64,000 nt of DNA from an uncultured virus (IMG/VR IMGVR_UViG_3300005662_000026) (Duplodnaviria > Heunggongvirae > Uroviricota > Caudoviricetes). Position numbers and translations under genes: made by a program. Location: IMG/VR virus record IMGVR_UViG_3300005662_000026, one strand, 5' to 3'. The stretch's first letter is position 1, and every line of letters starts with the position of its first letter. Below are positions 1-64,000 of the stretch, in pieces. The notes under the pieces were generated by a model. The model ran no database searches. It saw nothing but the letters and a program-made list of their open reading frames with translations, and was not told the DNA's origin.

Positions 1-339
1 ATCACTTAGCCATTTTCTGTAATTAGATTTAACTACTGCTTCTACTTTAGGATCACTTGTAATGGTTAGTACATGTAAGATTGACCCATGGTCTTTACAA
101 AGTATTTTAGATATTTCAATTATAGTGTAGTCTTTAGCTAACAAGTTTTCTGCAACTAGTTTACGCATCTCAACTATATAACTGTTTTTTCTTTTTCTGA
201 TTTTATTAAAATACTCATACAATGGTAAGGCATCAACTAATCTTTTTAACTCAGAATCTAATGACTCAATTCTTTGATGTAGAGTCATTTGAGAAAAACC
301 TATTCCTTTTTTAATAGGTGCTTTAACCCGCTTTACCAT
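1..339 (-). CDS. HTH protein resembling DnaA domain IV (partial, runs off the window)
   Basis: Own translation: MVKRVKAPIK...YTIIEISKILCKDHGSILHVL; open to base 1; xxIxxxxxKDHxSILH resembles the DnaA C-terminal HTH signature. Confidence 0.5.
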   Translation of the reverse strand, partial: MVKRVKAPIKKGIGFSQMTLHQRIESLDSELKRLVDALPLYEYFNKIRKRKNSYIVEMRKLVAENLLAKDYTIIEISKILCKDHGSILHVLTITSDPKVEAVVKSNYRKWLSD

Positions 340-340
340 A

Positions 341-607
341 TCATACCAATTCTAATTCTTCTTCTATTATTTCTACAGCAACATCTTCTTGCTTAACCAT
401 ATCTTCAGGTAAGAATCTTTTAGCATCATAGTATTCATATGGAAAACAACCACTCAAATTAACTTCTTCTAAATCAAAACCTAATGTATTTGCCTGTATA
501 CCCATTTTAACTGCTCTTACAACAGTATATACATTACCTTTCTTAATCCATTGATTTGTAGGTATCTTGTCAGGCTTATTGCTGTCATTAACACAAACTA
601 CTCGCAT
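341..607 (-). CDS. Hypothetical protein
   Basis: 88-aa ORF tightly packed in the minus-strand operon. Confidence 0.6.
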   Translation of the reverse strand: MRVVCVNDSNKPDKIPTNQWIKKGNVYTVVRAVKMGIQANTLGFDLEEVNLSGCFPYEYYDAKRFLPEDMVKQEDVAVEIIEEELELV

Positions 608-836
608 TTAACTCAACTTTTAAGTTTAACTCTTCAAGTGACATAAGTATTTCATACATGTCATCAAATGAACCTGACTTGATATCATATGAACCTTTAC
701 TGTCAACAATCATTGCACACTGTTCTGCCTGATCAGGAGAATGTTTGCACACTTTTATAAGACAAGCCATAACATATAAGAAGTCATGACTGTTATCATT
801 ATAAAGTGTTATTTTATGTGTCTTTTCCAAAACCAT
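588..836 (-). CDS. clpS: ClpS-like N-degron adaptor
   Basis: ITLYNDNSHDFLYVMACLIKVCKHSPDQAEQCAMIVDSKG matches the Bacteroidota ClpS pattern LxND..xF..V...L...C.H..xQAEQC. Confidence 0.8.
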   Translation of the reverse strand: MVLEKTHKITLYNDNSHDFLYVMACLIKVCKHSPDQAEQCAMIVDSKGSYDIKSGSFDDMYEILMSLEELNLKVELNASSLC

Positions 837-853
837 GATATTTATTATCTAAA

Positions 854-1366
854 TTAGTTATTATTTTGGTCAGTTCCAATTATTATTGTGTTACCTAATA
901 CATTCATTGACTGTACAATATCATTGTAACCTTTACCATATGGGTCAACATAATTCTTAAAAGGTTTAAAATAACCTTTCTTAATTAAGTTTTTAATTCT
1001 AACTATTAACACTTCCATTCTTTCTTTATTCTCAGGTAATAAAGCTTCTAAATCAAATAATGCAGACTCAATTTTAGCCAGAAACAAATTTATCCTGGTA
1101 TTAAATGCATCTTTTATATAGATTTTATTACTATAATCATCAAATAAGTCAAGTAATGTAGCTAATGTTTTAGAATCAGTATTACCAAATACAGCCATAG
1201 GACCTTCAATAAATTTATCTGACCATTCCCACCACTCAAGTAAGTCTATTTTAAGGTTAAACTTAAATCTTTTATCTTCAACTACTTCATCAATATCATA
1301 TAGAGCACTAGATATTTTTACAGCTGCTCTAATGAACTTGATATTATCTGGATCATATTCTGCCAT
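854..1366 (-). CDS. Hypothetical protein
   Basis: 170-aa ORF in the operon. Confidence 0.6.
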   Translation of the reverse strand: MAEYDPDNIKFIRAAVKISSALYDIDEVVEDKRFKFNLKIDLLEWWEWSDKFIEGPMAVFGNTDSKTLATLLDLFDDYSNKIYIKDAFNTRINLFLAKIESALFDLEALLPENKERMEVLIVRIKNLIKKGYFKPFKNYVDPYGKGYNDIVQSMNVLGNTIIIGTDQNNN

Positions 1367-1368
1367 AT

Positions 1369-1650
1369 CTATTTCTTTTTAAACTGTTCAAACCATTCTT
1401 TAAATAAATCTTTACCCCAGTACTTAGTTGCTTTACCCTGATACTTATAATAAAATATTGCATAATCTCTCATATCTTCTTCACTATACATTCTTTCAGC
1501 TTGCCATTTAGCTCCTTCTTTCATTCCTGATAAAAATGCCGCTTTAGCAGTATCAATCACTAATTGACCTTTGACATCAGCATCTTTTGAAATAAAAATA
1601 CCATATTTGTCTTTCTGCAATCTTTTAGCAGCTTCTTCTAATGTTTCCAT
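1369..1650 (-). CDS. Small phage protein (METLEEAA...GAKWQAERMYSEED type)
   Basis: 93-aa ORF with a pattern recalled from Bacteroidota phage small proteins. Confidence 0.6.
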   Translation of the reverse strand: METLEEAAKRLQKDKYGIFISKDADVKGQLVIDTAKAAFLSGMKEGAKWQAERMYSEEDMRDYAIFYYKYQGKATKYWGKDLFKEWFEQFKKK

Positions 1651-1668
1651 CTTATTCTGATTTAAAAG

Positions 1669-1764
1669 TTAATCCATTCTTTTTCTTAAAATAAATGCCA
1701 TTATACCAATAATTAAAAAAGGTAATGCTATACCCCAATTTTCTGGGTGAAATCCTATTTCCAT
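1669..1764 (-). CDS. 31-aa single-TM micropeptide
   Basis: Own translation MEIGFHPENWGIALPFLIIGIMAFILRKRMD; fills the gap between neighbouring ORFs. Confidence 0.5.
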   Translation of the reverse strand: MEIGFHPENWGIALPFLIIGIMAFILRKRMD

Positions 1765-1765
1765 A

Positions 1766-2038
1766 TTATTCTGGTTTAACAGCTAATTCTAAAAAATACT
1801 CACTTATGCCTAAAGAAAGCATGTTATTTTCAATCGGATCACCCATAAAATCAGAGACTTCCTGTAACTCTTTTTCAGTAATGTACCATTTAAAAACAAA
1901 CTCACATGACACATCATATATTCTTAACTGAAATTCTTTAATAGATTTATACTCTCCTTTTTCACCATCTGGATTACTCCAAAAGTTAAAAAACTCTACT
2001 ATTTTATTTACAATTTCTGGTGCCTTTTCTTCTTCCAT
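1766..2038 (-). CDS. Hypothetical protein
   Basis: 90-aa ORF starting inside the junction repeat. Confidence 0.6.
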   Translation of the reverse strand: MEEEKAPEIVNKIVEFFNFWSNPDGEKGEYKSIKEFQLRIYDVSCEFVFKWYITEKELQEVSDFMGDPIENNMLSLGISEYFLELAVKPE

Positions 2039-2039
2039 C

Positions 2040-2123
2040 TTATTCTGATTTACATCTTATATACATTGCAATTACAAATAATACCACAACAAATATTGTC
2101 AGTATTTCTTCTAATTTTTCCAT
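2040..2123 (-). CDS. 27-aa single-TM micropeptide
   Basis: Own translation MEKLEEILTIFVVVLFVIAMYIRCKSE; stop is 1 nt from the next start. Confidence 0.55.
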   Translation of the reverse strand: MEKLEEILTIFVVVLFVIAMYIRCKSE

Positions 2124-2124
2124 C

Positions 2125-2193
2125 TTATTTATTTATTGAATTCCACAATTTCATAACTATAACTATACCTAATAGTATAAACATCAGTTCCAT
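2125..2193 (-). CDS. 22-aa single-TM micropeptide
   Basis: Own translation MELMFILLGIVIVMKLWNSINK; stop is 1 nt from the next start. Confidence 0.5.
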   Translation of the reverse strand: MELMFILLGIVIVMKLWNSINK

Positions 2194-2204
2194 CTTATTC
2201 TGAT

Positions 2205-2420
2205 TTAAAGGTTATCAATTTCTTGTTTAACTTCTTGCCAATACTCACTTGCTTCTTCATTACATCCATAATAAGTATTATTACTTGGAAATGTACAACC
2301 ACTTTTTAATATCTCATCAACACATAATAAAGCACATTTTTTAGAATCAAGCATTAAAAAATGTTTATTTTCATAATTAAATTTATTTACTAACTCTTCA
2401 GCTTTTTCTTTTGGTGTCAT
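2205..2420 (-). CDS. Small phage protein (MTPKEKAEELV...YWQEVKQEI type)
   Basis: 71-aa ORF overlapping the helicase stop codon. Confidence 0.65.
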   Translation of the reverse strand: MTPKEKAEELVNKFNYENKHFLMLDSKKCALLCVDEILKSGCTFPSNNTYYGCNEEASEYWQEVKQEIDNL

Positions 2421-3517
2421 AACTTAATATTAAAATCTTTCCACTCAATTTTACTCTGATCAAATCCTGATAATGCTTCAGTAACCCACTTCTCATCTAT
2501 AGTATCCATGTAACATAAGATATGTATTACTGCTGTTTCATCTACAGATAGTCTTAAACATCTACCAATACGTTGACTTGACTTACGTTCATTACCATAT
2601 GCATGTAAAATTATACACTGTTTAAGATTAGGTATATTAATACCCTCACTTAATTGTAATACACAAGATAGTTTAGTAATTTGACCTGACTTGAACATTT
2701 CTAGATTCTCATTAGACTCAGGATTATTACTATGGTAACTGTATGTACATAATTCATCTGCCTGATCTTGAGTATTAGCAAATATAATACACTTAGAACT
2801 TATTGACTGACTTAATAGTTTAGTGTATTTTTCTTTACTTGGGAACTCCATCATAGCTTTCATTCTCATTACTCTTGAGATTTGCTGCTCTTTGCCTGGA
2901 CGGGATGTTTCTATCCTATTGCACCAATACTGATAATTAGCATATTCTGTAGTAAAGAATTGTTTATGCTTACTACCAGCTTTAACATTCTTATTAACAT
3001 CATCTAACTTAATCTGATGCACTATGATTCTATAATCATTTAAGATATTATCATTGATAGCATCATCAGTTAAATATTCATAGCATATAGGATAAAACTC
3101 TTGCATCATCTCACCTTTCTCACTATTTACCATTTTAGGAGGAGTACCGGTAAGTCCTAAGATCTTACCGTCATACTCATCTAAAAATTCTCTATGTGAC
3201 GGGAGCAATGAATGTGCTTCATCAAAGTATATCATGTCAAACTCTCTTGGGTCTAGTTTATTTAAACTTAAGTAAGTAGTAAACTGTACATTGTCAAGTA
3301 AATGTGACTTGTTAAACTTAATAGCTTCAGTTCTCCATGAAGTAAAAATACTAAGCTTTGGAGCTACTATAAGTACATTCATTAATGGAGTCATATTCTT
3401 TTCCATATGCATAAGACCAACTAAAGTCTTACCAGTACCAGTAGCAAGTGATAAACCACATTTTTTTCTCTTATTAGTAGCATCAAGTGCTGCCTGTTGT
3501 ATTTCTTCTCTTGTCAT
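2417..3517 (-). CDS. Superfamily 2 (DExH) helicase
   Basis: Walker A ATGTGKT, DEAH box, motif III LTGTP, motif V LSEGINIP, motif VI QRIGRCLR. Confidence 0.92.
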   Translation of the reverse strand: MTREEIQQAALDATNKRKKCGLSLATGTGKTLVGLMHMEKNMTPLMNVLIVAPKLSIFTSWRTEAIKFNKSHLLDNVQFTTYLSLNKLDPREFDMIYFDEAHSLLPSHREFLDEYDGKILGLTGTPPKMVNSEKGEMMQEFYPICYEYLTDDAINDNILNDYRIIVHQIKLDDVNKNVKAGSKHKQFFTTEYANYQYWCNRIETSRPGKEQQISRVMRMKAMMEFPSKEKYTKLLSQSISSKCIIFANTQDQADELCTYSYHSNNPESNENLEMFKSGQITKLSCVLQLSEGINIPNLKQCIILHAYGNERKSSQRIGRCLRLSVDETAVIHILCYMDTIDEKWVTEALSGFDQSKIEWKDFNIKL

Positions 3518-3518
3518 A

Positions 3519-4265
3519 TTAAATTAAGTTGAATACCTTTTTTTGTATAAATTCATTAGCAGAAGATGGATCTGACATAACTTTAATTGTTTTGATATGC
3601 TTATCAATATTCTTTAAAGTTTCTTTATGATCATATGATTCATATGCTTGAATAAACACATTTAAAAATTGTTTTTTAACCCATCTGTCAGCAACACCAA
3701 TTTTAATAAATAAATCACTAAAAGCTTTACACATTTCTTTAGCTTTTGGATTGTTAATTTTAAACTCTCCATTTTTAATTTTAGCACTTGAAGTTGCAAT
3801 AGCATTATATGTGTTTGTATTATTACAAATTGATGCAATCATAAGAGCTTCTAAATGATATAGACCCATGTATTCTTGCAAAGTAGCATAATCAGGATTA
3901 CAATATGAAAATGCATGAATATAATCTTTTAACAACCATGCTTTAGATGAATTATTATAACAAGCCATTGTTTCAACAAGATCTTCTTTGCTAATTATTT
4001 CAATATATTCATATCTTACTGGAATACCTTCTCTTCTACAACAGTCTAATAAATGATCACCATCTATTACATATGTTAAATTTGTTCCAGTAAAAAAATC
4101 TACTTTACAACATATAACTTGTCTAGTGTTACCTTTTTTACGGACACTTTCTACTAAATCTTGTGTATGCTTAGATCCTGTTGGTCTTTGCATAGGTAAT
4201 CTGTTAAACATATTATAATTTGTAGTAACAGATATTTTAATAAAATCATTTTTGTTTTCTTTCAT
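3519..4265 (-). CDS. ParB/Srx-like N-terminal domain protein
   Basis: FNRLPMQR..LVESV..YVIDGDHLL resembles the ParB-N NR / IDGxHR motifs (degenerate). Confidence 0.6.
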   Translation of the reverse strand: MKENKNDFIKISVTTNYNMFNRLPMQRPTGSKHTQDLVESVRKKGNTRQVICCKVDFFTGTNLTYVIDGDHLLDCCRREGIPVRYEYIEIISKEDLVETMACYNNSSKAWLLKDYIHAFSYCNPDYATLQEYMGLYHLEALMIASICNNTNTYNAIATSSAKIKNGEFKINNPKAKEMCKAFSDLFIKIGVADRWVKKQFLNVFIQAYESYDHKETLKNIDKHIKTIKVMSDPSSANEFIQKKVFNLI

Positions 4266-4294
4266 CTTTTCAGTCTTTTAATTTCAGTAATTTT

Positions 4295-4687
4295 TTATTT
4301 TAACCAGCCCATTGTTCTAGCTTCAGCTGGGTTATTGTGAATATAATCATGGCAGTTACGGCATGTAACCAACCAGGTGCTTTGAACTAAATAGAATGCA
4401 TCTCTATTAGATCCTGCAAATGTATGGTGAATATCTGTACCCATATTAGTACAACCACCAACTTTTACTTGACATAATGGAAACTTTTCCATGTGCTTAG
4501 CTCTTAGTTGTAGATACTCAGCATCAAGTTTCTTTCTCTTTGCTGATACTTGAGGTATAACCTTATGATCAGGATCTTTAGATTGTATTTTACCCCAACA
4601 GTTCTTGCAATACTTATTGCCTTCAAAATTCTTCCAAATATACTGCTCAGAATCACACCCTGAGCAGTACTTTTTTTTCTTTTCCAT
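4295..4687 (-). CDS. Zn-finger plus HNH-like nuclease
   Basis: CSGC..CKNC N-terminus; CQVK..C..DIHH..WLVTCRNCHDYIH. Confidence 0.7.
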   Translation of the reverse strand: MEKKKKYCSGCDSEQYIWKNFEGNKYCKNCWGKIQSKDPDHKVIPQVSAKRKKLDAEYLQLRAKHMEKFPLCQVKVGGCTNMGTDIHHTFAGSNRDAFYLVQSTWLVTCRNCHDYIHNNPAEARTMGWLK

Positions 4688-4794
4688 TTATTTATCAGTT
4701 TTACTTTCTAAACAAAATTGACAACATGGTTTATTATCTAAAACAAGAATGCCTAAATATTTTTTGCAATAAAAACATAACTCTACAGTAATCA

Positions 4795-5307
4795 TTATTT
4801 AGCATTTTTTAATCTTGGTAAAGTATTCATGTCTCTTTTTAAGTCATGAAAGTTTTTAGGTAATATACCCTCAGTAATAAATAAACCTATTACCTGATCT
4901 TTAGTAATACCTAAATCCTTGAAAGTTAATGTGTTTTTAAATTCCACATCTGTTTCTTCAGTTTCTATAAAGAATTGTGTTAGTGGACTTTCAGGAAACA
5001 ATGTCTTGAATATAAAATTACTATAAGCATTAGTTAACTTTTGCTTATACAAATTTATAACATTTTGACCTTTCATATATACCTTACTAACTCTTTGTTT
5101 CTTTTTACTACACATAGTAGCTAATTCTTGTTGAGTAAATGCACTTAAGCCATACAAAGCACGTTTATACAAATGATTCTGATAGTTATTATAACTATCT
5201 TGCTCATATTGCATATAAGTTTCACCTCTATATAACTGGTAAGACTCTATCTTACCTGTGTATTCTAATTTTTTTTCTTGTATCTCCATGACCATTAGGA
5301 TTTTCAA
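4795..5307 (-). CDS. Hypothetical protein
   Basis: 170-aa ORF. Confidence 0.65.
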   Translation of the reverse strand: MKILMVMEIQEKKLEYTGKIESYQLYRGETYMQYEQDSYNNYQNHLYKRALYGLSAFTQQELATMCSKKKQRVSKVYMKGQNVINLYKQKLTNAYSNFIFKTLFPESPLTQFFIETEETDVEFKNTLTFKDLGITKDQVIGLFITEGILPKNFHDLKRDMNTLPRLKNAK

Positions 5308-5314
5308 TTAATAA

Positions 5315-5342
5315 AAAAGGGATAGCTTTTACACTATCCCTA
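5315..5342 (-). terminator. Intrinsic terminator
   Basis: AGGGATAG/CTATCCCT stem preceded by an A-run on plus (U-tract on minus). Confidence 0.65.
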
Positions 5343-5363
5343 TATACATAAACTTAATTAATT

Positions 5364-5840
5364 TTAGATGTTGAATTCATCTGATGCTGTAGGATTAACT
5401 GCAGATAATTTGATTTTACTTTGACCATTAGCAGCTTTAATCTCTTCAGAGTTATCATGCTTTACTAATTCATCAGTAACATTAGTAATAATTGTATAAA
5501 TAGTTTTTCTATAAATAGATTGACCATTTATTTTACATACTACACCAGTATTACCTGCATACTTAAGATTCTTAGTCTCATCTTTTTTATTTGGTGCTTT
5601 AGTAGATTCAATGATTACTATTTTACCCGGTAATATTTGACCAGCATAATAAGCTTCTTCTTTTAAATCTTCCATTGTACCAACAATTAAAGCACTAACT
5701 ACTCTTCTTCTTAAGAAGCCATTATCATCAAAGATGCTTCTTACTTGTTCTACTCTAACATATCCATAGTCAGGATTGTTTACTGACTGAGTGATGACAT
5801 TACCTAGTTCATCACCAGTTACTTTAACTTTTGTTTCCAT
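5364..5840 (-). CDS. Putative single-stranded DNA-binding protein
   Basis: 158 aa, beta-rich, acidic/aromatic tail ASDEFNI, in the replication arm; family assignment is inference. Confidence 0.4.
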   Translation of the reverse strand: METKVKVTGDELGNVITQSVNNPDYGYVRVEQVRSIFDDNGFLRRRVVSALIVGTMEDLKEEAYYAGQILPGKIVIIESTKAPNKKDETKNLKYAGNTGVVCKINGQSIYRKTIYTIITNVTDELVKHDNSEEIKAANGQSKIKLSAVNPTASDEFNI

Positions 5841-5925
5841 GATAAATGTTTTTTACGGTTTAAACACTATTTTATTTTATGATTGATGAGTATAAATTGA
5901 CACTTGGTATACTCTCCAAGTAAGA

Positions 5926-6204
5926 TTATATGTCAAGACTGTCTATCATATCCAGATCATCTGGTGACAAGTCTTCTAGTGAGATTTCTTTAACTTCAGA
6001 TTCATCATCTACGTGAAAGCTGAAGTCATAAACTTTTTCTTGTTTTTCTGTGGAGTTTTCATCTAGTGCAGAGCTAGTAAAAGGATTGTGAATTGCTTCA
6101 CCTGCATTTGAACATAATAAGTACTGAATTTCAGAATCACTCATAGATAAATATTGTTCTATTGTGATATTAATTACACGGCCATTGGGTAACTGATAAA
6201 GCAT
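5926..6204 (-). CDS. Hypothetical acidic protein
   Basis: 92-aa ORF, MLYQLPNGR..., D/E-rich C-terminus. Confidence 0.65.
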   Translation of the reverse strand: MLYQLPNGRVINITIEQYLSMSDSEIQYLLCSNAGEAIHNPFTSSALDENSTEKQEKVYDFSFHVDDESEVKEISLEDLSPDDLDMIDSLDI

Positions 6205-6270
6205 CTTATTATAAATATCTTTAAATTTACATCTAAATTATAATATAGCCTTATTTTCAGTCACAATTTC

Positions 6271-6287
6271 TGCACTATATAGCTAAA
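6271..6287 (-). promoter_or_regulatory. 17-bp element TTTAGCTATATAGTGCA (copy 1)
   Basis: Exact reverse complement of 36312-36328; intergenic, after a terminator hairpin. Confidence 0.6.
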
Positions 6288-6333
6288 TAATAAAGGGGAA
6301 CACCTAAATATTCCCCATATTATTATTTTCTGG

Positions 6334-6795
6334 TCATGTAGTATACTCAGATACTCTCTTTAAATCCATTATATCATCTTCAAGCCAAATAAAATCTTCA
6401 AACTTAGCAGATAATTGTGTTATTATTATTTCTCCTGTTTCATTATAGGTTGGGGCTTCCAATGATAATTGACCCCAATCTCCATACCCATTTACTGCTA
6501 TTACTTTACAGTCCAGGTAACCCTTTTTATCTAATTCAGTATTTTGTGTATACTGTCTATTAGAGAACCAATTCTTAAAACTATATCTACCCATCTGATC
6601 AACTTTAGGTTTGATGGGTAGTTTTTCACCAAGTAATAGTTTAGTGTATAGTTTTAACAGGGTATCATTTTTTGACAGTATTTCTTTAAATAACTCTTTT
6701 ACATCAGGGTTATTATGTAGTACACAATCATCAACTGTTTTTAAAACTATTGCAGTATCTACTTCAACGTTAATATGATTCTCCATAAAATTCAT
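6334..6795 (-). CDS. Hypothetical protein
   Basis: 153-aa ORF. Confidence 0.6.
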   Translation of the reverse strand: MNFMENHINVEVDTAIVLKTVDDCVLHNNPDVKELFKEILSKNDTLLKLYTKLLLGEKLPIKPKVDQMGRYSFKNWFSNRQYTQNTELDKKGYLDCKVIAVNGYGDWGQLSLEAPTYNETGEIIITQLSAKFEDFIWLEDDIMDLKRVSEYTT

Positions 6796-7096
6796 CTAAC
6801 ATTTTCATTAATAACTTGTTTCTCTTCTCATTTCTTTCATGGTACCTACCTATTAATAAGGTAGTATATGCTATTTCATTTTCATGTTTGCATTGACTAT
6901 AAACCTGTTCTAATACCATATGTAATCTAGGTTTTTTATCTGCTTCATCAACAATAGCAATTAGTTCTTTCTTTCTTTCTTTAGTGATACCTAATGCATC
7001 AACTAATTCAATTCCACTGTCATCAATTACTGATAACTTAAACACTTTATTAGTGTTATAATTCTTTTTTCTGAATAAATTTCTAAACATGACCAA
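6770..7096 (-). CDS. Hypothetical protein
   Basis: 108-aa ORF. Confidence 0.6.
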   Translation of the reverse strand: MVMFRNLFRKKNYNTNKVFKLSVIDDSGIELVDALGITKERKKELIAIVDEADKKPRLHMVLEQVYSQCKHENEIAYTTLLIGRYHERNEKRNKLLMKMLDEFYGESY

Positions 7097-7101
7097 ATGT
7101 T

Positions 7102-7197
7102 TTACTTGTTATTAATTCTTTTATCTATTTCTACTACTATAACTACAATCCATATGACTGCTAGTATAGCAAACCCACTAATTAGTAATGTTTTCAT
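7102..7197 (-). CDS. 31-aa single-TM micropeptide
   Basis: Own translation MKTLLISGFAILAVIWIVVIVVEIDKRINNK. Confidence 0.45.
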   Translation of the reverse strand: MKTLLISGFAILAVIWIVVIVVEIDKRINNK

Positions 7198-7408
7198 AAA
7201 CTCTAAATTCTAAACACATTATTGCATACTGGATCTCATTTCTCATATAGTCTTTTTCAACCTGAGAAATATTTAGTGAGTCAATATCATTTAGACTCTC
7301 TCTTAGACTTTTCAGTTCCTCTTCCATCTTTTTCTTTATTATACTTGTTTAACCTTTCCATAATCTTCTGATTTACAGACTGATTACGGTCTTTATCTTT
7401 TTCTTTAC

Positions 7409-7552
7409 TCATAATGTAGTAATATATAGTATATCATTATTACCTACAAGTTTGTTGAATTTTCTTACTGCATCAACATAATTACTTGCATCAATGTTAA
7501 TACCACTACATAATTCTTTTGCTATTAAATAGCAGATGTGAAATCTTTTCAT
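7409..7552 (-). CDS. Hypothetical protein
   Basis: Track ORF 7409-7591; start moved to MKRFHICY, which follows an ACTGAAAAGATT leader. Confidence 0.5.
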   Translation of the reverse strand: MKRFHICYLIAKELCSGINIDASNYVDAVRKFNKLVGNNDILYITTL

Positions 7553-7559
7553 AATCTTT

Positions 7560-7781
7560 TCAGTATTTAGTTTTAGAATATAAGTATTCATAATACACTT
7601 TTTCCCCTTCTGTGATTGTAGTATCTTTATGCAGATCCATGTGTCCTCTATAATGATACACTTTAGTCTGTAATACTCTTTCTTTATTTTCTACTGTAAA
7701 CAGTAACACAAGAAGAAATATTATTACAGATACTACAACTCCTGTTTCAATTTTTTTATTGTTTGTCATCATAATTAACAA
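7560..7781 (-). CDS. Small membrane protein
   Basis: Hydrophobic stretch GVVVSVIIFLLVLLF. Confidence 0.5.
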   Translation of the reverse strand: MLIMMTNNKKIETGVVVSVIIFLLVLLFTVENKERVLQTKVYHYRGHMDLHKDTTITEGEKVYYEYLYSKTKY

Positions 7782-7953
7782 TACAGATTAACAAAATAAT
7801 TAAAAGACCAATTGGGCCTGATAATAATGCTACAATGTCAAATAAAGTGACATCTTTATATATCTTTTCTTTAATAAAAAAGTAAATAAGATATAAATAT
7901 GATACAATTGTAATTAATAATAACCCAATTGTTGCTAGTTCAAATAAATCCAT
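7756..7953 (-). CDS. Small two-TM protein
   Basis: Two hydrophobic stretches in 65 aa. Confidence 0.5.
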   Translation of the reverse strand: MDLFELATIGLLLITIVSYLYLIYFFIKEKIYKDVTLFDIVALLSGPIGLLIILLICIVNYDDKQ

Positions 7954-8130
7954 ATTACATACTAATTAATTTCATTTTCTGTTGCTGTTCTAATCTTAGT
8001 TCAGTACCAGTTTTATGATAAAACTTTTTCTTTAACTTTCTCACCATTTGACTTGGTGCTTTACATTCAACTCTGCTTGGTATACAAGCTAATAAGTTTT
8101 CAATTTCAATTACTCTTTTCATACTCTTTT

Positions 8131-8322
8131 TTATTTGTCTGTGATATCAAAATAACCAATTATAATCCCTGTTCCAGTTAATGAACCCAGAGTGTATACT
8201 ATTTCTGCTTTTCCTATAGGTTCCCAATTACAGGTTACCATTTTGTAAATACATCTTACTTCTCCATATAAAGTAGCTAAGATGAATACTATCCCTAATA
8301 AGGGAGCTTTGTCTCTAAACAT
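8131..8322 (-). CDS. Small membrane protein
   Basis: 63 aa with two hydrophobic segments. Confidence 0.55.
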   Translation of the reverse strand: MFRDKAPLLGIVFILATLYGEVRCIYKMVTCNWEPIGKAEIVYTLGSLTGTGIIIGYFDITDK

Positions 8323-8458
8323 AATTCCTCAATTTTTACTTGTTCCCGGTTTAAACCTTTATCATATAGAACTAAATCTAATTGCTCTATATATTCTCCT
8401 ACAGTATGAGCTATAATTATATCTGTAGTATTATCTACTTTACTTGTTACTCTAAACT

Positions 8459-8641
8459 TCATTTATCTAAATATCTTTCATTAAACATAGTCTGAGTGAC
8501 TGCTTCAGGTGCAATCTCCTCATTAAAAGCTATTTCTTCTACATATTCTCTATTTTCAGGATTATATATGCTATTCTCATAGTCAAATCCTGGTGAGGTA
8601 ACATATCTTGCTACCATCACCACTATTACAATCAGATTCAT
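8459..8641 (-). CDS. Hypothetical protein
   Basis: 60-aa ORF with an AACTGAAAATT leader. Confidence 0.5.
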   Translation of the reverse strand: MNLIVIVVMVARYVTSPGFDYENSIYNPENREYVEEIAFNEEIAPEAVTQTMFNERYLDK

Positions 8642-8654
8642 AATTTTCAGTTAT

Positions 8655-8960
8655 TTATAATTTTTCAAAAATCTGGATACTATATACAGACCATTTAATA
8701 CTTAAATTTTTATATATCCATTTCATATATGAAGGATATAAGTTACAAGCTTCTTCTACTGTGATATTAATAAGTTGAGGTTTATTGCTAAACCAACATT
8801 TATCCCATGGTCTAGTTCTTCTTCTAGTACCATAGTTACCTTTATCATTTTTCATATCAAACTCTTGAAATTCAGGTCTTGCCATATGCTTTATGTACAT
8901 AAGCTCTCCTGGCTCTTGTACTGAAGGTTGCTCTCCAAATGTTATAGTTGAGATTATCAT
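8655..8960 (-). CDS. Hypothetical protein (C-terminus resembles the ExoX-C/DUF3820-type ..PSYxxW motif)
   Basis: ITVEEACNLYPSYMKWIY. Confidence 0.5.
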   Translation of the reverse strand: MIISTITFGEQPSVQEPGELMYIKHMARPEFQEFDMKNDKGNYGTRRRTRPWDKCWFSNKPQLINITVEEACNLYPSYMKWIYKNLSIKWSVYSIQIFEKL

Positions 8961-8994
8961 ATCTTTTCAGTTTTTAGTTATCAGTTAATAATAA

Positions 8995-9307
8995 AACATA
9001 TCATCACCACCAGGTGGAATACTACAGTACTTGAATTCATCAAGGTTCCGTTTGACTGCTGGATGATATGTTATTATTCTTTGTATAAATACCACAAGTC
9101 AAACTCTGCTTTACAGGATGAGAGTTTATGCCTGAAACCTTGTGGTAATATTTAACTAGTATTCTTTTCACTCTTTGAACTAGTATAAAGTGTTAGCCGT
9201 TAAGTACTATAAGTACTAGCAATGAATTGGCTGATACATTGCTTTTTTCTTTTATTATGATACATAATATAATCTGTTACCTTCATTAGTTCAGGTATAA
9301 CTGATTA
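8995..9307. other. Non-coding tract with serial inverted repeats (possible structured RNA)
   Basis: Stems 8995-9005/9062-9072, 9090-9098/9139-9147 (inner 9101-9107/9121-9127) and 9218-9224/9237-9243. Confidence 0.4.
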
Positions 9308-9333
9308 GTATAGATTTACAAATAGACCGGATA

Positions 9334-9546
9334 CTATGATTCTACAATATATAGAAAGTCATACATATCCATGTCATATTTATATACCTTAAGTGGTACA
9401 TGTTTATGTGACTTATCTACATAAGCTACGGTATGATGAACATCTATATATTCTCCATCAAAGTCTACAGATTCTAATATATCAATACCTCTGTAGTTAT
9501 TAGCAAGTAACATTGCTATTGATTCCTGTTTAGTTACTGTTTTCAT
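9334..9546 (-). CDS. Hypothetical protein
   Basis: 70-aa ORF with an A-rich leader. Confidence 0.55.
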   Translation of the reverse strand: MKTVTKQESIAMLLANNYRGIDILESVDFDGEYIDVHHTVAYVDKSHKHVPLKVYKYDMDMYDFLYIVES

Positions 9547-10055
9547 ATCTTATATTTTAAATTTTAAATAAACCGGATTCTATAATACATTTATTCATTA
9601 TAGTACAAGAACTAATATATATAATAACATATATACTAATAGACTAATGACTATACTCATAGTTTTAGCTATATACTCTTAATACATAGTACTTTAGGGT
9701 GTATTTTACAGTGTTTTAACACAGTTTAGATATGAGGATAGTATGACACCCTACCACTAATACACACTTAAACATACAATTTTTACCATAGACCAAAAAC
9801 TTAACTACCTGATTATCAGTAAGTGAGTCTACTTTGTCCACCGTGTGGAGACAACTTTCTATTATCTTACCAGGTATATTGTGTATATATAATATTATGC
9901 TAATGAATCCACAGTGTCTTCTGTTACTTGTGTATAATAGTAAACTGTGTATACCATATAGGTAATGAATCCTACTGACCATATAATAACTATATAGACC
10001 ACAGTAAATAAAAACAATATACCTACGCTTATTACGGCATAGGTATATGTTATTA

Positions 10056-10352
10056 CTATAATTCTACATCAAAAGTTTTAGCCTGTGGTGCAAAGCTCAA
10101 AGAACTTACCACTTCTGCACCTACTCCTGCTTTATGTATCATCCAGCTTGGCTCTCCGTCCTCTGGATTAAACCAACTTACTACTAAATCATCAGACAGG
10201 TTTGTTACGTTTTCTGCTATACGGAAAGTGATTCCCGTATTAGTACTACCAAATAGTTTACCTGTTTTTGGATTCTTAAGTATGTCTATTTTAGTTAGAC
10301 CATTAGACATTGCAAATCCGTTAATTGACTGTGTTCTTGTAAATGTGCTCAT
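10056..10352 (-). CDS. Early cassette protein, paralog of 10475-10765
   Basis: Shares DILKNPK.G.LF and SWF.PEDGEPS.MIH..G.GAEVVS.LSF with the neighbour. Confidence 0.8.
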   Translation of the reverse strand: MSTFTRTQSINGFAMSNGLTKIDILKNPKTGKLFGSTNTGITFRIAENVTNLSDDLVVSWFNPEDGEPSWMIHKAGVGAEVVSSLSFAPQAKTFDVEL

Positions 10353-10474
10353 AATTTTTATTTTTTAGAGTTAAACAATATATATCCATATTAGTTGAAA
10401 AATGGATAAAGATGCGTAGCAAAAAAATACACTATAAAAAATAAACCTCTACCTATTACGGTAGAGGAATATCT

Positions 10475-10765
10475 TTAGAACTCTTGCATTACAGTTACTG
10501 GTGTGAAACTTAAAGTTGAAACAACTTCAGCACCAGCACCTTGTCTGTGTATCATGTATGATGGTTCTCCGTCTTCAGGAGAAAACCATGATATTGCTAA
10601 ATCATTACTTAATGCAGTAATGTCTTTAGCAAGACGCAATGTGTTACCCTTTGAGTCAACGGCAAATAAGTTACCGTTTTTAGGGTTTTTCAAGATATCA
10701 AATTTAGTGATACCGTTTGCTGATGCATAAGCACCAATGTTCTGTGTTTTAGAAAATGTAGACAT
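10475..10765 (-). CDS. Early cassette protein, paralog of 10056-10352
   Basis: See paralog; has its own motif and terminator. Confidence 0.8.
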   Translation of the reverse strand: MSTFSKTQNIGAYASANGITKFDILKNPKNGNLFAVDSKGNTLRLAKDITALSNDLAISWFSPEDGEPSYMIHRQGAGAEVVSTLSFTPVTVMQEF

Positions 10766-10871
10766 GATCTTTAATTTTTATTAGTTAAACAATTTATATC
10801 AATATCAGTTAAAAAATGGATAAGGCTGACGCAGTCAAAAAAAAAGAGAGGACTTTAATCCCCTCTTGTTA

Positions 10872-11183
10872 TTACTCTTTAATAGGTCTACTGCAAGATA
10901 GAATATTCTTCTCTATCTTCTCAATAGTGAACCAAGATGTTCCATCATACCCATCAAACTGAATCTCTTCTTCAGGGTGCAGATCTACTTCATAAGGTGT
11001 ATACCCACCCTCTGCACAAGCTTCTTTAAATAAAGAATCTGAATATACACGTTCAAGATCTTCATCCTCAAACATGTAATAACAATGATCAATTATGGCT
11101 CTTTTTAATTCTTCAAGTGTATCACACACTGTCCAGAACTCTGCACCATAACTACTTTTATTTGCTGTAAATACTTTTTTCAT
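10872..11183 (-). CDS. Early cassette acidic protein
   Basis: 103 aa, between motif 11214 and a hairpin at about 10845-10870. Confidence 0.75.
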   Translation of the reverse strand: MKKVFTANKSSYGAEFWTVCDTLEELKRAIIDHCYYMFEDEDLERVYSDSLFKEACAEGGYTPYEVDLHPEEEIQFDGYDGTSWFTIEKIEKNILSCSRPIKE

Positions 11184-11260
11184 AATATATAATTTAAATT
11201 GTTAATTATTAATAGTTAAAAAATGGAAAAAAAGAATGGGTATAAACCCACTCTTGTTAT

Positions 11261-11557
11261 TTACTTAACATCCCATTCTTGAATATGATAATGATATTCT
11301 AATGGGTCTTGCATCATATGTATTTCATTTAAATACATCATCTCTGCACTTTCATAACTATTGAATGTACCTTTATTATCTTGCATCCAATCTTGAAATG
11401 ATTTGGGTTCAACTAACTTGTTATCACGTACAATCATTCTATTCATCTCTGAATTAGCAAGGGCTAATGATGTATGTACACTACATATAACTGTTGAACC
11501 GTGTTCACCTGTAACTCTTTCATAAGAGTTAGATAATATTATAAATACTTTTTCCAT
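11261..11557 (-). CDS. Early cassette protein
   Basis: 98 aa, between motif 11577 and a hairpin at about 11227-11255. Confidence 0.75.
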   Translation of the reverse strand: MEKVFIILSNSYERVTGEHGSTVICSVHTSLALANSEMNRMIVRDNKLVEPKSFQDWMQDNKGTFNSYESAEMMYLNEIHMMQDPLEYHYHIQEWDVK

Positions 11558-11620
11558 AATCTTTAAGTTTATAATTAGTTAAAAAATGGTAAAATAAGAG
11601 AGAGCATAAGCTCCCTCTTG

Positions 11621-11881
11621 TTAAGGTATCAACATTACTGATCTGATATTTTTATCAGTTAATTCATCATACTCAGTGATTAAGTTGAACCAATGGTTGG
11701 CATAACCACTACTGTTCATGCAACGGCAAGTGATTCTTTCTTCTCTTAAAGAACCATAGAAAGAATAGTTATACTCACCTAATATGAATGAACCTGCATA
11801 GATCCATTCATTACCCTTTGCATCACGCATTGGGTGTATTGCTCTTACTGCATTTTCTAATGCTTCTCTAATCTTTTCCAT
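11621..11881 (-). CDS. Early cassette protein
   Basis: 86 aa, between motif 11900 and a hairpin at about 11591-11619. Confidence 0.75.
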   Translation of the reverse strand: MEKIREALENAVRAIHPMRDAKGNEWIYAGSFILGEYNYSFYGSLREERITCRCMNSSGYANHWFNLITEYDELTDKNIRSVMLIP

Positions 11882-11930
11882 AACATATATTTTATTGACA
11901 GTTAAAAAATGGAAAAAATAAAGGGGTATA

Positions 11931-12104
11931 TTAATCCCCTATAGTCTTAAGAATCTCCAGCATTTCCTTTAGTGCTGTTCTATAACCAATATGCCAATGC
12001 CAATCATTATCAGTTGGTAAATCACCTGATTCTATCCAATGAGTAGTATCATCTATATTTTCTTGTAGTGATTCTTTTAATCTTTCTAATTCTTTTATAT
12101 TCAT
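11931..12104 (-). CDS. Early cassette protein (57 aa)
   Basis: Start moved to MNIKELERL, downstream of motif 12129; the longer track ORF runs through a terminator and the motif. Confidence 0.7.
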   Translation of the reverse strand: MNIKELERLKESLQENIDDTTHWIESGDLPTDNDWHWHIGYRTALKEMLEILKTIGD

Positions 12105-12174
12105 AATCTTTAAGTTTAAATTATTAACAGTTAAAAAATGGTTTATTAAAAAGGGGGTATTATTCCCCCCTTTT

Positions 12175-12546
12175 TTACAAGTTTTTAAACATAGCAACTA
12201 AGTCAGCATGGTCATCATTACCATTAATGTCATCTAACTTAGGTAACTCAGGTAAGTTAACATCTTTGCCTGAATATACATTCCAATCTACTGAACCATA
12301 ACCTGTACGTTTATCAAAGTTCTCCATGACATATGCATGAAGCATTTTCCATATATCATCACAATACATGCCTGTAAGTTTATGATATCCATCAATAGTG
12401 AGTCCATCAAATCTTGGTACATAACCCATAGTATCCCATGAGTAACCATCTTCAAACATTCTTACTTTCTTTGCAACAAATGTTATTACAGGAAAAGCAA
12501 TAGTGTTTTCTACCTCAATTTTCTTTTTATACGTTATTGTTTTCAT
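12175..12546 (-). CDS. Early cassette protein
   Basis: 123 aa, between motif 12570 and a hairpin at 12148-12176. Confidence 0.75.
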   Translation of the reverse strand: MKTITYKKKIEVENTIAFPVITFVAKKVRMFEDGYSWDTMGYVPRFDGLTIDGYHKLTGMYCDDIWKMLHAYVMENFDKRTGYGSVDWNVYSGKDVNLPELPKLDDINGNDDHADLVAMFKNL

Positions 12547-12606
12547 AATAAATAGTTTTAATTATTAATAGTTATAAAATGGTCCCCGCAGGGGAAATAG
12601 TGTGCA

Positions 12607-12750
12607 TCATTTAACACACACTATTTTAAACAGACCTTGAGTATATCCATTACTCATAAGTTGTTTCTTTTTCCAAAGGGCTAATGCCTTAGAAGGAAAC
12701 ACAAAGCTCTCTATGAGTCTTGTGTTATTATAGTATTCTAATCTATACAT
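12607..12750 (-). CDS. Early cassette protein (47 aa)
   Basis: Start moved to MYRLEYY, downstream of motif 12769. Confidence 0.65.
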   Translation of the reverse strand: MYRLEYYNNTRLIESFVFPSKALALWKKKQLMSNGYTQGLFKIVCVK

Positions 12751-12981
12751 GGTATTATAATTAATAACAGTTATAAAATGGTAAGACAAAAAAAGAGAGA
12801 GAGTATTAAACTCTCTCTCAATGTTGCTGGCTAAAGCCTGTTCCGGTACTTACATCTCCAAAGCTATAAGGAGAACGCCTCTGACTTGAAACATAATGAG
12901 TATTGATAGAGATCATTAGTTCACTCTATCCATAATAGTTAAAAAATGGATTAAGACAAAGAGAGATAACCTCTCCTTTCA

Positions 12982-13128
12982 TCAGAAAGGGAGGTCATCT
13001 TCATCAATATCATATGTATAATTCTCAAGGCTATCCATAGCCTCAAGAGTTATACGCATCATATCATTGTAATAGTCTTGCTCCTCTTGGAGCATGATAT
13101 TAATATCATTGAATTCAGTATCACGCAT
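12982..13128 (-). CDS. 48-aa acidic peptide ending in an SSB-like tail DEDDLPF
   Basis: Own translation MRDTEFNDINIMLQEEQDYYNDMMRITLEAMDSLENYTYDIDEDDLPF; has its own motif (13154) and hairpin. Confidence 0.75.
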   Translation of the reverse strand: MRDTEFNDINIMLQEEQDYYNDMMRITLEAMDSLENYTYDIDEDDLPF

Positions 13129-13328
13129 AATATATAATTTTAAAGTTAATAACAGTTATAAGATGGTTAAATAAAAAAGAGAAACACCCGAAGGTATCTC
13201 TCTTGCTTTCTCCTGATCTTGCCAAAGCTAAGCTCAAATGATGTGTGTTTACATAACATACACATCATTCATTATAATTTATAAACAGTTATAAGATGGT
13301 AAAGAAAAAAACATAAGAGCCTAAGCTC

Positions 13329-13505
13329 TTATTTTTTGTACTTTTCTGAATCAGGTGCGGCTAATACACCCATTAATAAGAAGAATGTTAAACCTATGAA
13401 CACAGCAGCCAGTGTTGTCATGTGTTCAAGTATGCTCTCTGTAGCTGCATAGCCAAGCATGATTGTACATGCAATCATAATCTTGTAGTGTAAAGAATAT
13501 TTCAT
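13329..13505 (-). CDS. 58-aa two-TM early protein (first cassette)
   Basis: Own translation MKYSLHYKIMIACTIMLGYAATESILEHMTTLAAVFIGLTFFLLMGVLAAPDSEKYKK. Confidence 0.65.
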   Translation of the reverse strand: MKYSLHYKIMIACTIMLGYAATESILEHMTTLAAVFIGLTFFLLMGVLAAPDSEKYKK

Positions 13506-13542
13506 AGTGTGTAATTTTTAATTAAATTAAGTTAGAAAATGG

Positions 13543-13690
13543 TTGCCTTGCGCAGCAAGCATGGGGGGTACCACCTCTGGCTTCAGGGGGTGGGGGTGTT
13601 GTAGTAGGGGTCCATCACAAAGCCCTACATATATAAATTCCCCTAGCCGTAAGTTCATCACACCTGGGGTGAAAATAACCCGCAAAAGTT
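13543..13690. other. GC-rich, G-tract divergence point between the two arms
   Basis: G runs at 13563-68, 13586-90, 13592-96 and 13607-10 in an otherwise very AT-rich sequence; coding strand switches here. Confidence 0.7.
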
Positions 13691-13713
13691 ATTGTGTATT
13701 GTACCAATGTTAT

Positions 13714-13788
13714 TATATTTGTACTAATTAGTTTTTAAATTTTATTGTTATCATTAATCCTCAGATGTATGTCTGGGGATTTTTGTTT
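13714..13788 (+). ncRNA. Putative small RNA unit (TATATTTG box, U-rich body, terminator)
   Basis: TATATTTG 13714-21; hairpin AATCCTCAGA/TCTGGGGATT followed by a T-run. Confidence 0.4.
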
Positions 13789-13797
13789 AAGATATTA

Positions 13798-13985
13798 CTC
13801 CTGTGTTCAAGTAGCACAGGTCCAGTACCAGTTAAGCATCCCATAAGATCTGCTTGTTGGTCTTCTCTGCTCAGGAAAGTGGAATTGATTTATAGGTGTA
13901 AACGCGTTACCTCTATAAGCAACCATATAACTGCAGCAACCCCAAGTAAGTTTCTCTGATCAGGAAATACTGCTTGGGTTTTTTT
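13798..13985 (+). ncRNA. Putative structured RNA ending in an intrinsic terminator
   Basis: Hairpin 13800-13820; terminator 13938-13985; no convincing ORF. Confidence 0.35.
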
Positions 13986-14014
13986 ATTTATATTTACAAG
14001 ATAAAATTAATATT

Positions 14015-14353
14015 ATGAGACACGTAGAAAAAGCATTATTAAAATACAATGAAGAGAATAATGAGAAATGGACACAGTTCATTCAAATTGAAAATGCAGA
14101 GGATGTAAAAGATGTAGCACCTGTAGTAAAATTTACAATACAATCTGATCCAATTAGTGAAGTAGGGGTTAATGGAGTACAAGCATTAGATATGTTAAAG
14201 TATGTTAAGTGTTTATTTGAAAGTTTAAATGATGCATTTCCATGTAAAGAAAATGTTTTGAGTATTACAAAAATTGAAGAAGCTATTCACTGGCAAGATG
14301 CTAGAACTAAAGATAGACAACGTAGACAAGTAGAAGGTCATAATAAAAAGTAA
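14015..14353 (+). CDS. tad1: Tad1-like cyclic-nucleotide sponge (anti-Thoeris/CBASS)
   Basis: Q..PI.EVGVNG....L........L...FPC.EN..SITKIEEA.HW...RT.DR..R.VEG matches the Tad1 pattern as recalled. Confidence 0.72.
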   Translation: MRHVEKALLKYNEENNEKWTQFIQIENAEDVKDVAPVVKFTIQSDPISEVGVNGVQALDMLKYVKCLFESLNDAFPCKENVLSITKIEEAIHWQDARTKDRQRRQVEGHNKK

Positions 14354-14362
14354 ATAGTTACT

Positions 14363-14629
14363 ATGAAGTTATATATTGAGAAACCTAAAACTGTTGCTGC
14401 TATGCAATGGGATGGTACAGAGAAGATGGCTATTGAGATTTCTAGTGATGAGAAATTTGAAGGTATGTTGGATTACAGGCAGAGAAAATTTTTTGCATTC
14501 TGGATGTATGACGGGGATAGAGAATATAGAGTGCATGAGGGGGACTATATATTAAAGGATTGGAATGGGACTTATTCTATGGTACCAAAAAAATTATTTG
14601 AAAAATCTTTTGAAGAAGTCAAAGAATAA
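14363..14629 (+). CDS. Conserved small phage protein (KP....A.QW..GDYI..F.K..E; PGDYG-like)
   Basis: KPKTVAAMQWDG...EGDYILKDWNGTYSMVPKKLFEKSFE. Confidence 0.6.
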   Translation: MKLYIEKPKTVAAMQWDGTEKMAIEISSDEKFEGMLDYRQRKFFAFWMYDGDREYRVHEGDYILKDWNGTYSMVPKKLFEKSFEEVKE

Positions 14630-14641
14630 TTATTATATTTG
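14609..14641 (+). promoter_or_regulatory. Bacteroidota primary-sigma promoter (TTTG-N21-TAnnTTTG)
   Basis: TTTG 14609-12 and TATATTTG 14634-41; the same box is intergenic at 13714, 16548, 19659, 27795 and 52370. Confidence 0.65.
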
Positions 14642-14735
14642 TTGAGCTGATAAGTGTTTACGGTTCATTTATTTTGTGATTAAAAGTTATATCTAAAAAG
14701 TAAGCTCTAGTTAATTCTTAGGGCTTATTTTTTTT
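14642..14735 (+). ncRNA. Putative antisense sRNA against the leader of the 5364-5840 gene
   Basis: Lies between the promoter and terminator 14701-14735; 14648-14681 reproduces plus-strand 5840-5884 in blocks. Confidence 0.55.
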
Positions 14736-14748
14736 AAAAAGGAAAAGC

Positions 14749-15705
14749 ATGGCAATTTTTGATTATCATTACAGACAGGTATTGAAAGATATCTACTGGA
14801 AAGGGTTTGTATATGAAGACCCTAACAGAAAAGGAGTAGAAAGAAAGCAGATAGCAAAAGCTACTCTAAGTTGTAACCCACATGAAGGCTTCCCTGCCTT
14901 GACTACAAAGCAAGTTTATTTTAAAGGTGCAGTAGCAGAGTTATTATTTTTTATGTCAGGTTCTACTGATATAAGAAACTTGTGGAAAATGGATGTAAGA
15001 TTCTGGGATAAGGATTGGGCACGTTATCATAAGTTTACTGATGAAACTATTAAGTACTTATATAATGCATGGGAGTATTCTGAAATAGATGATAGAATGA
15101 ATAGGTTACCAGATTCATTATATGATATGGGTAAGGTATATCCTTATCAATGGAGAAAGGCTAATGGTGTAGATCAGTTATATAATCTTGCATTTAATAT
15201 GGTCACTAATCCTATGTCAACATCATTGATTGTTAACTCATGGAATGCTGGTGATTTAGTTGATATGTGTTTGCCTCCGTGTCATTATTCATTTCAAGTA
15301 ATGTGCCAACCAGTAGGTAAAACATATGTGTTTAGAATTATATGGGACCAAAGGTCTACAGATTTTTTCTTAGGTACTCCGGTGAACATGATGTTCTATA
15401 CCTTACTAGGTCATGTACTAGAAGCATTGACAGGATATAAATGTATAGAGGTATCAGGTGAATTAAAGAATGTACACATATATGATAACCAAATGGATGT
15501 AGTAAAGGAACAGTTAGACCGTCCAGTTGATACATATGGTGAGAGTAAACTTGTATTAGATAAATCTAAATTTAAAATATTTATTCAAAATCCTACAAGT
15601 TTAAACTTTGATTATGTAATAAAATCATTATCTTTATCAGACTTTAAGTTGGAGGGATATGCAAGTTATCCAAAACTTAAAGTAGAAATGTTAAGTTATA
15701 ATTAA
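14749..15705 (+). CDS. thyA: Thymidylate synthase
   Basis: GFPALTTK, ELLFF, catalytic LPPCH, QRSTD.FLG.P.N, HIYDN. Confidence 0.93.
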   Translation: MAIFDYHYRQVLKDIYWKGFVYEDPNRKGVERKQIAKATLSCNPHEGFPALTTKQVYFKGAVAELLFFMSGSTDIRNLWKMDVRFWDKDWARYHKFTDETIKYLYNAWEYSEIDDRMNRLPDSLYDMGKVYPYQWRKANGVDQLYNLAFNMVTNPMSTSLIVNSWNAGDLVDMCLPPCHYSFQVMCQPVGKTYVFRIIWDQRSTDFFLGTPVNMMFYTLLGHVLEALTGYKCIEVSGELKNVHIYDNQMDVVKEQLDRPVDTYGESKLVLDKSKFKIFIQNPTSLNFDYVIKSLSLSDFKLEGYASYPKLKVEMLSYN

Positions 15706-15717
15706 AAATTAAAGAGT

Positions 15718-16008
15718 ATGAGTACAGTGTTTAAGAGTCTAAAAGGACGTAGAATCTTGGTTAACCAACCAGAGATGAAAGAATCAGCAATTGAATTGAC
15801 TGAGAAAGATAAAAGTCTTATTGAGCAAGAAGCTATGAAAAAGTGGACAAGATTAGAAGTGTTTGCAACAGGTGAAGAAGTATCTGGAGTAAAAGCTGGT
15901 GATCATGTTTACATTTCAGTTAATGCTATTAAAGGAGCTGAAGTAATTGAAGTAGAAGAAAGCATCAAACTTATGTTGAGTGAGTATGATGTTGCAATTG
16001 TTTGGTAA
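15718..16008 (+). CDS. groES: GroES-like co-chaperonin
   Basis: L.GRRILV...EVFATGEEVSGVKAGDHV...E.DVAIVW; 96 aa. Confidence 0.7.
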   Translation: MSTVFKSLKGRRILVNQPEMKESAIELTEKDKSLIEQEAMKKWTRLEVFATGEEVSGVKAGDHVYISVNAIKGAEVIEVEESIKLMLSEYDVAIVW

Positions 16009-16009
16009 G

Positions 16010-16435
16010 ATGGCTGATTTAGTTTGTGATGCATACAAGAGGATGATTTCAAAACCTGAGACATCCAATACATATGATAAGAGTCTGAGAATTATGGCTG
16101 AGATTGCTGCAAATAAAACTAATGCAATGTACAAAGATTATATCAGGAAAACTGAGTCTAGTCTTTATGTAGGCAAAGATTCTTTTGCAGGTCAAAAACC
16201 TACAGCAGTTACAGTACCTGGCACCGCAATAAGACCAAACCATTACGGTGGAGAGAATAGTACTTATGAAGTATTCAATGTACTAGAAGCATGGGGATTA
16301 GATAAAGACTTTTACTTAGGTAATGTTATTAAGTATATTGCAAGAGCAGGTAAGAAAGATCCTGCTAAAGAAATAGAAGATCTTGAAAAAGCTGAGGTGT
16401 ATTTAAAAAGAAGAATAGCTGAATTAAAAAAATAA
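16010..16435 (+). CDS. DUF3310 / T7 gp1.7-like nucleotide kinase domain protein
   Basis: RPNHY..FYLGNVIKYIARAGKK...EDLEKAEVYL; start placed just after the groES stop. Confidence 0.75.
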   Translation: MADLVCDAYKRMISKPETSNTYDKSLRIMAEIAANKTNAMYKDYIRKTESSLYVGKDSFAGQKPTAVTVPGTAIRPNHYGGENSTYEVFNVLEAWGLDKDFYLGNVIKYIARAGKKDPAKEIEDLEKAEVYLKRRIAELKK

Positions 16436-16467
16436 TATTTACTGTGTGCTATGTAAAATATTATATA

Positions 16468-16627
16468 TACATTAGCACTCCTTTTTATTCTCAGTTTTCG
16501 CTGGCTGATTAATCCCAATGAGTTAAATACTTGTTGGGATTTTTTATTATATTTGTCCATCAATTTTTTTAAATTTATACTTTTAGGTAAGGAGATCCCG
16601 GATTAATAATCTGGGATTTTGTTTTTT
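16468..16627 (+). ncRNA. Two tandem short promoter/U-rich/terminator units
   Basis: TACATTAG 16468 then hairpin 16511-16545; TATATTTG 16548 then hairpin 16593-16627. Confidence 0.4.
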
Positions 16628-16678
16628 ATATTATTATTATGTATATTATAGATATATGTGTAATTAAAAAAAAGAAAC

Positions 16679-17518
16679 ATGGATATTTTAAATATTATAA
16701 GCTGGATTAAAAATAAACGCTATGTAACAAGTGTTGACCCAGCAACAACACTAATGCCTATTGGATTAAAAGATGACCGTAGAGATGATGGTTATTTAGC
16801 AGGAGTTATTACAGTAGAAAATTTAGCTGCACAGTTAGGTGGAAATAAATTAGTTGATGATACTAGAGAAGTTGTATTAACTGATAATGCAGGATATGCA
16901 GAATTAACATTCAATACTGGTTCTGCAATAATTCAAACTTCAGGAGTTAATGCTGATTTAACAATTAGTACTTTAAGTGGAGATGATATTATTCTTGAAT
17001 CTGGGGATGATATTAGATTACAAGGTGATGTTGGTCTTTTTGATGATGAAACTGAAGGTGGAGATATAAATATCTATGCTGGAAATGGTTCTGATGGTAA
17101 TACAGCTAATGCAGGATCTGGTGGAGATATTAGAATTGAAGCAGGTGATGCTGGTAACAGTATATCAGGTTCTCAAGGAGAAGGTGGTTTTGTAACTATT
17201 CAAGCTGGTTATACTTCAACAACTGGTTTATCAGGAGGAGATATTAGTCTTTATCCAGGTAACAGTATAGATGGTAAACATGGTGATGTTATTATTCAAG
17301 GTAACTTTACATGGACATTTTCTACAAGTAATGCAATACTTTTATTTCCTGCAGTAACTTTAGCTACATTACCAAGTGCAGCTGGAGTACCTGGAGCAAG
17401 AGCTATGATTGCTGATTCTAATGTACCAGCACCAGGAAACTTTGGAGCAATTGCTGCAACAGGAGGTTCTGCTGTAGTTCCAGTATTTTCAGATGGTGTA
17501 AATTGGTTAATAGGTTAA
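16679..17518 (+). CDS. Fibre/spike-like structural protein (shared N-terminal anchor, paralog 1)
   Basis: N-terminus MDILNIISWIK..GLKDDRRDDGY; Gly-rich GGDI.I.AG repeats. Confidence 0.7.
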   Translation: MDILNIISWIKNKRYVTSVDPATTLMPIGLKDDRRDDGYLAGVITVENLAAQLGGNKLVDDTREVVLTDNAGYAELTFNTGSAIIQTSGVNADLTISTLSGDDIILESGDDIRLQGDVGLFDDETEGGDINIYAGNGSDGNTANAGSGGDIRIEAGDAGNSISGSQGEGGFVTIQAGYTSTTGLSGGDISLYPGNSIDGKHGDVIIQGNFTWTFSTSNAILLFPAVTLATLPSAAGVPGARAMIADSNVPAPGNFGAIAATGGSAVVPVFSDGVNWLIG

Positions 17519-17538
17519 TAATAAAAAATAAATAAAGC

Positions 17539-18291
17539 ATGGATGTTTTAAATATAATTTCCTGGATTAAAGGAAAAAGACAAGTAACAGCTGTTGACCC
17601 AGCTTTGACAGTAATTCCATTAGGAGTTAAAGATAATAAAAGAGGTGATGGATATATTCCAGTAACTATAACTGTAGAAGATTTTGCAGGTTCAGTTGCA
17701 CCTACTTTATATGATAGTAAAGATAATATATTTATTGGAGAAAATGTATTTAATGACCTTAGTGATGTTGATAAAACAGAAAATATTGCAATTGGTACAA
17801 ATGCATTACGAAACACTGTAAATGCACAAAATATTGGTATTGGTTCAGACACATTACGCACTAATACTGAAGGTTTTCAAAATATAGCAATTGGTAATAG
17901 CAGTTTATTATTAAACACTACTGGTGAAAATAATATAGGAATCGGTGTAGTATCAATGTTATTTAGCACTACCAGTAGAAACAATGTTGCTATTGGATCA
18001 TTTGCATTATTTGATATTACTACTGGTCGCGATAATGTTGCAGTAGGTTTAAATGCTTTAGGTGGTTTAACTACCGGTTCATATAATACAGGTATAGGTT
18101 ATGAAACATATGCTGGAAATTACAGTTCTTGTGTATTATTAGGTAGAAGAGCGCAGGCTACAGGTAATAATCAATTTGTAGTAGGTTCAGTTGGTGATCC
18201 AGCAGGTTCAGTAACAAATGAAGTAAACACATCTAGTAAAGTATGGAATGTGGTTATCAATGGTGTATCTAGAAAAATTTTATTAGCATAA
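17539..18291 (+). CDS. Fibre protein with YadA-head-like NxAIG repeats (paralog 2)
   Basis: Shared N-terminus; about 14-aa NIAIG repeats; C-terminus INGVSRKILLA. Confidence 0.75.
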   Translation: MDVLNIISWIKGKRQVTAVDPALTVIPLGVKDNKRGDGYIPVTITVEDFAGSVAPTLYDSKDNIFIGENVFNDLSDVDKTENIAIGTNALRNTVNAQNIGIGSDTLRTNTEGFQNIAIGNSSLLLNTTGENNIGIGVVSMLFSTTSRNNVAIGSFALFDITTGRDNVAVGLNALGGLTTGSYNTGIGYETYAGNYSSCVLLGRRAQATGNNQFVVGSVGDPAGSVTNEVNTSSKVWNVVINGVSRKILLA

Positions 18292-18315
18292 TAATTAACA
18301 TAAAAATAAATAGAA

Positions 18316-19218
18316 ATGGATGTTTTAAATTTTATATCTTGGCTTAAATCTAAAAGACAAGTTACAACAGTAGATGCTTCTCAAACCTTAATCCCATTAG
18401 GTTTAAAAGATGCAAGAAGAGGTGATGCATATTTACCAGGTGCTATATCAGTAGAGGATTTATTAGCTTTATCACCAGGACTTCCTAGTTTTGTTGAATA
18501 TAATGAAACAAATAAAACATTATGGAATAATGGAATAACTAATAATAGTGCAAATACTTCATTTGGTGAGGGAGCATTAACAGGTAGTCCAGATTCATAT
18601 GTTACGGCAATTGGTCATAATGCAGTAAGAATTGGAACAGGTGGTGATAATACAGGTATAGGTGCATATGCTTTAGGTAATTTAGTAGCGGCTTCTAGAA
18701 ATACAGCAGTTGGTTCATTTGCATTAGCTGGTGATCTTACAGGTAGCAATAATGTAGCCATTGGAGCAACAGTTTTAGCAACTACTACTTCAGGTTTTTG
18801 TAATGTTGGAATTGGATATCAAGCATTAATATTTAATACAACAGGTAGTCGTAATGTTTCTATAGGAGAAATAAGTAACTATGCTAATACAACAGGTGTT
18901 AATAATACATCACTTGGAGCTTACAGTAATCTTTCAAATACAGTAGGTTCTTTTAATGTTGCTATAGGATATAATTCATTAAGTGGTAATACTTCTGGTA
19001 ATTATAATGCATGTTTAGGTTCACTAACAAGTTCTAATAATTTTTCAGGTTCTGTTATATTAGGTTCAAATGCAATTGCTACTGGAAATAATCAATTTGT
19101 AGTAGGATCTAATTCATATAATGCTGGAGCAATTGCTACTGAAGCATTAGTACCAACTAAATCATGGACTGTTAAAATTAATGGTGTTGACTATAAAATT
19201 CCATTACAAGTTGCATAA
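18316..19218 (+). CDS. Fibre protein with YadA-head-like repeats (paralog 3)
   Basis: Shared N-terminus; NTAVG/NVAIG repeats; C-terminus INGVDYKIPL. Confidence 0.75.
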   Translation: MDVLNFISWLKSKRQVTTVDASQTLIPLGLKDARRGDAYLPGAISVEDLLALSPGLPSFVEYNETNKTLWNNGITNNSANTSFGEGALTGSPDSYVTAIGHNAVRIGTGGDNTGIGAYALGNLVAASRNTAVGSFALAGDLTGSNNVAIGATVLATTTSGFCNVGIGYQALIFNTTGSRNVSIGEISNYANTTGVNNTSLGAYSNLSNTVGSFNVAIGYNSLSGNTSGNYNACLGSLTSSNNFSGSVILGSNAIATGNNQFVVGSNSYNAGAIATEALVPTKSWTVKINGVDYKIPLQVA

Positions 19219-19256
19219 TAAAAAATAAATATATTAACTTTATAAAAAAATAAATC

Positions 19257-19475
19257 ATGGCATTAGAATTAACTCCAGAACAAGTAGCAAAATCTGTATC
19301 AGCTGCATATGATAGTGTAGCATTAATTACAGAATTAAAAGCAAAAGAATCATTAACTGAAGAAGAGGCAGATACATTAAAACGTAATGAAGAGCACATC
19401 AGAATTATGTTAGCTAAAGACTTTTTTGTTGCTGCTTTAACTAAAAAGCAAAACACTGAATTATCTAAAATATGA
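19257..19475 (+). CDS. Hypothetical protein
   Basis: 72-aa helical ORF with a good leader. Confidence 0.65.
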   Translation: MALELTPEQVAKSVSAAYDSVALITELKAKESLTEEEADTLKRNEEHIRIMLAKDFFVAALTKKQNTELSKI

Positions 19476-19624
19476 GACAAGAGGATGCACAGAAAATTGT
19501 AGAACAAGCTTTGAATCAAGCATTTTTAAAAGGAGCATATAGCTTACAAGATGCAGCAATGATTACAGAAGCATTAAAAGTTCTATTTACAAGACCTGAA
19601 TTAGAACTTGTACAAGAAAACTAA
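19472..19624 (+). CDS. Hypothetical 50-aa protein
   Basis: Own translation MRQEDAQKIVEQALNQAFLKGAYSLQDAAMITEALK...; ATGA overlap with the previous gene. Confidence 0.6.
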   Translation: MRQEDAQKIVEQALNQAFLKGAYSLQDAAMITEALKVLFTRPELELVQEN

Positions 19625-19630
19625 AAGCAT

Positions 19631-19659
19631 AAGCCACAGAGATGTGGCTTTTCTTTTTT
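19631..19659 (+). terminator. Intrinsic terminator
   Basis: AAGCCACA/TGTGGCTT stem plus T-run. Confidence 0.75.
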
Positions 19660-19713
19660 ATATTTGTTTATCTAGAAAGTTTTAAGTATATTATTATATA
19701 TAAATAAATTATT

Positions 19714-20115
19714 ATGTCAGTAGGAGATTTAAAAACATACGGTGGGAAAGGTACTGATTTTCCTTGGCAATTAAAAATGTTGCTAGGTCAACAAGCAACA
19801 GTTGACTTATTAACTGCTATTGCAGCTGGTACAGTTGATGTTGAACCATATTTAATTGATCTAGTTAACAATACAGATCCTTCAGAAAGAACACCTAACT
19901 TAATTAGAGCTACAGGAGCTGGTACTATTGCACCATTAACATATGATTTTTCTGTATCTAATGTAGGTGCTGGAAATGGTACAATACTAGGAGGTACAAT
20001 TAAACCAGGGGAAACATTGAATTTTGCAGCAGGAGCATTGCGTAATTTTTATGCAGCTAATTCAATTTCTTATGATGGTACTGGTACTGAATTAGTAATT
20101 ATCTATAATTCATAA
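19714..20115 (+). CDS. Putative structural protein
   Basis: 133 aa, first gene of the spike operon. Confidence 0.6.
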   Translation: MSVGDLKTYGGKGTDFPWQLKMLLGQQATVDLLTAIAAGTVDVEPYLIDLVNNTDPSERTPNLIRATGAGTIAPLTYDFSVSNVGAGNGTILGGTIKPGETLNFAAGALRNFYAANSISYDGTGTELVIIYNS

Positions 20116-20119
20116 CATA

Positions 20120-20680
20120 ATGAGTACGCTCATTCAGGTTGATAAATATGTAAGTAATCCTTATGGATACTTGAGTAGATTGTATACACAAACTAATTCA
20201 AGTACTCCTGTTACAAATACTTTAAGTGAATTATCATTACTTGATGGCGGACTTGGTACATTAACTGTTCCAGCAAATATGTTTAAAGTAGGAGATAGTT
20301 TTCATGCTATTGCTACGGGACATATTTCATCAGTTAATAACCATAAACTTAGAATTAGAATAAAAACTGATGGTGTAGTTCTAGCAGATACAGGTAATAT
20401 AACTATGTCAGGATCAACTAATAAACATTGGAAACTTGAAGTTTACTTTACAGTAAGAGCAATAGGTGGATCAGGTGTTGCTAAAATTGTTGCAGGAGGA
20501 ACTTTTATGTATACTAAAGATGCTAGTAATTCATTTGAAGGTACAAATTTTAGTACTGAAACTACAACTGGTTTTAATACCACAATTAATAATACACTTG
20601 TAATTACTGCACAATGGGATACAGCAAACATAGGTGACAGTATTTATTCAGAAATATTTACTCTAAATAAAACATACTAA
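20120..20680 (+). CDS. Putative structural beta-sandwich protein
   Basis: 186 aa, T/G/S-rich. Confidence 0.6.
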   Translation: MSTLIQVDKYVSNPYGYLSRLYTQTNSSTPVTNTLSELSLLDGGLGTLTVPANMFKVGDSFHAIATGHISSVNNHKLRIRIKTDGVVLADTGNITMSGSTNKHWKLEVYFTVRAIGGSGVAKIVAGGTFMYTKDASNSFEGTNFSTETTTGFNTTINNTLVITAQWDTANIGDSIYSEIFTLNKTY

Positions 20681-22797
20681 TGAGTACAGATATTAATATA
20701 AAGAAAAAAATAAGCATTGAAGAAGAAGGTGCTTTACTTACAACAGATGTTAATAACATTAACTTTGTTGGAGCTGGTGTTACCGCAAGTACACTAGGTA
20801 ATGATGTTACTGTTACTGTAGCTGGTGGAAATGGTTCAGTAATATATTACTTAAATCAAACAGTAACACAAGCACCATATAAAGAATTTTCATCAATTGT
20901 AACTACGGCTGTTGAACAAGTTGTACCAGCAACAATAGCTGGAGGGGTAACTACAATAATTGCAGAATATCAAACACCTGTTGGTATACCAAATACAACA
21001 GTTATTCCTGCAGGTTTATGGCAATTCTTTTTACACTTTAATGCAGGTAGTGCTGGTCAAAATTGGATTATTAGACCAACTGTATACAAAAGAGATTCAG
21101 GTGGAACAGAGACATTAATCTTTACACCAGATCCGGAGATTGTAACTAACATGAGTACTACAACTACTATGTATACTTGTGATGGTGTATTTCCTACAAC
21201 TTCATTATTAACTACTGATAGAATAGTAGTTAAGATTGCATTACAAAATACAACAGGTGTATCACAAACTGCAAGTTTTAGAACTGAAGGTTCTCAACAT
21301 TATTCAGTAGCAGCAACAACATTGAATCAAGCAGTATCTGCAGGTTCAGTTACTTCAGTATCTGGTACCGCACCAATAGTATCATCTGGTGGTTCAACTC
21401 CAGCAATAAGTATACCTCAAGCAACTGCATTAGTTGATGGTTATTTATCATCATCTGATTGGTCAGTATTTAATGCTAAAGTTCCTGCTACAAGAAATTT
21501 AACTATTAACGGTACAACCTATGATTTATCAGCAGATAGAACATGGACAATTGCAACTGGTTCATCAGGTGTATTTGGTATTGCAGATACAAGTGGAGTT
21601 TATACATATTATGCAACTTTTGCATTAGCAAGAGCAGCTGCAACATCAGGACAAACTATTGAGTTATTTGCTGATGTAATAGAAACAACAAATATTTCTG
21701 CTATATTAAAAGATGGAGTAAACATTAATGGTAATGGTCATACTTATACATTAAGTCAAGCAGGAATAGCCTCATCATTTTCTGATAATGGTGTTGCTGT
21801 AGTATGTGATATATCTAATATTATAATTAGAAGAGCTGCAGGTACAGCATCTGTTGTAAATACATTATGTCTTTCACTTACAGCTGCATCTAAAATAACT
21901 GGAAATGCATTATGTATAAGTTCTTGTAGTACTGCAATAGGTGTTAATAATGCATCTGCTGAATTAAATGGATTAGTTGGAATATGTATTACTAATTTTT
22001 ATGGTATATATTCTACGGGTATCCTTAAAAATGTATATGGTGAAACATACTCAGCAGATTATCATTACTCAATTTATTCTACAGGTACTGCAGTTAATTG
22101 TCATGGTGTAGGATTTGGTTTATATCAATATGCATTTTATAATGGTGGTATAGCAGTAAATTGTTCAGGAACTATTACTGGTAATTTTGGTGGTGGATTT
22201 TATAATGCTGGTACTGCTGAAAATTGTACTGGTAAATCTGTTGGTACATCAGGATTCTTTTCATCAGGTACATCAATAAGTTGTACCGGAGTTTCTGTTT
22301 CAGGTAATGGATTTAATATAAATGCTAGTGGTACAATGCATGAATCATGTTCAGGATACTCAACATCTGGATCAGGAATATATTGTTATGGTGGTAGATT
22401 AATTAACTGTACAGGTATAAGCGGAAGTGGATATGGAATTACAGCTGTAAATGGAAATGATACTCAGATGTCTGTTGTTAAATGTACTGGAATATCAACT
22501 GGATCATCAGGTATGTATGCAAATTATGCTCCAAATAATGGTGGACTTCAAAATTGTTCATTGTATTCATATTATAATTCAATAAATGGAAGAGCTTTAG
22601 AACTTGGTACATATGCAAATAGTGTTGTAGGTTGTACAATGGGTGTTACATCAAGTAGTGCTGCATCAATATATTGTGCATCAGCAATAAATGTTAAATA
22701 TATTAATAATACATTTACAGGTTCAACAACACCAATAGTAAATATTACTCAAGCAGTAACTAATACACAAGATAACCAAGGAAATATTTTATTATAA
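20680..22797 (+). CDS. Tail spike with beta-helix-like repeats
   Basis: Fibre-like linker motifs (GSVTSV, GYLSSSDW..FN.K, R.LTINGTTYDLSADR) followed by NC.G.S..G repeats. Confidence 0.7.
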   Translation: MSTDINIKKKISIEEEGALLTTDVNNINFVGAGVTASTLGNDVTVTVAGGNGSVIYYLNQTVTQAPYKEFSSIVTTAVEQVVPATIAGGVTTIIAEYQTPVGIPNTTVIPAGLWQFFLHFNAGSAGQNWIIRPTVYKRDSGGTETLIFTPDPEIVTNMSTTTTMYTCDGVFPTTSLLTTDRIVVKIALQNTTGVSQTASFRTEGSQHYSVAATTLNQAVSAGSVTSVSGTAPIVSSGGSTPAISIPQATALVDGYLSSSDWSVFNAKVPATRNLTINGTTYDLSADRTWTIATGSSGVFGIADTSGVYTYYATFALARAAATSGQTIELFADVIETTNISAILKDGVNINGNGHTYTLSQAGIASSFSDNGVAVVCDISNIIIRRAAGTASVVNTLCLSLTAASKITGNALCISSCSTAIGVNNASAELNGLVGICITNFYGIYSTGILKNVYGETYSADYHYSIYSTGTAVNCHGVGFGLYQYAFYNGGIAVNCSGTITGNFGGGFYNAGTAENCTGKSVGTSGFFSSGTSISCTGVSVSGNGFNINASGTMHESCSGYSTSGSGIYCYGGRLINCTGISGSGYGITAVNGNDTQMSVVKCTGISTGSSGMYANYAPNNGGLQNCSLYSYYNSINGRALELGTYANSVVGCTMGVTSSSAASIYCASAINVKYINNTFTGSTTPIVNITQAVTNTQDNQGNILL

Positions 22798-23081
22798 TGG
22801 AAAAGATAGATATTAAAAATAAAGATATATTAGTATATGATGTATTTAACGTACTTATTAAAGTACTTAATCTTGATGATATTAAAAACTATCAAGAATC
22901 ATATCTTGCAGATTGTACATTATTTACATTAAATTTAACTGTTCCTGAAAAAAGAATTGTAAAATTTAATGGTGAAGATTACTCAATCACACTGATATTA
23001 AAATATGAAGATATGGATGATAAGCAAAAATTTGATTTTGATGACTTTGTATCTCAAGTTGAACAACTTTTAATTAATTAG
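22797..23081 (+). CDS. Hypothetical protein (possible fibre chaperone)
   Basis: 94-aa acidic ORF coupled to the spike gene. Confidence 0.55.
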   Translation: MEKIDIKNKDILVYDVFNVLIKVLNLDDIKNYQESYLADCTLFTLNLTVPEKRIVKFNGEDYSITLILKYEDMDDKQKFDFDDFVSQVEQLLIN

Positions 23082-23083
23082 AA

Positions 23084-24559
23084 ATGGCAGTTATAACATT
23101 AACAACACAAATGGCTGGTGCTATTAATTATACAGTAACAACAGCATCATCTGCTGATTGGCCATCTGTAGCTAATAGTACATATTTTTATGACTTAACT
23201 GATAAGTTAGTATATTATAAAAACAGCTCAGGTACAGTTTTAAGCGTATTTTCTTCAGCTGGTGGTTTAACTTACTTTACTGAAGCAAGAAGTACAACTG
23301 CACCCAATACTACTACTAATGTTGATTCACTATCTGCTGGAAATGGCTTAAGTACAACAGATATTGATATATCAATTGTACCTAAAGGTAATGGTGCATT
23401 CTTATTAGATATTCCAGATTCTTCTATTACTGGTGGTAATAAAAGAGGAACTAATTCTATTGATTTACAAATATCCAGATCTGCAAGTACACAAGTTGCA
23501 AGTGGAAACTATGCAGTTGCAATTGGATTTTCAAATACAGCTTCAAATACTTCTGCTACAGCAATTGGACAATTGAACATTGCAAATGCAATTGGCTCTA
23601 CAGCTTTAGGATATCAAAATACTTCTAGTGGAAGTTACTCATTTACAGCAGGACAAACAAATACAGCAAGTGGAAACTATGCATCAAGTATTGGTGGTCC
23701 AAATAATAATGCAAGTGGTACAGGTTGTTCAATTTTTGGTGGATATAATAATACGGCAAATGGAAACTATGCTACTATAGTTGGTGGATACGGAAATACA
23801 AATTCTGGAACTTATGGTTCATTAATTGCAGGAGCAGAAAACAATAATAGTGGAGCATATGGTGCTTCAACATTTGGTTGGGTTAATACAAATTCATCAA
23901 CTTCTGGTTTAACAGCTGGTTATGGTAATAATCATAGCGCTGCTTATGGGTGTTCAATTGGTCAATCTAATATAAATAGTGGAAGTAGGTCAAATACATT
24001 TGGTCAATCTAATACAGTAAGTAGTCAAGATTCATTTGTAGCTGGTGTATCAAATTCAGTTTTAAATGGTGCTTATAATACCGTTTTTGGTAGAGGAGGA
24101 ACAAATCTTAATGGTTCATACGGAAGATTTGTTTTTGCTAGTTATAATACAGTAGTAGGAGATGCTCAAAATACAAGATTAATTTTATCAAAAAGAACAA
24201 CAGATGCTACAGTAACCACATTAACAATAGAAGGCGGTGCGGTTTATTTTGGGGTAAATGAATTTAAATTACAAGATAATTCTTGTGTAAGATTTAAAGG
24301 AACAATAGTAGGTAAAAGAACTGCAACAACAACTGTAGGAGTATGGGATATTGATGGAGTTATAACTAGAGTAAATAGTGCCGCTACTACAACAATAGTA
24401 ATTGGAAATGTAAATGTTGTAACAAATGCAGGTTCATGGGGTACTCCGACATTAACAATTAATGCTTCTTTTGGAAACTTAAGTGTAAATGTATCTGGTG
24501 CTGCAGCAACAAATATACAATGGGTATGTCATTTAGAATGTACAGAAGTAGTTTATTAA
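23084..24559 (+). CDS. Fibre/adhesin with YadA-like head repeats
   Basis: GGNKRG.N.IDLQ followed by NTASG..S.A.G repeats. Confidence 0.7.
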   Translation: MAVITLTTQMAGAINYTVTTASSADWPSVANSTYFYDLTDKLVYYKNSSGTVLSVFSSAGGLTYFTEARSTTAPNTTTNVDSLSAGNGLSTTDIDISIVPKGNGAFLLDIPDSSITGGNKRGTNSIDLQISRSASTQVASGNYAVAIGFSNTASNTSATAIGQLNIANAIGSTALGYQNTSSGSYSFTAGQTNTASGNYASSIGGPNNNASGTGCSIFGGYNNTANGNYATIVGGYGNTNSGTYGSLIAGAENNNSGAYGASTFGWVNTNSSTSGLTAGYGNNHSAAYGCSIGQSNINSGSRSNTFGQSNTVSSQDSFVAGVSNSVLNGAYNTVFGRGGTNLNGSYGRFVFASYNTVVGDAQNTRLILSKRTTDATVTTLTIEGGAVYFGVNEFKLQDNSCVRFKGTIVGKRTATTTVGVWDIDGVITRVNSAATTTIVIGNVNVVTNAGSWGTPTLTINASFGNLSVNVSGAAATNIQWVCHLECTEVVY

Positions 24560-24571
24560 AAAATATAAAAC

Positions 24572-24940
24572 ATGAAAATACAAACATTAATACCTGTAAC
24601 TTACAATGATGGTATTGCAAGTCAGGTAACAGGAATAGTAACTGGGACTATTAACTTTGTAAACCAGGATTATTATAGAGAACTATATAATTTTACATTT
24701 AGTTATGTAGATGAATCAGGAAAATCAATTAGTGATACTCCACCATTTACTTTAACAAGAGATGAGATAAATGTATTCTATGATGAAATAAAAGATTCTG
24801 TACCAACTAATATAGCATATTTTGAAACTACAGAATATATTTACTATCTTGGTTTTAAAATAGAGATGGCTAAAACATTTGGTATTACTACAAATGATAT
24901 AGATATTTTAGTAGAGAGTGATGAAGTATTAAGTATATAA
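24572..24940 (+). CDS. Hypothetical protein
   Basis: 122-aa ORF. Confidence 0.6.
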   Translation: MKIQTLIPVTYNDGIASQVTGIVTGTINFVNQDYYRELYNFTFSYVDESGKSISDTPPFTLTRDEINVFYDEIKDSVPTNIAYFETTEYIYYLGFKIEMAKTFGITTNDIDILVESDEVLSI

Positions 24941-24942
24941 TT

Positions 24943-25713
24943 ATGGCAGGAACATATTGGAGTGAAGATGTTTTAGATATGATGTATCTAAAACCTTCAG
25001 AAATTTATAGAGGTATGACATTTAATAATAATAGTACAACTATTCAATTAGATGGTGGTGTTATATTATCAACTTCTGCTTCTACTTTAGCTCAAACTGT
25101 ATCAGGAAGCAGCTTTGTAAATAAACAAGTAAGGTTAAGATTCTATGCTTCAGTTGTATCTGGAGGTAGATATACTGGAACAAGAGGTACTGCTTTACTT
25201 TGGTATATACATGGTGGGTTTAGATTTGTATGTGATTTCAATGTATCAGATACAGCATTTTCTGCTAACTGTCAACAGTTTTATGGTATGGCTGGTCAAA
25301 CAACTGATTTAGCTTATGGTGGTGTATCTGGAACTTTAGTAAGTACATTGACTAATATAATTGGTGTTGGTAGTGAAGTAGGTGATGCTAACTTGCAAAT
25401 CTTTCATAATGATGCAACAGGTGCAGCAACAAAAGTAGATTTAGGAGCAGCCTTCCCAGCTAATAGAACAGCAGGTGCTGAGATGACTACTGTATATAGC
25501 ATAATATTATTTAATGAACCAGGATCTACAACTGTTAACTATAGAGTAGTTAATAATGAAACTGGTGCTATTGCAACTGGTGTTATTTCAACTGATTTAC
25601 CATTGTCAACACAAGCATTAAACTTTTTTGGTAGTAGATGTATGTCAACAACTTCTGTAACAGGTTCAGGTCAATTTGATTTAATGAAATTAGGGGTTTA
25701 TTCACAATTTTAA
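24943..25713 (+). CDS. Putative structural/receptor-binding protein
   Basis: 256-aa beta-rich ORF in the fibre cluster. Confidence 0.6.
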   Translation: MAGTYWSEDVLDMMYLKPSEIYRGMTFNNNSTTIQLDGGVILSTSASTLAQTVSGSSFVNKQVRLRFYASVVSGGRYTGTRGTALLWYIHGGFRFVCDFNVSDTAFSANCQQFYGMAGQTTDLAYGGVSGTLVSTLTNIIGVGSEVGDANLQIFHNDATGAATKVDLGAAFPANRTAGAEMTTVYSIILFNEPGSTTVNYRVVNNETGAIATGVISTDLPLSTQALNFFGSRCMSTTSVTGSGQFDLMKLGVYSQF

Positions 25714-25715
25714 GT

Positions 25716-25958
25716 ATGGAACAATTTATTTTAATATCATCAATGTTTGTTGAACCAGATGGTGAAGTAAATGTATGTTTAAAGCCTATAAGTCCATTGA
25801 TAGAAGACTATATAGCAACATATAGAACTTTTTCTGATGAAGCAACAGCAATAGCAGAAACACCTGATTTTATTATAGAAATGGTACCATTATTATTTGC
25901 ACAGTTTGAACAAATGGATAATGTACCACTAGAGATAAGACAGCAATTTGAATTATAA
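25716..25958 (+). CDS. Hypothetical protein
   Basis: 80-aa acidic ORF. Confidence 0.55.
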   Translation: MEQFILISSMFVEPDGEVNVCLKPISPLIEDYIATYRTFSDEATAIAETPDFIIEMVPLLFAQFEQMDNVPLEIRQQFEL

Positions 25959-25969
25959 TATTTAAGATT

Positions 25970-26188
25970 ATGAAAAAAACAGTAAAAGAAATAAAAACAA
26001 GATGGGGTTCAGAAACTCCTAAGTTTTGGAAAAAAGTACAAAAAATAGGTATGATTGCAGGAACAATAGGAGGAGTTTTAATTGCAGCACCTGTTGCATT
26101 ACCAGCAGCATTAATATCTGCAGGAGGATACTTATTATTAGCTGGTTCATTAACTGCTACTCTATCTCAGTTAACTGTAGAAAAGTAG
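25970..26188 (+). CDS. Putative holin
   Basis: RW..ETPKFWKKVQ followed by two hydrophobic helices; upstream of the endolysin. Confidence 0.55.
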   Translation: MKKTVKEIKTRWGSETPKFWKKVQKIGMIAGTIGGVLIAAPVALPAALISAGGYLLLAGSLTATLSQLTVEK

Positions 26189-26266
26189 TATAATAACTAA
26201 AAAGTTAGTATATACTTATAATATTTTTTTGTATATTATATGTATATATTTATTAAATATCAAGAG

Positions 26267-26581
26267 ATGGATGCAACAACACTAACAATTGTATTATTTA
26301 TAGCAGGTACAATTATTGGACTTATTAGTTTTTTCTTAAGGACTTCTTACAATAATATTACTACCGGTCTAGATGAACTTAAGAATGACTTTCATACACA
26401 TAGAGAAGATCATGGTAAGTTAAAAGGGAAGTTAGAATTACTTGAACAAGAGCATAGATTAAAGTATCAGCTTATTCAAGAAGTAACTCAACAAGAAATT
26501 AAAAATATGGCCAGTAAAATTGGAGAACTATCAGATACAGTTGGTGAACTTGTTAAGTTTCAACTAAAACAAAATAAATGA
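26267..26581 (+). CDS. TM plus coiled-coil protein (lysis accessory?)
   Basis: N-terminal TM then heptad-rich helix; start moved to MDATTL. Confidence 0.55.
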   Translation: MDATTLTIVLFIAGTIIGLISFFLRTSYNNITTGLDELKNDFHTHREDHGKLKGKLELLEQEHRLKYQLIQEVTQQEIKNMASKIGELSDTVGELVKFQLKQNK

Positions 26582-27069
26582 ATTCAACACTTTTAAAAAC
26601 CGGAGATATTTTACATTGTAGTGGAAAAAGATTATTAAGTAGATTAATCAAGAAAGCAACAAAGTCAAAGTATTCTCATACTGCATTATTTATTGAAATA
26701 TGGGGACAACCCTATGTAATAGATGCACAAAAAGATGGTGTAAATTTAAGACCTTGGAAAGATTGGTTGGATATGTATAATTATGATATAACTGTACATA
26801 GATCAAGTGATGTTGTCAATGAGAAAACATTTGCACAAAGAGCATTAACTAAAGTTGGTCATACAGCATATGACTTTGAAGGATTGCTAGTAAGACAACC
26901 AATAGAATTAGTTACAGGAGAATGGGTAGAAAAAGGAGACACAACTAGACAAATGTATTGCTCAGAGTATGTTGCATGGGTATATGGAATAGAAAAGGCA
27001 TTTAGATTTTCTCCTCAAGATTTATATGAGTGGTGTAAAACTCATTACTTCTATGAAATAGCAATTTAA
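26578..27069 (+). CDS. Permuted papain-like NlpC/P60 (YiiX/YebB-type) amidase/peptidase
   Basis: LKTGDIL..SKYSHTAL (His) ... G..YD ... YCSEYVA (Cys after His). Confidence 0.8.
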   Translation: MNSTLLKTGDILHCSGKRLLSRLIKKATKSKYSHTALFIEIWGQPYVIDAQKDGVNLRPWKDWLDMYNYDITVHRSSDVVNEKTFAQRALTKVGHTAYDFEGLLVRQPIELVTGEWVEKGDTTRQMYCSEYVAWVYGIEKAFRFSPQDLYEWCKTHYFYEIAI

Positions 27070-27084
27070 TAAAAACCAAACATT

Positions 27085-27540
27085 ATGAAATTAAGTGAAC
27101 ACGTAACATTAAAAGAATTTTGTGATTCTAATACTGCTACAGCAAAAGGTATAAATAATACAATTACTGATCCTGTACATTTAGAGAATGCTAAAAAATT
27201 AGCATTAAGTGTATTTGAACCAATTAGAGCTCATGTAGGACATGCAATTAATATTAATTCTGGATACAGAAGTAAAGCATTAAATAAAGCAATACCTGGT
27301 TCATCATCTACATCTCAACACTGTTTTGGTGAAGCTGTAGATTTAGATTTACATGACAGAGACTTATTTGAATGGATTATAGATAACATTACTTTTGACC
27401 AAATGATATTTGAAGGTGGTACAGAAGATAAAGCTAACTGGTTCCATATATCTTACAGAGAAGGTAGAAACAGAAAACAAGTATTAAGAATGATTAAAAA
27501 AGGTGGTAAATCTACGTATGTACCATATATAAGAAAATAA
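27085..27540 (+). CDS. Peptidase M15 endolysin
   Basis: INSGYRS..LN.AI.G..TSQH..GEAVD ... WFHISY. Confidence 0.88.
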   Translation: MKLSEHVTLKEFCDSNTATAKGINNTITDPVHLENAKKLALSVFEPIRAHVGHAININSGYRSKALNKAIPGSSSTSQHCFGEAVDLDLHDRDLFEWIIDNITFDQMIFEGGTEDKANWFHISYREGRNRKQVLRMIKKGGKSTYVPYIRK

Positions 27541-27550
27541 TATAATTATT

Positions 27551-27709
27551 ATGAAATACAGAAACTCTTGGAAAACAAAAAATAAACAATGGGATAAAGT
27601 GTGTATAAGAACAAGATTAGGTGCTATTGATTTATTGACTATAGAGATAGATGTTACAAGATCTTTTTATATGTTTTCTTTATTGAACTTTACCATTAAG
27701 AATAGATAA
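27551..27709 (+). CDS. Hypothetical 52-aa protein
   Basis: Own translation MKYRNSWKTKNKQWDKVCIRTRLGAID... Confidence 0.55.
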   Translation: MKYRNSWKTKNKQWDKVCIRTRLGAIDLLTIEIDVTRSFYMFSLLNFTIKNR

Positions 27710-27731
27710 TAACTACTACTACTAAATGTTT

Positions 27732-27763
27732 AAACTCAGGTGATTACTCATCTGAGTTTTTTT
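27732..27763 (+). terminator. Intrinsic terminator
   Basis: AAACTCAG/CTGAGTTT stem plus T-run. Confidence 0.75.
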
Positions 27764-27825
27764 ATTTAAATAATTAAAGTTTAAACTTATTTAGTATATT
27801 TGTGTAAACTTTAAATATATAAGTA

Positions 27826-28119
27826 ATGGAAAGCGTAAACCAACAAGAACAAGAAGTAGAGTTAACAGCAGAAGAGTTAGCTGAGAAAAAAGAGCAGATG
27901 CTTAAATTCTACACTGAATCATTGCCTTATTTAAAAGCACAAGCTGAGTATGAGAAAACATTGTGTGAAATTGATGAGGCTAGATTTAAAAGAACTACAA
28001 TTCAATATCAGTATGCTATGTTGATGCAACAACAAGAAGAGCAACCAGAAGGTGCAGATAATGATATTGATAACTCACCAGAGATTCCTGAGCAAGGTAG
28101 AAAACTAAAAACAAATTAA
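27826..28119 (+). CDS. Hypothetical coiled-coil protein
   Basis: 97 aa, after TATATTTG box at 27795. Confidence 0.7.
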   Translation: MESVNQQEQEVELTAEELAEKKEQMLKFYTESLPYLKAQAEYEKTLCEIDEARFKRTTIQYQYAMLMQQQEEQPEGADNDIDNSPEIPEQGRKLKTN

Positions 28120-28125
28120 TTTATT

Positions 28126-28488
28126 ATGGCATTAGTAATACAAGTACAGAAACGTGCTGTAATGCCTAAATGGGAAATTGTTAAGTTTCAGATTTTATCC
28201 CACTGCTATATTAACCGTATAGCAGTGAGTGAATCTGATTTAAACTGTTTGACCTTATTAAGTATGACAGGACCAATTGAGTTAACTCATTTTTGTTATG
28301 ATGCTTCCTCAGATGAGCAAATGATTTTTAAATCACCACAGACAGTTAGAAATGCTATTAACAAAGCAATGAAAAATATGTTAGTGATAAAAGATGATAC
28401 TGATAAAAAAATCATTAAATTAAATCCAAATTTAAAAGTTCAGACTGAAGGGGATATATTATTAGATTATAAATTTTTAGGCAAATGA
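28126..28488 (+). CDS. Putative winged-HTH protein
   Basis: FKSPQTVRNAINK..K..LVIK followed by beta-wing-like segment. Confidence 0.5.
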   Translation: MALVIQVQKRAVMPKWEIVKFQILSHCYINRIAVSESDLNCLTLLSMTGPIELTHFCYDASSDEQMIFKSPQTVRNAINKAMKNMLVIKDDTDKKIIKLNPNLKVQTEGDILLDYKFLGK

Positions 28489-28874
28489 TTCCAAAAAATC
28501 CTAATATATTATATAAACAAATAGCAGAAGAGTTAAACGTATCAGAATCACTGGTAGATGCATTTATGACATTTTACTATAAAGAAATAAGAAAGACATT
28601 ATCTGAGTTAAATCACTCTAAAGTAAATATAGATGGCTTAGGTGTAATGGCAATTAAACCAAGAACAGTTGATGGGTTAATTAACAAGTACACTAACAGG
28701 GTAAATAAAATGGACACTAATACCTTGAATAACTATAGTTATAAAAAGAGAACAGAAGATAAACTTGAATTATTACATAAGGTAAAAGAAATGCTAGATT
28801 CTGAAAAGCAAGTTAAACAAGAATTTATAAAGAAAAAGCAAGATGGGAAAACTGGAGAAGATTTGGAAAAATAG
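28485..28874 (+). CDS. HU/IHF-like DNA-binding protein
   Basis: KQIAEELNVSESLVD..KVNIDGLGVM. Confidence 0.65.
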   Translation: MIPKNPNILYKQIAEELNVSESLVDAFMTFYYKEIRKTLSELNHSKVNIDGLGVMAIKPRTVDGLINKYTNRVNKMDTNTLNNYSYKKRTEDKLELLHKVKEMLDSEKQVKQEFIKKKQDGKTGEDLEK

Positions 28875-29142
28875 GAAGCAGATAATGGAGGGTATTAAAA
28901 ACTCCATTGTAAGAGATGCATTTGTAGAAAAAATTGCAGAAGAAAGATTAAGTATTTGCAATAACTGCATAAGAAAAGATAATGAAGGTGGTTCATGTGT
29001 AATGCCTGGTACTCAACCATGTTGTAATTTATGTGGATGTTCATTAGCATTTAAGATAAGAGCACTATCTGCTGAATGTCCTGATTTAAGATGGCATGCA
29101 GTACTTACAGAAGAAGAAGAAGATAAACTTAACGCATTATAA
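28843..29142 (+). CDS. Cys-rich Zn-binding protein
   Basis: R..IC..C ... C..CGC.L..K.R.....CP...W. Confidence 0.7.
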   Translation: MGKLEKIWKNRKQIMEGIKNSIVRDAFVEKIAEERLSICNNCIRKDNEGGSCVMPGTQPCCNLCGCSLAFKIRALSAECPDLRWHAVLTEEEEDKLNAL

Positions 29143-29144
29143 TT

Positions 29145-29459
29145 ATGGCAACTCTAGGAAATTTAACAACACAAGGTACTTACTGGTCATCTGACCGTAA
29201 TACATCAATTAACCTTAATACAGTTTCAAATACCAGTACTGATTTTGCAACTATGAATAGTAAGTTTGCAGATGGTGGTCTAAATGTTTATATTCAGAAA
29301 CTTGGGTTAAAAATATATAAACAAAGTATACGTATTATAGAGCTTGAAAATAAAATGACTAAAGAAGAATGTGCTAATTTAAAAGCTATGTTGGAATCAA
29401 ATGATGAAGCATCTGTAATATTAGCTAAAGAAATAATTGATAATCTTGAGACAGCATGA
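29145..29459 (+). CDS. Hypothetical protein
   Basis: 104 aa; C-terminus similar to the next ORF (K.T.EE..N...ML.S.D). Confidence 0.6.
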   Translation: MATLGNLTTQGTYWSSDRNTSINLNTVSNTSTDFATMNSKFADGGLNVYIQKLGLKIYKQSIRIIELENKMTKEECANLKAMLESNDEASVILAKEIIDNLETA

Positions 29460-29692
29460 CTAATATAACAGGTGTACCAGAAAGAGAAATACATATTTAT
29501 ACTGGTATTAAAGGTATGGATATGATTAGTCATGCATTTGCTGTAAACAATAGTGTTGATTATGCAAAGTTTTTAAAAGATAAAGGTAAGATAACAGAAG
29601 AAGAATTAAGTAACATAACTAATATGTTAAACTCAAAAGATAGAGATAACTTTGAAGTAGCATTATTAGCACTAGAGCAATTAGGAAAATGA
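29456..29692 (+). CDS. Hypothetical protein
   Basis: 78 aa; KITEEELSNITNMLNSKD. Confidence 0.6.
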   Translation: MTNITGVPEREIHIYTGIKGMDMISHAFAVNNSVDYAKFLKDKGKITEEELSNITNMLNSKDRDNFEVALLALEQLGK

Positions 29693-30495
29693 GTATAGTA
29701 TTTAAAGCAGATGATCATAGTTACACTAGCATTGAAGGTGAAGAGCAAATCAAGTGGACTAGTGTAACAAGTCTGATATCAAAACTTAAGAAACATTTTG
29801 ATAAAGAAGGTGTAGCTAAAAAAGTTTCTAAAAATAAAAAATCTAAATGGTATGGTATTAAACCAGAAGATATCATTAAGATATGGGATGATGAAGCACT
29901 AAGAGCTACTACATTAGGTACATATTATCATAATCAAAGAGAGGCTGATCTATGCAGTCTATCTTCATTGGAAGTAGATGGTGTTATTATTCCTATTGTA
30001 CCTCCTGTACCTGAAATAGATAACTTAAAATATGCACCATCACAAAAATTAGAACCAGGTGTATATCCAGAACATATGGTATATTTAAAATCTGCGGGCA
30101 TTTGTGGTCAGTCAGATTTAGTTGAAGTAGTTAATGATAAAATAAACATCATAGATTACAAGACTAATAAGAAGATTGATGTTGAATCATATAAGGATTG
30201 GGATGGTATAAGTGATAAATTACAGGATCCTGTATCACATTTGGATGATTGTAATTTTAACCACTATGCACTTCAATTAAGTATCTATATGTACATTATG
30301 CTTAAACATAATCCTAGATTAAAGCCAGGAAAAATGTTTATACATCATGTTACATTTGAATTAGAAGGTGAAGATGAATATGGGTACCCAATTACTAAAT
30401 ATGATGATCAAGGTGATCCTGTAATCAAACAGGTAATACCTATGGAGATTCCATATTTAAAAGAAGAAGTAATAGCAATTTTAAAAAGCTTATAA
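29689..30495 (+). CDS. PD-(D/E)xK exonuclease (Cas4/lambda-exo-like)
   Basis: SVT, GT..H, E..VY, CGQSDLV, IIDYKT, YALQLSIY. Confidence 0.85.
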   Translation: MSIVFKADDHSYTSIEGEEQIKWTSVTSLISKLKKHFDKEGVAKKVSKNKKSKWYGIKPEDIIKIWDDEALRATTLGTYYHNQREADLCSLSSLEVDGVIIPIVPPVPEIDNLKYAPSQKLEPGVYPEHMVYLKSAGICGQSDLVEVVNDKINIIDYKTNKKIDVESYKDWDGISDKLQDPVSHLDDCNFNHYALQLSIYMYIMLKHNPRLKPGKMFIHHVTFELEGEDEYGYPITKYDDQGDPVIKQVIPMEIPYLKEEVIAILKSL

Positions 30496-30496
30496 T

Positions 30497-31012
30497 ATGT
30501 ATACTAAACTATTTGACATACAGAATGGAGTAGTAGTACCAACAGAACACTGTTATACTCTACGTACTCTTAAAAACATAATGGAAAAGTATCCTGATAA
30601 CTATCTTAAGATATATCAGTACTTATTCTATATGACATGTCCTAATCCAGATTCTAATCCATTCTTTCATACTCCTGAGATAGATAAAGAAGAAATTATT
30701 ATAGAGGAGATAGAAGCAGATTTTTCTACAGAAGATGAAGCAATTAGGAATGCATTAAGATTCTGTGAAGATATGTATAGTACTGCAACATCTAGAGCAT
30801 ATAAAGGTATGGCCTCAATGTTAGATAGATTAGCTAGATACATGGAAACTACAAGTATTACTGCAGGTAGAGATGGAAATATAAATTCATTGATTGCTGC
30901 AGCTAAAAACTTTGATCAGATTAGAGCTTCATTTAAGGGTGTATACAAAGATCTACAGGATGAGCAATCAAGTAAAGTACGTGGTGGAATTGGTATGGCT
31001 TATGATCAATAA
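30497..31012 (+). CDS. Conserved protein upstream of TerL (possible terminase small subunit)
   Basis: 171-aa helical protein ending KVRGG.GMAYDQ; function inferred from position. Confidence 0.5.
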   Translation: MYTKLFDIQNGVVVPTEHCYTLRTLKNIMEKYPDNYLKIYQYLFYMTCPNPDSNPFFHTPEIDKEEIIIEEIEADFSTEDEAIRNALRFCEDMYSTATSRAYKGMASMLDRLARYMETTSITAGRDGNINSLIAAAKNFDQIRASFKGVYKDLQDEQSSKVRGGIGMAYDQ

Positions 31013-31013
31013 T

Positions 31014-31346
31014 ATGGAAAAAGAAATTAAAATACCTATCTATGGAGGAAAGATTATATTTATATATGGTGAGTTATCACATGTAAAAGATAAATATAAT
31101 TTAAACTTTAATCCAAATGACTATGATGCAGTTGTGTTTGATGTTGAAGAAAAGGATCAGTTTATATTAGCATTTTCAGTAATTAAAGAATCTACATTAA
31201 TGCATGAAATAATACATCTAGTAAATAATATTTTTAAAAGTAGAAATATAAAACTTGATATTGATAATGATGAACCTCAAGCATATTTAGGAGGGTGGAT
31301 TGCAGATGAATTATATACTTTTATTAAAGAGTCAATAAACAAGTAA
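31014..31346 (+). CDS. Small zincin-like (HExxH) protein
   Basis: TLMHEIIHLV...NDEPQAYL; start moved to MEKEIKIP. Confidence 0.65.
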   Translation: MEKEIKIPIYGGKIIFIYGELSHVKDKYNLNFNPNDYDAVVFDVEEKDQFILAFSVIKESTLMHEIIHLVNNIFKSRNIKLDIDNDEPQAYLGGWIADELYTFIKESINK

Positions 31347-31347
31347 C

Positions 31348-33552
31348 ATGGAAAATATATATACAGATATACCTACTTGGGATAATGGTACTTGGACTAC
31401 TACATCTTTTGAATCCAGAAAAGATTTTGGTGACTTTGTATTATCTATATTTAAAGAACCAGGTCAATATGAGTTTGATGAAGTAAGTAATAAGGTATTT
31501 AATTCTGAGTCAACTAAATTCAATAAAGACAAAGTATATTGTGTAGCCCCATTTAAATCTAAAGATTTTATTAACTACTGGGATGATCAAAAAGCTAAGT
31601 GTAGATTAGGTTTAATTGTTAAGAATGATAATAAGACTTGGTACCTTACTAGAGATTATTACATGTGGTTAAACTTCTTACCTATCTTTGATAAGGAGGA
31701 GCAAAACTTTGGGTTTGCTAAAATCAGGGATGCACAATATCATATGGCCCTGTATGAAATACTAGCAGAGATAAACTACATGCATGTAGCTATTCTTAAA
31801 AAACGTCAGATAGCATCATCATACTTTCATGCAGGTAAACTTATTAATCAGTTATGGTTTGAGGCCGGTGTAACTTTAAAGATGGGAGCATCACTTAAAG
31901 ATTACATTAATGAGAAAGGTACATGGAAATTCTTATCAGAGTATGCAGCATTCTTGAATGAACATACAGCATGGTATAGACCAATGTCACCAGATAAAGT
32001 AATGATGTGGCAACAAAAGATTGAGGTCAGAAAAGGAGACAGAAAAACTGAAGCAGGTTTAAAAGGTACTATGCAAGGTATGTCTTTTGAGAAAGATCCA
32101 ACAAATGGTGTAGGGGGTCCGGTTAAATACTTCTTCCATGAGGAGGCAGGAATTGCTCCAAAGATGGATACAACATTTGGTTATATCAAACCAGCACTTA
32201 AATCAGGTATGATTACTACAGGATTATTTATTGCTGCAGGATCAGTAGGGGATTTGGATCAGTGTGAACCACTAAAGAAAATGATTCTGGATCCATTAAG
32301 TAATGATATATACGCAGTAGAAACTAATCTTATTGATAAAGAAGGTACAATAGGTAAGTCAGGTTTATTTATACCTGAACAATGGTCAATGCCACCATAC
32401 ATAGATGACTATGGTAATAGTCTAGTAGAAGAAGCATTAATTGCTCTTGATGAATTCTTTGCTGAAATTAAAAGAAACAAAGAAGCTAAAGATTATCAAC
32501 TTGAGGTATCACAGCATCCAAGAAATATAGAAGAAGCATTTGCATTTAGAAAAGCATCTAAGTTTCCACCACATCTTGTTAATGCTCAGATAAAGAGAAT
32601 TGAAGAGAAAGAATACTCATCAGAGTATTTAGATATATCTAGAGATGATACAGGTAAAGTAAAAGTAGCATCTACTAATAAGTTACCTATTGCTGAATTC
32701 CCTATATCTAAGAAGACAGAAGATAAAACTGGTACATTAGTAGTATGGGAAAGACCCGTTGCAGATCCGTCATTTGGTATGTATTATGCTAGTATTGACC
32801 CCGTGGCAGAAGGTAAAACTACTACATCTGAATCATTATGTTCTATATATGTAGTAAAAGCACCTATAGAAGTTACTAAGATAACTAACGGTGAAGCAGA
32901 AACATATTTAGAAAGAGATAAAATAGTAGCTGCATGGTGTGGTAGGTTTGATGATATCAATAAAACACATGAGAGACTGGAGTTAATTATAGAATGGTAC
33001 AACGCCTGGACAATAGTTGAGAATAATATTTCTCAATTTATTAACCATATGATTAACAGAAAGAAACAAAGATATCTTGTACCTAGAAACCAGATTGTAT
33101 TCTTAAAAGATGTAGGTGCTAATGCTAATGTATTTCAAGAATATGGTTGGAGAAATACGGGCACATTATTTAAGAATCACATGATCAGTTATACTATTGA
33201 ATATCTTACTGAAGAAATAGATCATATACAGAAAGATGATGGTACTACTGTAAAGATACATTATGGTGTAGAAAGAATACCAGATATTATGTTGTTAAAA
33301 GAAATGCAAGCTTACCAGGATGGTGTCAACGTGGATAGGTTGGTGTCCTTTGCTGCACTTGTTTCTTTTATTAAAATACAACAAGCTAACATAGGTTATA
33401 CCAAAAGAGTAGTAATGGATGAAGCAAGTAAAAACTTGCAAAAGTCTGAAAATTTGTATAAATTAAATAGTAGTCCTTTTAGACATATGGGTAGAAGTGG
33501 TCTTGGTCCAAATCAAAAGTTAAACAGATCACCTTTTAAAAATTTAAAATAA
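31348..33552 (+). CDS. terL: Terminase large subunit
   Basis: ILKKRQIASSY Walker A variant, FFHEEAG Walker B, nuclease SIDP and VDR motifs. Confidence 0.9.
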   Translation: MENIYTDIPTWDNGTWTTTSFESRKDFGDFVLSIFKEPGQYEFDEVSNKVFNSESTKFNKDKVYCVAPFKSKDFINYWDDQKAKCRLGLIVKNDNKTWYLTRDYYMWLNFLPIFDKEEQNFGFAKIRDAQYHMALYEILAEINYMHVAILKKRQIASSYFHAGKLINQLWFEAGVTLKMGASLKDYINEKGTWKFLSEYAAFLNEHTAWYRPMSPDKVMMWQQKIEVRKGDRKTEAGLKGTMQGMSFEKDPTNGVGGPVKYFFHEEAGIAPKMDTTFGYIKPALKSGMITTGLFIAAGSVGDLDQCEPLKKMILDPLSNDIYAVETNLIDKEGTIGKSGLFIPEQWSMPPYIDDYGNSLVEEALIALDEFFAEIKRNKEAKDYQLEVSQHPRNIEEAFAFRKASKFPPHLVNAQIKRIEEKEYSSEYLDISRDDTGKVKVASTNKLPIAEFPISKKTEDKTGTLVVWERPVADPSFGMYYASIDPVAEGKTTTSESLCSIYVVKAPIEVTKITNGEAETYLERDKIVAAWCGRFDDINKTHERLELIIEWYNAWTIVENNISQFINHMINRKKQRYLVPRNQIVFLKDVGANANVFQEYGWRNTGTLFKNHMISYTIEYLTEEIDHIQKDDGTTVKIHYGVERIPDIMLLKEMQAYQDGVNVDRLVSFAALVSFIKIQQANIGYTKRVVMDEASKNLQKSENLYKLNSSPFRHMGRSGLGPNQKLNRSPFKNLK

Positions 33553-33558
33553 AAAAGT

Positions 33559-36309
33559 ATGCAAGTATATAATGCTCTTCAGCTCAAAAAAGGAGCTAAA
33601 ACTGAACATAATAGATTAGGTAGTATCACACAACCTTTACAGTTTATCCCTAAAAAGGAAAAGGATGACAAGTGGGCTGCATGGAATCTTGACTGGTTAG
33701 AGTGGAATGGACTTAAACAGATTAAAAGAAATGCACGTAGGTTAATGAAGAATTATAAATTAGCTAAAGGTGTTATTGATAAATCTGATTACATCATTGA
33801 AGAAGACAATGACTACAGAGATATTATTGAGACACTTACTAAAGAAGATGCTTCCGCGCTTGAGTTAAAGTTTTATCCTATTATCCCTAATGTTATAAAT
33901 GTATTAGTAGCTGAGTTTGCTAAAAGATCTAGTAAGTTATCATACCGTGCAGTTGATGAAGGTTCCTACAATGAAATGATGGAGCAAAAAAGACAAATGG
34001 TGGAGGACGTATTAATGCAAGATGCACAGATGAAGATTATATCTGCATTAATTGAACAAGGTCTGGATCCACAATCTGAAGAAGCACAACAACAATTATC
34101 ACCAGATAAAATTAAATCATTACCTGAGATTGAGTCATTCTTTAAAAAAGACTACAGATCTATGGTAGAACAATGGGCTACTCACCAACATGAAGTAGAT
34201 GTTGAAAGATTTAGAATGGATGAGTTAGAAGAAAGAGGTTTCAGAGATATGCTTATTACAGATAGAGAGTTCTGGCATATGCGTATGATGGAAGATGATT
34301 ATGATGTTGAGTTATGGAATCCTGTACTTACATTTTATCATAAGTCTCCTGATGCAAGATATATATCTCAATCAAACTGGGTAGGTAAAACAGATATGTT
34401 AACTGTAGCTGATGTTATTGATAAGTATGGATACTTGATGAATGAAGATCAGATGGCATCACTTGAAGCTATTTATCCAATTAGGTCTGCGGGATATAAT
34501 ATTGGTGGTACTCAGAATGACGGATCTTTCTATGACGCTACTAAGTCTCATGAATGGAATACTAATATGCCATCATTAGGATTTAGACAATACTCAACTG
34601 CAGCAGCAAACAGTATCTTTAATGGAGGTGATATAGTTAACTACATACTTAGAGAAGGTGAAGATTACTATGATCAAGGTACAGCATACTTATTAAGAGT
34701 AACTACAGCATATTGGAAGTCTCAAAGAAAGGTAGGGCACTTAACTAAAGTTACAGACTCTGGTGAAGTTATCACTGAAATTGTTACAGAAGATTATAAA
34801 GTAACTGATAATCCTATATATGATACTAAGTTATTTAAAAATAAAACTAAAGATAATCTAGTATATGGAGAACACATTGACTGGATCTGGATTAATGAAG
34901 TATGGGGTGGTGTAAAAATAGGACCTAATATTCCATCATTCTGGGGTATGAATAACCCAGGTGGTTTTACTCCTTTATATATTGGAGTTGATAAACAAAA
35001 CATTGCTCCATTAAGATTCCAATTTAAAGGTGATAATTCTATATATGGATGTAAGTTACCTGTGGAAGGTGCAGTGTTCTCAGATAGAAATACTAAGTCT
35101 ACTGCTTTAATAGATTTAATGAAACCATTCCAAATTGGTTACAACATTGTAAATAATCAGATAGCAGATATCTTAGTAGATGAATTAGGTACAGTAATCT
35201 TACTTGACCAGAATGCATTACCAAGACACTCAATGGGTGAAGACTGGGGTAAAAACAACTTAGCTAAAGCTTATGTTGCAATGAAAAACTTCCAGATGTT
35301 ACCATTAGATACATCTATTACTAATACAGAGAATGCATTAAACTTTCAGCATTTTCAAAAATTAGACCTTGAACAAACTAGTAGGTTAATGTCAAGAATC
35401 CAATTAGCAGGATACTTTAAACAACAAGCATATGAAGTAATAGGTATTAATCCACAAAGAATGGGACAACAACTTTCTCAACAAACTGCAACAGGAGTTG
35501 AGCAAGCAGTAGGTGCTTCTTATGCACAAACTGAAATGTACTTTATTCAACACTCAGATTACTTAATGCCAAGAGTACACCAGATGAGAACTGACTTAGC
35601 TCAATTCTATCATTCTACTAAACCTTCTGCAAGATTAACATATGTTACTGCAGCAGAGGAGAAAGTAAACTTCCAGATTAATGGTACAGATTTGTTAATG
35701 AGAGATTTAAATATCTTTGCTACAACTAAAGCTAATTACAGAGCTGTATTAGAACAGTTGAAAAACATGGCAATTAATAATAATACTACTGGAGCATCTA
35801 TCTATGACTTAGGTAAGTTAATGCAATCTGAAAGTATTTCTGAATTAAACTCTGTACTTAAAAACTCAGAAGCTAAGATTAAAGCTCAGAAAGATGCAGA
35901 AATGCAACATCAACAACAAATGCAAGAGCAAGCATTACAAGCTAAAGCACAAGAAGAAAAACTTAAAGCTGATAGTTTAGAGTTAAGAGAAGAGAAAAAC
36001 AGACAAAGAGATATACTTGTTGCTGAAATTAGAGCTGCTGGATTTGGTGCTACTCAAGATATTAATCAAAATCAAATGTCAGACTTTACTGATACTATGA
36101 GAGATATACAAAAGACTGAACAGTTTACAAGTCAGATGAGTCTTGAAAGACAGAAAGAGTCTAACCGTATGTCAGTAGATAATCAGAAGAATCAACTTGA
36201 AAGAGAAAAGCTTATGACACAGAAAGAAATAGCTGATAAACAACTACAAGTAGCTAGAGAAAATAAGAATAAGTATGATTCAAAGAATAAGTCAGAAAAT
36301 AAGAAATAA
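33559..36309 (+). CDS. Portal protein
   Basis: 916 aa directly after TerL, Q/E/K-rich coiled-coil C-terminal barrel. Confidence 0.85.
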   Translation: MQVYNALQLKKGAKTEHNRLGSITQPLQFIPKKEKDDKWAAWNLDWLEWNGLKQIKRNARRLMKNYKLAKGVIDKSDYIIEEDNDYRDIIETLTKEDASALELKFYPIIPNVINVLVAEFAKRSSKLSYRAVDEGSYNEMMEQKRQMVEDVLMQDAQMKIISALIEQGLDPQSEEAQQQLSPDKIKSLPEIESFFKKDYRSMVEQWATHQHEVDVERFRMDELEERGFRDMLITDREFWHMRMMEDDYDVELWNPVLTFYHKSPDARYISQSNWVGKTDMLTVADVIDKYGYLMNEDQMASLEAIYPIRSAGYNIGGTQNDGSFYDATKSHEWNTNMPSLGFRQYSTAAANSIFNGGDIVNYILREGEDYYDQGTAYLLRVTTAYWKSQRKVGHLTKVTDSGEVITEIVTEDYKVTDNPIYDTKLFKNKTKDNLVYGEHIDWIWINEVWGGVKIGPNIPSFWGMNNPGGFTPLYIGVDKQNIAPLRFQFKGDNSIYGCKLPVEGAVFSDRNTKSTALIDLMKPFQIGYNIVNNQIADILVDELGTVILLDQNALPRHSMGEDWGKNNLAKAYVAMKNFQMLPLDTSITNTENALNFQHFQKLDLEQTSRLMSRIQLAGYFKQQAYEVIGINPQRMGQQLSQQTATGVEQAVGASYAQTEMYFIQHSDYLMPRVHQMRTDLAQFYHSTKPSARLTYVTAAEEKVNFQINGTDLLMRDLNIFATTKANYRAVLEQLKNMAINNNTTGASIYDLGKLMQSESISELNSVLKNSEAKIKAQKDAEMQHQQQMQEQALQAKAQEEKLKADSLELREEKNRQRDILVAEIRAAGFGATQDINQNQMSDFTDTMRDIQKTEQFTSQMSLERQKESNRMSVDNQKNQLEREKLMTQKEIADKQLQVARENKNKYDSKNKSENKK

Positions 36310-36311
36310 GG

Positions 36312-36328
36312 TTTAGCTATATAGTGCA
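36312..36328 (+). promoter_or_regulatory. 17-bp element TTTAGCTATATAGTGCA (copy 2)
   Basis: Identical to the minus-strand copy at 6271-6287. Confidence 0.6.
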
Positions 36329-36422
36329 AAAAATCAAATTGTAAAAATAGTGTATTTTAAATTTTAGAAGTTTATTTGTAAAAAAATAATTATATTATTA
36401 ATAGTAACATAAAGACCAACAT

Positions 36423-37673
36423 ATGAATACTGATGAGCAAACAACACAAGATAACACTACAGTATCACAAGTAGATGTGAACTTAGATGAGTTATTTGGA
36501 ATGCCTGGTGCGGATAACGTGATGCTACCAGAAGAGGAAGAGGAGAAAAAAACCCTTTTTACTAAAGAAGAAAAAACTGATTTTGACTTTTTAGATAGCA
36601 AAACAGGAGTAACTAGTAAACAAGTAACACCTGAAGAAACTATTACTAAAGAAGAAGTTGAAGAGACAATTGCTGAATTGGATAACTTAATTAGTCAAGA
36701 AGAGGATGCTGGTAATAAAGGTAGACCAAAAGTTGACAAGTCTGGGTTATATGACTTAGCTTCTAAAATGATTGAGGAAGGTACACTATTTGGATTTGAT
36801 GATGATAAACCATTAGAGGAGTACACTACTAAAGACTTTAGAGAATTGTTTGAAGCTAACTTTCAGGAGAAAGAAAGAAAGATTAAAGAGGATGTGCCAA
36901 AAGAATTCTTTAATGCTTTACCTGATGAGTTAAAAGCTGCAGCTAAATATGTTGCTGATGGTGGACAAGACTTAAAAGGTTTATTCAGAACTCTTGCTCA
37001 AGTAGAAGAAGTATTTGAATTAGATCCAGAGGATGAGAATCATCAAGCTGAGATTGCAAGACAATACTTATATGCTACTAACTTTGGTTCACCAGAGGAG
37101 ATTGAGGCAGAGATTGAGGACTGGGCTGATGTAGATAAACTTGAGCAAAAAGCAAAACAGTTTAAACCAAAATTAGACAGAATGCAGGAAGAGATTTTAT
37201 CTAGAAAACTTGCAGAACAGGAAAGTAAAAAAGAGCAACAAATACAAGCTGCTAAACAATACACGGATAATGTGTATAATGTATTATCAGTAGGGGAACT
37301 TGATGGTGTCAAGCTTGACAAAAAAGTTCAGAATATGTTATATAGTGGATTAGTGCAACCATCTTATCCATCTATATCAGGTAAACCTACAAACTTATTA
37401 GGACACCTATTAGAGAAGTATCAGTTTGTAGAACCAAGACATGACCTTATTGCTGAAGCATTATGGTTACTTGCAGATCCAGATGGTTATAAAAATAAGA
37501 TTAAAGACCAAGGTACTAAAGCTGCAACTGAGAAAACAGTAAGAATGTTGAAAACTGAAGAGGCTAAAAAATTATCTTCATCATCATCAACAGAAGAAAA
37601 ACAAGCTCCTAGAAAAACAACAGGTAATACTATTTCTAGAAGCACACCAAATAATATGTTTAAAAGATTTTAA
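36423..37673 (+). CDS. Putative scaffolding protein
   Basis: Acidic N-terminus, helical body, located between portal and MCP. Confidence 0.65.
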   Translation: MNTDEQTTQDNTTVSQVDVNLDELFGMPGADNVMLPEEEEEKKTLFTKEEKTDFDFLDSKTGVTSKQVTPEETITKEEVEETIAELDNLISQEEDAGNKGRPKVDKSGLYDLASKMIEEGTLFGFDDDKPLEEYTTKDFRELFEANFQEKERKIKEDVPKEFFNALPDELKAAAKYVADGGQDLKGLFRTLAQVEEVFELDPEDENHQAEIARQYLYATNFGSPEEIEAEIEDWADVDKLEQKAKQFKPKLDRMQEEILSRKLAEQESKKEQQIQAAKQYTDNVYNVLSVGELDGVKLDKKVQNMLYSGLVQPSYPSISGKPTNLLGHLLEKYQFVEPRHDLIAEALWLLADPDGYKNKIKDQGTKAATEKTVRMLKTEEAKKLSSSSSTEEKQAPRKTTGNTISRSTPNNMFKRF

Positions 37674-37703
37674 TAAACAATATAAACAAATAAACAAATA
37701 CAA

Positions 37704-39320
37704 ATGGCAACTCCAGTATTAAATAATGGTATATTCCTGCGTGATACGGCATACAATGCTAGTTCACATGTGGATTCATACCATTTACAAAACATGCTAA
37801 AAGATGCAGAACCAATGGATTTAGGTCCAGTAGACTTATGGGCTATGGCTCAAAAAGTTGAAATGCCTTTATACCAGTTGTCTTCTTTTGGTGGAAAAAA
37901 TGTTATCAATGTGGATAACGCAAGAGGTGAGTACAAATGGCAAACTCCAGTATCTATTGATCTACCTTACATTGTAGAAGATATTGAACCAGGTAATACT
38001 GCTAAAGGTATTGAAGGAACTACTTTCAAAATCAAGTTGAATAAACGTGAGTTTGGACATGGTGATATCATTACTTATGACAAGTATAATGGTGTTGAGA
38101 TGTACATTACTGCTGATGATATCTTACCTATTGGTGATGGTTTCATCTATACAGTACAGTTAGTTAACAATGATAACTATAAGTACATTGATAATGCTTA
38201 CTTGGCTAATGGTACTAAAGTATTCCGTAAAGGTTCTGCTAGAGGTGAGTATGGTGAGAGATTCTCTGACATCCAAACTAACACAGGATTCCGTGAGTAC
38301 TACAACTACGTTGGTGGTGCTGAAGCACACGTTCATTACTCTATCTCTTCTAGAGCAGATTTAATGATTAAAGGTGGTATGAATGCAGATGGTACAGTTC
38401 CTGTAACTGAAATCTGGAGATCACACTTAAAAGGATTAGATCCATCTATTTCATCTTTAGATGATATGGTTAAAGTAATGGGTAAAGACTCAGTTAAAAA
38501 AGCATTTGATAATGGTGATTTATCAAGAACTTTCTTAACTAATATGGAGGCTGCACACTTAACTAAGATTGCATCTGATATTGAGACTTACTTAATGTGG
38601 GGTCATGGTGGTAGAGTACGTCAAGACGGACCAGATGATGTAAGATTATCTGTAGGTTTATGGAAACAGTTAGATAACTCTTTCAAACGTATCTATAACA
38701 AAAACAACTTTAACTTAGACTTATTCAGAGGAGAGTTATACAACTTCTTCAATGGTAAGGTTGAGTTCCAAGGACCAGATCCTAAACGTCAACTTGTTGT
38801 ACAAACAGGTATGGGTGGTATGAGAATGGTTAATGAAGCTATTAAACAAGAAGCTATTTCTTCAGGTTTATTAATTCAAGCTGCTGATATCGGTGCTATC
38901 ACTGGTAAAGGTATGGACTTAAACTTTGGATTTGCTTATACATCTTACGTTATTCCATTCTTGGCTAATGTTAAGTTTGTATTGAACCCAGCATTTGACA
39001 ATGTTCATACTAATGATATTGAGAACCCAATCATTGATGGTTTCCCATTATCTTCTTACTCATTCATTATTTTTGATATCACAGATAATACTAATGACAA
39101 CATTTACATGTTGAAATTATCTTGGGATAATCAATTGAAATGGTGGTACCAAAATGGAACAATGGACTACATGGGTAGATCTCAAGGATTCCAGTCTTCA
39201 GGACAATTCAACGGTTACCGTGTAATGATGTCTCAAACAATGCCTGCTATTTGGGTTAAAGATCCAACTAAAGTATTGAAAATTGTTATGAGAAACCCAA
39301 TTACAGGTGGATCATTCTAA
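37704..39320 (+). CDS. Major capsid protein
   Basis: 538 aa after the scaffold, biased codon use, followed by a strong terminator. Confidence 0.85.
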   Translation: MATPVLNNGIFLRDTAYNASSHVDSYHLQNMLKDAEPMDLGPVDLWAMAQKVEMPLYQLSSFGGKNVINVDNARGEYKWQTPVSIDLPYIVEDIEPGNTAKGIEGTTFKIKLNKREFGHGDIITYDKYNGVEMYITADDILPIGDGFIYTVQLVNNDNYKYIDNAYLANGTKVFRKGSARGEYGERFSDIQTNTGFREYYNYVGGAEAHVHYSISSRADLMIKGGMNADGTVPVTEIWRSHLKGLDPSISSLDDMVKVMGKDSVKKAFDNGDLSRTFLTNMEAAHLTKIASDIETYLMWGHGGRVRQDGPDDVRLSVGLWKQLDNSFKRIYNKNNFNLDLFRGELYNFFNGKVEFQGPDPKRQLVVQTGMGGMRMVNEAIKQEAISSGLLIQAADIGAITGKGMDLNFGFAYTSYVIPFLANVKFVLNPAFDNVHTNDIENPIIDGFPLSSYSFIIFDITDNTNDNIYMLKLSWDNQLKWWYQNGTMDYMGRSQGFQSSGQFNGYRVMMSQTMPAIWVKDPTKVLKIVMRNPITGGSF

Positions 39321-39331
39321 TATGTCAAAGC

Positions 39332-39363
39332 AAAAAAAGGAGGGGCCAGTCTCCTCCTTTTTT
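39332..39363. terminator. Bidirectional intrinsic terminator
   Basis: A7-GGAGG..CCTCC-T6. Confidence 0.8.
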
Positions 39364-39403
39364 ATTATATTTACAATTATAAACATTTTAAAACCAACAT
39401 AAA

Positions 39404-40414
39404 ATGGAATTTACACACGTAGAAGTATTTAATACTAACAAGAGCAACAAGATCTCTATCAAGCCTTACTTTGACAACTCAATGTCAAATATGGGATTAG
39501 AAAATTATGGTCAATCATTATTTGATGGAGTTAAACATTTTGAACAACTAGCATGTCTAGAGCAAAATGGAGTAATAAGATATGTAACAGGGTTAAATGA
39601 ATTTGCACCTGAGATTAAATTATTACCAACAGAACAAAGAGAAGCAAAAGTAAAACAGATTAGAATTGCTGTTGCTGAATTAGAAAGAGAGTTAGCAGCT
39701 AACATATTAGATGTTGAGAGCCCAACTTTCTGGAATGATGTTAAACTATTAAGACCAGACAATAAAGAATTCTGGAATAAGATTAACATGTCATGTGGTA
39801 ATGAACCAGTGTATTTAGACCCTACTAATCCATATGATAGAATTAAATTATATGCTGTTGAAGCAGGTGGATTTTCACTTGTATCAAGAAGCTATGATGA
39901 TGCTAGATCAAAAGCAGTACCACCAAAATTTTACTTAGATAAAGTAACTGAAACAAGTGGTATCAAAACTGAATACAAAAAACTTAAAAATAAAGCTCTT
40001 GCTGAGTTACAAAAATTGTTTGATAAAAACAGTACTAAATTATTTTACATTGCTAAGTCAGTAGATACAGCAAGTGTACAGTATAAAAAACATACACCAA
40101 ATGATGTTATTTATGATAACATGGATAGACATATCAATGGTGAAGGTACAGAAGGTAATAAAGAAAGAGCAGCAAAAGGATTCTTAGATGCAGCAGCTTT
40201 AGATATGGAAACATTAAAAATTAAAGCAATTGTAAAAGATTCCATATTTTTTAAGTATATTATTAATAAGTCAGATGGTTATATCTATCATGCTAAATCA
40301 AATAGCTTGTTAGGTAGAAATGTTTCTGATGTAATTGAGTTCTTGAAAAACCCTTTAAATGAGGATATTTTAAAAGACTTAAACACACAAGTTGAAAAAG
40401 TGTGGAATATGTAA
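39404..40414 (+). CDS. Conserved head-module protein downstream of MCP
   Basis: 336-aa ORF with AAACCAACA leader. Confidence 0.7.
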   Translation: MEFTHVEVFNTNKSNKISIKPYFDNSMSNMGLENYGQSLFDGVKHFEQLACLEQNGVIRYVTGLNEFAPEIKLLPTEQREAKVKQIRIAVAELERELAANILDVESPTFWNDVKLLRPDNKEFWNKINMSCGNEPVYLDPTNPYDRIKLYAVEAGGFSLVSRSYDDARSKAVPPKFYLDKVTETSGIKTEYKKLKNKALAELQKLFDKNSTKLFYIAKSVDTASVQYKKHTPNDVIYDNMDRHINGEGTEGNKERAAKGFLDAAALDMETLKIKAIVKDSIFFKYIINKSDGYIYHAKSNSLLGRNVSDVIEFLKNPLNEDILKDLNTQVEKVWNM

Positions 40415-40422
40415 ACAACTTC

Positions 40423-40457
40423 AGGGTATACTAGTAACCGCTAGTATACTCTTTTTT
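40423..40457 (+). terminator. Intrinsic terminator
   Basis: GGTATACTAG/CTAGTATACT stem plus T-run. Confidence 0.75.
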
Positions 40458-40469
40458 AAATTATAAGTT

Positions 40470-40640
40470 ATGGCAAATGCAAAAGTAAATGTTCAAAAAA
40501 ATGCAACAGGTAGAGTAGGTGGTACTAATGCTCCTGTATATGCATTAAAATCTGCATCAGGTAAATCATGCGGTAAAGTTAATAAACCTCAAGCTGCACC
40601 TAAAATGAAAATGGGTGGAAGCAAAGGTAAGAAATGTTAA
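40470..40640 (+). CDS. 56-aa basic protein with MKMGG motif
   Basis: Own translation MANAKVNVQKNATGRVGG...APKMKMGGSKGKKC. Confidence 0.7.
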   Translation: MANAKVNVQKNATGRVGGTNAPVYALKSASGKSCGKVNKPQAAPKMKMGGSKGKKC

Positions 40641-40666
40641 TTTAATAAACTTTTAAATTAATAATC

Positions 40667-42067
40667 ATGGCAAGTAAAATAAATCCAAAAGGGATATTCA
40701 AGTCTAACTCAAGATCTAAAGGCCCAAATCCAAAAGGTATAAATCCAAAAGGAGTATATAAAGCACCAGCTAAACCTAGAGTTAATCCAAAAGGAATTAA
40801 TCCTACAGGTATTGGACCTAATAAAGATGGAATTAATCCTGGAGGAATTAAGAAACCAGTTACTCAATCTAGTACACCAAGAACTAGAGCTGGAGTATCT
40901 AAAGGAAATACACCAGGTACAGCTGCAAAATATGCTCAAAAAAAACCTATTACACAAACTCAATCTACAAGAACTAGAGCAGGTGTAACAAAAGGAAATG
41001 CTCCTGGTAAAGCTGCAGGTATGAGATCTCAAAAGTTATCTAATCAAAAAATGACTTTATCTCAATTAGAAAATGCTGCATCTAAAAGATATAAACCATT
41101 AGGTGCAGATGAGTTATCTAAAACTAGTAAAACTGTTACTGAAGGTGCTAATAAACTTTTAAAAAAGACAACTGAAAAAGCTAAAGCTAGCGGTATGGAT
41201 TTACCTAAAAGTGGAAGAAAAAATGTAACAGCACCTAAAGCTTTTTTTAAAACTGATTTGACAAGATTTAAAAAAGTAGGTAAAAGAGCAATAATTGGTA
41301 CTGCTATTGCATTAGCAGGAAAAGCTTTATATGATAAAGTATCAGAAAAAAATAAAGCTACTGCACTTGCTAAAACTAAAGATGACGCTGCTAAAAAAGC
41401 TAAAGATGATGCAGCAAAAAAAGCTAAAGCAGACGCTGCTAAAAATCAAGCTGCTAAAAGTCAGGCTTTAAAAAATGAACTTGCTAAAAAAGAAGCTGCT
41501 AAAAAAGACACAGTTAAAAAATATGCAGGAGTAAAGGACAAATGGGGAAGATCAGCTTCAGATAAATGGTTTGGATTTGATCCTAAAACTAAAGCGTTTA
41601 CAACAGTGGATTTACCTAAAAAAACAGAAGTTAAAAAGTCTACTAATACAGTAAAACCAAAACCTGTTACTCCTAAACCTGCTCAAGTATCAGAAACTCC
41701 TAAAGTTGATAATACAACAGCAAGTACTACAAAAGAAGAAGTAGGAACAATTCCATTAAAAACTGTACCAACAGTTGAAGCACCAAAAGCTATTTTGTCT
41801 CCGGCACCTTCAAAAACTACATCAACTTCTCCAGCTTCCTCAACGCCAAGTTCTAGTACTATTAAAAAACCAGAACCTAAAGGTGGTTTAATTAATAAGA
41901 TTAGAGGTGCTGTTAATGAAAGTAGAGAAAGAAGAGTTGGTAGAGCTTTTGGTAGAGGTGATACTGAAAGAGCTGCTGAACTTGAAGCAAAAATAAAAAG
42001 AACAGAAAGTAAAATGTATATGAAAAAAGGTGGTGTTGTTAAAAAGACAAAACCTAAAAAGAAATAG
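40667..42067 (+). CDS. Lys/Ala/Pro-rich low-complexity protein
   Basis: GINPKG and TRAGV.KGN.PG repeats, one hydrophobic helix, AKDDAAKK repeats, C-terminal MKKGG. Confidence 0.75.
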   Translation: MASKINPKGIFKSNSRSKGPNPKGINPKGVYKAPAKPRVNPKGINPTGIGPNKDGINPGGIKKPVTQSSTPRTRAGVSKGNTPGTAAKYAQKKPITQTQSTRTRAGVTKGNAPGKAAGMRSQKLSNQKMTLSQLENAASKRYKPLGADELSKTSKTVTEGANKLLKKTTEKAKASGMDLPKSGRKNVTAPKAFFKTDLTRFKKVGKRAIIGTAIALAGKALYDKVSEKNKATALAKTKDDAAKKAKDDAAKKAKADAAKNQAAKSQALKNELAKKEAAKKDTVKKYAGVKDKWGRSASDKWFGFDPKTKAFTTVDLPKKTEVKKSTNTVKPKPVTPKPAQVSETPKVDNTTASTTKEEVGTIPLKTVPTVEAPKAILSPAPSKTTSTSPASSTPSSSTIKKPEPKGGLINKIRGAVNESRERRVGRAFGRGDTERAAELEAKIKRTESKMYMKKGGVVKKTKPKKK

Positions 42068-42069
42068 TT

Positions 42070-42408
42070 ATGCCAAAAGATGCATGTTATAGTAAAGTAA
42101 AATCTTCTTATGCTGTGTTTCCATCAGCTAGAGCTTCACAGGCAATTGCAAAATGCCGTAAAGCTTCTGGTACTGTAAGAAAAACTGAAGAAGGTACTAA
42201 GCTAAAAAGATGGCAAGCAGAAAAATGGCAAGATACAAAATCTGGAAAAGCTTGTGGAGCCGGTGGTAAAAATGAATACTGCCGGCCTACTAAGAAAGTA
42301 TCTAAGGATACACCAAAGACTAAGTATGAACTTACCCCTTCTAAACTAGCTGCTAAGAAAGCTGAGAAGTCTAAAGTAGGTATGGGTAACAGAGTTAAAA
42401 AAGCATAA
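42070..42408 (+). CDS. Basic phage protein (DUF5872-like)
   Basis: KDACY.KVK..Y.VFPSA.AS...LKRW..EKW...CG...YCRP. Confidence 0.6.
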   Translation: MPKDACYSKVKSSYAVFPSARASQAIAKCRKASGTVRKTEEGTKLKRWQAEKWQDTKSGKACGAGGKNEYCRPTKKVSKDTPKTKYELTPSKLAAKKAEKSKVGMGNRVKKA

Positions 42409-42410
42409 CT

Positions 42411-43064
42411 ATGGCAACTCTAAAAACAAAAAAAGTTAAAGTTACTGCAGGTAATGAAAAGCATGTAGTTTATAAAAAGACTACAAAAACTGGTGAAGGA
42501 AAAGTTGGTCATATAATGGTTAACCATCCTACTAAGGATAAAGGTCAGTGGGATACAATAGATCTTACTGCAAAAGGAAGAGCTAAAACAATTAAACAGG
42601 GAGTTGCTGCTACTAAAAAGTGGCATAAAGATAATCCTGATTATAAATATAAAGGTAATACAATGGCAAAGACAAGAGCACAACAAGCAGCAACTGCAAT
42701 AGCAATGAAGAAAGCTGGTAAGAAACCTAAGAGTTTACCTAAAGCTCAAACTGGAGGTGGAGTTATTATAACACCTAAAGGGAAAATAGTACGTGGTACA
42801 CCTGAGAAAAAAACTATGCCAGGTGGTCCAAGATATACTGTTCAAACTTTAGATACAGCAGGTTACTCAAAAGGTAAAAAAACTTTTGATCTTACCACTA
42901 AACCAAATATATCTATGGATCATGCAGGTCCTATTATTTTAAAGAAAGGTAAACCTGTAGTAAAAGTAACTAAAGTACCAAGAGCTAATGTTAATCAAAC
43001 AATTAGTGACTTGAAAAAAGGTTCTACTAAAACAACTGATCTTAGACCTAAAAAGAAAAAATAA
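42411..43064 (+). CDS. Basic protein, possibly a fusion of two small ORFs
   Basis: Internal MAKTRAQQAA start-like segment; LPKAQTGG motif. Confidence 0.65.
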   Translation: MATLKTKKVKVTAGNEKHVVYKKTTKTGEGKVGHIMVNHPTKDKGQWDTIDLTAKGRAKTIKQGVAATKKWHKDNPDYKYKGNTMAKTRAQQAATAIAMKKAGKKPKSLPKAQTGGGVIITPKGKIVRGTPEKKTMPGGPRYTVQTLDTAGYSKGKKTFDLTTKPNISMDHAGPIILKKGKPVVKVTKVPRANVNQTISDLKKGSTKTTDLRPKKKK

Positions 43065-43336
43065 TGGCAAAGACACCAGCTTGGACAAGATCTGAAGGTA
43101 AAAATAAAACTGGAGGATTAAATGCTAAAGGAGTAGCTTCTTATAGAAAAGCTAATCCTGGTTCTAAATTAAAGATGGCAGTTACAACTAAACCATCTAA
43201 ACTTGATCCTGATAGCAAAGATGCTAAAAGGAGAAAGTCATTCTGTGCTAGAATGTCTGGAGTAAAAGGACCAATGAAAGATGAAAAAGGAAGACCTACT
43301 AGAAAGGCTCTTTCTTTAAAAAAGTGGAATTGTTAA
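43064..43336 (+). CDS. Basic phage protein (DUF6321-like)
   Basis: AWTR.EGKN..GGLNAKG...RRKSFCARMSG...W.C. Confidence 0.65.
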   Translation: MAKTPAWTRSEGKNKTGGLNAKGVASYRKANPGSKLKMAVTTKPSKLDPDSKDAKRRKSFCARMSGVKGPMKDEKGRPTRKALSLKKWNC

Positions 43337-43347
43337 ATTTATATATT

Positions 43348-43599
43348 ATGAAAAAGTTAGGATGTGCTAAATGTGGTGGCACAATGAAGAAAATGAAACT
43401 TGGTGGGTCTGCAGTTAAAAAAGCACCTGTTGAAATGTATGGTATTCCTCAAGAAAATATGGGTACTTCTGGTCAAATGGGATTTGGTAGAAAAGGTGGT
43501 ACATTAAAAAAAGAACACCCTATTACTACATTCAGAAAAGCTGATGAAGCTAGAAAAGCAGTAGTAATGAAGTCATTGTCTAATTTTAAAAAGAAATAG
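43348..43599 (+). CDS. Basic protein with MKLGG and GRKGG motifs
   Basis: Start moved to MKKLGCAKCGG. Confidence 0.65.
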   Translation: MKKLGCAKCGGTMKKMKLGGSAVKKAPVEMYGIPQENMGTSGQMGFGRKGGTLKKEHPITTFRKADEARKAVVMKSLSNFKKK

Positions 43600-43601
43600 T
43601 C

Positions 43602-44021
43602 ATGGCAAAAGTTACCAAAAATAAAACAGTTAAAAAGGTTTTACCTAAAGCACAACTAGGGACACTTGTAAAAACAATTGGTAAATTTGCTAAACCAATT
43701 ATTAATGCAACAAAGTCAGCTATGGGGTACAGCAAACCTGCTGTTAAGACTATTACTAAAAGTCCTAAAGTAGTTGTTAGATCTGTTAATAGAACAGTAA
43801 AACCAGTTGCTAAAAAAATTAATTCTGAAGTTGGTAAAAAAGTACTTATAGATAGGCATCATGCTAAATTAGTAAATGCTAGCAATAAAACTGATAAAAA
43901 AGCTTTTAAGATTGCTGCAGGAACAGCAGCTGCAGTTCCAATTGCAGGTATTGTAAATGCTTCAATAAATAAAGCAAAAAAACAAAAAGTAGTAACTACT
44001 ATTAAACCTAAAAAGAAATAG
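43602..44021 (+). CDS. Basic protein with LPKAQLG motif
   Basis: 139 aa, K-rich, one hydrophobic helix. Confidence 0.65.
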   Translation: MAKVTKNKTVKKVLPKAQLGTLVKTIGKFAKPIINATKSAMGYSKPAVKTITKSPKVVVRSVNRTVKPVAKKINSEVGKKVLIDRHHAKLVNASNKTDKKAFKIAAGTAAAVPIAGIVNASINKAKKQKVVTTIKPKKK

Positions 44022-44023
44022 TC

Positions 44024-44404
44024 ATGGCATCAAGATCAGTTAAAACATCTTGCAAAAATACTAAAGTAAGATCAGCTTCAGGTACATGTGTACCTGAAAG
44101 ACCTACCATGAAAGAAGGTGGTAGTAGTCCATTTGGTATTCTATCTATTATAGCTGGTATAGATAATAATCCTGGTAAATCACAAGCAGATAGAATTGCT
44201 GGTGCAAAAATGAATAAAGCCCGTGCTAATAAAATGGCTAAAGGTGGTTCAGTACATCCAGGTTTTAAAGCTGTACAATCTAAGATTGCTGCTAAACAAG
44301 GAATTAGTAAAAAAGCTGCTGGAGCTATATTAGCATCATCAACTAGAAAAGCTAGTGCTAAAGCTAAAGCTGCTAACCCAAGACTTAAACGTGTAAAAGG
44401 ATAA
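44024..44404 (+). CDS. Basic protein with MKEGG and MAKGG motifs
   Basis: HPGFKAVQSKIA..AGAILASSTRKAS..NPRLKRVKG. Confidence 0.7.
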   Translation: MASRSVKTSCKNTKVRSASGTCVPERPTMKEGGSSPFGILSIIAGIDNNPGKSQADRIAGAKMNKARANKMAKGGSVHPGFKAVQSKIAAKQGISKKAAGAILASSTRKASAKAKAANPRLKRVKG

Positions 44405-44407
44405 CAC

Positions 44408-45106
44408 ATGCAAAATAGTGTATTAATAATAAAAGTAAAGCAAAGGCTAAACAAATTAGATAGCCAAGACTATGACAACCTTGAATGTTGGCAAGTAGTT
44501 GAGGCATTTAATAAATCTCAAGTAGAGTGGGTCAGAAGACAGCTTCATGGTATTAATATTGTGAAAGAAGGTGATGAGCAATCAACTAGAAGAATAGATG
44601 ATTTACAATTATTACTGGGCACTATTAATATACCATTTGTTAAATCTGAAATATCATCTTATGCTGACTTACCAGATAATTACCTACAGTGGAAACGTGT
44701 AGATATTACTGCTAAGAAAGGATGTTGTGATGACAGAAGAATGTCTGTGTATCTTGCTGAGGAGGGTAACTTAAATCAGTTATTATTTGACAATGCTAAG
44801 AAACCTAGTTTTGAATGGGCAGAAACATTTGCTACATTAAAAAGCAATAAGGTTAATGTGTATACAAATAATGATTTTGATATTACCTCTGGTGCATTAA
44901 CATATTATAGACAACCGGTACGTATTGAAGTACAAGGGTGTGTTGACCCATATACAGGAGTACAAACAACAACTAATGTAGAATGTGAATTTAAAGATGA
45001 TATAGTTGAATTACTTATTGATGAAGCTGCAAGTGTGTTAGCTGGAGATATAGAATCAGGTAATCAATTCTCTAGAGGAACAGAGACTGCAGAAAGAAAC
45101 AATTAA
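44408..45106 (+). CDS. Neck/tail ring (head-tail adaptor) protein
   Basis: N..Q..W..., LP.NYL, LTYYRQP, CEF..DIVE.LIDEA pattern; position in the structural block. Confidence 0.6.
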   Translation: MQNSVLIIKVKQRLNKLDSQDYDNLECWQVVEAFNKSQVEWVRRQLHGINIVKEGDEQSTRRIDDLQLLLGTINIPFVKSEISSYADLPDNYLQWKRVDITAKKGCCDDRRMSVYLAEEGNLNQLLFDNAKKPSFEWAETFATLKSNKVNVYTNNDFDITSGALTYYRQPVRIEVQGCVDPYTGVQTTTNVECEFKDDIVELLIDEAASVLAGDIESGNQFSRGTETAERNN

Positions 45107-45118
45107 TATTTATAAAAA

Positions 45119-45571
45119 ATGGAAAGACCAAAATTATTAAAAAGAGAAGCATCAACATCTGCAGCATCTTACTCAGTTCCATCTGGGGGATCAGTAGATT
45201 CTATGGTAGCTGCATGTGTAAGTGAATTAATGAATGCTGCAACTAGCTTTCATAAATTGCACTTGAAAGTATCAGGTGCAGGATCATATGCTGCCCACAA
45301 AGCATTAAATGAATTATATGATGCCTTACCAGGACATGCAGATGACTTAGCAGAAGGATATCAAGGTGCAGCTGAAATATTATTACAATGTGCTGATGTA
45401 TCTCCAAGAACATTAGCAACACCAGCAGATGCTTTAGCATACATCAGAGACATTACTGCTATGGTATCTGGATTACAAGCTAAGATGCCTTACTCAGAGA
45501 TAGTAAATTCTTTAGATACTGTTAAAGACACACTTAACTCAGCTAAATACAAACTATTATTTTTAAAATAA
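45119..45571 (+). CDS. Dps/ferritin-like protein (DUF5856-type)
   Basis: HKLHL...SYAAHKALNELYD....ADDLAE.YQG ... YKL.FLK. Confidence 0.75.
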   Translation: MERPKLLKREASTSAASYSVPSGGSVDSMVAACVSELMNAATSFHKLHLKVSGAGSYAAHKALNELYDALPGHADDLAEGYQGAAEILLQCADVSPRTLATPADALAYIRDITAMVSGLQAKMPYSEIVNSLDTVKDTLNSAKYKLLFLK

Positions 45572-45634
45572 TTTTGCTAAAACAAATAGTTTTAGTATAT
45601 TATATATATGTTTATAAATTAAAAAACAAAAATT

Positions 45635-46954
45635 ATGGCTTATTTTAATCATGCCTTTCAAAAGGCTTTTGTTGGAACAGATGGTTTCACAGACCTTGGT
45701 CAAGGTCAATTAGGTACTCCAGGAAACATTTTAGCAACTGGTCAGTTTGCTTTTGTTGATCCAAAAACATGGGAAGTACAAAATACTAATTCAGCTCCTA
45801 CAGGATGTTGCCCATTAATCTTGGCTTCAGGTTCTTTGTATGAGAAAGATAAAGTTGGTTCACATGGTGGTTACTTAGAATCTAATAAATCTAAGATCAT
45901 TAACCCTAAGTACATCAACAGATTTTACAGAGTTGATCCTAATATTGCTCAACAAAATGTTATCCACATTGGTGACACTCCATTTACAAATGGAACTGGT
46001 GCATGTGAGAGAGAATTCTTATGTGATGAGACTTACTCTTTACGTATTGATGTTAAAGGTTCTCCAGCTTTGAGATTCTTAAATCACAATGCTTACTTAA
46101 CTGTTGATGCTTACACAGGATGTTGTCCTGCAGGTTCAATTGCTCCAGTAGCAGTTGATGCAACTTTAGTTATGATCCAATGGGCTAATGCAATTGTTGG
46201 TTATACTGAACCAGGTTCAATTAGTTCACCTCCAGTTATTGTTGATGCAGCTAGAACAGTTATCTCTCCATTTGTATTTCCAGTAGTTACTGCTGAAGAT
46301 AAATCTTTATGGTATAAACCAGGAACAGTTACTGCAGGTTTAGTTCCACCAGCTGGTTACACTATTGGTGGTACTTGGGATAACTATGTATCTCCAGGAC
46401 ATGTTGCTGGTGATTTTGCAGGTATTACTTTATTTGGTGCTTATGTTGGAACAGACTTTAATGACTGTACATTCCAAACTTCAGATTTCTTTGAAAAAGA
46501 GCCAGTTAAATTGTATGCTTCTTTAGTTGATTACAATGGTGCTCCATGTGAATTTGAAGGATTATGTGTAGAGACTGAGTGTGAAGGTTTACAAGCAATG
46601 GGTCTTGGTGAGTCAGTTTTAAGAGATGTTATCTTATCTGAAAGATACAGACAAAACTTCTTTGCTACTGATTTCCGTATCAGAGAGGTAACTCAAGGTA
46701 ACCAACTTTTGAATGTTATTAACAGACAATCTTTATATACAAGATATTACTTGCAACATTCAGTTCCACGTTTTAACAACCCAACAGGTACATTTGATAA
46801 TGACCAATACTTGTTAGAAGTTATTACTGATGGTGCAGATACTGACTTTGAAGATTTTGTTAATGACTGGACTTCAAACTGTGGTCAATGTGTAGAATTA
46901 GAAGTAGTTGATGCAATCACTGCATGTTCTCCAGTAGTTCCAATTCCTGCATAA
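45635..46954 (+). CDS. Major structural protein (auxiliary capsid protein candidate)
   Basis: 439 aa with its own promoter-like box and terminator; MCP-like codon bias. Confidence 0.55.
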   Translation: MAYFNHAFQKAFVGTDGFTDLGQGQLGTPGNILATGQFAFVDPKTWEVQNTNSAPTGCCPLILASGSLYEKDKVGSHGGYLESNKSKIINPKYINRFYRVDPNIAQQNVIHIGDTPFTNGTGACEREFLCDETYSLRIDVKGSPALRFLNHNAYLTVDAYTGCCPAGSIAPVAVDATLVMIQWANAIVGYTEPGSISSPPVIVDAARTVISPFVFPVVTAEDKSLWYKPGTVTAGLVPPAGYTIGGTWDNYVSPGHVAGDFAGITLFGAYVGTDFNDCTFQTSDFFEKEPVKLYASLVDYNGAPCEFEGLCVETECEGLQAMGLGESVLRDVILSERYRQNFFATDFRIREVTQGNQLLNVINRQSLYTRYYLQHSVPRFNNPTGTFDNDQYLLEVITDGADTDFEDFVNDWTSNCGQCVELEVVDAITACSPVVPIPA

Positions 46955-46976
46955 GCAGTAAAATTATATTACTAAC

Positions 46977-47012
46977 AAGGGAGGTGAATTAATTTTCCCT
47001 CCCTTTTTTTTT
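46977..47012 (+). terminator. Intrinsic terminator
   Basis: AAGGGAGG/CCTCCCTT stem plus T-run. Confidence 0.8.
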
Positions 47013-47020
47013 AAATTATT

Positions 47021-47566
47021 ATGGCACATCATATATTAAGTTTAGAAGTACCAACTGTATTAAATACTTGTATCATGTCAGTATTAGATACAAGTGTGTA
47101 TTCAGAATTAATGCCTGTTTCCTGTCCTACATTAAATGTAACAGTTCCAGGATTTACTTACTCAACTCAAATCAATACTGTTCAAGGAGCAAATACAATA
47201 TTGACTGCGTGTGATTTACAATTACAAACTCAAGGATGTGATGGTACTGTACTAAGTGATTTACCTGATGGTATATATGCTATTAAATACAGTGTGTCTC
47301 CTAATGATATTGTATTTGTAGAGTATAATCATTTAAGAATCTCTAAAGCATTAAATATTTACAATAGTATTTTATGTAAATTAGATCTTGCTGCATGTGA
47401 GCCTTCAGCTACTATCAAGAAGAAACTTGAAGTATTAAAGATGGCTAAGATGTATTTAGATGCAGCTAAAGCAAAAGTTGAATTTTGTCATGAACCAAAT
47501 CATGGTATGTCACTTTACAACTATGCATTAAAGATTATGAAAAAATTAGATTGTAAAAATTGTTAA
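47021..47566 (+). CDS. Structural protein (tail hub candidate)
   Basis: LPDGIY.IKYSV.P motif; position. Confidence 0.5.
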   Translation: MAHHILSLEVPTVLNTCIMSVLDTSVYSELMPVSCPTLNVTVPGFTYSTQINTVQGANTILTACDLQLQTQGCDGTVLSDLPDGIYAIKYSVSPNDIVFVEYNHLRISKALNIYNSILCKLDLAACEPSATIKKKLEVLKMAKMYLDAAKAKVEFCHEPNHGMSLYNYALKIMKKLDCKNC

Positions 47567-47585
47567 ACCATTAAAAACCAACAAA

Positions 47586-47732
47586 ATGGCTAATTGTCCA
47601 AACTGCAAAACAAGATTGACATGTGGATGTCAAAAAAGAACTGCTTCTAATAAAGCACAAGTATGCTCAAATTGTATTAGTAAATATGAAATGGGTCTTA
47701 AAAAAACACAAGTAAATAAAACTACTAAATAG
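47586..47732 (+). CDS. 48-aa Cys-rich protein
   Basis: Own translation MANCPNCKTRLTCGCQKRTASNKAQVCSNCISKYEMGLKK... Confidence 0.65.
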   Translation: MANCPNCKTRLTCGCQKRTASNKAQVCSNCISKYEMGLKKTQVNKTTK

Positions 47733-47770
47733 AGTTTAATACTGGTAATATAATTTTAAATTAAATCATT

Positions 47771-49480
47771 ATGGATTGTCTTTGTTTTACGGTTACTAAT
47801 ACAAACAGTACTGATCAAGAAATAGAAATTAGTAACTGTTGTACATTTACTATAGAAACAATAGTAGTTCCTGCAGGTGAATCAATAACATTTTTTGGTG
47901 AACCTGGTTCACGTCCATCAGGAATAATAGTTACTGAAAATCCTCAATGGACAACATGTGAAGATTGTTATACACATAATTATAAATTATATAACTGTAT
48001 AAATAATCAAATAAAATATACTAATGATATAGAATGTCCAGATTGTTATAATTATGTTGGTAATATAGCTTATACAAGTATTACACCAAATCATTGTTGG
48101 TTAATAACTGAAACAATTCATACATCTGGAACAATAATACCTGTTGAAATACTTCCTGAACTTAATTGTACAGTATGTTTACTTAAATGTTATACAATAA
48201 CAGGTACTGGTAACATTACATATTTTAATGATTTTGAAGACGGATTAAATACAACTACAGCACCAGCAAGAATATGTTCAAGTATTTATCCTGAAGTTAC
48301 GGGTAATGACTTTCAGATATTTGATAATGGACCATGTGAAATATTTGAAAAATATACAACGTGTGTTGAAATATGTTACATGCTTACTAATTGTGATACT
48401 GAAGAAGTTATATACTCAGTTGATCAAGATTTAGCATTTCCATATAACTTAGGACAAACAGTTAAGTTAGCTGAGTTTGATGGATGTTGGACAATTACTA
48501 CAAGTGAGTTTTGTCAATCTCCAGTTAATACTACTGTGATTCAAGCATTTACAAATTGTCAAACTTGTAGTCCACCTGTATACTATAAACTACAATCATG
48601 TAGTCTATCTGAACCATTAACTTTATTTACATCTCAAGATATTTCTGCTTATGTTGGTAGAACAGTTACACTTGAAGAATATCCAGGATGTTTTATTGTT
48701 ACAGTATTTGAAACTAGTTTTCCTTCACCTGTAATAATTACTATTACAAATAGTTATGCTGATTGTCCTGAATGTGCTGCACAAAGATATAAGTTGATAG
48801 ACTGTGATGGTATTAGAAATTCAATTTATACTACAACAGATTTGTCTGCATATTTAACATCAGTTATAAAACTTACATTTTATCCTGATACATGTTGGAC
48901 GGTAGAAGAAACACAAGTAAATACATCTGATGATTTGGTTATTATAGATAGCCAATATGCATCATGTGAAGTATGTACAACTAATACTGTTTGTTTCTGT
49001 AGTGCTATAACAAACAATAGTGAGACTACTCAAACATTCCAATTTAGAGATTGTGATAATAATATTCAGTCTATTGTTGTAAATGCTGGTGAAACAAGTA
49101 GAAAATTCTGTGTACTTAAATGGTTATTCCCTGAAGGATGGACATTACCAAAACTATTCAGCAATAATGGGGATTGTGTTGACGGAAGATGTACACCTGA
49201 TGTACCATTTAAAAGTGTAAGACCAGGATACGCATCACCCGCATGTTCATCTGAATATTATGAAAGAATAGCATGTGCTTATTCAGAAATACTATACAAA
49301 GATGTAATTGCACAAAGATATGGTATTGCACCATGTTGTCCTGAAGAAGAACTATATAGACTTGATATTAAATATCAACTACTTGAGTTACAGGCAATTA
49401 ATAATCCAGATTACATATGTAGACCATATAAACCTTGCTGTCAAGAAAATGATAGTTGTGGATGTGGTTGTAATTCTTAA
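47771..49480 (+). CDS. Cys-rich repeat structural protein
   Basis: Repeated Y.L..C...DL..Y....V.L.....CW....C..C units. Confidence 0.7.
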   Translation: MDCLCFTVTNTNSTDQEIEISNCCTFTIETIVVPAGESITFFGEPGSRPSGIIVTENPQWTTCEDCYTHNYKLYNCINNQIKYTNDIECPDCYNYVGNIAYTSITPNHCWLITETIHTSGTIIPVEILPELNCTVCLLKCYTITGTGNITYFNDFEDGLNTTTAPARICSSIYPEVTGNDFQIFDNGPCEIFEKYTTCVEICYMLTNCDTEEVIYSVDQDLAFPYNLGQTVKLAEFDGCWTITTSEFCQSPVNTTVIQAFTNCQTCSPPVYYKLQSCSLSEPLTLFTSQDISAYVGRTVTLEEYPGCFIVTVFETSFPSPVIITITNSYADCPECAAQRYKLIDCDGIRNSIYTTTDLSAYLTSVIKLTFYPDTCWTVEETQVNTSDDLVIIDSQYASCEVCTTNTVCFCSAITNNSETTQTFQFRDCDNNIQSIVVNAGETSRKFCVLKWLFPEGWTLPKLFSNNGDCVDGRCTPDVPFKSVRPGYASPACSSEYYERIACAYSEILYKDVIAQRYGIAPCCPEEELYRLDIKYQLLELQAINNPDYICRPYKPCCQENDSCGCGCNS

Positions 49481-49514
49481 TTAAAATAATTATATTATAA
49501 TATATACAAAAGAT

Positions 49515-51212
49515 ATGAAACCATTAAATTTTGATAATTCTCCATGTAGTCCAACTTCTTCAAATTGTGTAATTTGGGCAGGTCCGGACTTAGCATGCAT
49601 AAATGTATGTAAAGGAGATAATATTACAGATGTTACTGCAAAACTAGCAACTGAAATATGTGCTATTTTAGATACGTTAAATATTAACTCATATGATCTT
49701 GACTGTTTCAATTTAACAAATTGTGCACCACAGACATTTCAAGATTTAATTAACTTTTTAATTGTCAAGATTTGTCAATTAGAAAATATACCAGTTACTC
49801 CAGTAGTACCAGATTCAGGTGATTGTCCATCAAATTGTATTGTTGATGTTGCACCATGTCTTGTTGAGAATGGTGTTACTACTATGTCATTAACAGACTA
49901 CGCAATTGCAATTGGAGATAGATTATGTTCTCTTATTGATACAGTTAGTTTACAACAAATAGCTATTACTGATTTAGATGTTAGGGTAACAGTATTAGAA
50001 AATACAGTTCCTCCATCATATACAACTCCTACAATGGAAATGGGTTGTGATATTGCAACTCTATCAACTGGTAGTACACAAGGTATTGATACAGTTATTA
50101 GAACATTTATAAATGATATTTGGTGTACATATGTAAGTACTACAGGTAATGCTGGATGTCTTGCTGCTGCTGTAGCAAGTCAAACTGTTGATGGAGGTGA
50201 TTCATCAAAAACAAATCCATTAGTAACTATGTCTGTACAATATGCAGGATTATGGATTGAACCTGCTTCAACAATATGTGACTCAATTAATAATATTTGG
50301 TTATGTATTGAAGATTTAAGAAATGCACCAGTACAATCTCCATTTAACTTATTAGGTACAGCAGTTGATGCGGGTAGTAATAAAACATCTGCAATTGAAA
50401 GATATAATTCTATTTACACAGTTGGTTATGATTCATATTTTAATTCTGTAAGAGTTGGTCTTGGTAATAGTAATGTAAGTTCAAATACAGCTATAGGTTC
50501 TTTTGCTTTGTTAAGTAACACTACTGGTTCATTTAATACTGCAGTTGGTAGATCTGCTTTAACAGCAAACACAACAGGTATTTATAATGTTGCTGTAGGT
50601 ACACGTGCATTAACTGCAAACAGTGTAGGACAAGCAAATGTTGCTATTGGGGATTACTGTTTAAATGCAAACTTATCTGGTGATTATAATATTTCAATTG
50701 GACATAATGCAATGTCACTTAATACAATTGGAAACAATAATGTTGGTATAGGTGAGCAAGCATTGTATAAACAAACAATTGGTAATTTAAATACTGCTAT
50801 TGGTTCATATGCAATGAATGATAACTTAACTGGTAGCAATAATACGGCAATTGGTAATCAAGCATTGTATAGTAACACTACAGGTGGTAATAATATTGCA
50901 ATTGGTGATATAGCAGGTAAAATAGATTTATTAGGTGCTGCAAATATAAATTCTAATACATCAATATATATTGGTAATAATACTAGGTCATCTACAACAT
51001 CTGATACAAATCAAATTGTAATTGGTTTTGCTGCAGAAGGTAAAGGTTCTAATACAATTCAAATTGGTAATACAAGTATAACAAGAACATATTTACAAGG
51101 TGATATTACAATCAGTGATGCTACAGCAGTTACAGCAGCAGTTGTATCTCAAACTAAACATTTTCCAATTGTAATAAACGGTGTGACTTATAAATTATTA
51201 CTTGCAGATTAA
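49515..51212 (+). CDS. Tail fibre: Cys-rich N-terminus and YadA-like C-terminal repeats
   Basis: SSNCVIWAGPDL.C anchor; NTAIG repeats; INGVTYKLLLA. Confidence 0.75.
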   Translation: MKPLNFDNSPCSPTSSNCVIWAGPDLACINVCKGDNITDVTAKLATEICAILDTLNINSYDLDCFNLTNCAPQTFQDLINFLIVKICQLENIPVTPVVPDSGDCPSNCIVDVAPCLVENGVTTMSLTDYAIAIGDRLCSLIDTVSLQQIAITDLDVRVTVLENTVPPSYTTPTMEMGCDIATLSTGSTQGIDTVIRTFINDIWCTYVSTTGNAGCLAAAVASQTVDGGDSSKTNPLVTMSVQYAGLWIEPASTICDSINNIWLCIEDLRNAPVQSPFNLLGTAVDAGSNKTSAIERYNSIYTVGYDSYFNSVRVGLGNSNVSSNTAIGSFALLSNTTGSFNTAVGRSALTANTTGIYNVAVGTRALTANSVGQANVAIGDYCLNANLSGDYNISIGHNAMSLNTIGNNNVGIGEQALYKQTIGNLNTAIGSYAMNDNLTGSNNTAIGNQALYSNTTGGNNIAIGDIAGKIDLLGAANINSNTSIYIGNNTRSSTTSDTNQIVIGFAAEGKGSNTIQIGNTSITRTYLQGDITISDATAVTAAVVSQTKHFPIVINGVTYKLLLAD

Positions 51213-51236
51213 TATTAAAATAAAAATTTTTCAATT

Positions 51237-52274
51237 ATGAATACATGTATAAAATGTGGTTGTGATAATTCTTATCCTTCATTGCCACCAAGTCCAACTC
51301 CAGCACCATGTCCAGATCCACAACCATGTGCAGAATTTTTTGACGCACAATGTGTAGTATATACATTACCTAATATTACATGTGATGAAACTACCGTAGT
51401 ATTTCAAGATGATACAGTAGCTGCAGCACTTCAAAATATTGTAGATTATTTCTGTGAAGCAATTGCAACATTAACAGATTATGTTAATGCACAATTAACT
51501 ATTATCAATAATAGACTTACAGTTATTGAAGGAGATATAGTAAATATAGAAAATGACATTACAAGTATTCAAGGTGATATTACTACTATTGAAGGTGATA
51601 TAACAACTATTGAAGGTGACATAACAAATATAACAACTCTTGTAGGTCAAGCAATGCCTGTAGGTTCTTTATTAGCTTGGGCTGGTAATCAAACTACAGT
51701 GGCTCCTCCAACTGGTTGGTTATTTTGTGATGGATCAACAGTAAGTAAAACTACGTATATTAATTTATACAATGCTATTAAGGATGATTTTAGTAATGGT
51801 GCTCCAATACCAACTAATCAATTTTACTTACCAAACTTAATTGAGAAAATACCATATGGAAGTACAGCAGGTAATGTTGGTAATCTTGTAGGTAATAATA
51901 CAATGAACGGAACTGTAGTAGGTACAGCAACTGTAAATATTGATATTAATAACTTACCAGAACATAATCACACATTAACTGAAGTAAGTATTACAGGAGG
52001 TACTCACGGACATCTTATTAAAGCAGACCCTAATGGTGGTGGAACAGGAAGTAATGATGGTTTTACATTAACACAAAATACTACTAGTGAATATAATGCA
52101 GGACCTACTGGTACTAACTGGATTTATGGTGGTGGACATACACATTCATTTAGCGCGTATGTTACACAAACAGGTGAAACAGGTACAACTCAAGCATCAG
52201 GAACTATCTCAGGTTCATTTACAGAAGACAATAGACAAGCTAGTGTATCAATAAGATACATTATAAAATATTAA
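51237..52274 (+). CDS. Tail fibre with phage tail-collar domain
   Basis: IEGDITT heptad repeats; MPVGSLLAWAG..PTGWLFCDG..FYLPNL; H.H motifs; YIIKY end. Confidence 0.85.
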   Translation: MNTCIKCGCDNSYPSLPPSPTPAPCPDPQPCAEFFDAQCVVYTLPNITCDETTVVFQDDTVAAALQNIVDYFCEAIATLTDYVNAQLTIINNRLTVIEGDIVNIENDITSIQGDITTIEGDITTIEGDITNITTLVGQAMPVGSLLAWAGNQTTVAPPTGWLFCDGSTVSKTTYINLYNAIKDDFSNGAPIPTNQFYLPNLIEKIPYGSTAGNVGNLVGNNTMNGTVVGTATVNIDINNLPEHNHTLTEVSITGGTHGHLIKADPNGGGTGSNDGFTLTQNTTSEYNAGPTGTNWIYGGGHTHSFSAYVTQTGETGTTQASGTISGSFTEDNRQASVSIRYIIKY

Positions 52275-52280
52275 AAGAGT

Positions 52281-52350
52281 GTCGCAGTTTGTTGGTTTCT
52301 GTGACTGACAACAAGACCCCGGTATATGCTCAATACCGGGGTTATTTTTT
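52281..52350 (+). ncRNA. Stem-loop with anti-leader loop followed by a terminator
   Basis: GTCGCAG-TTTGTTGGTTT-CTGTGAC, then ACCCCGGTAT/ATACCGGGGT and a T-run. Confidence 0.5.
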
Positions 52351-52433
52351 ATATATAAGTTTAAAGTACTATATTTGTTTTAGCATGCAGGCTTTTATAA
52401 GTCTGAAAAATTTAGTATATTAATATATAAGAT

Positions 52434-53021
52434 ATGGAAAGCAAAATATTTAAGAGACCAGATGTTAAAGGTAAAAGATTTAGAGATAATGTACATCATA
52501 CTTTAAATCCTAAATTCTATAAAGCATTTAAAAACAAGTATCCTAAGTATGCTGAAATAGATAATAAAGATTTAAGAAAAATATGTTTAGCTTTTAATAA
52601 TCTTTTTTGGGAAACTGTTATAGAAAATAGAGATGGTGTGCAGTTACCAGAAGGTTTAGGTAATATATTTATAGGCACATGTCAATCAAGTAAGAAAAGA
52701 AATATTGATTATGGCAAGTCTAATAAATATGGAATCATTGTTACAAATACAAACTGGGGCACTGATAATAAACTGGCTAAAATATTTTATACAAATTTTG
52801 CATCTAAGTATCACTTTCTTAATAGAGACTGTTGGGCTTTTAATGCATGCAGAAACTTTAAAAGAACTGTAGCAAAAACATACTCAACAAACTGGCCAAT
52901 ATATATTACTGTTGAACCAATGAAAAAGATACGTAAAATAGTTACAAGATCTAAACAGAGGGAATACATGAAGAGTGTTGAGGACAATAAATTAAAAACA
53001 TATAATGAATTTGATATATGA
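52434..53021 (+). CDS. IHF/HU-like protein of the tail module
   Basis: I...FN....E.VIENRDGVQLPEGLGNIFIG; position before the ring protein. Confidence 0.55.
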   Translation: MESKIFKRPDVKGKRFRDNVHHTLNPKFYKAFKNKYPKYAEIDNKDLRKICLAFNNLFWETVIENRDGVQLPEGLGNIFIGTCQSSKKRNIDYGKSNKYGIIVTNTNWGTDNKLAKIFYTNFASKYHFLNRDCWAFNACRNFKRTVAKTYSTNWPIYITVEPMKKIRKIVTRSKQREYMKSVEDNKLKTYNEFDI

Positions 53022-53689
53022 CAACAATTGGAGAAGCAATATCAAGAGTAAGAAATGCTCTTAAAGCAGTTAAAGAAGATCCATTCTTAACTGATAGAAC
53101 AATTTATTTTGCAATATCAAAGTATGGTAAAGCTTTATTAAAAAGAGAAGATAATCAGAATAGACTTATGAAAATAAGTTCTATATTTTCTGTATTAACT
53201 TATGTTGAGTTAATTGACATTGATAAAGTTGAAGCAGGATGTGCAGGTATTACATCAGGTTGTTACATTAAAAGAACTAAAGAAAAACTACCTAAGTTTT
53301 TTGATGGTTTAAATGGACCACTTATCCGTACTGTATCATCATTAGATACATCAGTAGAATTATTTAGAACAGATCCTGGAACTTATTCTTCTATGACTAA
53401 AGTAAATAGTTTTAAGTATAACAACAAGAAATATTTTTGGTATTTAAATGGATACTTATACTTACCTAATGTACCTTGGGAAGCAATTAAAGTGGAAGGT
53501 GTATTTGAAGATAACATATCAGGTTTTACCTGTGATACTTCAGAGGAGTGCAAATTTAGAAATGATGACCAATTGCCTTTCCCAGATTATTTATTTGGTG
53601 AGATTGAGCAATATGTGTTAAAAGAATTAACTATGTCTATCAATGTACCAAGCAATGGACCTGATGATAGTCAAAACTCATTAAGATAA
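53018..53689 (+). CDS. Tail ring/tubular protein
   Basis: KRTKEKLPK, YFWYLNGYLY, VEGVFED; position before the muzzle. Confidence 0.65.
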   Translation: MTTIGEAISRVRNALKAVKEDPFLTDRTIYFAISKYGKALLKREDNQNRLMKISSIFSVLTYVELIDIDKVEAGCAGITSGCYIKRTKEKLPKFFDGLNGPLIRTVSSLDTSVELFRTDPGTYSSMTKVNSFKYNNKKYFWYLNGYLYLPNVPWEAIKVEGVFEDNISGFTCDTSEECKFRNDDQLPFPDYLFGEIEQYVLKELTMSINVPSNGPDDSQNSLR

Positions 53690-54204
53690 TGGATTTTAAT
53701 TATACACTTAACTCAACAAAAATATGTTGTAGATGTAAAAATGAATTTCCATTAACTACAGAATTTTTTCATGCAGCTAAGTTTCTTGCTGATGGTTTCA
53801 ATAGTCATTGTAAAACATGTAGAAAAAAAAGTTACCATTTAAGAAGAACTCCTATACAAGATTTAGAAAAAACTTTAAGTCAAAGATTTAGTGATTTAAA
53901 ATCAAGGACTAAAAAGAAAAGATTAAATTATGGTGTTGAATTAGATTTTGATGTAAAGTATTTAATGGATTTATGGGAAAAACAATCAGGTAAATGTGCT
54001 ATATCTAACATAGATATGACATATATACTTTACAATGGAGCAGTTAACACAAATGTTAGTGTTGATAGAAAAGATTCATTAAAGGGTTACACTAAAGAAA
54101 ATATACAATTAACATGTGTTATAATTAATAAAATGAAACTTGATTTAACAATTGAAGATTTGACATATTATTGTAAACAAATAATTAAAAATAATGGATT
54201 TTAA
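53689..54204 (+). CDS. Free-standing His-Me finger (HNH/EndoVII-like) homing endonuclease
   Basis: C..C/C..C Zn finger; LWEKQ.GKCAIS; SVDRKDS.KGYTKENIQL.C..IN.MK. Confidence 0.8.
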   Translation: MDFNYTLNSTKICCRCKNEFPLTTEFFHAAKFLADGFNSHCKTCRKKSYHLRRTPIQDLEKTLSQRFSDLKSRTKKKRLNYGVELDFDVKYLMDLWEKQSGKCAISNIDMTYILYNGAVNTNVSVDRKDSLKGYTKENIQLTCVIINKMKLDLTIEDLTYYCKQIIKNNGF

Positions 54205-55210
54205 CTATACTTTGAAGCTAAGAACATTTGACCAGTTATTGGAAGATGTTACTATTGATTTAAATACTTATGCTCTTGAGAATATGATTGAGCCTCAACA
54301 ACTTATTAAAGTTGCTAAGAGGGTTACATATGATTTAGGTTTAAGAATACATATGACTAAAGAAGCAATTCTTGAAGTTGAACATTACAAGGTAAGGCTA
54401 CCTGATGATTTCTATACATTAAACTTTGGTTCTATATGTGGAAACTTTAGACAGGCTGTAGGTTACCATCACGGTGGTACAACTACTATGGAAGTACCTT
54501 ATAGTGAAGTACCAAGTACTGTTGATATATGTGCTCCTATTACAGTTAACTGTTCTACATGTAATGCAAATCCATGTAATCATACAGCAGCTTGTCAGGA
54601 TCATGTATCAGATTGTTCTCCTGTTGTGGTTCCTCCATATGATCCAAATAACCCATATGGTGATACTTGTATTAGACCAAGAGTATTCTCTAACTGTAAA
54701 GGTGATCAGTTTGAATTAATTCAAGTTGTACCTTCAGGTGAGACTAGAGTATATGAAGCATTGATTCCATTAAGATTCAGATCATCACAAGAAATAGAAT
54801 GTGATTGTCCTAATCTATATTTAAAAGTACCTAATGAGGCTTGGATTAAAAATGGATTCTTACATACTAATTTTGAATGTGGTAAAATATATCTTAACTA
54901 CCAGGGAACACTGGAAGATGAGAATGGTAACTTATTAGTTCCGGACCATGATCAGATTAATGAGTACTATGAGTATGCAATGAAACAAAGAATATTTGAG
55001 AACTTATATATGAATGGTGAGGATGTAGTACAAAAGTTACAACTTATTGAGCAAAGATTAAAAGCAGCAAGAAACTATGCACTATCTATTGTTAATACTC
55101 CTAACTTTGCAGAGATGAAAGGTTTATGGATGGCTAACAGAAGAGCACAGTACTCAAAATATTATGACATGTTTAAAAGTTTTAACTACAACAGCATGCG
55201 TTTATTATAA
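54194..55210 (+). CDS. Tail ring protein with Cys-rich insertion
   Basis: KVRLPDDFY, TNFE.GKIYLNY, DE.G.LLVPD pattern. Confidence 0.65.
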   Translation: MDFNYTLKLRTFDQLLEDVTIDLNTYALENMIEPQQLIKVAKRVTYDLGLRIHMTKEAILEVEHYKVRLPDDFYTLNFGSICGNFRQAVGYHHGGTTTMEVPYSEVPSTVDICAPITVNCSTCNANPCNHTAACQDHVSDCSPVVVPPYDPNNPYGDTCIRPRVFSNCKGDQFELIQVVPSGETRVYEALIPLRFRSSQEIECDCPNLYLKVPNEAWIKNGFLHTNFECGKIYLNYQGTLEDENGNLLVPDHDQINEYYEYAMKQRIFENLYMNGEDVVQKLQLIEQRLKAARNYALSIVNTPNFAEMKGLWMANRRAQYSKYYDMFKSFNYNSMRLL

Positions 55211-55222
55211 TACTTTTACATT

Positions 55223-58200
55223 ATGGCAAAGAAAAATATACAAAATACAAGTCAGAATGAAACTAATACTTTTGTAAAAGGATTAAATAAAGATTCTGAT
55301 CCTACGTTTATTTCAGAAGGTATGTGGACACACGCACGTAATGCTGTGAACAATACACTTGAAGGTAATATAGGAACTTTATCAAATGAAACATCTAATG
55401 TATATTGTGCAGAAGCAGGAGCTACATTATTAGGTAAAAAATATATTATTGGTACTATTCATTTATATTCTGATAAGTGGGTAATATTTACAGTAGCTTA
55501 TCCTAACAGTGGTGTAGGATTACCTACAGGACATGAAATAGGTTTATTTGAAGAAGATACTTGTAAGTATAGAATTATTGTACAAGATGCTTGTTTAAAC
55601 TTTGATAAGAGATATTTAATCACTGGTGCATCAAGAGAGAAAGAAGATTGCTCTTGGGCAGTATATTTTGCTGATGGGAACAATCCTGATAGATATATAA
55701 ATATTGGTGATGATGCATTATGGCCAGGTTCTACTTACTTATGGATTGGAAACAATACATACAGTAATGGTGTTACTGATATACAATGGCCAGGTGTACA
55801 ATGGAATCAAATATGTCATACTGATGGATGTCAACAAACTAGTCCCGGTGTATGGCCTCCTGGATGTCCTGAACCTAATGCATGTATAACTTGTGTGGAT
55901 GATACAACATTAAATTGTGAAGATTTAAGATTAGCAAGATTAATGAGTACGCCAACTATACAAGTTAAACCAGCTGTTGGAAGTGGTGAATTAAGAAATG
56001 GTTCTTACTTTGCTGTTATTGCGTATACTATTAAAGGTCAGAAAGTTACAGATTATTTTTCTCCAAGTAATACACAACCTATTTGGAATAAGAATGATGT
56101 ACAAGGAAGTATTGATATTTTAATTGATGCAGACAATGTACACTTTGATGAATTTGAACTTATAGTAGTGCAGATTATTAATCAAGGTGCTGTAGCTAAA
56201 AGAATAGGTTTATATTCTACAAGTACAAATGTAGTGCACTTAGATCAGATTAAAGATTCATTAATTACAATTCCTATTGAGCAAATACCAATTAGGAATA
56301 TTGTATATGAAACATCAGATCAAATTACTGAAGTTAACAATTACTTGTTAAGAATTGCACCTAGGTCTAAGTTTGATTTTAACTATCAACCATTAGCTAA
56401 CCAAATACAAACTCAATGGGTATCTGTAGAATATCCTTCTAACTATTATGTTGAAGGAGGAAGTAATACAAGTTACTTAAGAGATGAAGTATATACATTC
56501 TTTATAAGATGGGTATATAGTACAGGTGATAAGTCTTCATCATATCATATACCAGGTAGAGCTCCACAGACATTCCAAATACCAGGTACATCTTCTATAG
56601 TATCTGAAACTGCTACTAATGTAGATTTCAATACACTAGAAACTGATGATAAAGTATTTGAGGTATATAATACAGCAAGTGTACTATCTACTCCTGGTAC
56701 TGTATTACCAGATGGGGGTATTGTTAGAGCAACTGGAAGAATGGGTTATTGGGAATCTACTGAAAGTTATCCAGATAACAGACCTGATATTTGGGATGCC
56801 TCATCACAATGTTGGACAGGAACTACTGATCCGCAATATGATTTATGTGGTAAACCAATTAGACATCATAAGTTTCCTGATAACTTTAACACAGCTTCAA
56901 ATACTGATTTAACAAATCATTATTCTCAAGGTGGTGCTAATATTAGATTAATGGGAGTTACCTTTGGTAATATTATTTTACCAAAAGATAATGATGGTAA
57001 TGATATACCTGGAATTGTAGGTTATGAAATACTAAGAGGTTCTAGAGAAGGTAATAGAAGTATTATTGCTAAAGGTATGATAAATAACTTAAGATCATAT
57101 AACATAAGAGGTAATAATACTCAAGGTAGAATAGGTTTATACCCTAACTATCCTTTTAATACTATTACTCCTATATCAGATACAATTGGTGGTAATGTTA
57201 CAGGACAAAATGATCCATATATAAAATTAACTGATAAGAACAATAATGTTATAGATCAATATGTACCATCTAATTTTGTTACATTTCACTCACCTGATAC
57301 TAATTTCAGAACACCATACTTATCTACTACAGAACTAAAACTATATGGTAGATTATCTGGACAATCTGTACAGTATTTCCAAGAGCCTGCAGAACATCCT
57401 AACTTAAAATTAATTGCAGATGCTGCAGTAATCTTAATGTTTATAGGTGGTGTTATTCAAACACTATTACAACTTACTGGTAAAACAAAAGTTAGTAGTC
57501 AAAAGTCAACTGCAGCTAACGTAACTACTGTAGCAGGTACTACATCACCAAGTGTTATTATTGCACAAACTGCCTTAGCTGTTGCAACTGCAACTTATGA
57601 TACTGCTATAACTACATACTATACAGGACTAGGTCCTATACTTGATATGTTTACAGGTGGTGCCGCTTTAAAAGCAATACAAGGTTCTTATCAAATTGCA
57701 TTAGACGCAGCAGCAGCAGCAGGAGCAATTTCTCCATCTAATGCTACATTTGAAAAAGAGTATAGTGCATATGAACTTTTACCTCCAGTAGTAGGTGCAG
57801 CTTTTGCTATTAAACAATCTGCATATTATTTTTCTGAAGGTGCTAACTCAACACTAAGAATAATTTATGCGGGTTTACCTTATAGACAATTTGCATTACA
57901 AGCAATAGCAGAAGGTTTTTATAGTTCATTTCAACCACCGGTTGCTTCTAACAGAAGAAGATTTAATATTGATGATAGTCTATATTTAAGTGATAATATA
58001 CAAACTGTTAAACCATATAGTGGTAACAACTATGTAATTAATAATCTTAAAAGACAAAAAACGGTTCTTGTAAGAACTACTAATAATCTTAAAAATAATA
58101 CTGGTCCAGACTTTATTAATGCTGACCAGTCATTAGTTACATTAGGTACAGCAATACAAGCTGGTGGTAATCTAGGTTTAAATTTAAACTTAGATATGGA

Positions 58201-60529
58201 AAATAAAAAAAGTAATGTTTTTAATTTACCTATAGCAAGTCACTATGCAGGTCTAAAAATAAAATTAAGAAATCAGTATGGACAATTAGATTCTATTAAT
58301 CAAATTCCAATTACACCATCTGAGCAAAAATTAAATTTTAATGGACAAAATACTACTAATCAAAGTATTAGTTTTTGGTGTACTATTAGTACTCCTTTAG
58401 GTCCAAGAGCTAAAGAAATATTTATTACAAAATTACAACAAACTCCAGTGTTTTTTGGAGGTGATACTTATGTAAATAGATATACAGAAAAGAATAATAT
58501 GTTCTTTTTCTATGACTGGTTATATGGTCAACCTGATGGATATGAGTATAATTACTTATTAAGAAATATGATTACTGAACCAAGGTTTTGGTTAAATAGT
58601 CAACAGTATGATACAAGTCATTTAAAACCATCTAACTGGTTAAATCCTTCTCAAGGTTCTGGTCCATTACCATCTGATTCATATAACCTTGATTATTTTG
58701 AAAGTACATCCCGTAGATATGATTATGCTTCTGATCAACCAACAGGTTTTCCTGATACATATCCAGGGGTATTAGGAATTAAAGATTCATATTTTTATTT
58801 AGCTAATTCTTCAGTAAGAGATTTCTTTGTTGAGTCAGATGTATTAGTTGATTTTAGACAACCAGGTATAGCAACATGGGAACAGCATTATGATCATAAT
58901 TCATATACTGATTTACCTACTATGTTTAATATGAATCCTGTAAATATTACTAGAGGAAATTATTACGCATATGATTATTCATTGAGTGTATCTAAAGTGT
59001 TTACTCAATATTTTTCACAAGGTAATTTACAGTCAAGATATTATAATCCTACGGTATCTCAGTTATGTTATACATATTATCCTGATAGAGTTGTTTATTC
59101 ATTACCACAACAAAATGCTTCATCTAAAGATTCATGGTTTGTATATCTAGTAAATAACTATAAAGAGTTTAAAAATAGAATTACCTCAATTAAAGCTTAT
59201 GCTAAAACAGGTATGTTTATTACATTTCAAAACTCTAGTCCATTAGTATATCAAGGTGTTGATACTTTACAAACAGATTTAGGTACTAAGATTACTATAG
59301 GTGATGGTGGTTTATTTGCTAATCCTCCACAAAATGTTACTATATCAGATACTGAATATGAATATGGTTCATCTCAAAATAAGTTTGGTGTAATTGCTAC
59401 TCCAGCTGGTATGTATTATGTATCTCAGAATCAAGGTAGAGTATTTGCATTTGAAGGTGGTCTTAAAGAAGTATCTCAACAAGGTATGAAATGGTGGTTT
59501 AGTTTATTCTTACCATATAAACTTACTGAGGACTTTCCTGATTATCCACATACAGATAATCCTGTAGCTGGTATTGGTACACAAGCAGTATACGATAACT
59601 ACAATGGTATTATATATTTCTGTAAAAAAGATTACAAGTTAAGAAGTGACTTACCTGCAAATACTAGTGTAGTATATGAACCATATGGTGATTACTTCTT
59701 AGTTGATGGTATTACTAAAGTAGAGCTGGGTAACCCACTTATATTTGAAAATGCATCATGGACTGCAAGTTATGACCCTAAGAGCTCTTATTGGGTATCT
59801 TACCATGACTGGCATCCTGACTTTGTAATGCCTGCAAGACAGTACTTTATGACTACTAAAGCAGGTAAGATATGGAGACATAATGTATCATGTAATAGTT
59901 ACTGTAACTTCTATGGTGTTCAACATCCATTTGAAGTTGAGATACCATTAATTACAGGTCAAACAGTTACTACTCTTAAATCTATGGAATACATTCTTGA
60001 ATGTTATAAAAACTCTACACTTAATTGTGTAGATCAATACCATGTTTTAGATTTTAACTTTGACAAAGCAGTAGTATATAACTCTGAGCAAGTATCTGGT
60101 TATTTGAATCTTAACTTGTTTCCAAAAAATAATATTACATTAGCTAATACATATCCTAAAGTTAATCCAACTTCAATAGATGTATTATTTGCTAAAGAGG
60201 AAAACAAATATAGATTTAATCAGTTCTGGGATATTACTAAAAATAGAGGTGAGTTCCCAATAGGTTCTAATTATCCTCCAACAGGACCATTAGTACCGGG
60301 CACTACAGTACTTGCTGGTAATTATACTCAAGAAGTAATATGGAATACACAATCAAATGGTTACATCAAAACATTAAATCCACTTAATTTGGATTATAAT
60401 AAGCAACAACTTGAAAGAAAGAAGTTCAGACATTATTTAAATTTCTTATATTTGAGTAAGACTGACTCTAAAGATGTCAACATGATTGTTAAATTAAGTA
60501 ATAGTAAAAATCAAATATCACTCAGGTAA
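55223..60529 (+). CDS. Tail stabilisation/muzzle protein (P22 gp10-like)
   Basis: 1768 aa; N.F.KGLNKD..P......A.NA N-terminus; WT.SY......WVSYHDW.P near the C-terminus. Confidence 0.75.
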   Translation: MAKKNIQNTSQNETNTFVKGLNKDSDPTFISEGMWTHARNAVNNTLEGNIGTLSNETSNVYCAEAGATLLGKKYIIGTIHLYSDKWVIFTVAYPNSGVGLPTGHEIGLFEEDTCKYRIIVQDACLNFDKRYLITGASREKEDCSWAVYFADGNNPDRYINIGDDALWPGSTYLWIGNNTYSNGVTDIQWPGVQWNQICHTDGCQQTSPGVWPPGCPEPNACITCVDDTTLNCEDLRLARLMSTPTIQVKPAVGSGELRNGSYFAVIAYTIKGQKVTDYFSPSNTQPIWNKNDVQGSIDILIDADNVHFDEFELIVVQIINQGAVAKRIGLYSTSTNVVHLDQIKDSLITIPIEQIPIRNIVYETSDQITEVNNYLLRIAPRSKFDFNYQPLANQIQTQWVSVEYPSNYYVEGGSNTSYLRDEVYTFFIRWVYSTGDKSSSYHIPGRAPQTFQIPGTSSIVSETATNVDFNTLETDDKVFEVYNTASVLSTPGTVLPDGGIVRATGRMGYWESTESYPDNRPDIWDASSQCWTGTTDPQYDLCGKPIRHHKFPDNFNTASNTDLTNHYSQGGANIRLMGVTFGNIILPKDNDGNDIPGIVGYEILRGSREGNRSIIAKGMINNLRSYNIRGNNTQGRIGLYPNYPFNTITPISDTIGGNVTGQNDPYIKLTDKNNNVIDQYVPSNFVTFHSPDTNFRTPYLSTTELKLYGRLSGQSVQYFQEPAEHPNLKLIADAAVILMFIGGVIQTLLQLTGKTKVSSQKSTAANVTTVAGTTSPSVIIAQTALAVATATYDTAITTYYTGLGPILDMFTGGAALKAIQGSYQIALDAAAAAGAISPSNATFEKEYSAYELLPPVVGAAFAIKQSAYYFSEGANSTLRIIYAGLPYRQFALQAIAEGFYSSFQPPVASNRRRFNIDDSLYLSDNIQTVKPYSGNNYVINNLKRQKTVLVRTTNNLKNNTGPDFINADQSLVTLGTAIQAGGNLGLNLNLDMENKKSNVFNLPIASHYAGLKIKLRNQYGQLDSINQIPITPSEQKLNFNGQNTTNQSISFWCTISTPLGPRAKEIFITKLQQTPVFFGGDTYVNRYTEKNNMFFFYDWLYGQPDGYEYNYLLRNMITEPRFWLNSQQYDTSHLKPSNWLNPSQGSGPLPSDSYNLDYFESTSRRYDYASDQPTGFPDTYPGVLGIKDSYFYLANSSVRDFFVESDVLVDFRQPGIATWEQHYDHNSYTDLPTMFNMNPVNITRGNYYAYDYSLSVSKVFTQYFSQGNLQSRYYNPTVSQLCYTYYPDRVVYSLPQQNASSKDSWFVYLVNNYKEFKNRITSIKAYAKTGMFITFQNSSPLVYQGVDTLQTDLGTKITIGDGGLFANPPQNVTISDTEYEYGSSQNKFGVIATPAGMYYVSQNQGRVFAFEGGLKEVSQQGMKWWFSLFLPYKLTEDFPDYPHTDNPVAGIGTQAVYDNYNGIIYFCKKDYKLRSDLPANTSVVYEPYGDYFLVDGITKVELGNPLIFENASWTASYDPKSSYWVSYHDWHPDFVMPARQYFMTTKAGKIWRHNVSCNSYCNFYGVQHPFEVEIPLITGQTVTTLKSMEYILECYKNSTLNCVDQYHVLDFNFDKAVVYNSEQVSGYLNLNLFPKNNITLANTYPKVNPTSIDVLFAKEENKYRFNQFWDITKNRGEFPIGSNYPPTGPLVPGTTVLAGNYTQEVIWNTQSNGYIKTLNPLNLDYNKQQLERKKFRHYLNFLYLSKTDSKDVNMIVKLSNSKNQISLR

Positions 60530-63500
60530 TGGGATTCAATAAGAAAGTATTATCTAAAGCTGTATCAGAATTAGGTAAAGCAAAAGCACCGGGTAAACCA
60601 AAAGATATAACAGTTGATCCAAGAGGTTATTGGAATCCAGCTAATCAAGGAGAACCCGTAAGAGTACCAGGTGGTGATGACATTAATGGTATGGAGATTA
60701 CAATGCATCAAGTTAGTCAACCTATATGGGCTCAACCTAATGTTGGACCAGGTGCTATAATGTACCCAGAAGAAAACCGTCATTTTCCAGGTGCATCTTA
60801 TGTAGATGAAACTCCTATAGCTAAAAAAGGTGGTACAGCAGGAAAATTATCTAGTGGTAATAAAACTGTTACTAAAGTAGTAAACATTAAATTTGACCTA
60901 CCTGATTTAAGTGGTGCTAAAAAAATTGATGATAAAGTTACTTTAGCAATGTCACCAGATAGCTCAGGTGTATTTACTATTGGTAAAGATGTAGAGAAAT
61001 TCTCAGGTATTAAAGAATCAGAAGTTAAAGCTGATATAGCAGCAGGAAAAGAAAGTCCTGAAGATGCTCTTATATATGGTTTAACTAATGTCATGAATGG
61101 AGGTAAAGATGTTTATCTATGGATAAATGGTTCAAGACTTCAAGGCATGGCTAAAAAAAATGGTGCTGATGAAGCTATTACAGAAGTTGTATCACATGAA
61201 GCAATACACTTAGCAAGACATTTAATAACAAGAGCTATAGCAAAAAAGAAAGGTTTAAATCTTAATAATGAAGATTGGATTAAACATGACTATGGTGCAG
61301 GTGAATATAACTGGCCAGCAGTAGGTGATGAAAACAAAGAGAATCCTATTGTACAAATAGATGAGGAATCATTTGCTACTGCAGAAGGACTAATTGTAGA
61401 ACAGATACTACCATACTTTAAAGAGATGGCTAAGAGCTATTTAAAAAGTACAGACAGTAAAGAATTTAAAAAAGGTGGTACACTTCAAAGTAAGAAGTAC
61501 TCTAAGAGTATGTCTGCTACTAATAAGTTAATGGCTAAGAACAAGTTATTCCAAAATAAAAAGAGTAAGATATTTGATCCTAATGCTGAGTTTCAACAAG
61601 GTGGAATAAAGACTAATCCTTGGTTATATACATATGATTTAGGAATGCCAAATTCAGAAGTAGTAGGTGGTGGTTTTGATACCCAATTTAAATCAGGAAT
61701 ACACGGAAGTTTATCTGGTGAGATACCATTATTTAATAGAAACTCACAACCATGGTTATCACAAAATGTTGGTATAGGCCGTGGTTATAAAGGTTTATAT
61801 GGTGATGTTACATTAAACAATTCATCTTCTGCAGGAAGTTTACTTAATCCAAGTTTAACTACTAGTTTACAATATAATAAAAACTTAGGTGATCATTATA
61901 ATTTTAGAGCTGGTTTATCTAATTTATCAAGTAAAGGTTCATATTTTAATCCAGAAATTAATGCTGGTATAACTTATAGTTTTAAAAAGGGTGGTTCTAA
62001 ACTAGGTCCTATTAATCTTAATCCAAATCCATTAAGCCACTATGAATTAAACTATGGTTTTAACTTACCAGTTAAACAAGATGGTGGTGAATCTGATTAT
62101 GAAGAACTAGAACTTACTGATGAAGAAATACAAGCATACAGAGATGGTGGTTATGTAGTAGAAGAAATACCTGAACAAGAAATAGGTGGTTATGTACAAC
62201 ATGAACTAGTTAAAGCACAAACTGGTTTAGAACAAAATGATTCAGATGTATATACATATGCAGGAAGACCAGATTCTTACTATAAGAAAGATGATAAAGG
62301 TCAATGGCTGATTAGTAATAAAGGAACAGGTAATAAGTTTATTCCTATTAAAGATCCAAAAGGTGATAGAGCAAAAATCTTAAATGCTGAAGCTAAAAAA
62401 AATGTACCAATGACAGATAGTCCTTATGCATTAGCAGCTTCAAATTTTGCTAATGATAATGGTACAGATTCTAAACAAGCATATATTGATAAATATCAAA
62501 AGTCACCTGAACTTGCAAAACAAAAAGTTGTAAAACAATTTAAGACAGATAAAGAACTTGCAAAAACAGCAGAATTTATAAATAGTGGAAAACTAGAAAA
62601 TTCAACAAATACAGATCAACAATTAGATCCAAGACTTATGGGTCCCGTAGGTGATAATACAAGAACTACAGCAGGCTTTAATGGCCAACAAGCTTTTGAA
62701 GGAGCCTTACGTTATAACTCACCAGAAAGTGTAGAAGAACGTAAAATACAAGCTGAGTGGGAAAAACAAAAATGGGATGAGTATGCAAAGAAGTCATTAT
62801 ATGATAGAGTTTTAGATAGAACACAAGCCTTTGCTGCAAACCCCTTTGTATTAACTGGTAATGTTTTATCAGGTAAACAAGGTTTTATTCCAGGAATGGG
62901 TAGAGGTTTATTAAATAAAGATAATCCTGAAGAATATGATAGATACCTCCAAGCTACTGGACAAGTAAAAGGTGAGGTTAGCTTAAGTGATATGCTTAAT
63001 TTTGCAAACCCTACTCACTGGGGAGCTAGTGCTGGAAATGAATTTAGTAAAGGTAATTATGGTCAAGGTGCAACGGAACTTGGTTTATCATTATTAGGTG
63101 TAGGTGCAGGTAGAGGTTTATTACAAGGTAGTAAAGCTCTTGCTCAAAGTTTAGGTAGAGGAGCTAAATATGTAGGTAAAGCAATGAATACAGCACCAAA
63201 ATTTTTACCTGGTGCAACATTAAACAATGCTATAAATGCAGGTTTTGCAGGTCATGGTTTAAATGAAATTGTTTCAGGTGATGTTGCTGAACCATGGAAG
63301 AAAGCAATGAAGAGTGGTAAAGGAATAGATTATGCAACTGCATTAGGTGAAAACGCCATGACTGCATTAGAACTTGCTCCATTAGTTGGACCTGCCGCAA
63401 AAGGTTTAATTGGAGGATTGAATGCAAGTAAAGAATCTATAATAGGTGCAAAAAATATTTTAGGTGATTATAGAAACATTGAGCAGTTAAGACTTGCTAA

Positions 63501-64000
63501 TCATTATAAAGATTTTAATACAGCAAGTAAAGCACATCCAACTATATTCAATGATAAAAAAGTATTTGATGCAACTAAAACTGAAGCAAAACAATTATTA
63601 AAAAAATATAAAAAAGACTTTACTGAAAACTTTGGAGCAGGTAAAGATGATGAAGTATTATTATATGGTGCTCATAATGATTTAAAAAATGCAGTTAAAA
63701 ATAAAAACTTTTTAGCAGAAGATGAATTTGCAAAATCAGCTGGATTAAAAAATGACTTAACAAATCAGGAAAAGTTTTTAGCAGATGCATATCAATTAGA
63801 ATACTCACCATACTTTAATAGAAATATACGTAATGGTAATCAAAAGTTTTCAGAATATTTAGCAGATGATTTTAACTCACTGATGAATAAAAATAAAACA
63901 GCTAGACCAGTACAAGTATCAAGAGTATCTGATTTTGATAGAAAAGTTAAAACATTAAGAAAGGGTACATCAGAACCAGAAATGGTACATTATAATGATC
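60529..64000 (+). CDS. Large multidomain virion cargo/polyvalent protein (partial, >1157 aa)
   Basis: Own translation: ATG overlaps the muzzle stop (TAATG) and the frame is open to the window end; HEAIH motif, beta-barrel-like segment, Gly-rich helices, ART-like start. Confidence 0.85.
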   Translation, partial: MGFNKKVLSKAVSELGKAKAPGKPKDITVDPRGYWNPANQGEPVRVPGGDDINGMEITMHQVSQPIWAQPNVGPGAIMYPEENRHFPGASYVDETPIAKKGGTAGKLSSGNKTVTKVVNIKFDLPDLSGAKKIDDKVTLAMSPDSSGVFTIGKDVEKFSGIKESEVKADIAAGKESPEDALIYGLTNVMNGGKDVYLWINGSRLQGMAKKNGADEAITEVVSHEAIHLARHLITRAIAKKKGLNLNNEDWIKHDYGAGEYNWPAVGDENKENPIVQIDEESFATAEGLIVEQILPYFKEMAKSYLKSTDSKEFKKGGTLQSKKYSKSMSATNKLMAKNKLFQNKKSKIFDPNAEFQQGGIKTNPWLYTYDLGMPNSEVVGGGFDTQFKSGIHGSLSGEIPLFNRNSQPWLSQNVGIGRGYKGLYGDVTLNNSSSAGSLLNPSLTTSLQYNKNLGDHYNFRAGLSNLSSKGSYFNPEINAGITYSFKKGGSKLGPINLNPNPLSHYELNYGFNLPVKQDGGESDYEELELTDEEIQAYRDGGYVVEEIPEQEIGGYVQHELVKAQTGLEQNDSDVYTYAGRPDSYYKKDDKGQWLISNKGTGNKFIPIKDPKGDRAKILNAEAKKNVPMTDSPYALAASNFANDNGTDSKQAYIDKYQKSPELAKQKVVKQFKTDKELAKTAEFINSGKLENSTNTDQQLDPRLMGPVGDNTRTTAGFNGQQAFEGALRYNSPESVEERKIQAEWEKQKWDEYAKKSLYDRVLDRTQAFAANPFVLTGNVLSGKQGFIPGMGRGLLNKDNPEEYDRYLQATGQVKGEVSLSDMLNFANPTHWGASAGNEFSKGNYGQGATELGLSLLGVGAGRGLLQGSKALAQSLGRGAKYVGKAMNTAPKFLPGATLNNAINAGFAGHGLNEIVSGDVAEPWKKAMKSGKGIDYATALGENAMTALELAPLVGPAAKGLIGGLNASKESIIGAKNILGDYRNIEQLRLANHYKDFNTASKAHPTIFNDKKVFDATKTEAKQLLKKYKKDFTENFGAGKDDEVLLYGAHNDLKNAVKNKNFLAEDEFAKSAGLKNDLTNQEKFLADAYQLEYSPYFNRNIRNGNQKFSEYLADDFNSLMNKNKTARPVQVSRVSDFDRKVKTLRKGTSEPEMVHYND

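Follow-up and report, generated by a model that had tools for sequence, protein, structure and literature searches.

The large open reading frame directly 3' of the muzzle gene in this freshwater crAss-like virus encodes a protein of 1,580 residues that is built as a string of modules, and these modules are gained and lost among relatives at a short Gly-Gly peptide that is conserved at the protein level, with the catalytic residues of both enzymatic cassettes intact. It is probably a cargo protein that travels within the virion and enters the host by injection, with the Gly-Gly peptide most likely acting as a packaging tag that may also be a cutting site. The reading that we prefer, an injected polyvalent cargo whose packaging tag is also a recombination seam and undergoes cleavage, at least at some of the seams, has in our judgement about an even chance of being right.

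The post-muzzle gene and its modules

The window, that is, the whole 64,000-nucleotide stretch that was analysed, ends inside this gene, whose ATG at 60529 overlaps the muzzle stop codon by one base and whose frame stays open to the window end; the complete gene is present in the genome (G000:C1:75479-80221). The original prediction of an unlisted giant frame running from 60529 off the end of the window was thus correct, as was its assignment to the post-muzzle cargo position of crAss-like phages, which is borne out by the Pfam match of the muzzle protein and by the gene context, and which matches the location of the crassvirus cargo protein C1 (gp45). The identical protein is on record on four contigs, perhaps from one and the same sample; six freshwater DNA sequencing runs contain 98-100% of the sequence's words and may be its source, and no RNA sequencing run containing it was found among the runs listed. 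The family set comprises 58 non-redundant homologues, which yielded 92 clean insertions in 33 insert families.

40667..44404, + strand: small basic gene cluster 3' of the capsid gene, including DUF5872 and DUF6321, with the same tag (4 tags against 0.6 expected in 6 ORFs)
55223..60529, + strand: muzzle protein gene (1,768 aa), the upstream anchor (PF25731 crAss_MUZ, E 3.5e-32)
60529..64000, + strand: post-muzzle modular cargo ORF, first 1,157 of 1,580 aa in the window, the remaining 1,271 bases beyond it
60529..60819, + strand: N-terminal carrier module (residues 1-97), which forms the family's constant head (residues 25-98 matched in 41/58 members)
60820..60834, + strand: seam tag AKKGG, which bounds the inserted zincin on its left in 10 pairwise comparisons
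60835..61464, + strand: metallopeptidase cassette of zincin type, with the HExxH motif at 61195-61209, Glu280 as third ligand at 61366 and a folded core at about residues 110-308
61465..61479, + strand: seam tag FKKGG, right boundary of the zincin insertion
61480..61590, + strand: basic mini-module, pI about 10, matched in 45/58, with 42-aa indels between tags, singly lost in some relatives
61591..61605, + strand: seam tag FQQGG (pairwise insertion comparisons)
61606..61980, + strand: all-beta cassette with porin/outer-membrane-barrel-like features (feature matches), in relatives L017, L027 and P0083-P0086 always between tags
61981..61995, + strand: second seam tag FKKGG (pairwise insertion comparisons)
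61996..62073, + strand: mini-module, 31 aa including its own tag, in 12/58 members
62074..62088, + strand: seam tag KQDGG (pairwise insertion comparisons)
62089..62175, + strand: acidic mini-motif containing YRDGG (62137), matched in 54/58
62176..62226, + strand: doubled seam, in which a conserved spacer of 8 aa separates QEIGG from AQTG (pairwise comparisons)
62227..64000, + strand: start of a seamless block of 984 aa, residues 567-1550, removed whole between tags in the near-identical strain P0083
62851..63483, + strand: Gly-rich segment (17% Gly) that precedes the ART (composition and hydropathy scan)
63424..64000, + strand: R-S-ExE ADP-ribosyltransferase (ART) cassette, residues ~966-1248, with Arg1132 at 63922 and Ser1171, Glu1215 and Glu1217 beyond the window

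All eight GG-type motifs named in the prediction (60820, 61465, 61591, 61981, 62074, 62137, 62176 and 62215) are where it placed them, and seven of them are genuine module seams. The exception is YRDGG, which belongs to the acidic motif: Gly stands at that position in just 46 of 74 copies of the motif, and 0 of the 92 insertions break there. A ninth seam, SQGG at residues 1547-1550, lies outside the window, and the C-terminus of the protein is a second copy of the acidic mini-motif. The 31-aa mini-module, which here follows the beta cassette, precedes it in some relatives.

The zincin identity that had been proposed is supported, with the H, E and H of HExxH invariant in 49/49 aligned sequences and the downstream Glu kept in at least 90%. 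In an AF2 model (pLDDT 90, ends disordered) HExxH and this Glu both lie on helices that follow beta strands, and the GG motifs fall outside the predicted fold; the best zincin rows of a structural comparison were to YbeY (Z 4.0, rmsd 5.0, 103 residues aligned), tied with unrelated rows, and a Foldseek search gave no match at E<=0.001. The ART-like domain was also rightly recognized. Transferases of the R-S-E clade are defined by an Arg, a Ser-Thr-x and a Glu-x-Glu motif, and the corresponding R1132, S1171, E1215 and E1217 are invariant in 34/34 aligned sequences; the match to PF03496 is just above threshold (E 3e-5, 23.9 bits against a cut-off of 23.4), and a sequence search of the PDB returned no ART. 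What did not stand is the picture of a Gly-rich segment and an ART set off by GG motifs, since both lie within residues 567-1550 (62% of the protein), where there is no seam, and the ART of this copy is inserted without tags. The Gly-rich segment has no strong transmembrane helix, and a crude scan for an N-terminal one gave a best 19-aa hydropathy of 1.19 at residues 943-964 and 1461-1479, neither of them N-terminal. The beta cassette is described by language-model features only, its Atlas matches of 0.93-0.96 to porin/OMP clusters lying below the tool's shared-feature mark; it has no Pfam match and no free-standing homologue of similar length.

Exchange of modules at the seam peptide

Modules are gained and lost exactly at the GG motifs among aligned homologues, as the modular interpretation had anticipated. 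Both ends of the insert carry GG in 52/92 clean insertions (1.5 expected) and in 17/33 insert families (0.5 expected), the junction is close to a tag in 72/92 insertions as against 15.3 under a stricter null, and in strains that are 93% identical (P0049, P0083) the zincin, the beta cassette and the ART-bearing block come and go at seams. Breakpoints in identity profiles gave a weaker signal (91/295 near GG, 35.4 expected) because divergence and exchange are mixed there, and the clean-indel tests were used instead.

The seam peptide approximates to P-x-[YFAM]-[QK]-[KDE]-G-G and is frequently doubled, and it is this context rather than Gly-Gly as such that is enriched: bulk GG in the cargo protein is at 13 against 15.4 expected from its Gly content, whereas the context motif occurs 7 times against 1.0 in composition shuffles, a test that is partly circular because the pattern was taken from the protein's own family. 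The next two genes hold 10 copies (1.4 expected) and 89 other ORFs hold 3 (5.8 expected). Outside this gene, a tag lies in the first 30 residues of 11/24 distant ART homologues, as against 7% of interior windows, and 6-8 residues past the ART in 6/9 close homologues; DUF6321 is a free-standing gene here and is fused behind a tag in two relatives (G006 and G007). A site-specific DNA recombination site was considered for the seam and rejected. We found no published description of the Gly-Gly tag in the openly licensed literature, and the available text of the gp45 account (PMC10172136) does not mention it.

Relation to known injected proteins

Polyvalent proteins bring together enzymatic domains of different families (zincin MPTase, ART, lysozyme) in a single polypeptide encoded in the virion region (PMC5512222), and the present protein is like them in joining a zincin and an ART in one chain, in its phage late/virion gene context and in its variable architecture. 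Lysozyme, SLT, amidase and VanY cassettes occur in the cargo proteins of relatives, and ART-PolyVal in 2/51 homologues scanned, so that the several independent activities foreseen for this protein are found across the family. The likeness has limits: this copy lacks a Pfam polyvalent-specific domain, its zincin is an optional passenger, and no conserved inter-domain tag is described for polyvalent proteins, the word 'glycine' occurring 0 times in the main text of PMC5512222, where autoproteolytic release is proposed for them.

The adenovirus protease and ASFV pS273R act on core or cargo precursors that are punctuated by Gly-Gly maturation sites, and the original prediction leaned on this analogy, which fits poorly: the adenovirus consensus is found at 1/127 junction tags, the second Gly is missing at 7/127, and Pro directly follows GG at 7/127. 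The T4 capsid-targeting sequence (CTS) is the closer working model. Diverse T4 effectors (internal proteins, Alt) share just this short targeting peptide, which is cleaved by gp21 (PMC5694885, PMC8442874, PMC3012670), and Alt is a packaged, injected ART that is trimmed at both ends (PMC5694885). Among 46 homologues of the present zincin, 29 begin with a short, T4 CTS-like leader ending in Glu, and these genes are located in gp23-bearing (T4-like) contigs, whereas 13 begin with a basic leader and no GG tag; in one clear case (L124, with L123 as a second) the zincin is fused to DUF5872, the seams read [ILV]-N-E, and the gene lies next to those for gp23 and an S77 protease. Unlike the T4 sequence, the tag described here ends in Gly-Gly rather than Glu and repeats within one chain, a leader of about 10 residues ending in Glu is absent from the N-terminus of this cargo protein, and neither scaffold nor capsid proteins carry end tags.

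The nearest positional counterpart is gp45 of crAss001, which is virion-packaged and proposed to be ejected (PMC10172136; PDB 7QOG chain M). Its gene too lies immediately 3' of the muzzle gene, it is large and patchy, and similar GG peptides stand at both of its ends and between small basic modules; however, it has no zincin or ART and no detectable sequence similarity to the present protein (no match at E<=1, none in the phage collection, no crAss cargo Pfam match). The second gene downstream is a better, though only suggestive, candidate for the homologue of its portal-binding domain (Foldseek rank 1, E 0.14, 24% identity; VIA Z 4.8); for this gene another structure comparison placed gp45 at rank 7 among tied rows and a profile comparison was not significant (probability 2.4%). 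Two pieces of gp45, residues 214-245 and 425-552, are resolved in compartments 420 A apart and are treated by the authors as one chain; several GG peptides lie between them, the tags of gp45 being located near residues 209, 263, 332, 373, 427 and 562.

Packaging, possible cleavage and candidate proteases

On the preferred reading, a late-expressed, polyvalent-like protein would be packaged in the virion and ejected, its constant head and acidic tail carrying exchangeable effectors: the zincin, the cassette with beta-barrel-like features, the short basic and acidic peptides and the Arg-type ADP-ribosyltransferase. The seam peptide would be the crassvirus counterpart of the T4 CTS, marking proteins for head loading. 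Cleavage would take place at all seams or at a subset of them, either within the head or during ejection, and the likeliest enzyme would be the zincin that is conserved in the giant RNAP-associated cargo protein (gp47 / phi14:2 gp65 type). Because the tag brackets every module, short DNA homology between tags could, we propose, let modules enter, leave or change places without loss of the reading frame. Tagging is favoured by the N-terminal tags of distant ART homologues, by DUF6321 occurring free or behind a tag, and by the GG peptides of gp45; against it stand the basic, untagged leaders of some zincin homologues and the untagged insertion of the ART. A wider extension, in which Crassvirales including crAss001 possess an undescribed tag-and-cut system, with the Gly-Gly peptide loading effector strings, a gp47-type zincin cutting them into separate enzymes and peptides, and crAss-like and T4-like phages drawing on one pool of injected modules, each relabelled with its own tag, is put forward tentatively and strikes us as rather doubtful. 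In any case the seam motif supplies a sequence rule for dividing crassvirus cargo proteins into modules and hence for listing injected items (zincins, ARTs, SET domains, wall hydrolases, small peptides), and it allows two questions to be put to the test in crAss001, a gut phage that grows in culture: whether its gp45 is a single threaded chain or a set of cleavage products, and what role the conserved gp47 zincin plays.

The tag could also work uncut, by docking onto an assembly protein such as the portal or scaffold, or as a flexible turn that helps the unfolded chain through the tail, with the protein ejected whole and its domains acting while tethered; we consider this a serious possibility, if one short of an even chance. 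In its favour, gp45 residues 425-552 span two GG peptides (427-428 and 434-435), a structural alignment reaching modelled residue 431, so that no cutting occurred after those GG in the molecules seen. Genuine seams in which Pro follows GG, or in which a single Gly is left, point the same way, as do the lack of a recognizable prohead protease in a complete relative, the leaders of another crAss-like lineage, which retain just the hydrophobic-x-Lys-Tyr half of the tag, and the plasmid and N4 polyvalent proteins, which are delivered intact (PMC5512222). Yet a single tag per chain would suffice for docking and each module is tagged on both flanks, in T4-like phages the same modules come with Glu leaders and seams of the kind that is cut, and gp45 as deposited is a chain of 126 residues as against 128 in the text, its true start possibly being the first Gly. 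A cut just before the first Gly, which is possible, would fit a 126-residue fragment 427-552 and would tolerate Gly-Gly-Pro.

Tags that are merely neutral scars, remnants of repeated duplication amounting to DNA microhomology, are improbable: they would account for the direct repeats of the tag that flank insertions and for a slight preference for GGT at the first Gly codon (0.73 against 0.57 background), but the peptide is kept while its coding DNA varies (214 tags carry 174 distinct 18-base codings), genes with a single module have tags at their N- and C-termini, basic genes that are not linked to this one carry tags as well, and the distant gp45 has peptides that resemble them. Still less credible, and in our view very improbable, is an intracellular late effector that merely sits in the structural operon; the dissimilarity to gp45 and the apparent portal-binding domain two genes downstream would suit it, yet the position after the muzzle gene is fixed, with overlapping stop and start codons, the wall-degrading cassettes of relatives need contact with the cell wall, and the same zincin bears capsid-targeting-like leaders elsewhere.

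As to what might cut the tag on the preferred reading, no prohead protease family, S77 included, was found at E<=0.01 among the 91 ORFs (100 aa or longer) scanned in the complete relative G006, a search that divergent members could escape, and no clan CE cysteine protease was found among the same 91 ORFs. Several candidates were rejected: the cargo protein's own zincin, which is absent from most relatives; an HExxH gene of 128 aa that lies between those of the terminase (0/40 records, in a search without a positive control); a C92 papain-like peptidase in the lysis cassette, the sole papain-like gene found (6/45 records, 3/9 near-complete); and a gp33-like protein, to which features assigned no family. 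The zincin of the giant RNAP-associated protein, for which a possible processing role was raised earlier (10.1101/2020.03.07.982082), is the most plausible candidate, although the N4 virion RNAP carries a zincin and is packaged unprocessed (PMC5512222), so that a co-packaged zincin does not imply cutting. Its zincin region is present in 34/44 records, in 9/9 near-complete ones and in crAss001 gp47, and its HExxH is intact in 20/20 sequences examined.

Module exchange at glycine-glycine seams

The source is a crAss-like phage: 5' of the open reading frame (ORF) considered here are genes for terminase, portal and capsid, two ring proteins and the muzzle of crassviruses (PF25731, E 3.5e-32). The ORF begins at 60529 and continues past the window end, its ATG sharing a base with the stop codon of the preceding gene (1,768 aa); in the genome record of this phage (91,527 bases, incomplete) it encodes 1,580 aa, and an identical protein of that length is on record on four contigs. 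All eight motifs named in the original prediction are present where it had placed them. Bulk GG is not enriched in the ORF (13 observed, 15.4 expected); the context pattern around GG is, with 7 occurrences against 1.0 in shuffles of the same protein, a partly circular comparison. The next two genes (6 vs 0.7 and 4 vs 0.65) and six small basic ORFs 3' of the capsid gene (4 vs 0.6) share this enrichment, and the 89 other ORFs fall below expectation (3 vs 5.8). In the next gene (L001:8283-10553, 757 aa) 17 GG occur where 6.1 would be expected, some of them spaced by 10-20 aa, and its C-terminus is formed by the same acidic motif.

Alignment of homologues bore out the expectation that modules are gained and lost exactly at the GG motifs. 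From 92 viral loci we obtained 67 different proteins from the post-muzzle position, of which the complete ones measure 324-2,507 aa; redundancy reduction left 58, and comparison of all 1,653 pairs yielded 92 unique clean insertions of at least 30 aa with well-aligned flanks. Each of the two ends had a GG no more than 5 aa away in 52 of these 92 events, which share ancestry and are not independent counts, against 1.5 expected by sliding; the figure per insert family was 17 of 33 (0.5 expected), control dipeptides gave 0-4, and within the close clade, counting AQxG, 36 of 39 events had both ends near GG. Junctions fell at a tag, as we call the short GG peptide at module borders, in 72/92 cases (15.3 expected under a null confined to those positions at which a junction is detectable). 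Because strains about 93% identical over their shared N-terminal modules already differ in modules, the exchange is recent: one (P0049) is without the zincin and beta cassettes and carries a different insert at the next seam, and the other (P0083) is without the acidic motif and an entire 984-aa block. The beta and 31-aa modules occur in reversed order in some relatives.

Seven of the eight motifs behave as the predicted seams, the exception being YRDGG, whose first Gly recurs in 46 of 74 copies of the acidic motif and which coincides with no insertion break. No seam was found in residues 567-1550, a block that is nonetheless mosaic, since its ADP-ribosyltransferase (ART) module lies between segments that are adjacent in four relatives (L005, L006, L017 and L027); the ART had been thought to be delimited by GG, and in this copy neither of its junctions carries a tag.

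The tag consensus across 127 distinct junction contexts is P-x-[YFAM]-[QK]-[KDE]-G-G, the first Gly being fixed by context selection; the second is absent in 7/127 and Pro follows GG in 7/127. Constraint acts on the peptide, since the 214 tags are encoded by 174 different 18-base sequences, and we infer that the tag DNA supplies enough microhomology for in-frame recombination. The proposed analogy with the di-Gly sites of adenovirus and ASFV was not supported in detail, the adenovirus consensus fitting one of the 127 contexts, and the ORF belongs to neither system. It works like a polyvalent protein, and both features of that class open to testing here were found. No description of the tag was found in the text of the open-access literature covered, including passages of PMC10136315 and PMC13434306; the seams are a genuine and conserved feature that appears not to have been described before. 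What this analysis adds is a test of each seam, a parallel in T4-like phages for these modules, and a survey of where the candidate protease occurs.

Genomic position and modules carried

With the muzzle immediately upstream, the ORF occupies, as predicted, the post-muzzle slot held in cultured crAss001 by cargo protein C1 (gp45), which is virion-packaged and for which ejection has been proposed (PMC10172136). It shares the position of C1 but is not its homologue, no sequence similarity to gp45 being detected. A gp45-like portal-binding domain probably sits two genes downstream; the structural support is suggestive only, in that 7QOG chain M is the first Foldseek match of the domain's model (E 0.14, 24% identity; VIA Z 4.8, rmsd 5.4, 96 aligned) and profile comparison with gp45 was not significant.

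The zincin has a confident fold (residues 110-308, pLDDT 90) whose disordered ends extend to both tags, and its HExxH is invariant in 49/49 aligned sequences; fold searches gave no clear match. The ART narrowly passes the PF03496 cut-off, keeps R1132, S1171, E1215 and E1217 in 34/34 sequences, and is followed 6-8 aa 3' by a tag in six of nine close homologues. The porin likeness of the beta cassette comes from language-model features only. A Pfam scan of 51 of the 57 homologues found SET (9), phage lysozyme (9, of which two fall slightly short of the cut-off), VanY (3), ART-PolyVal (2), SLT (2) and amidase (1). SET methyltransferase cassettes, several of them N-terminal, occur in the post-muzzle proteins of relatives L037-L041, L065, L076, L081 and L089.

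The presumed scaffold of crAss001 (gp31; L094:7102-8271) ends in GG and a 17-residue tail, unlike the window's homologue. A gp33-like gene 3' of the capsid gene (39404-40414), to which features assigned no family, matches the capsid protein in conservation, with 92-99% identity across relatives, and its product is a candidate tag-binding assembly factor. Between the ring genes lies a Cys-rich ORF of 171 aa (53689-54204), which is missing there in relatives L002-L006 and looks by eye like a homing endonuclease.

Candidate proteases and the fate of the tag

No member of a prohead protease family was found among the 91 ORFs of at least 100 aa in a complete relative, G006 (two antisense ORFs omitted). 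Two candidates for a general tag protease were rejected: a permuted papain-like C92 peptidase between holin-like and endolysin-like genes (26578-27069), confined to the close clade (6/45 records, 3/9 near-complete), and a 128-aa HExxH ORF flanked by the two terminase genes, small and large (30960-31346), found in 0/40 related records. The candidate that is general is the zincin of the giant RNAP-associated cargo protein, a region present in 34/44 records, in all nine near-complete ones and in crAss001 gp47, with HExxH intact in 20/20 regions compared; the sequence of this phage stops short of the gene. This zincin has previously been suggested to act in processing (10.1101/2020.03.07.982082).

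We consider the chances that the tag is cut to be about even. A docking or hinge role for an uncut tag is somewhat less probable. In its favor, the comparable zincin-bearing RNAP of N4 is packaged intact (PMC5512222). In crAss001 gp45, inspection by eye picked out about nine GG peptides resembling the tag; the protein is resolved over residues 425-552 (PMC10172136), a segment covering two of them, and the structural alignment reaches modelled residue 431, which together speak against a cut following those GG. The deposited chain counts 126 residues where the paper's text gives 128, so that a chain start at Gly427 is possible. The published crAss001 virion gel reports moderate size discrepancies in a passage that does not name gp45 (PMC6235969). 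That the tags are neutral scars of exchange is improbable, and a role for the ORF outside the virion more improbable still.

A T4-like parallel for the same modules

The zincin also occurs as a free-standing gene. Among 46 homologues, 29 have a short leader ending in Glu, resembling the T4 capsid-targeting sequence, and 13 a basic leader without GG. Genes with a Glu leader are found in T4-like contigs (gp23, clamp loader), where they often stand in series with unrelated genes that share the leader, as do 7 of 19 ORFs at L118. In T4 this sequence loads internal proteins and is then cut off (PMC8442874, PMC5694885, PMC3012670); trimming at both termini is also reported for Alt, a packaged ART (PMC5694885). 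The one clear fusion of zincin and DUF5872 is at L124:5956-7392, which immediately follows gp23 and has an S77 protease with an intein nearby; its seams read [ILV]-N-E. L123:4651-8208 is a second, weaker case of a zincin strung with small modules at [ILV]-x-E seams. Both are T4-like or other large-phage proteins that join zincin, DUF5872 and other small modules, and are possibly gp21-cut polyproteins. DUF5872 is present in the window's tagged basic gene cluster as well; DUF6321, free-standing in the window, is fused behind a tag in two related genomes (G006 and G007); and a tag stands at the start of 11 of 24 distant ART proteins in crAss-like phages, against 7% of interior windows. Our inference is that the ORF encodes cargo of the virion and that the tag takes the part of the T4 sequence, without the ORF being a member of the T4 system.

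At L121 about 5 of 14 ORFs, small unrelated genes, start with a leader like that of T4, and the zincin gene of L118 looks as though it has been split or shortened. In another crAss-like lineage (L110:1099-6603, L111:445-4503), SLT, lysozyme and zincin are separate genes before the terminase, and these effectors bear half-tags at their N-termini and GG tags near their C-termini.
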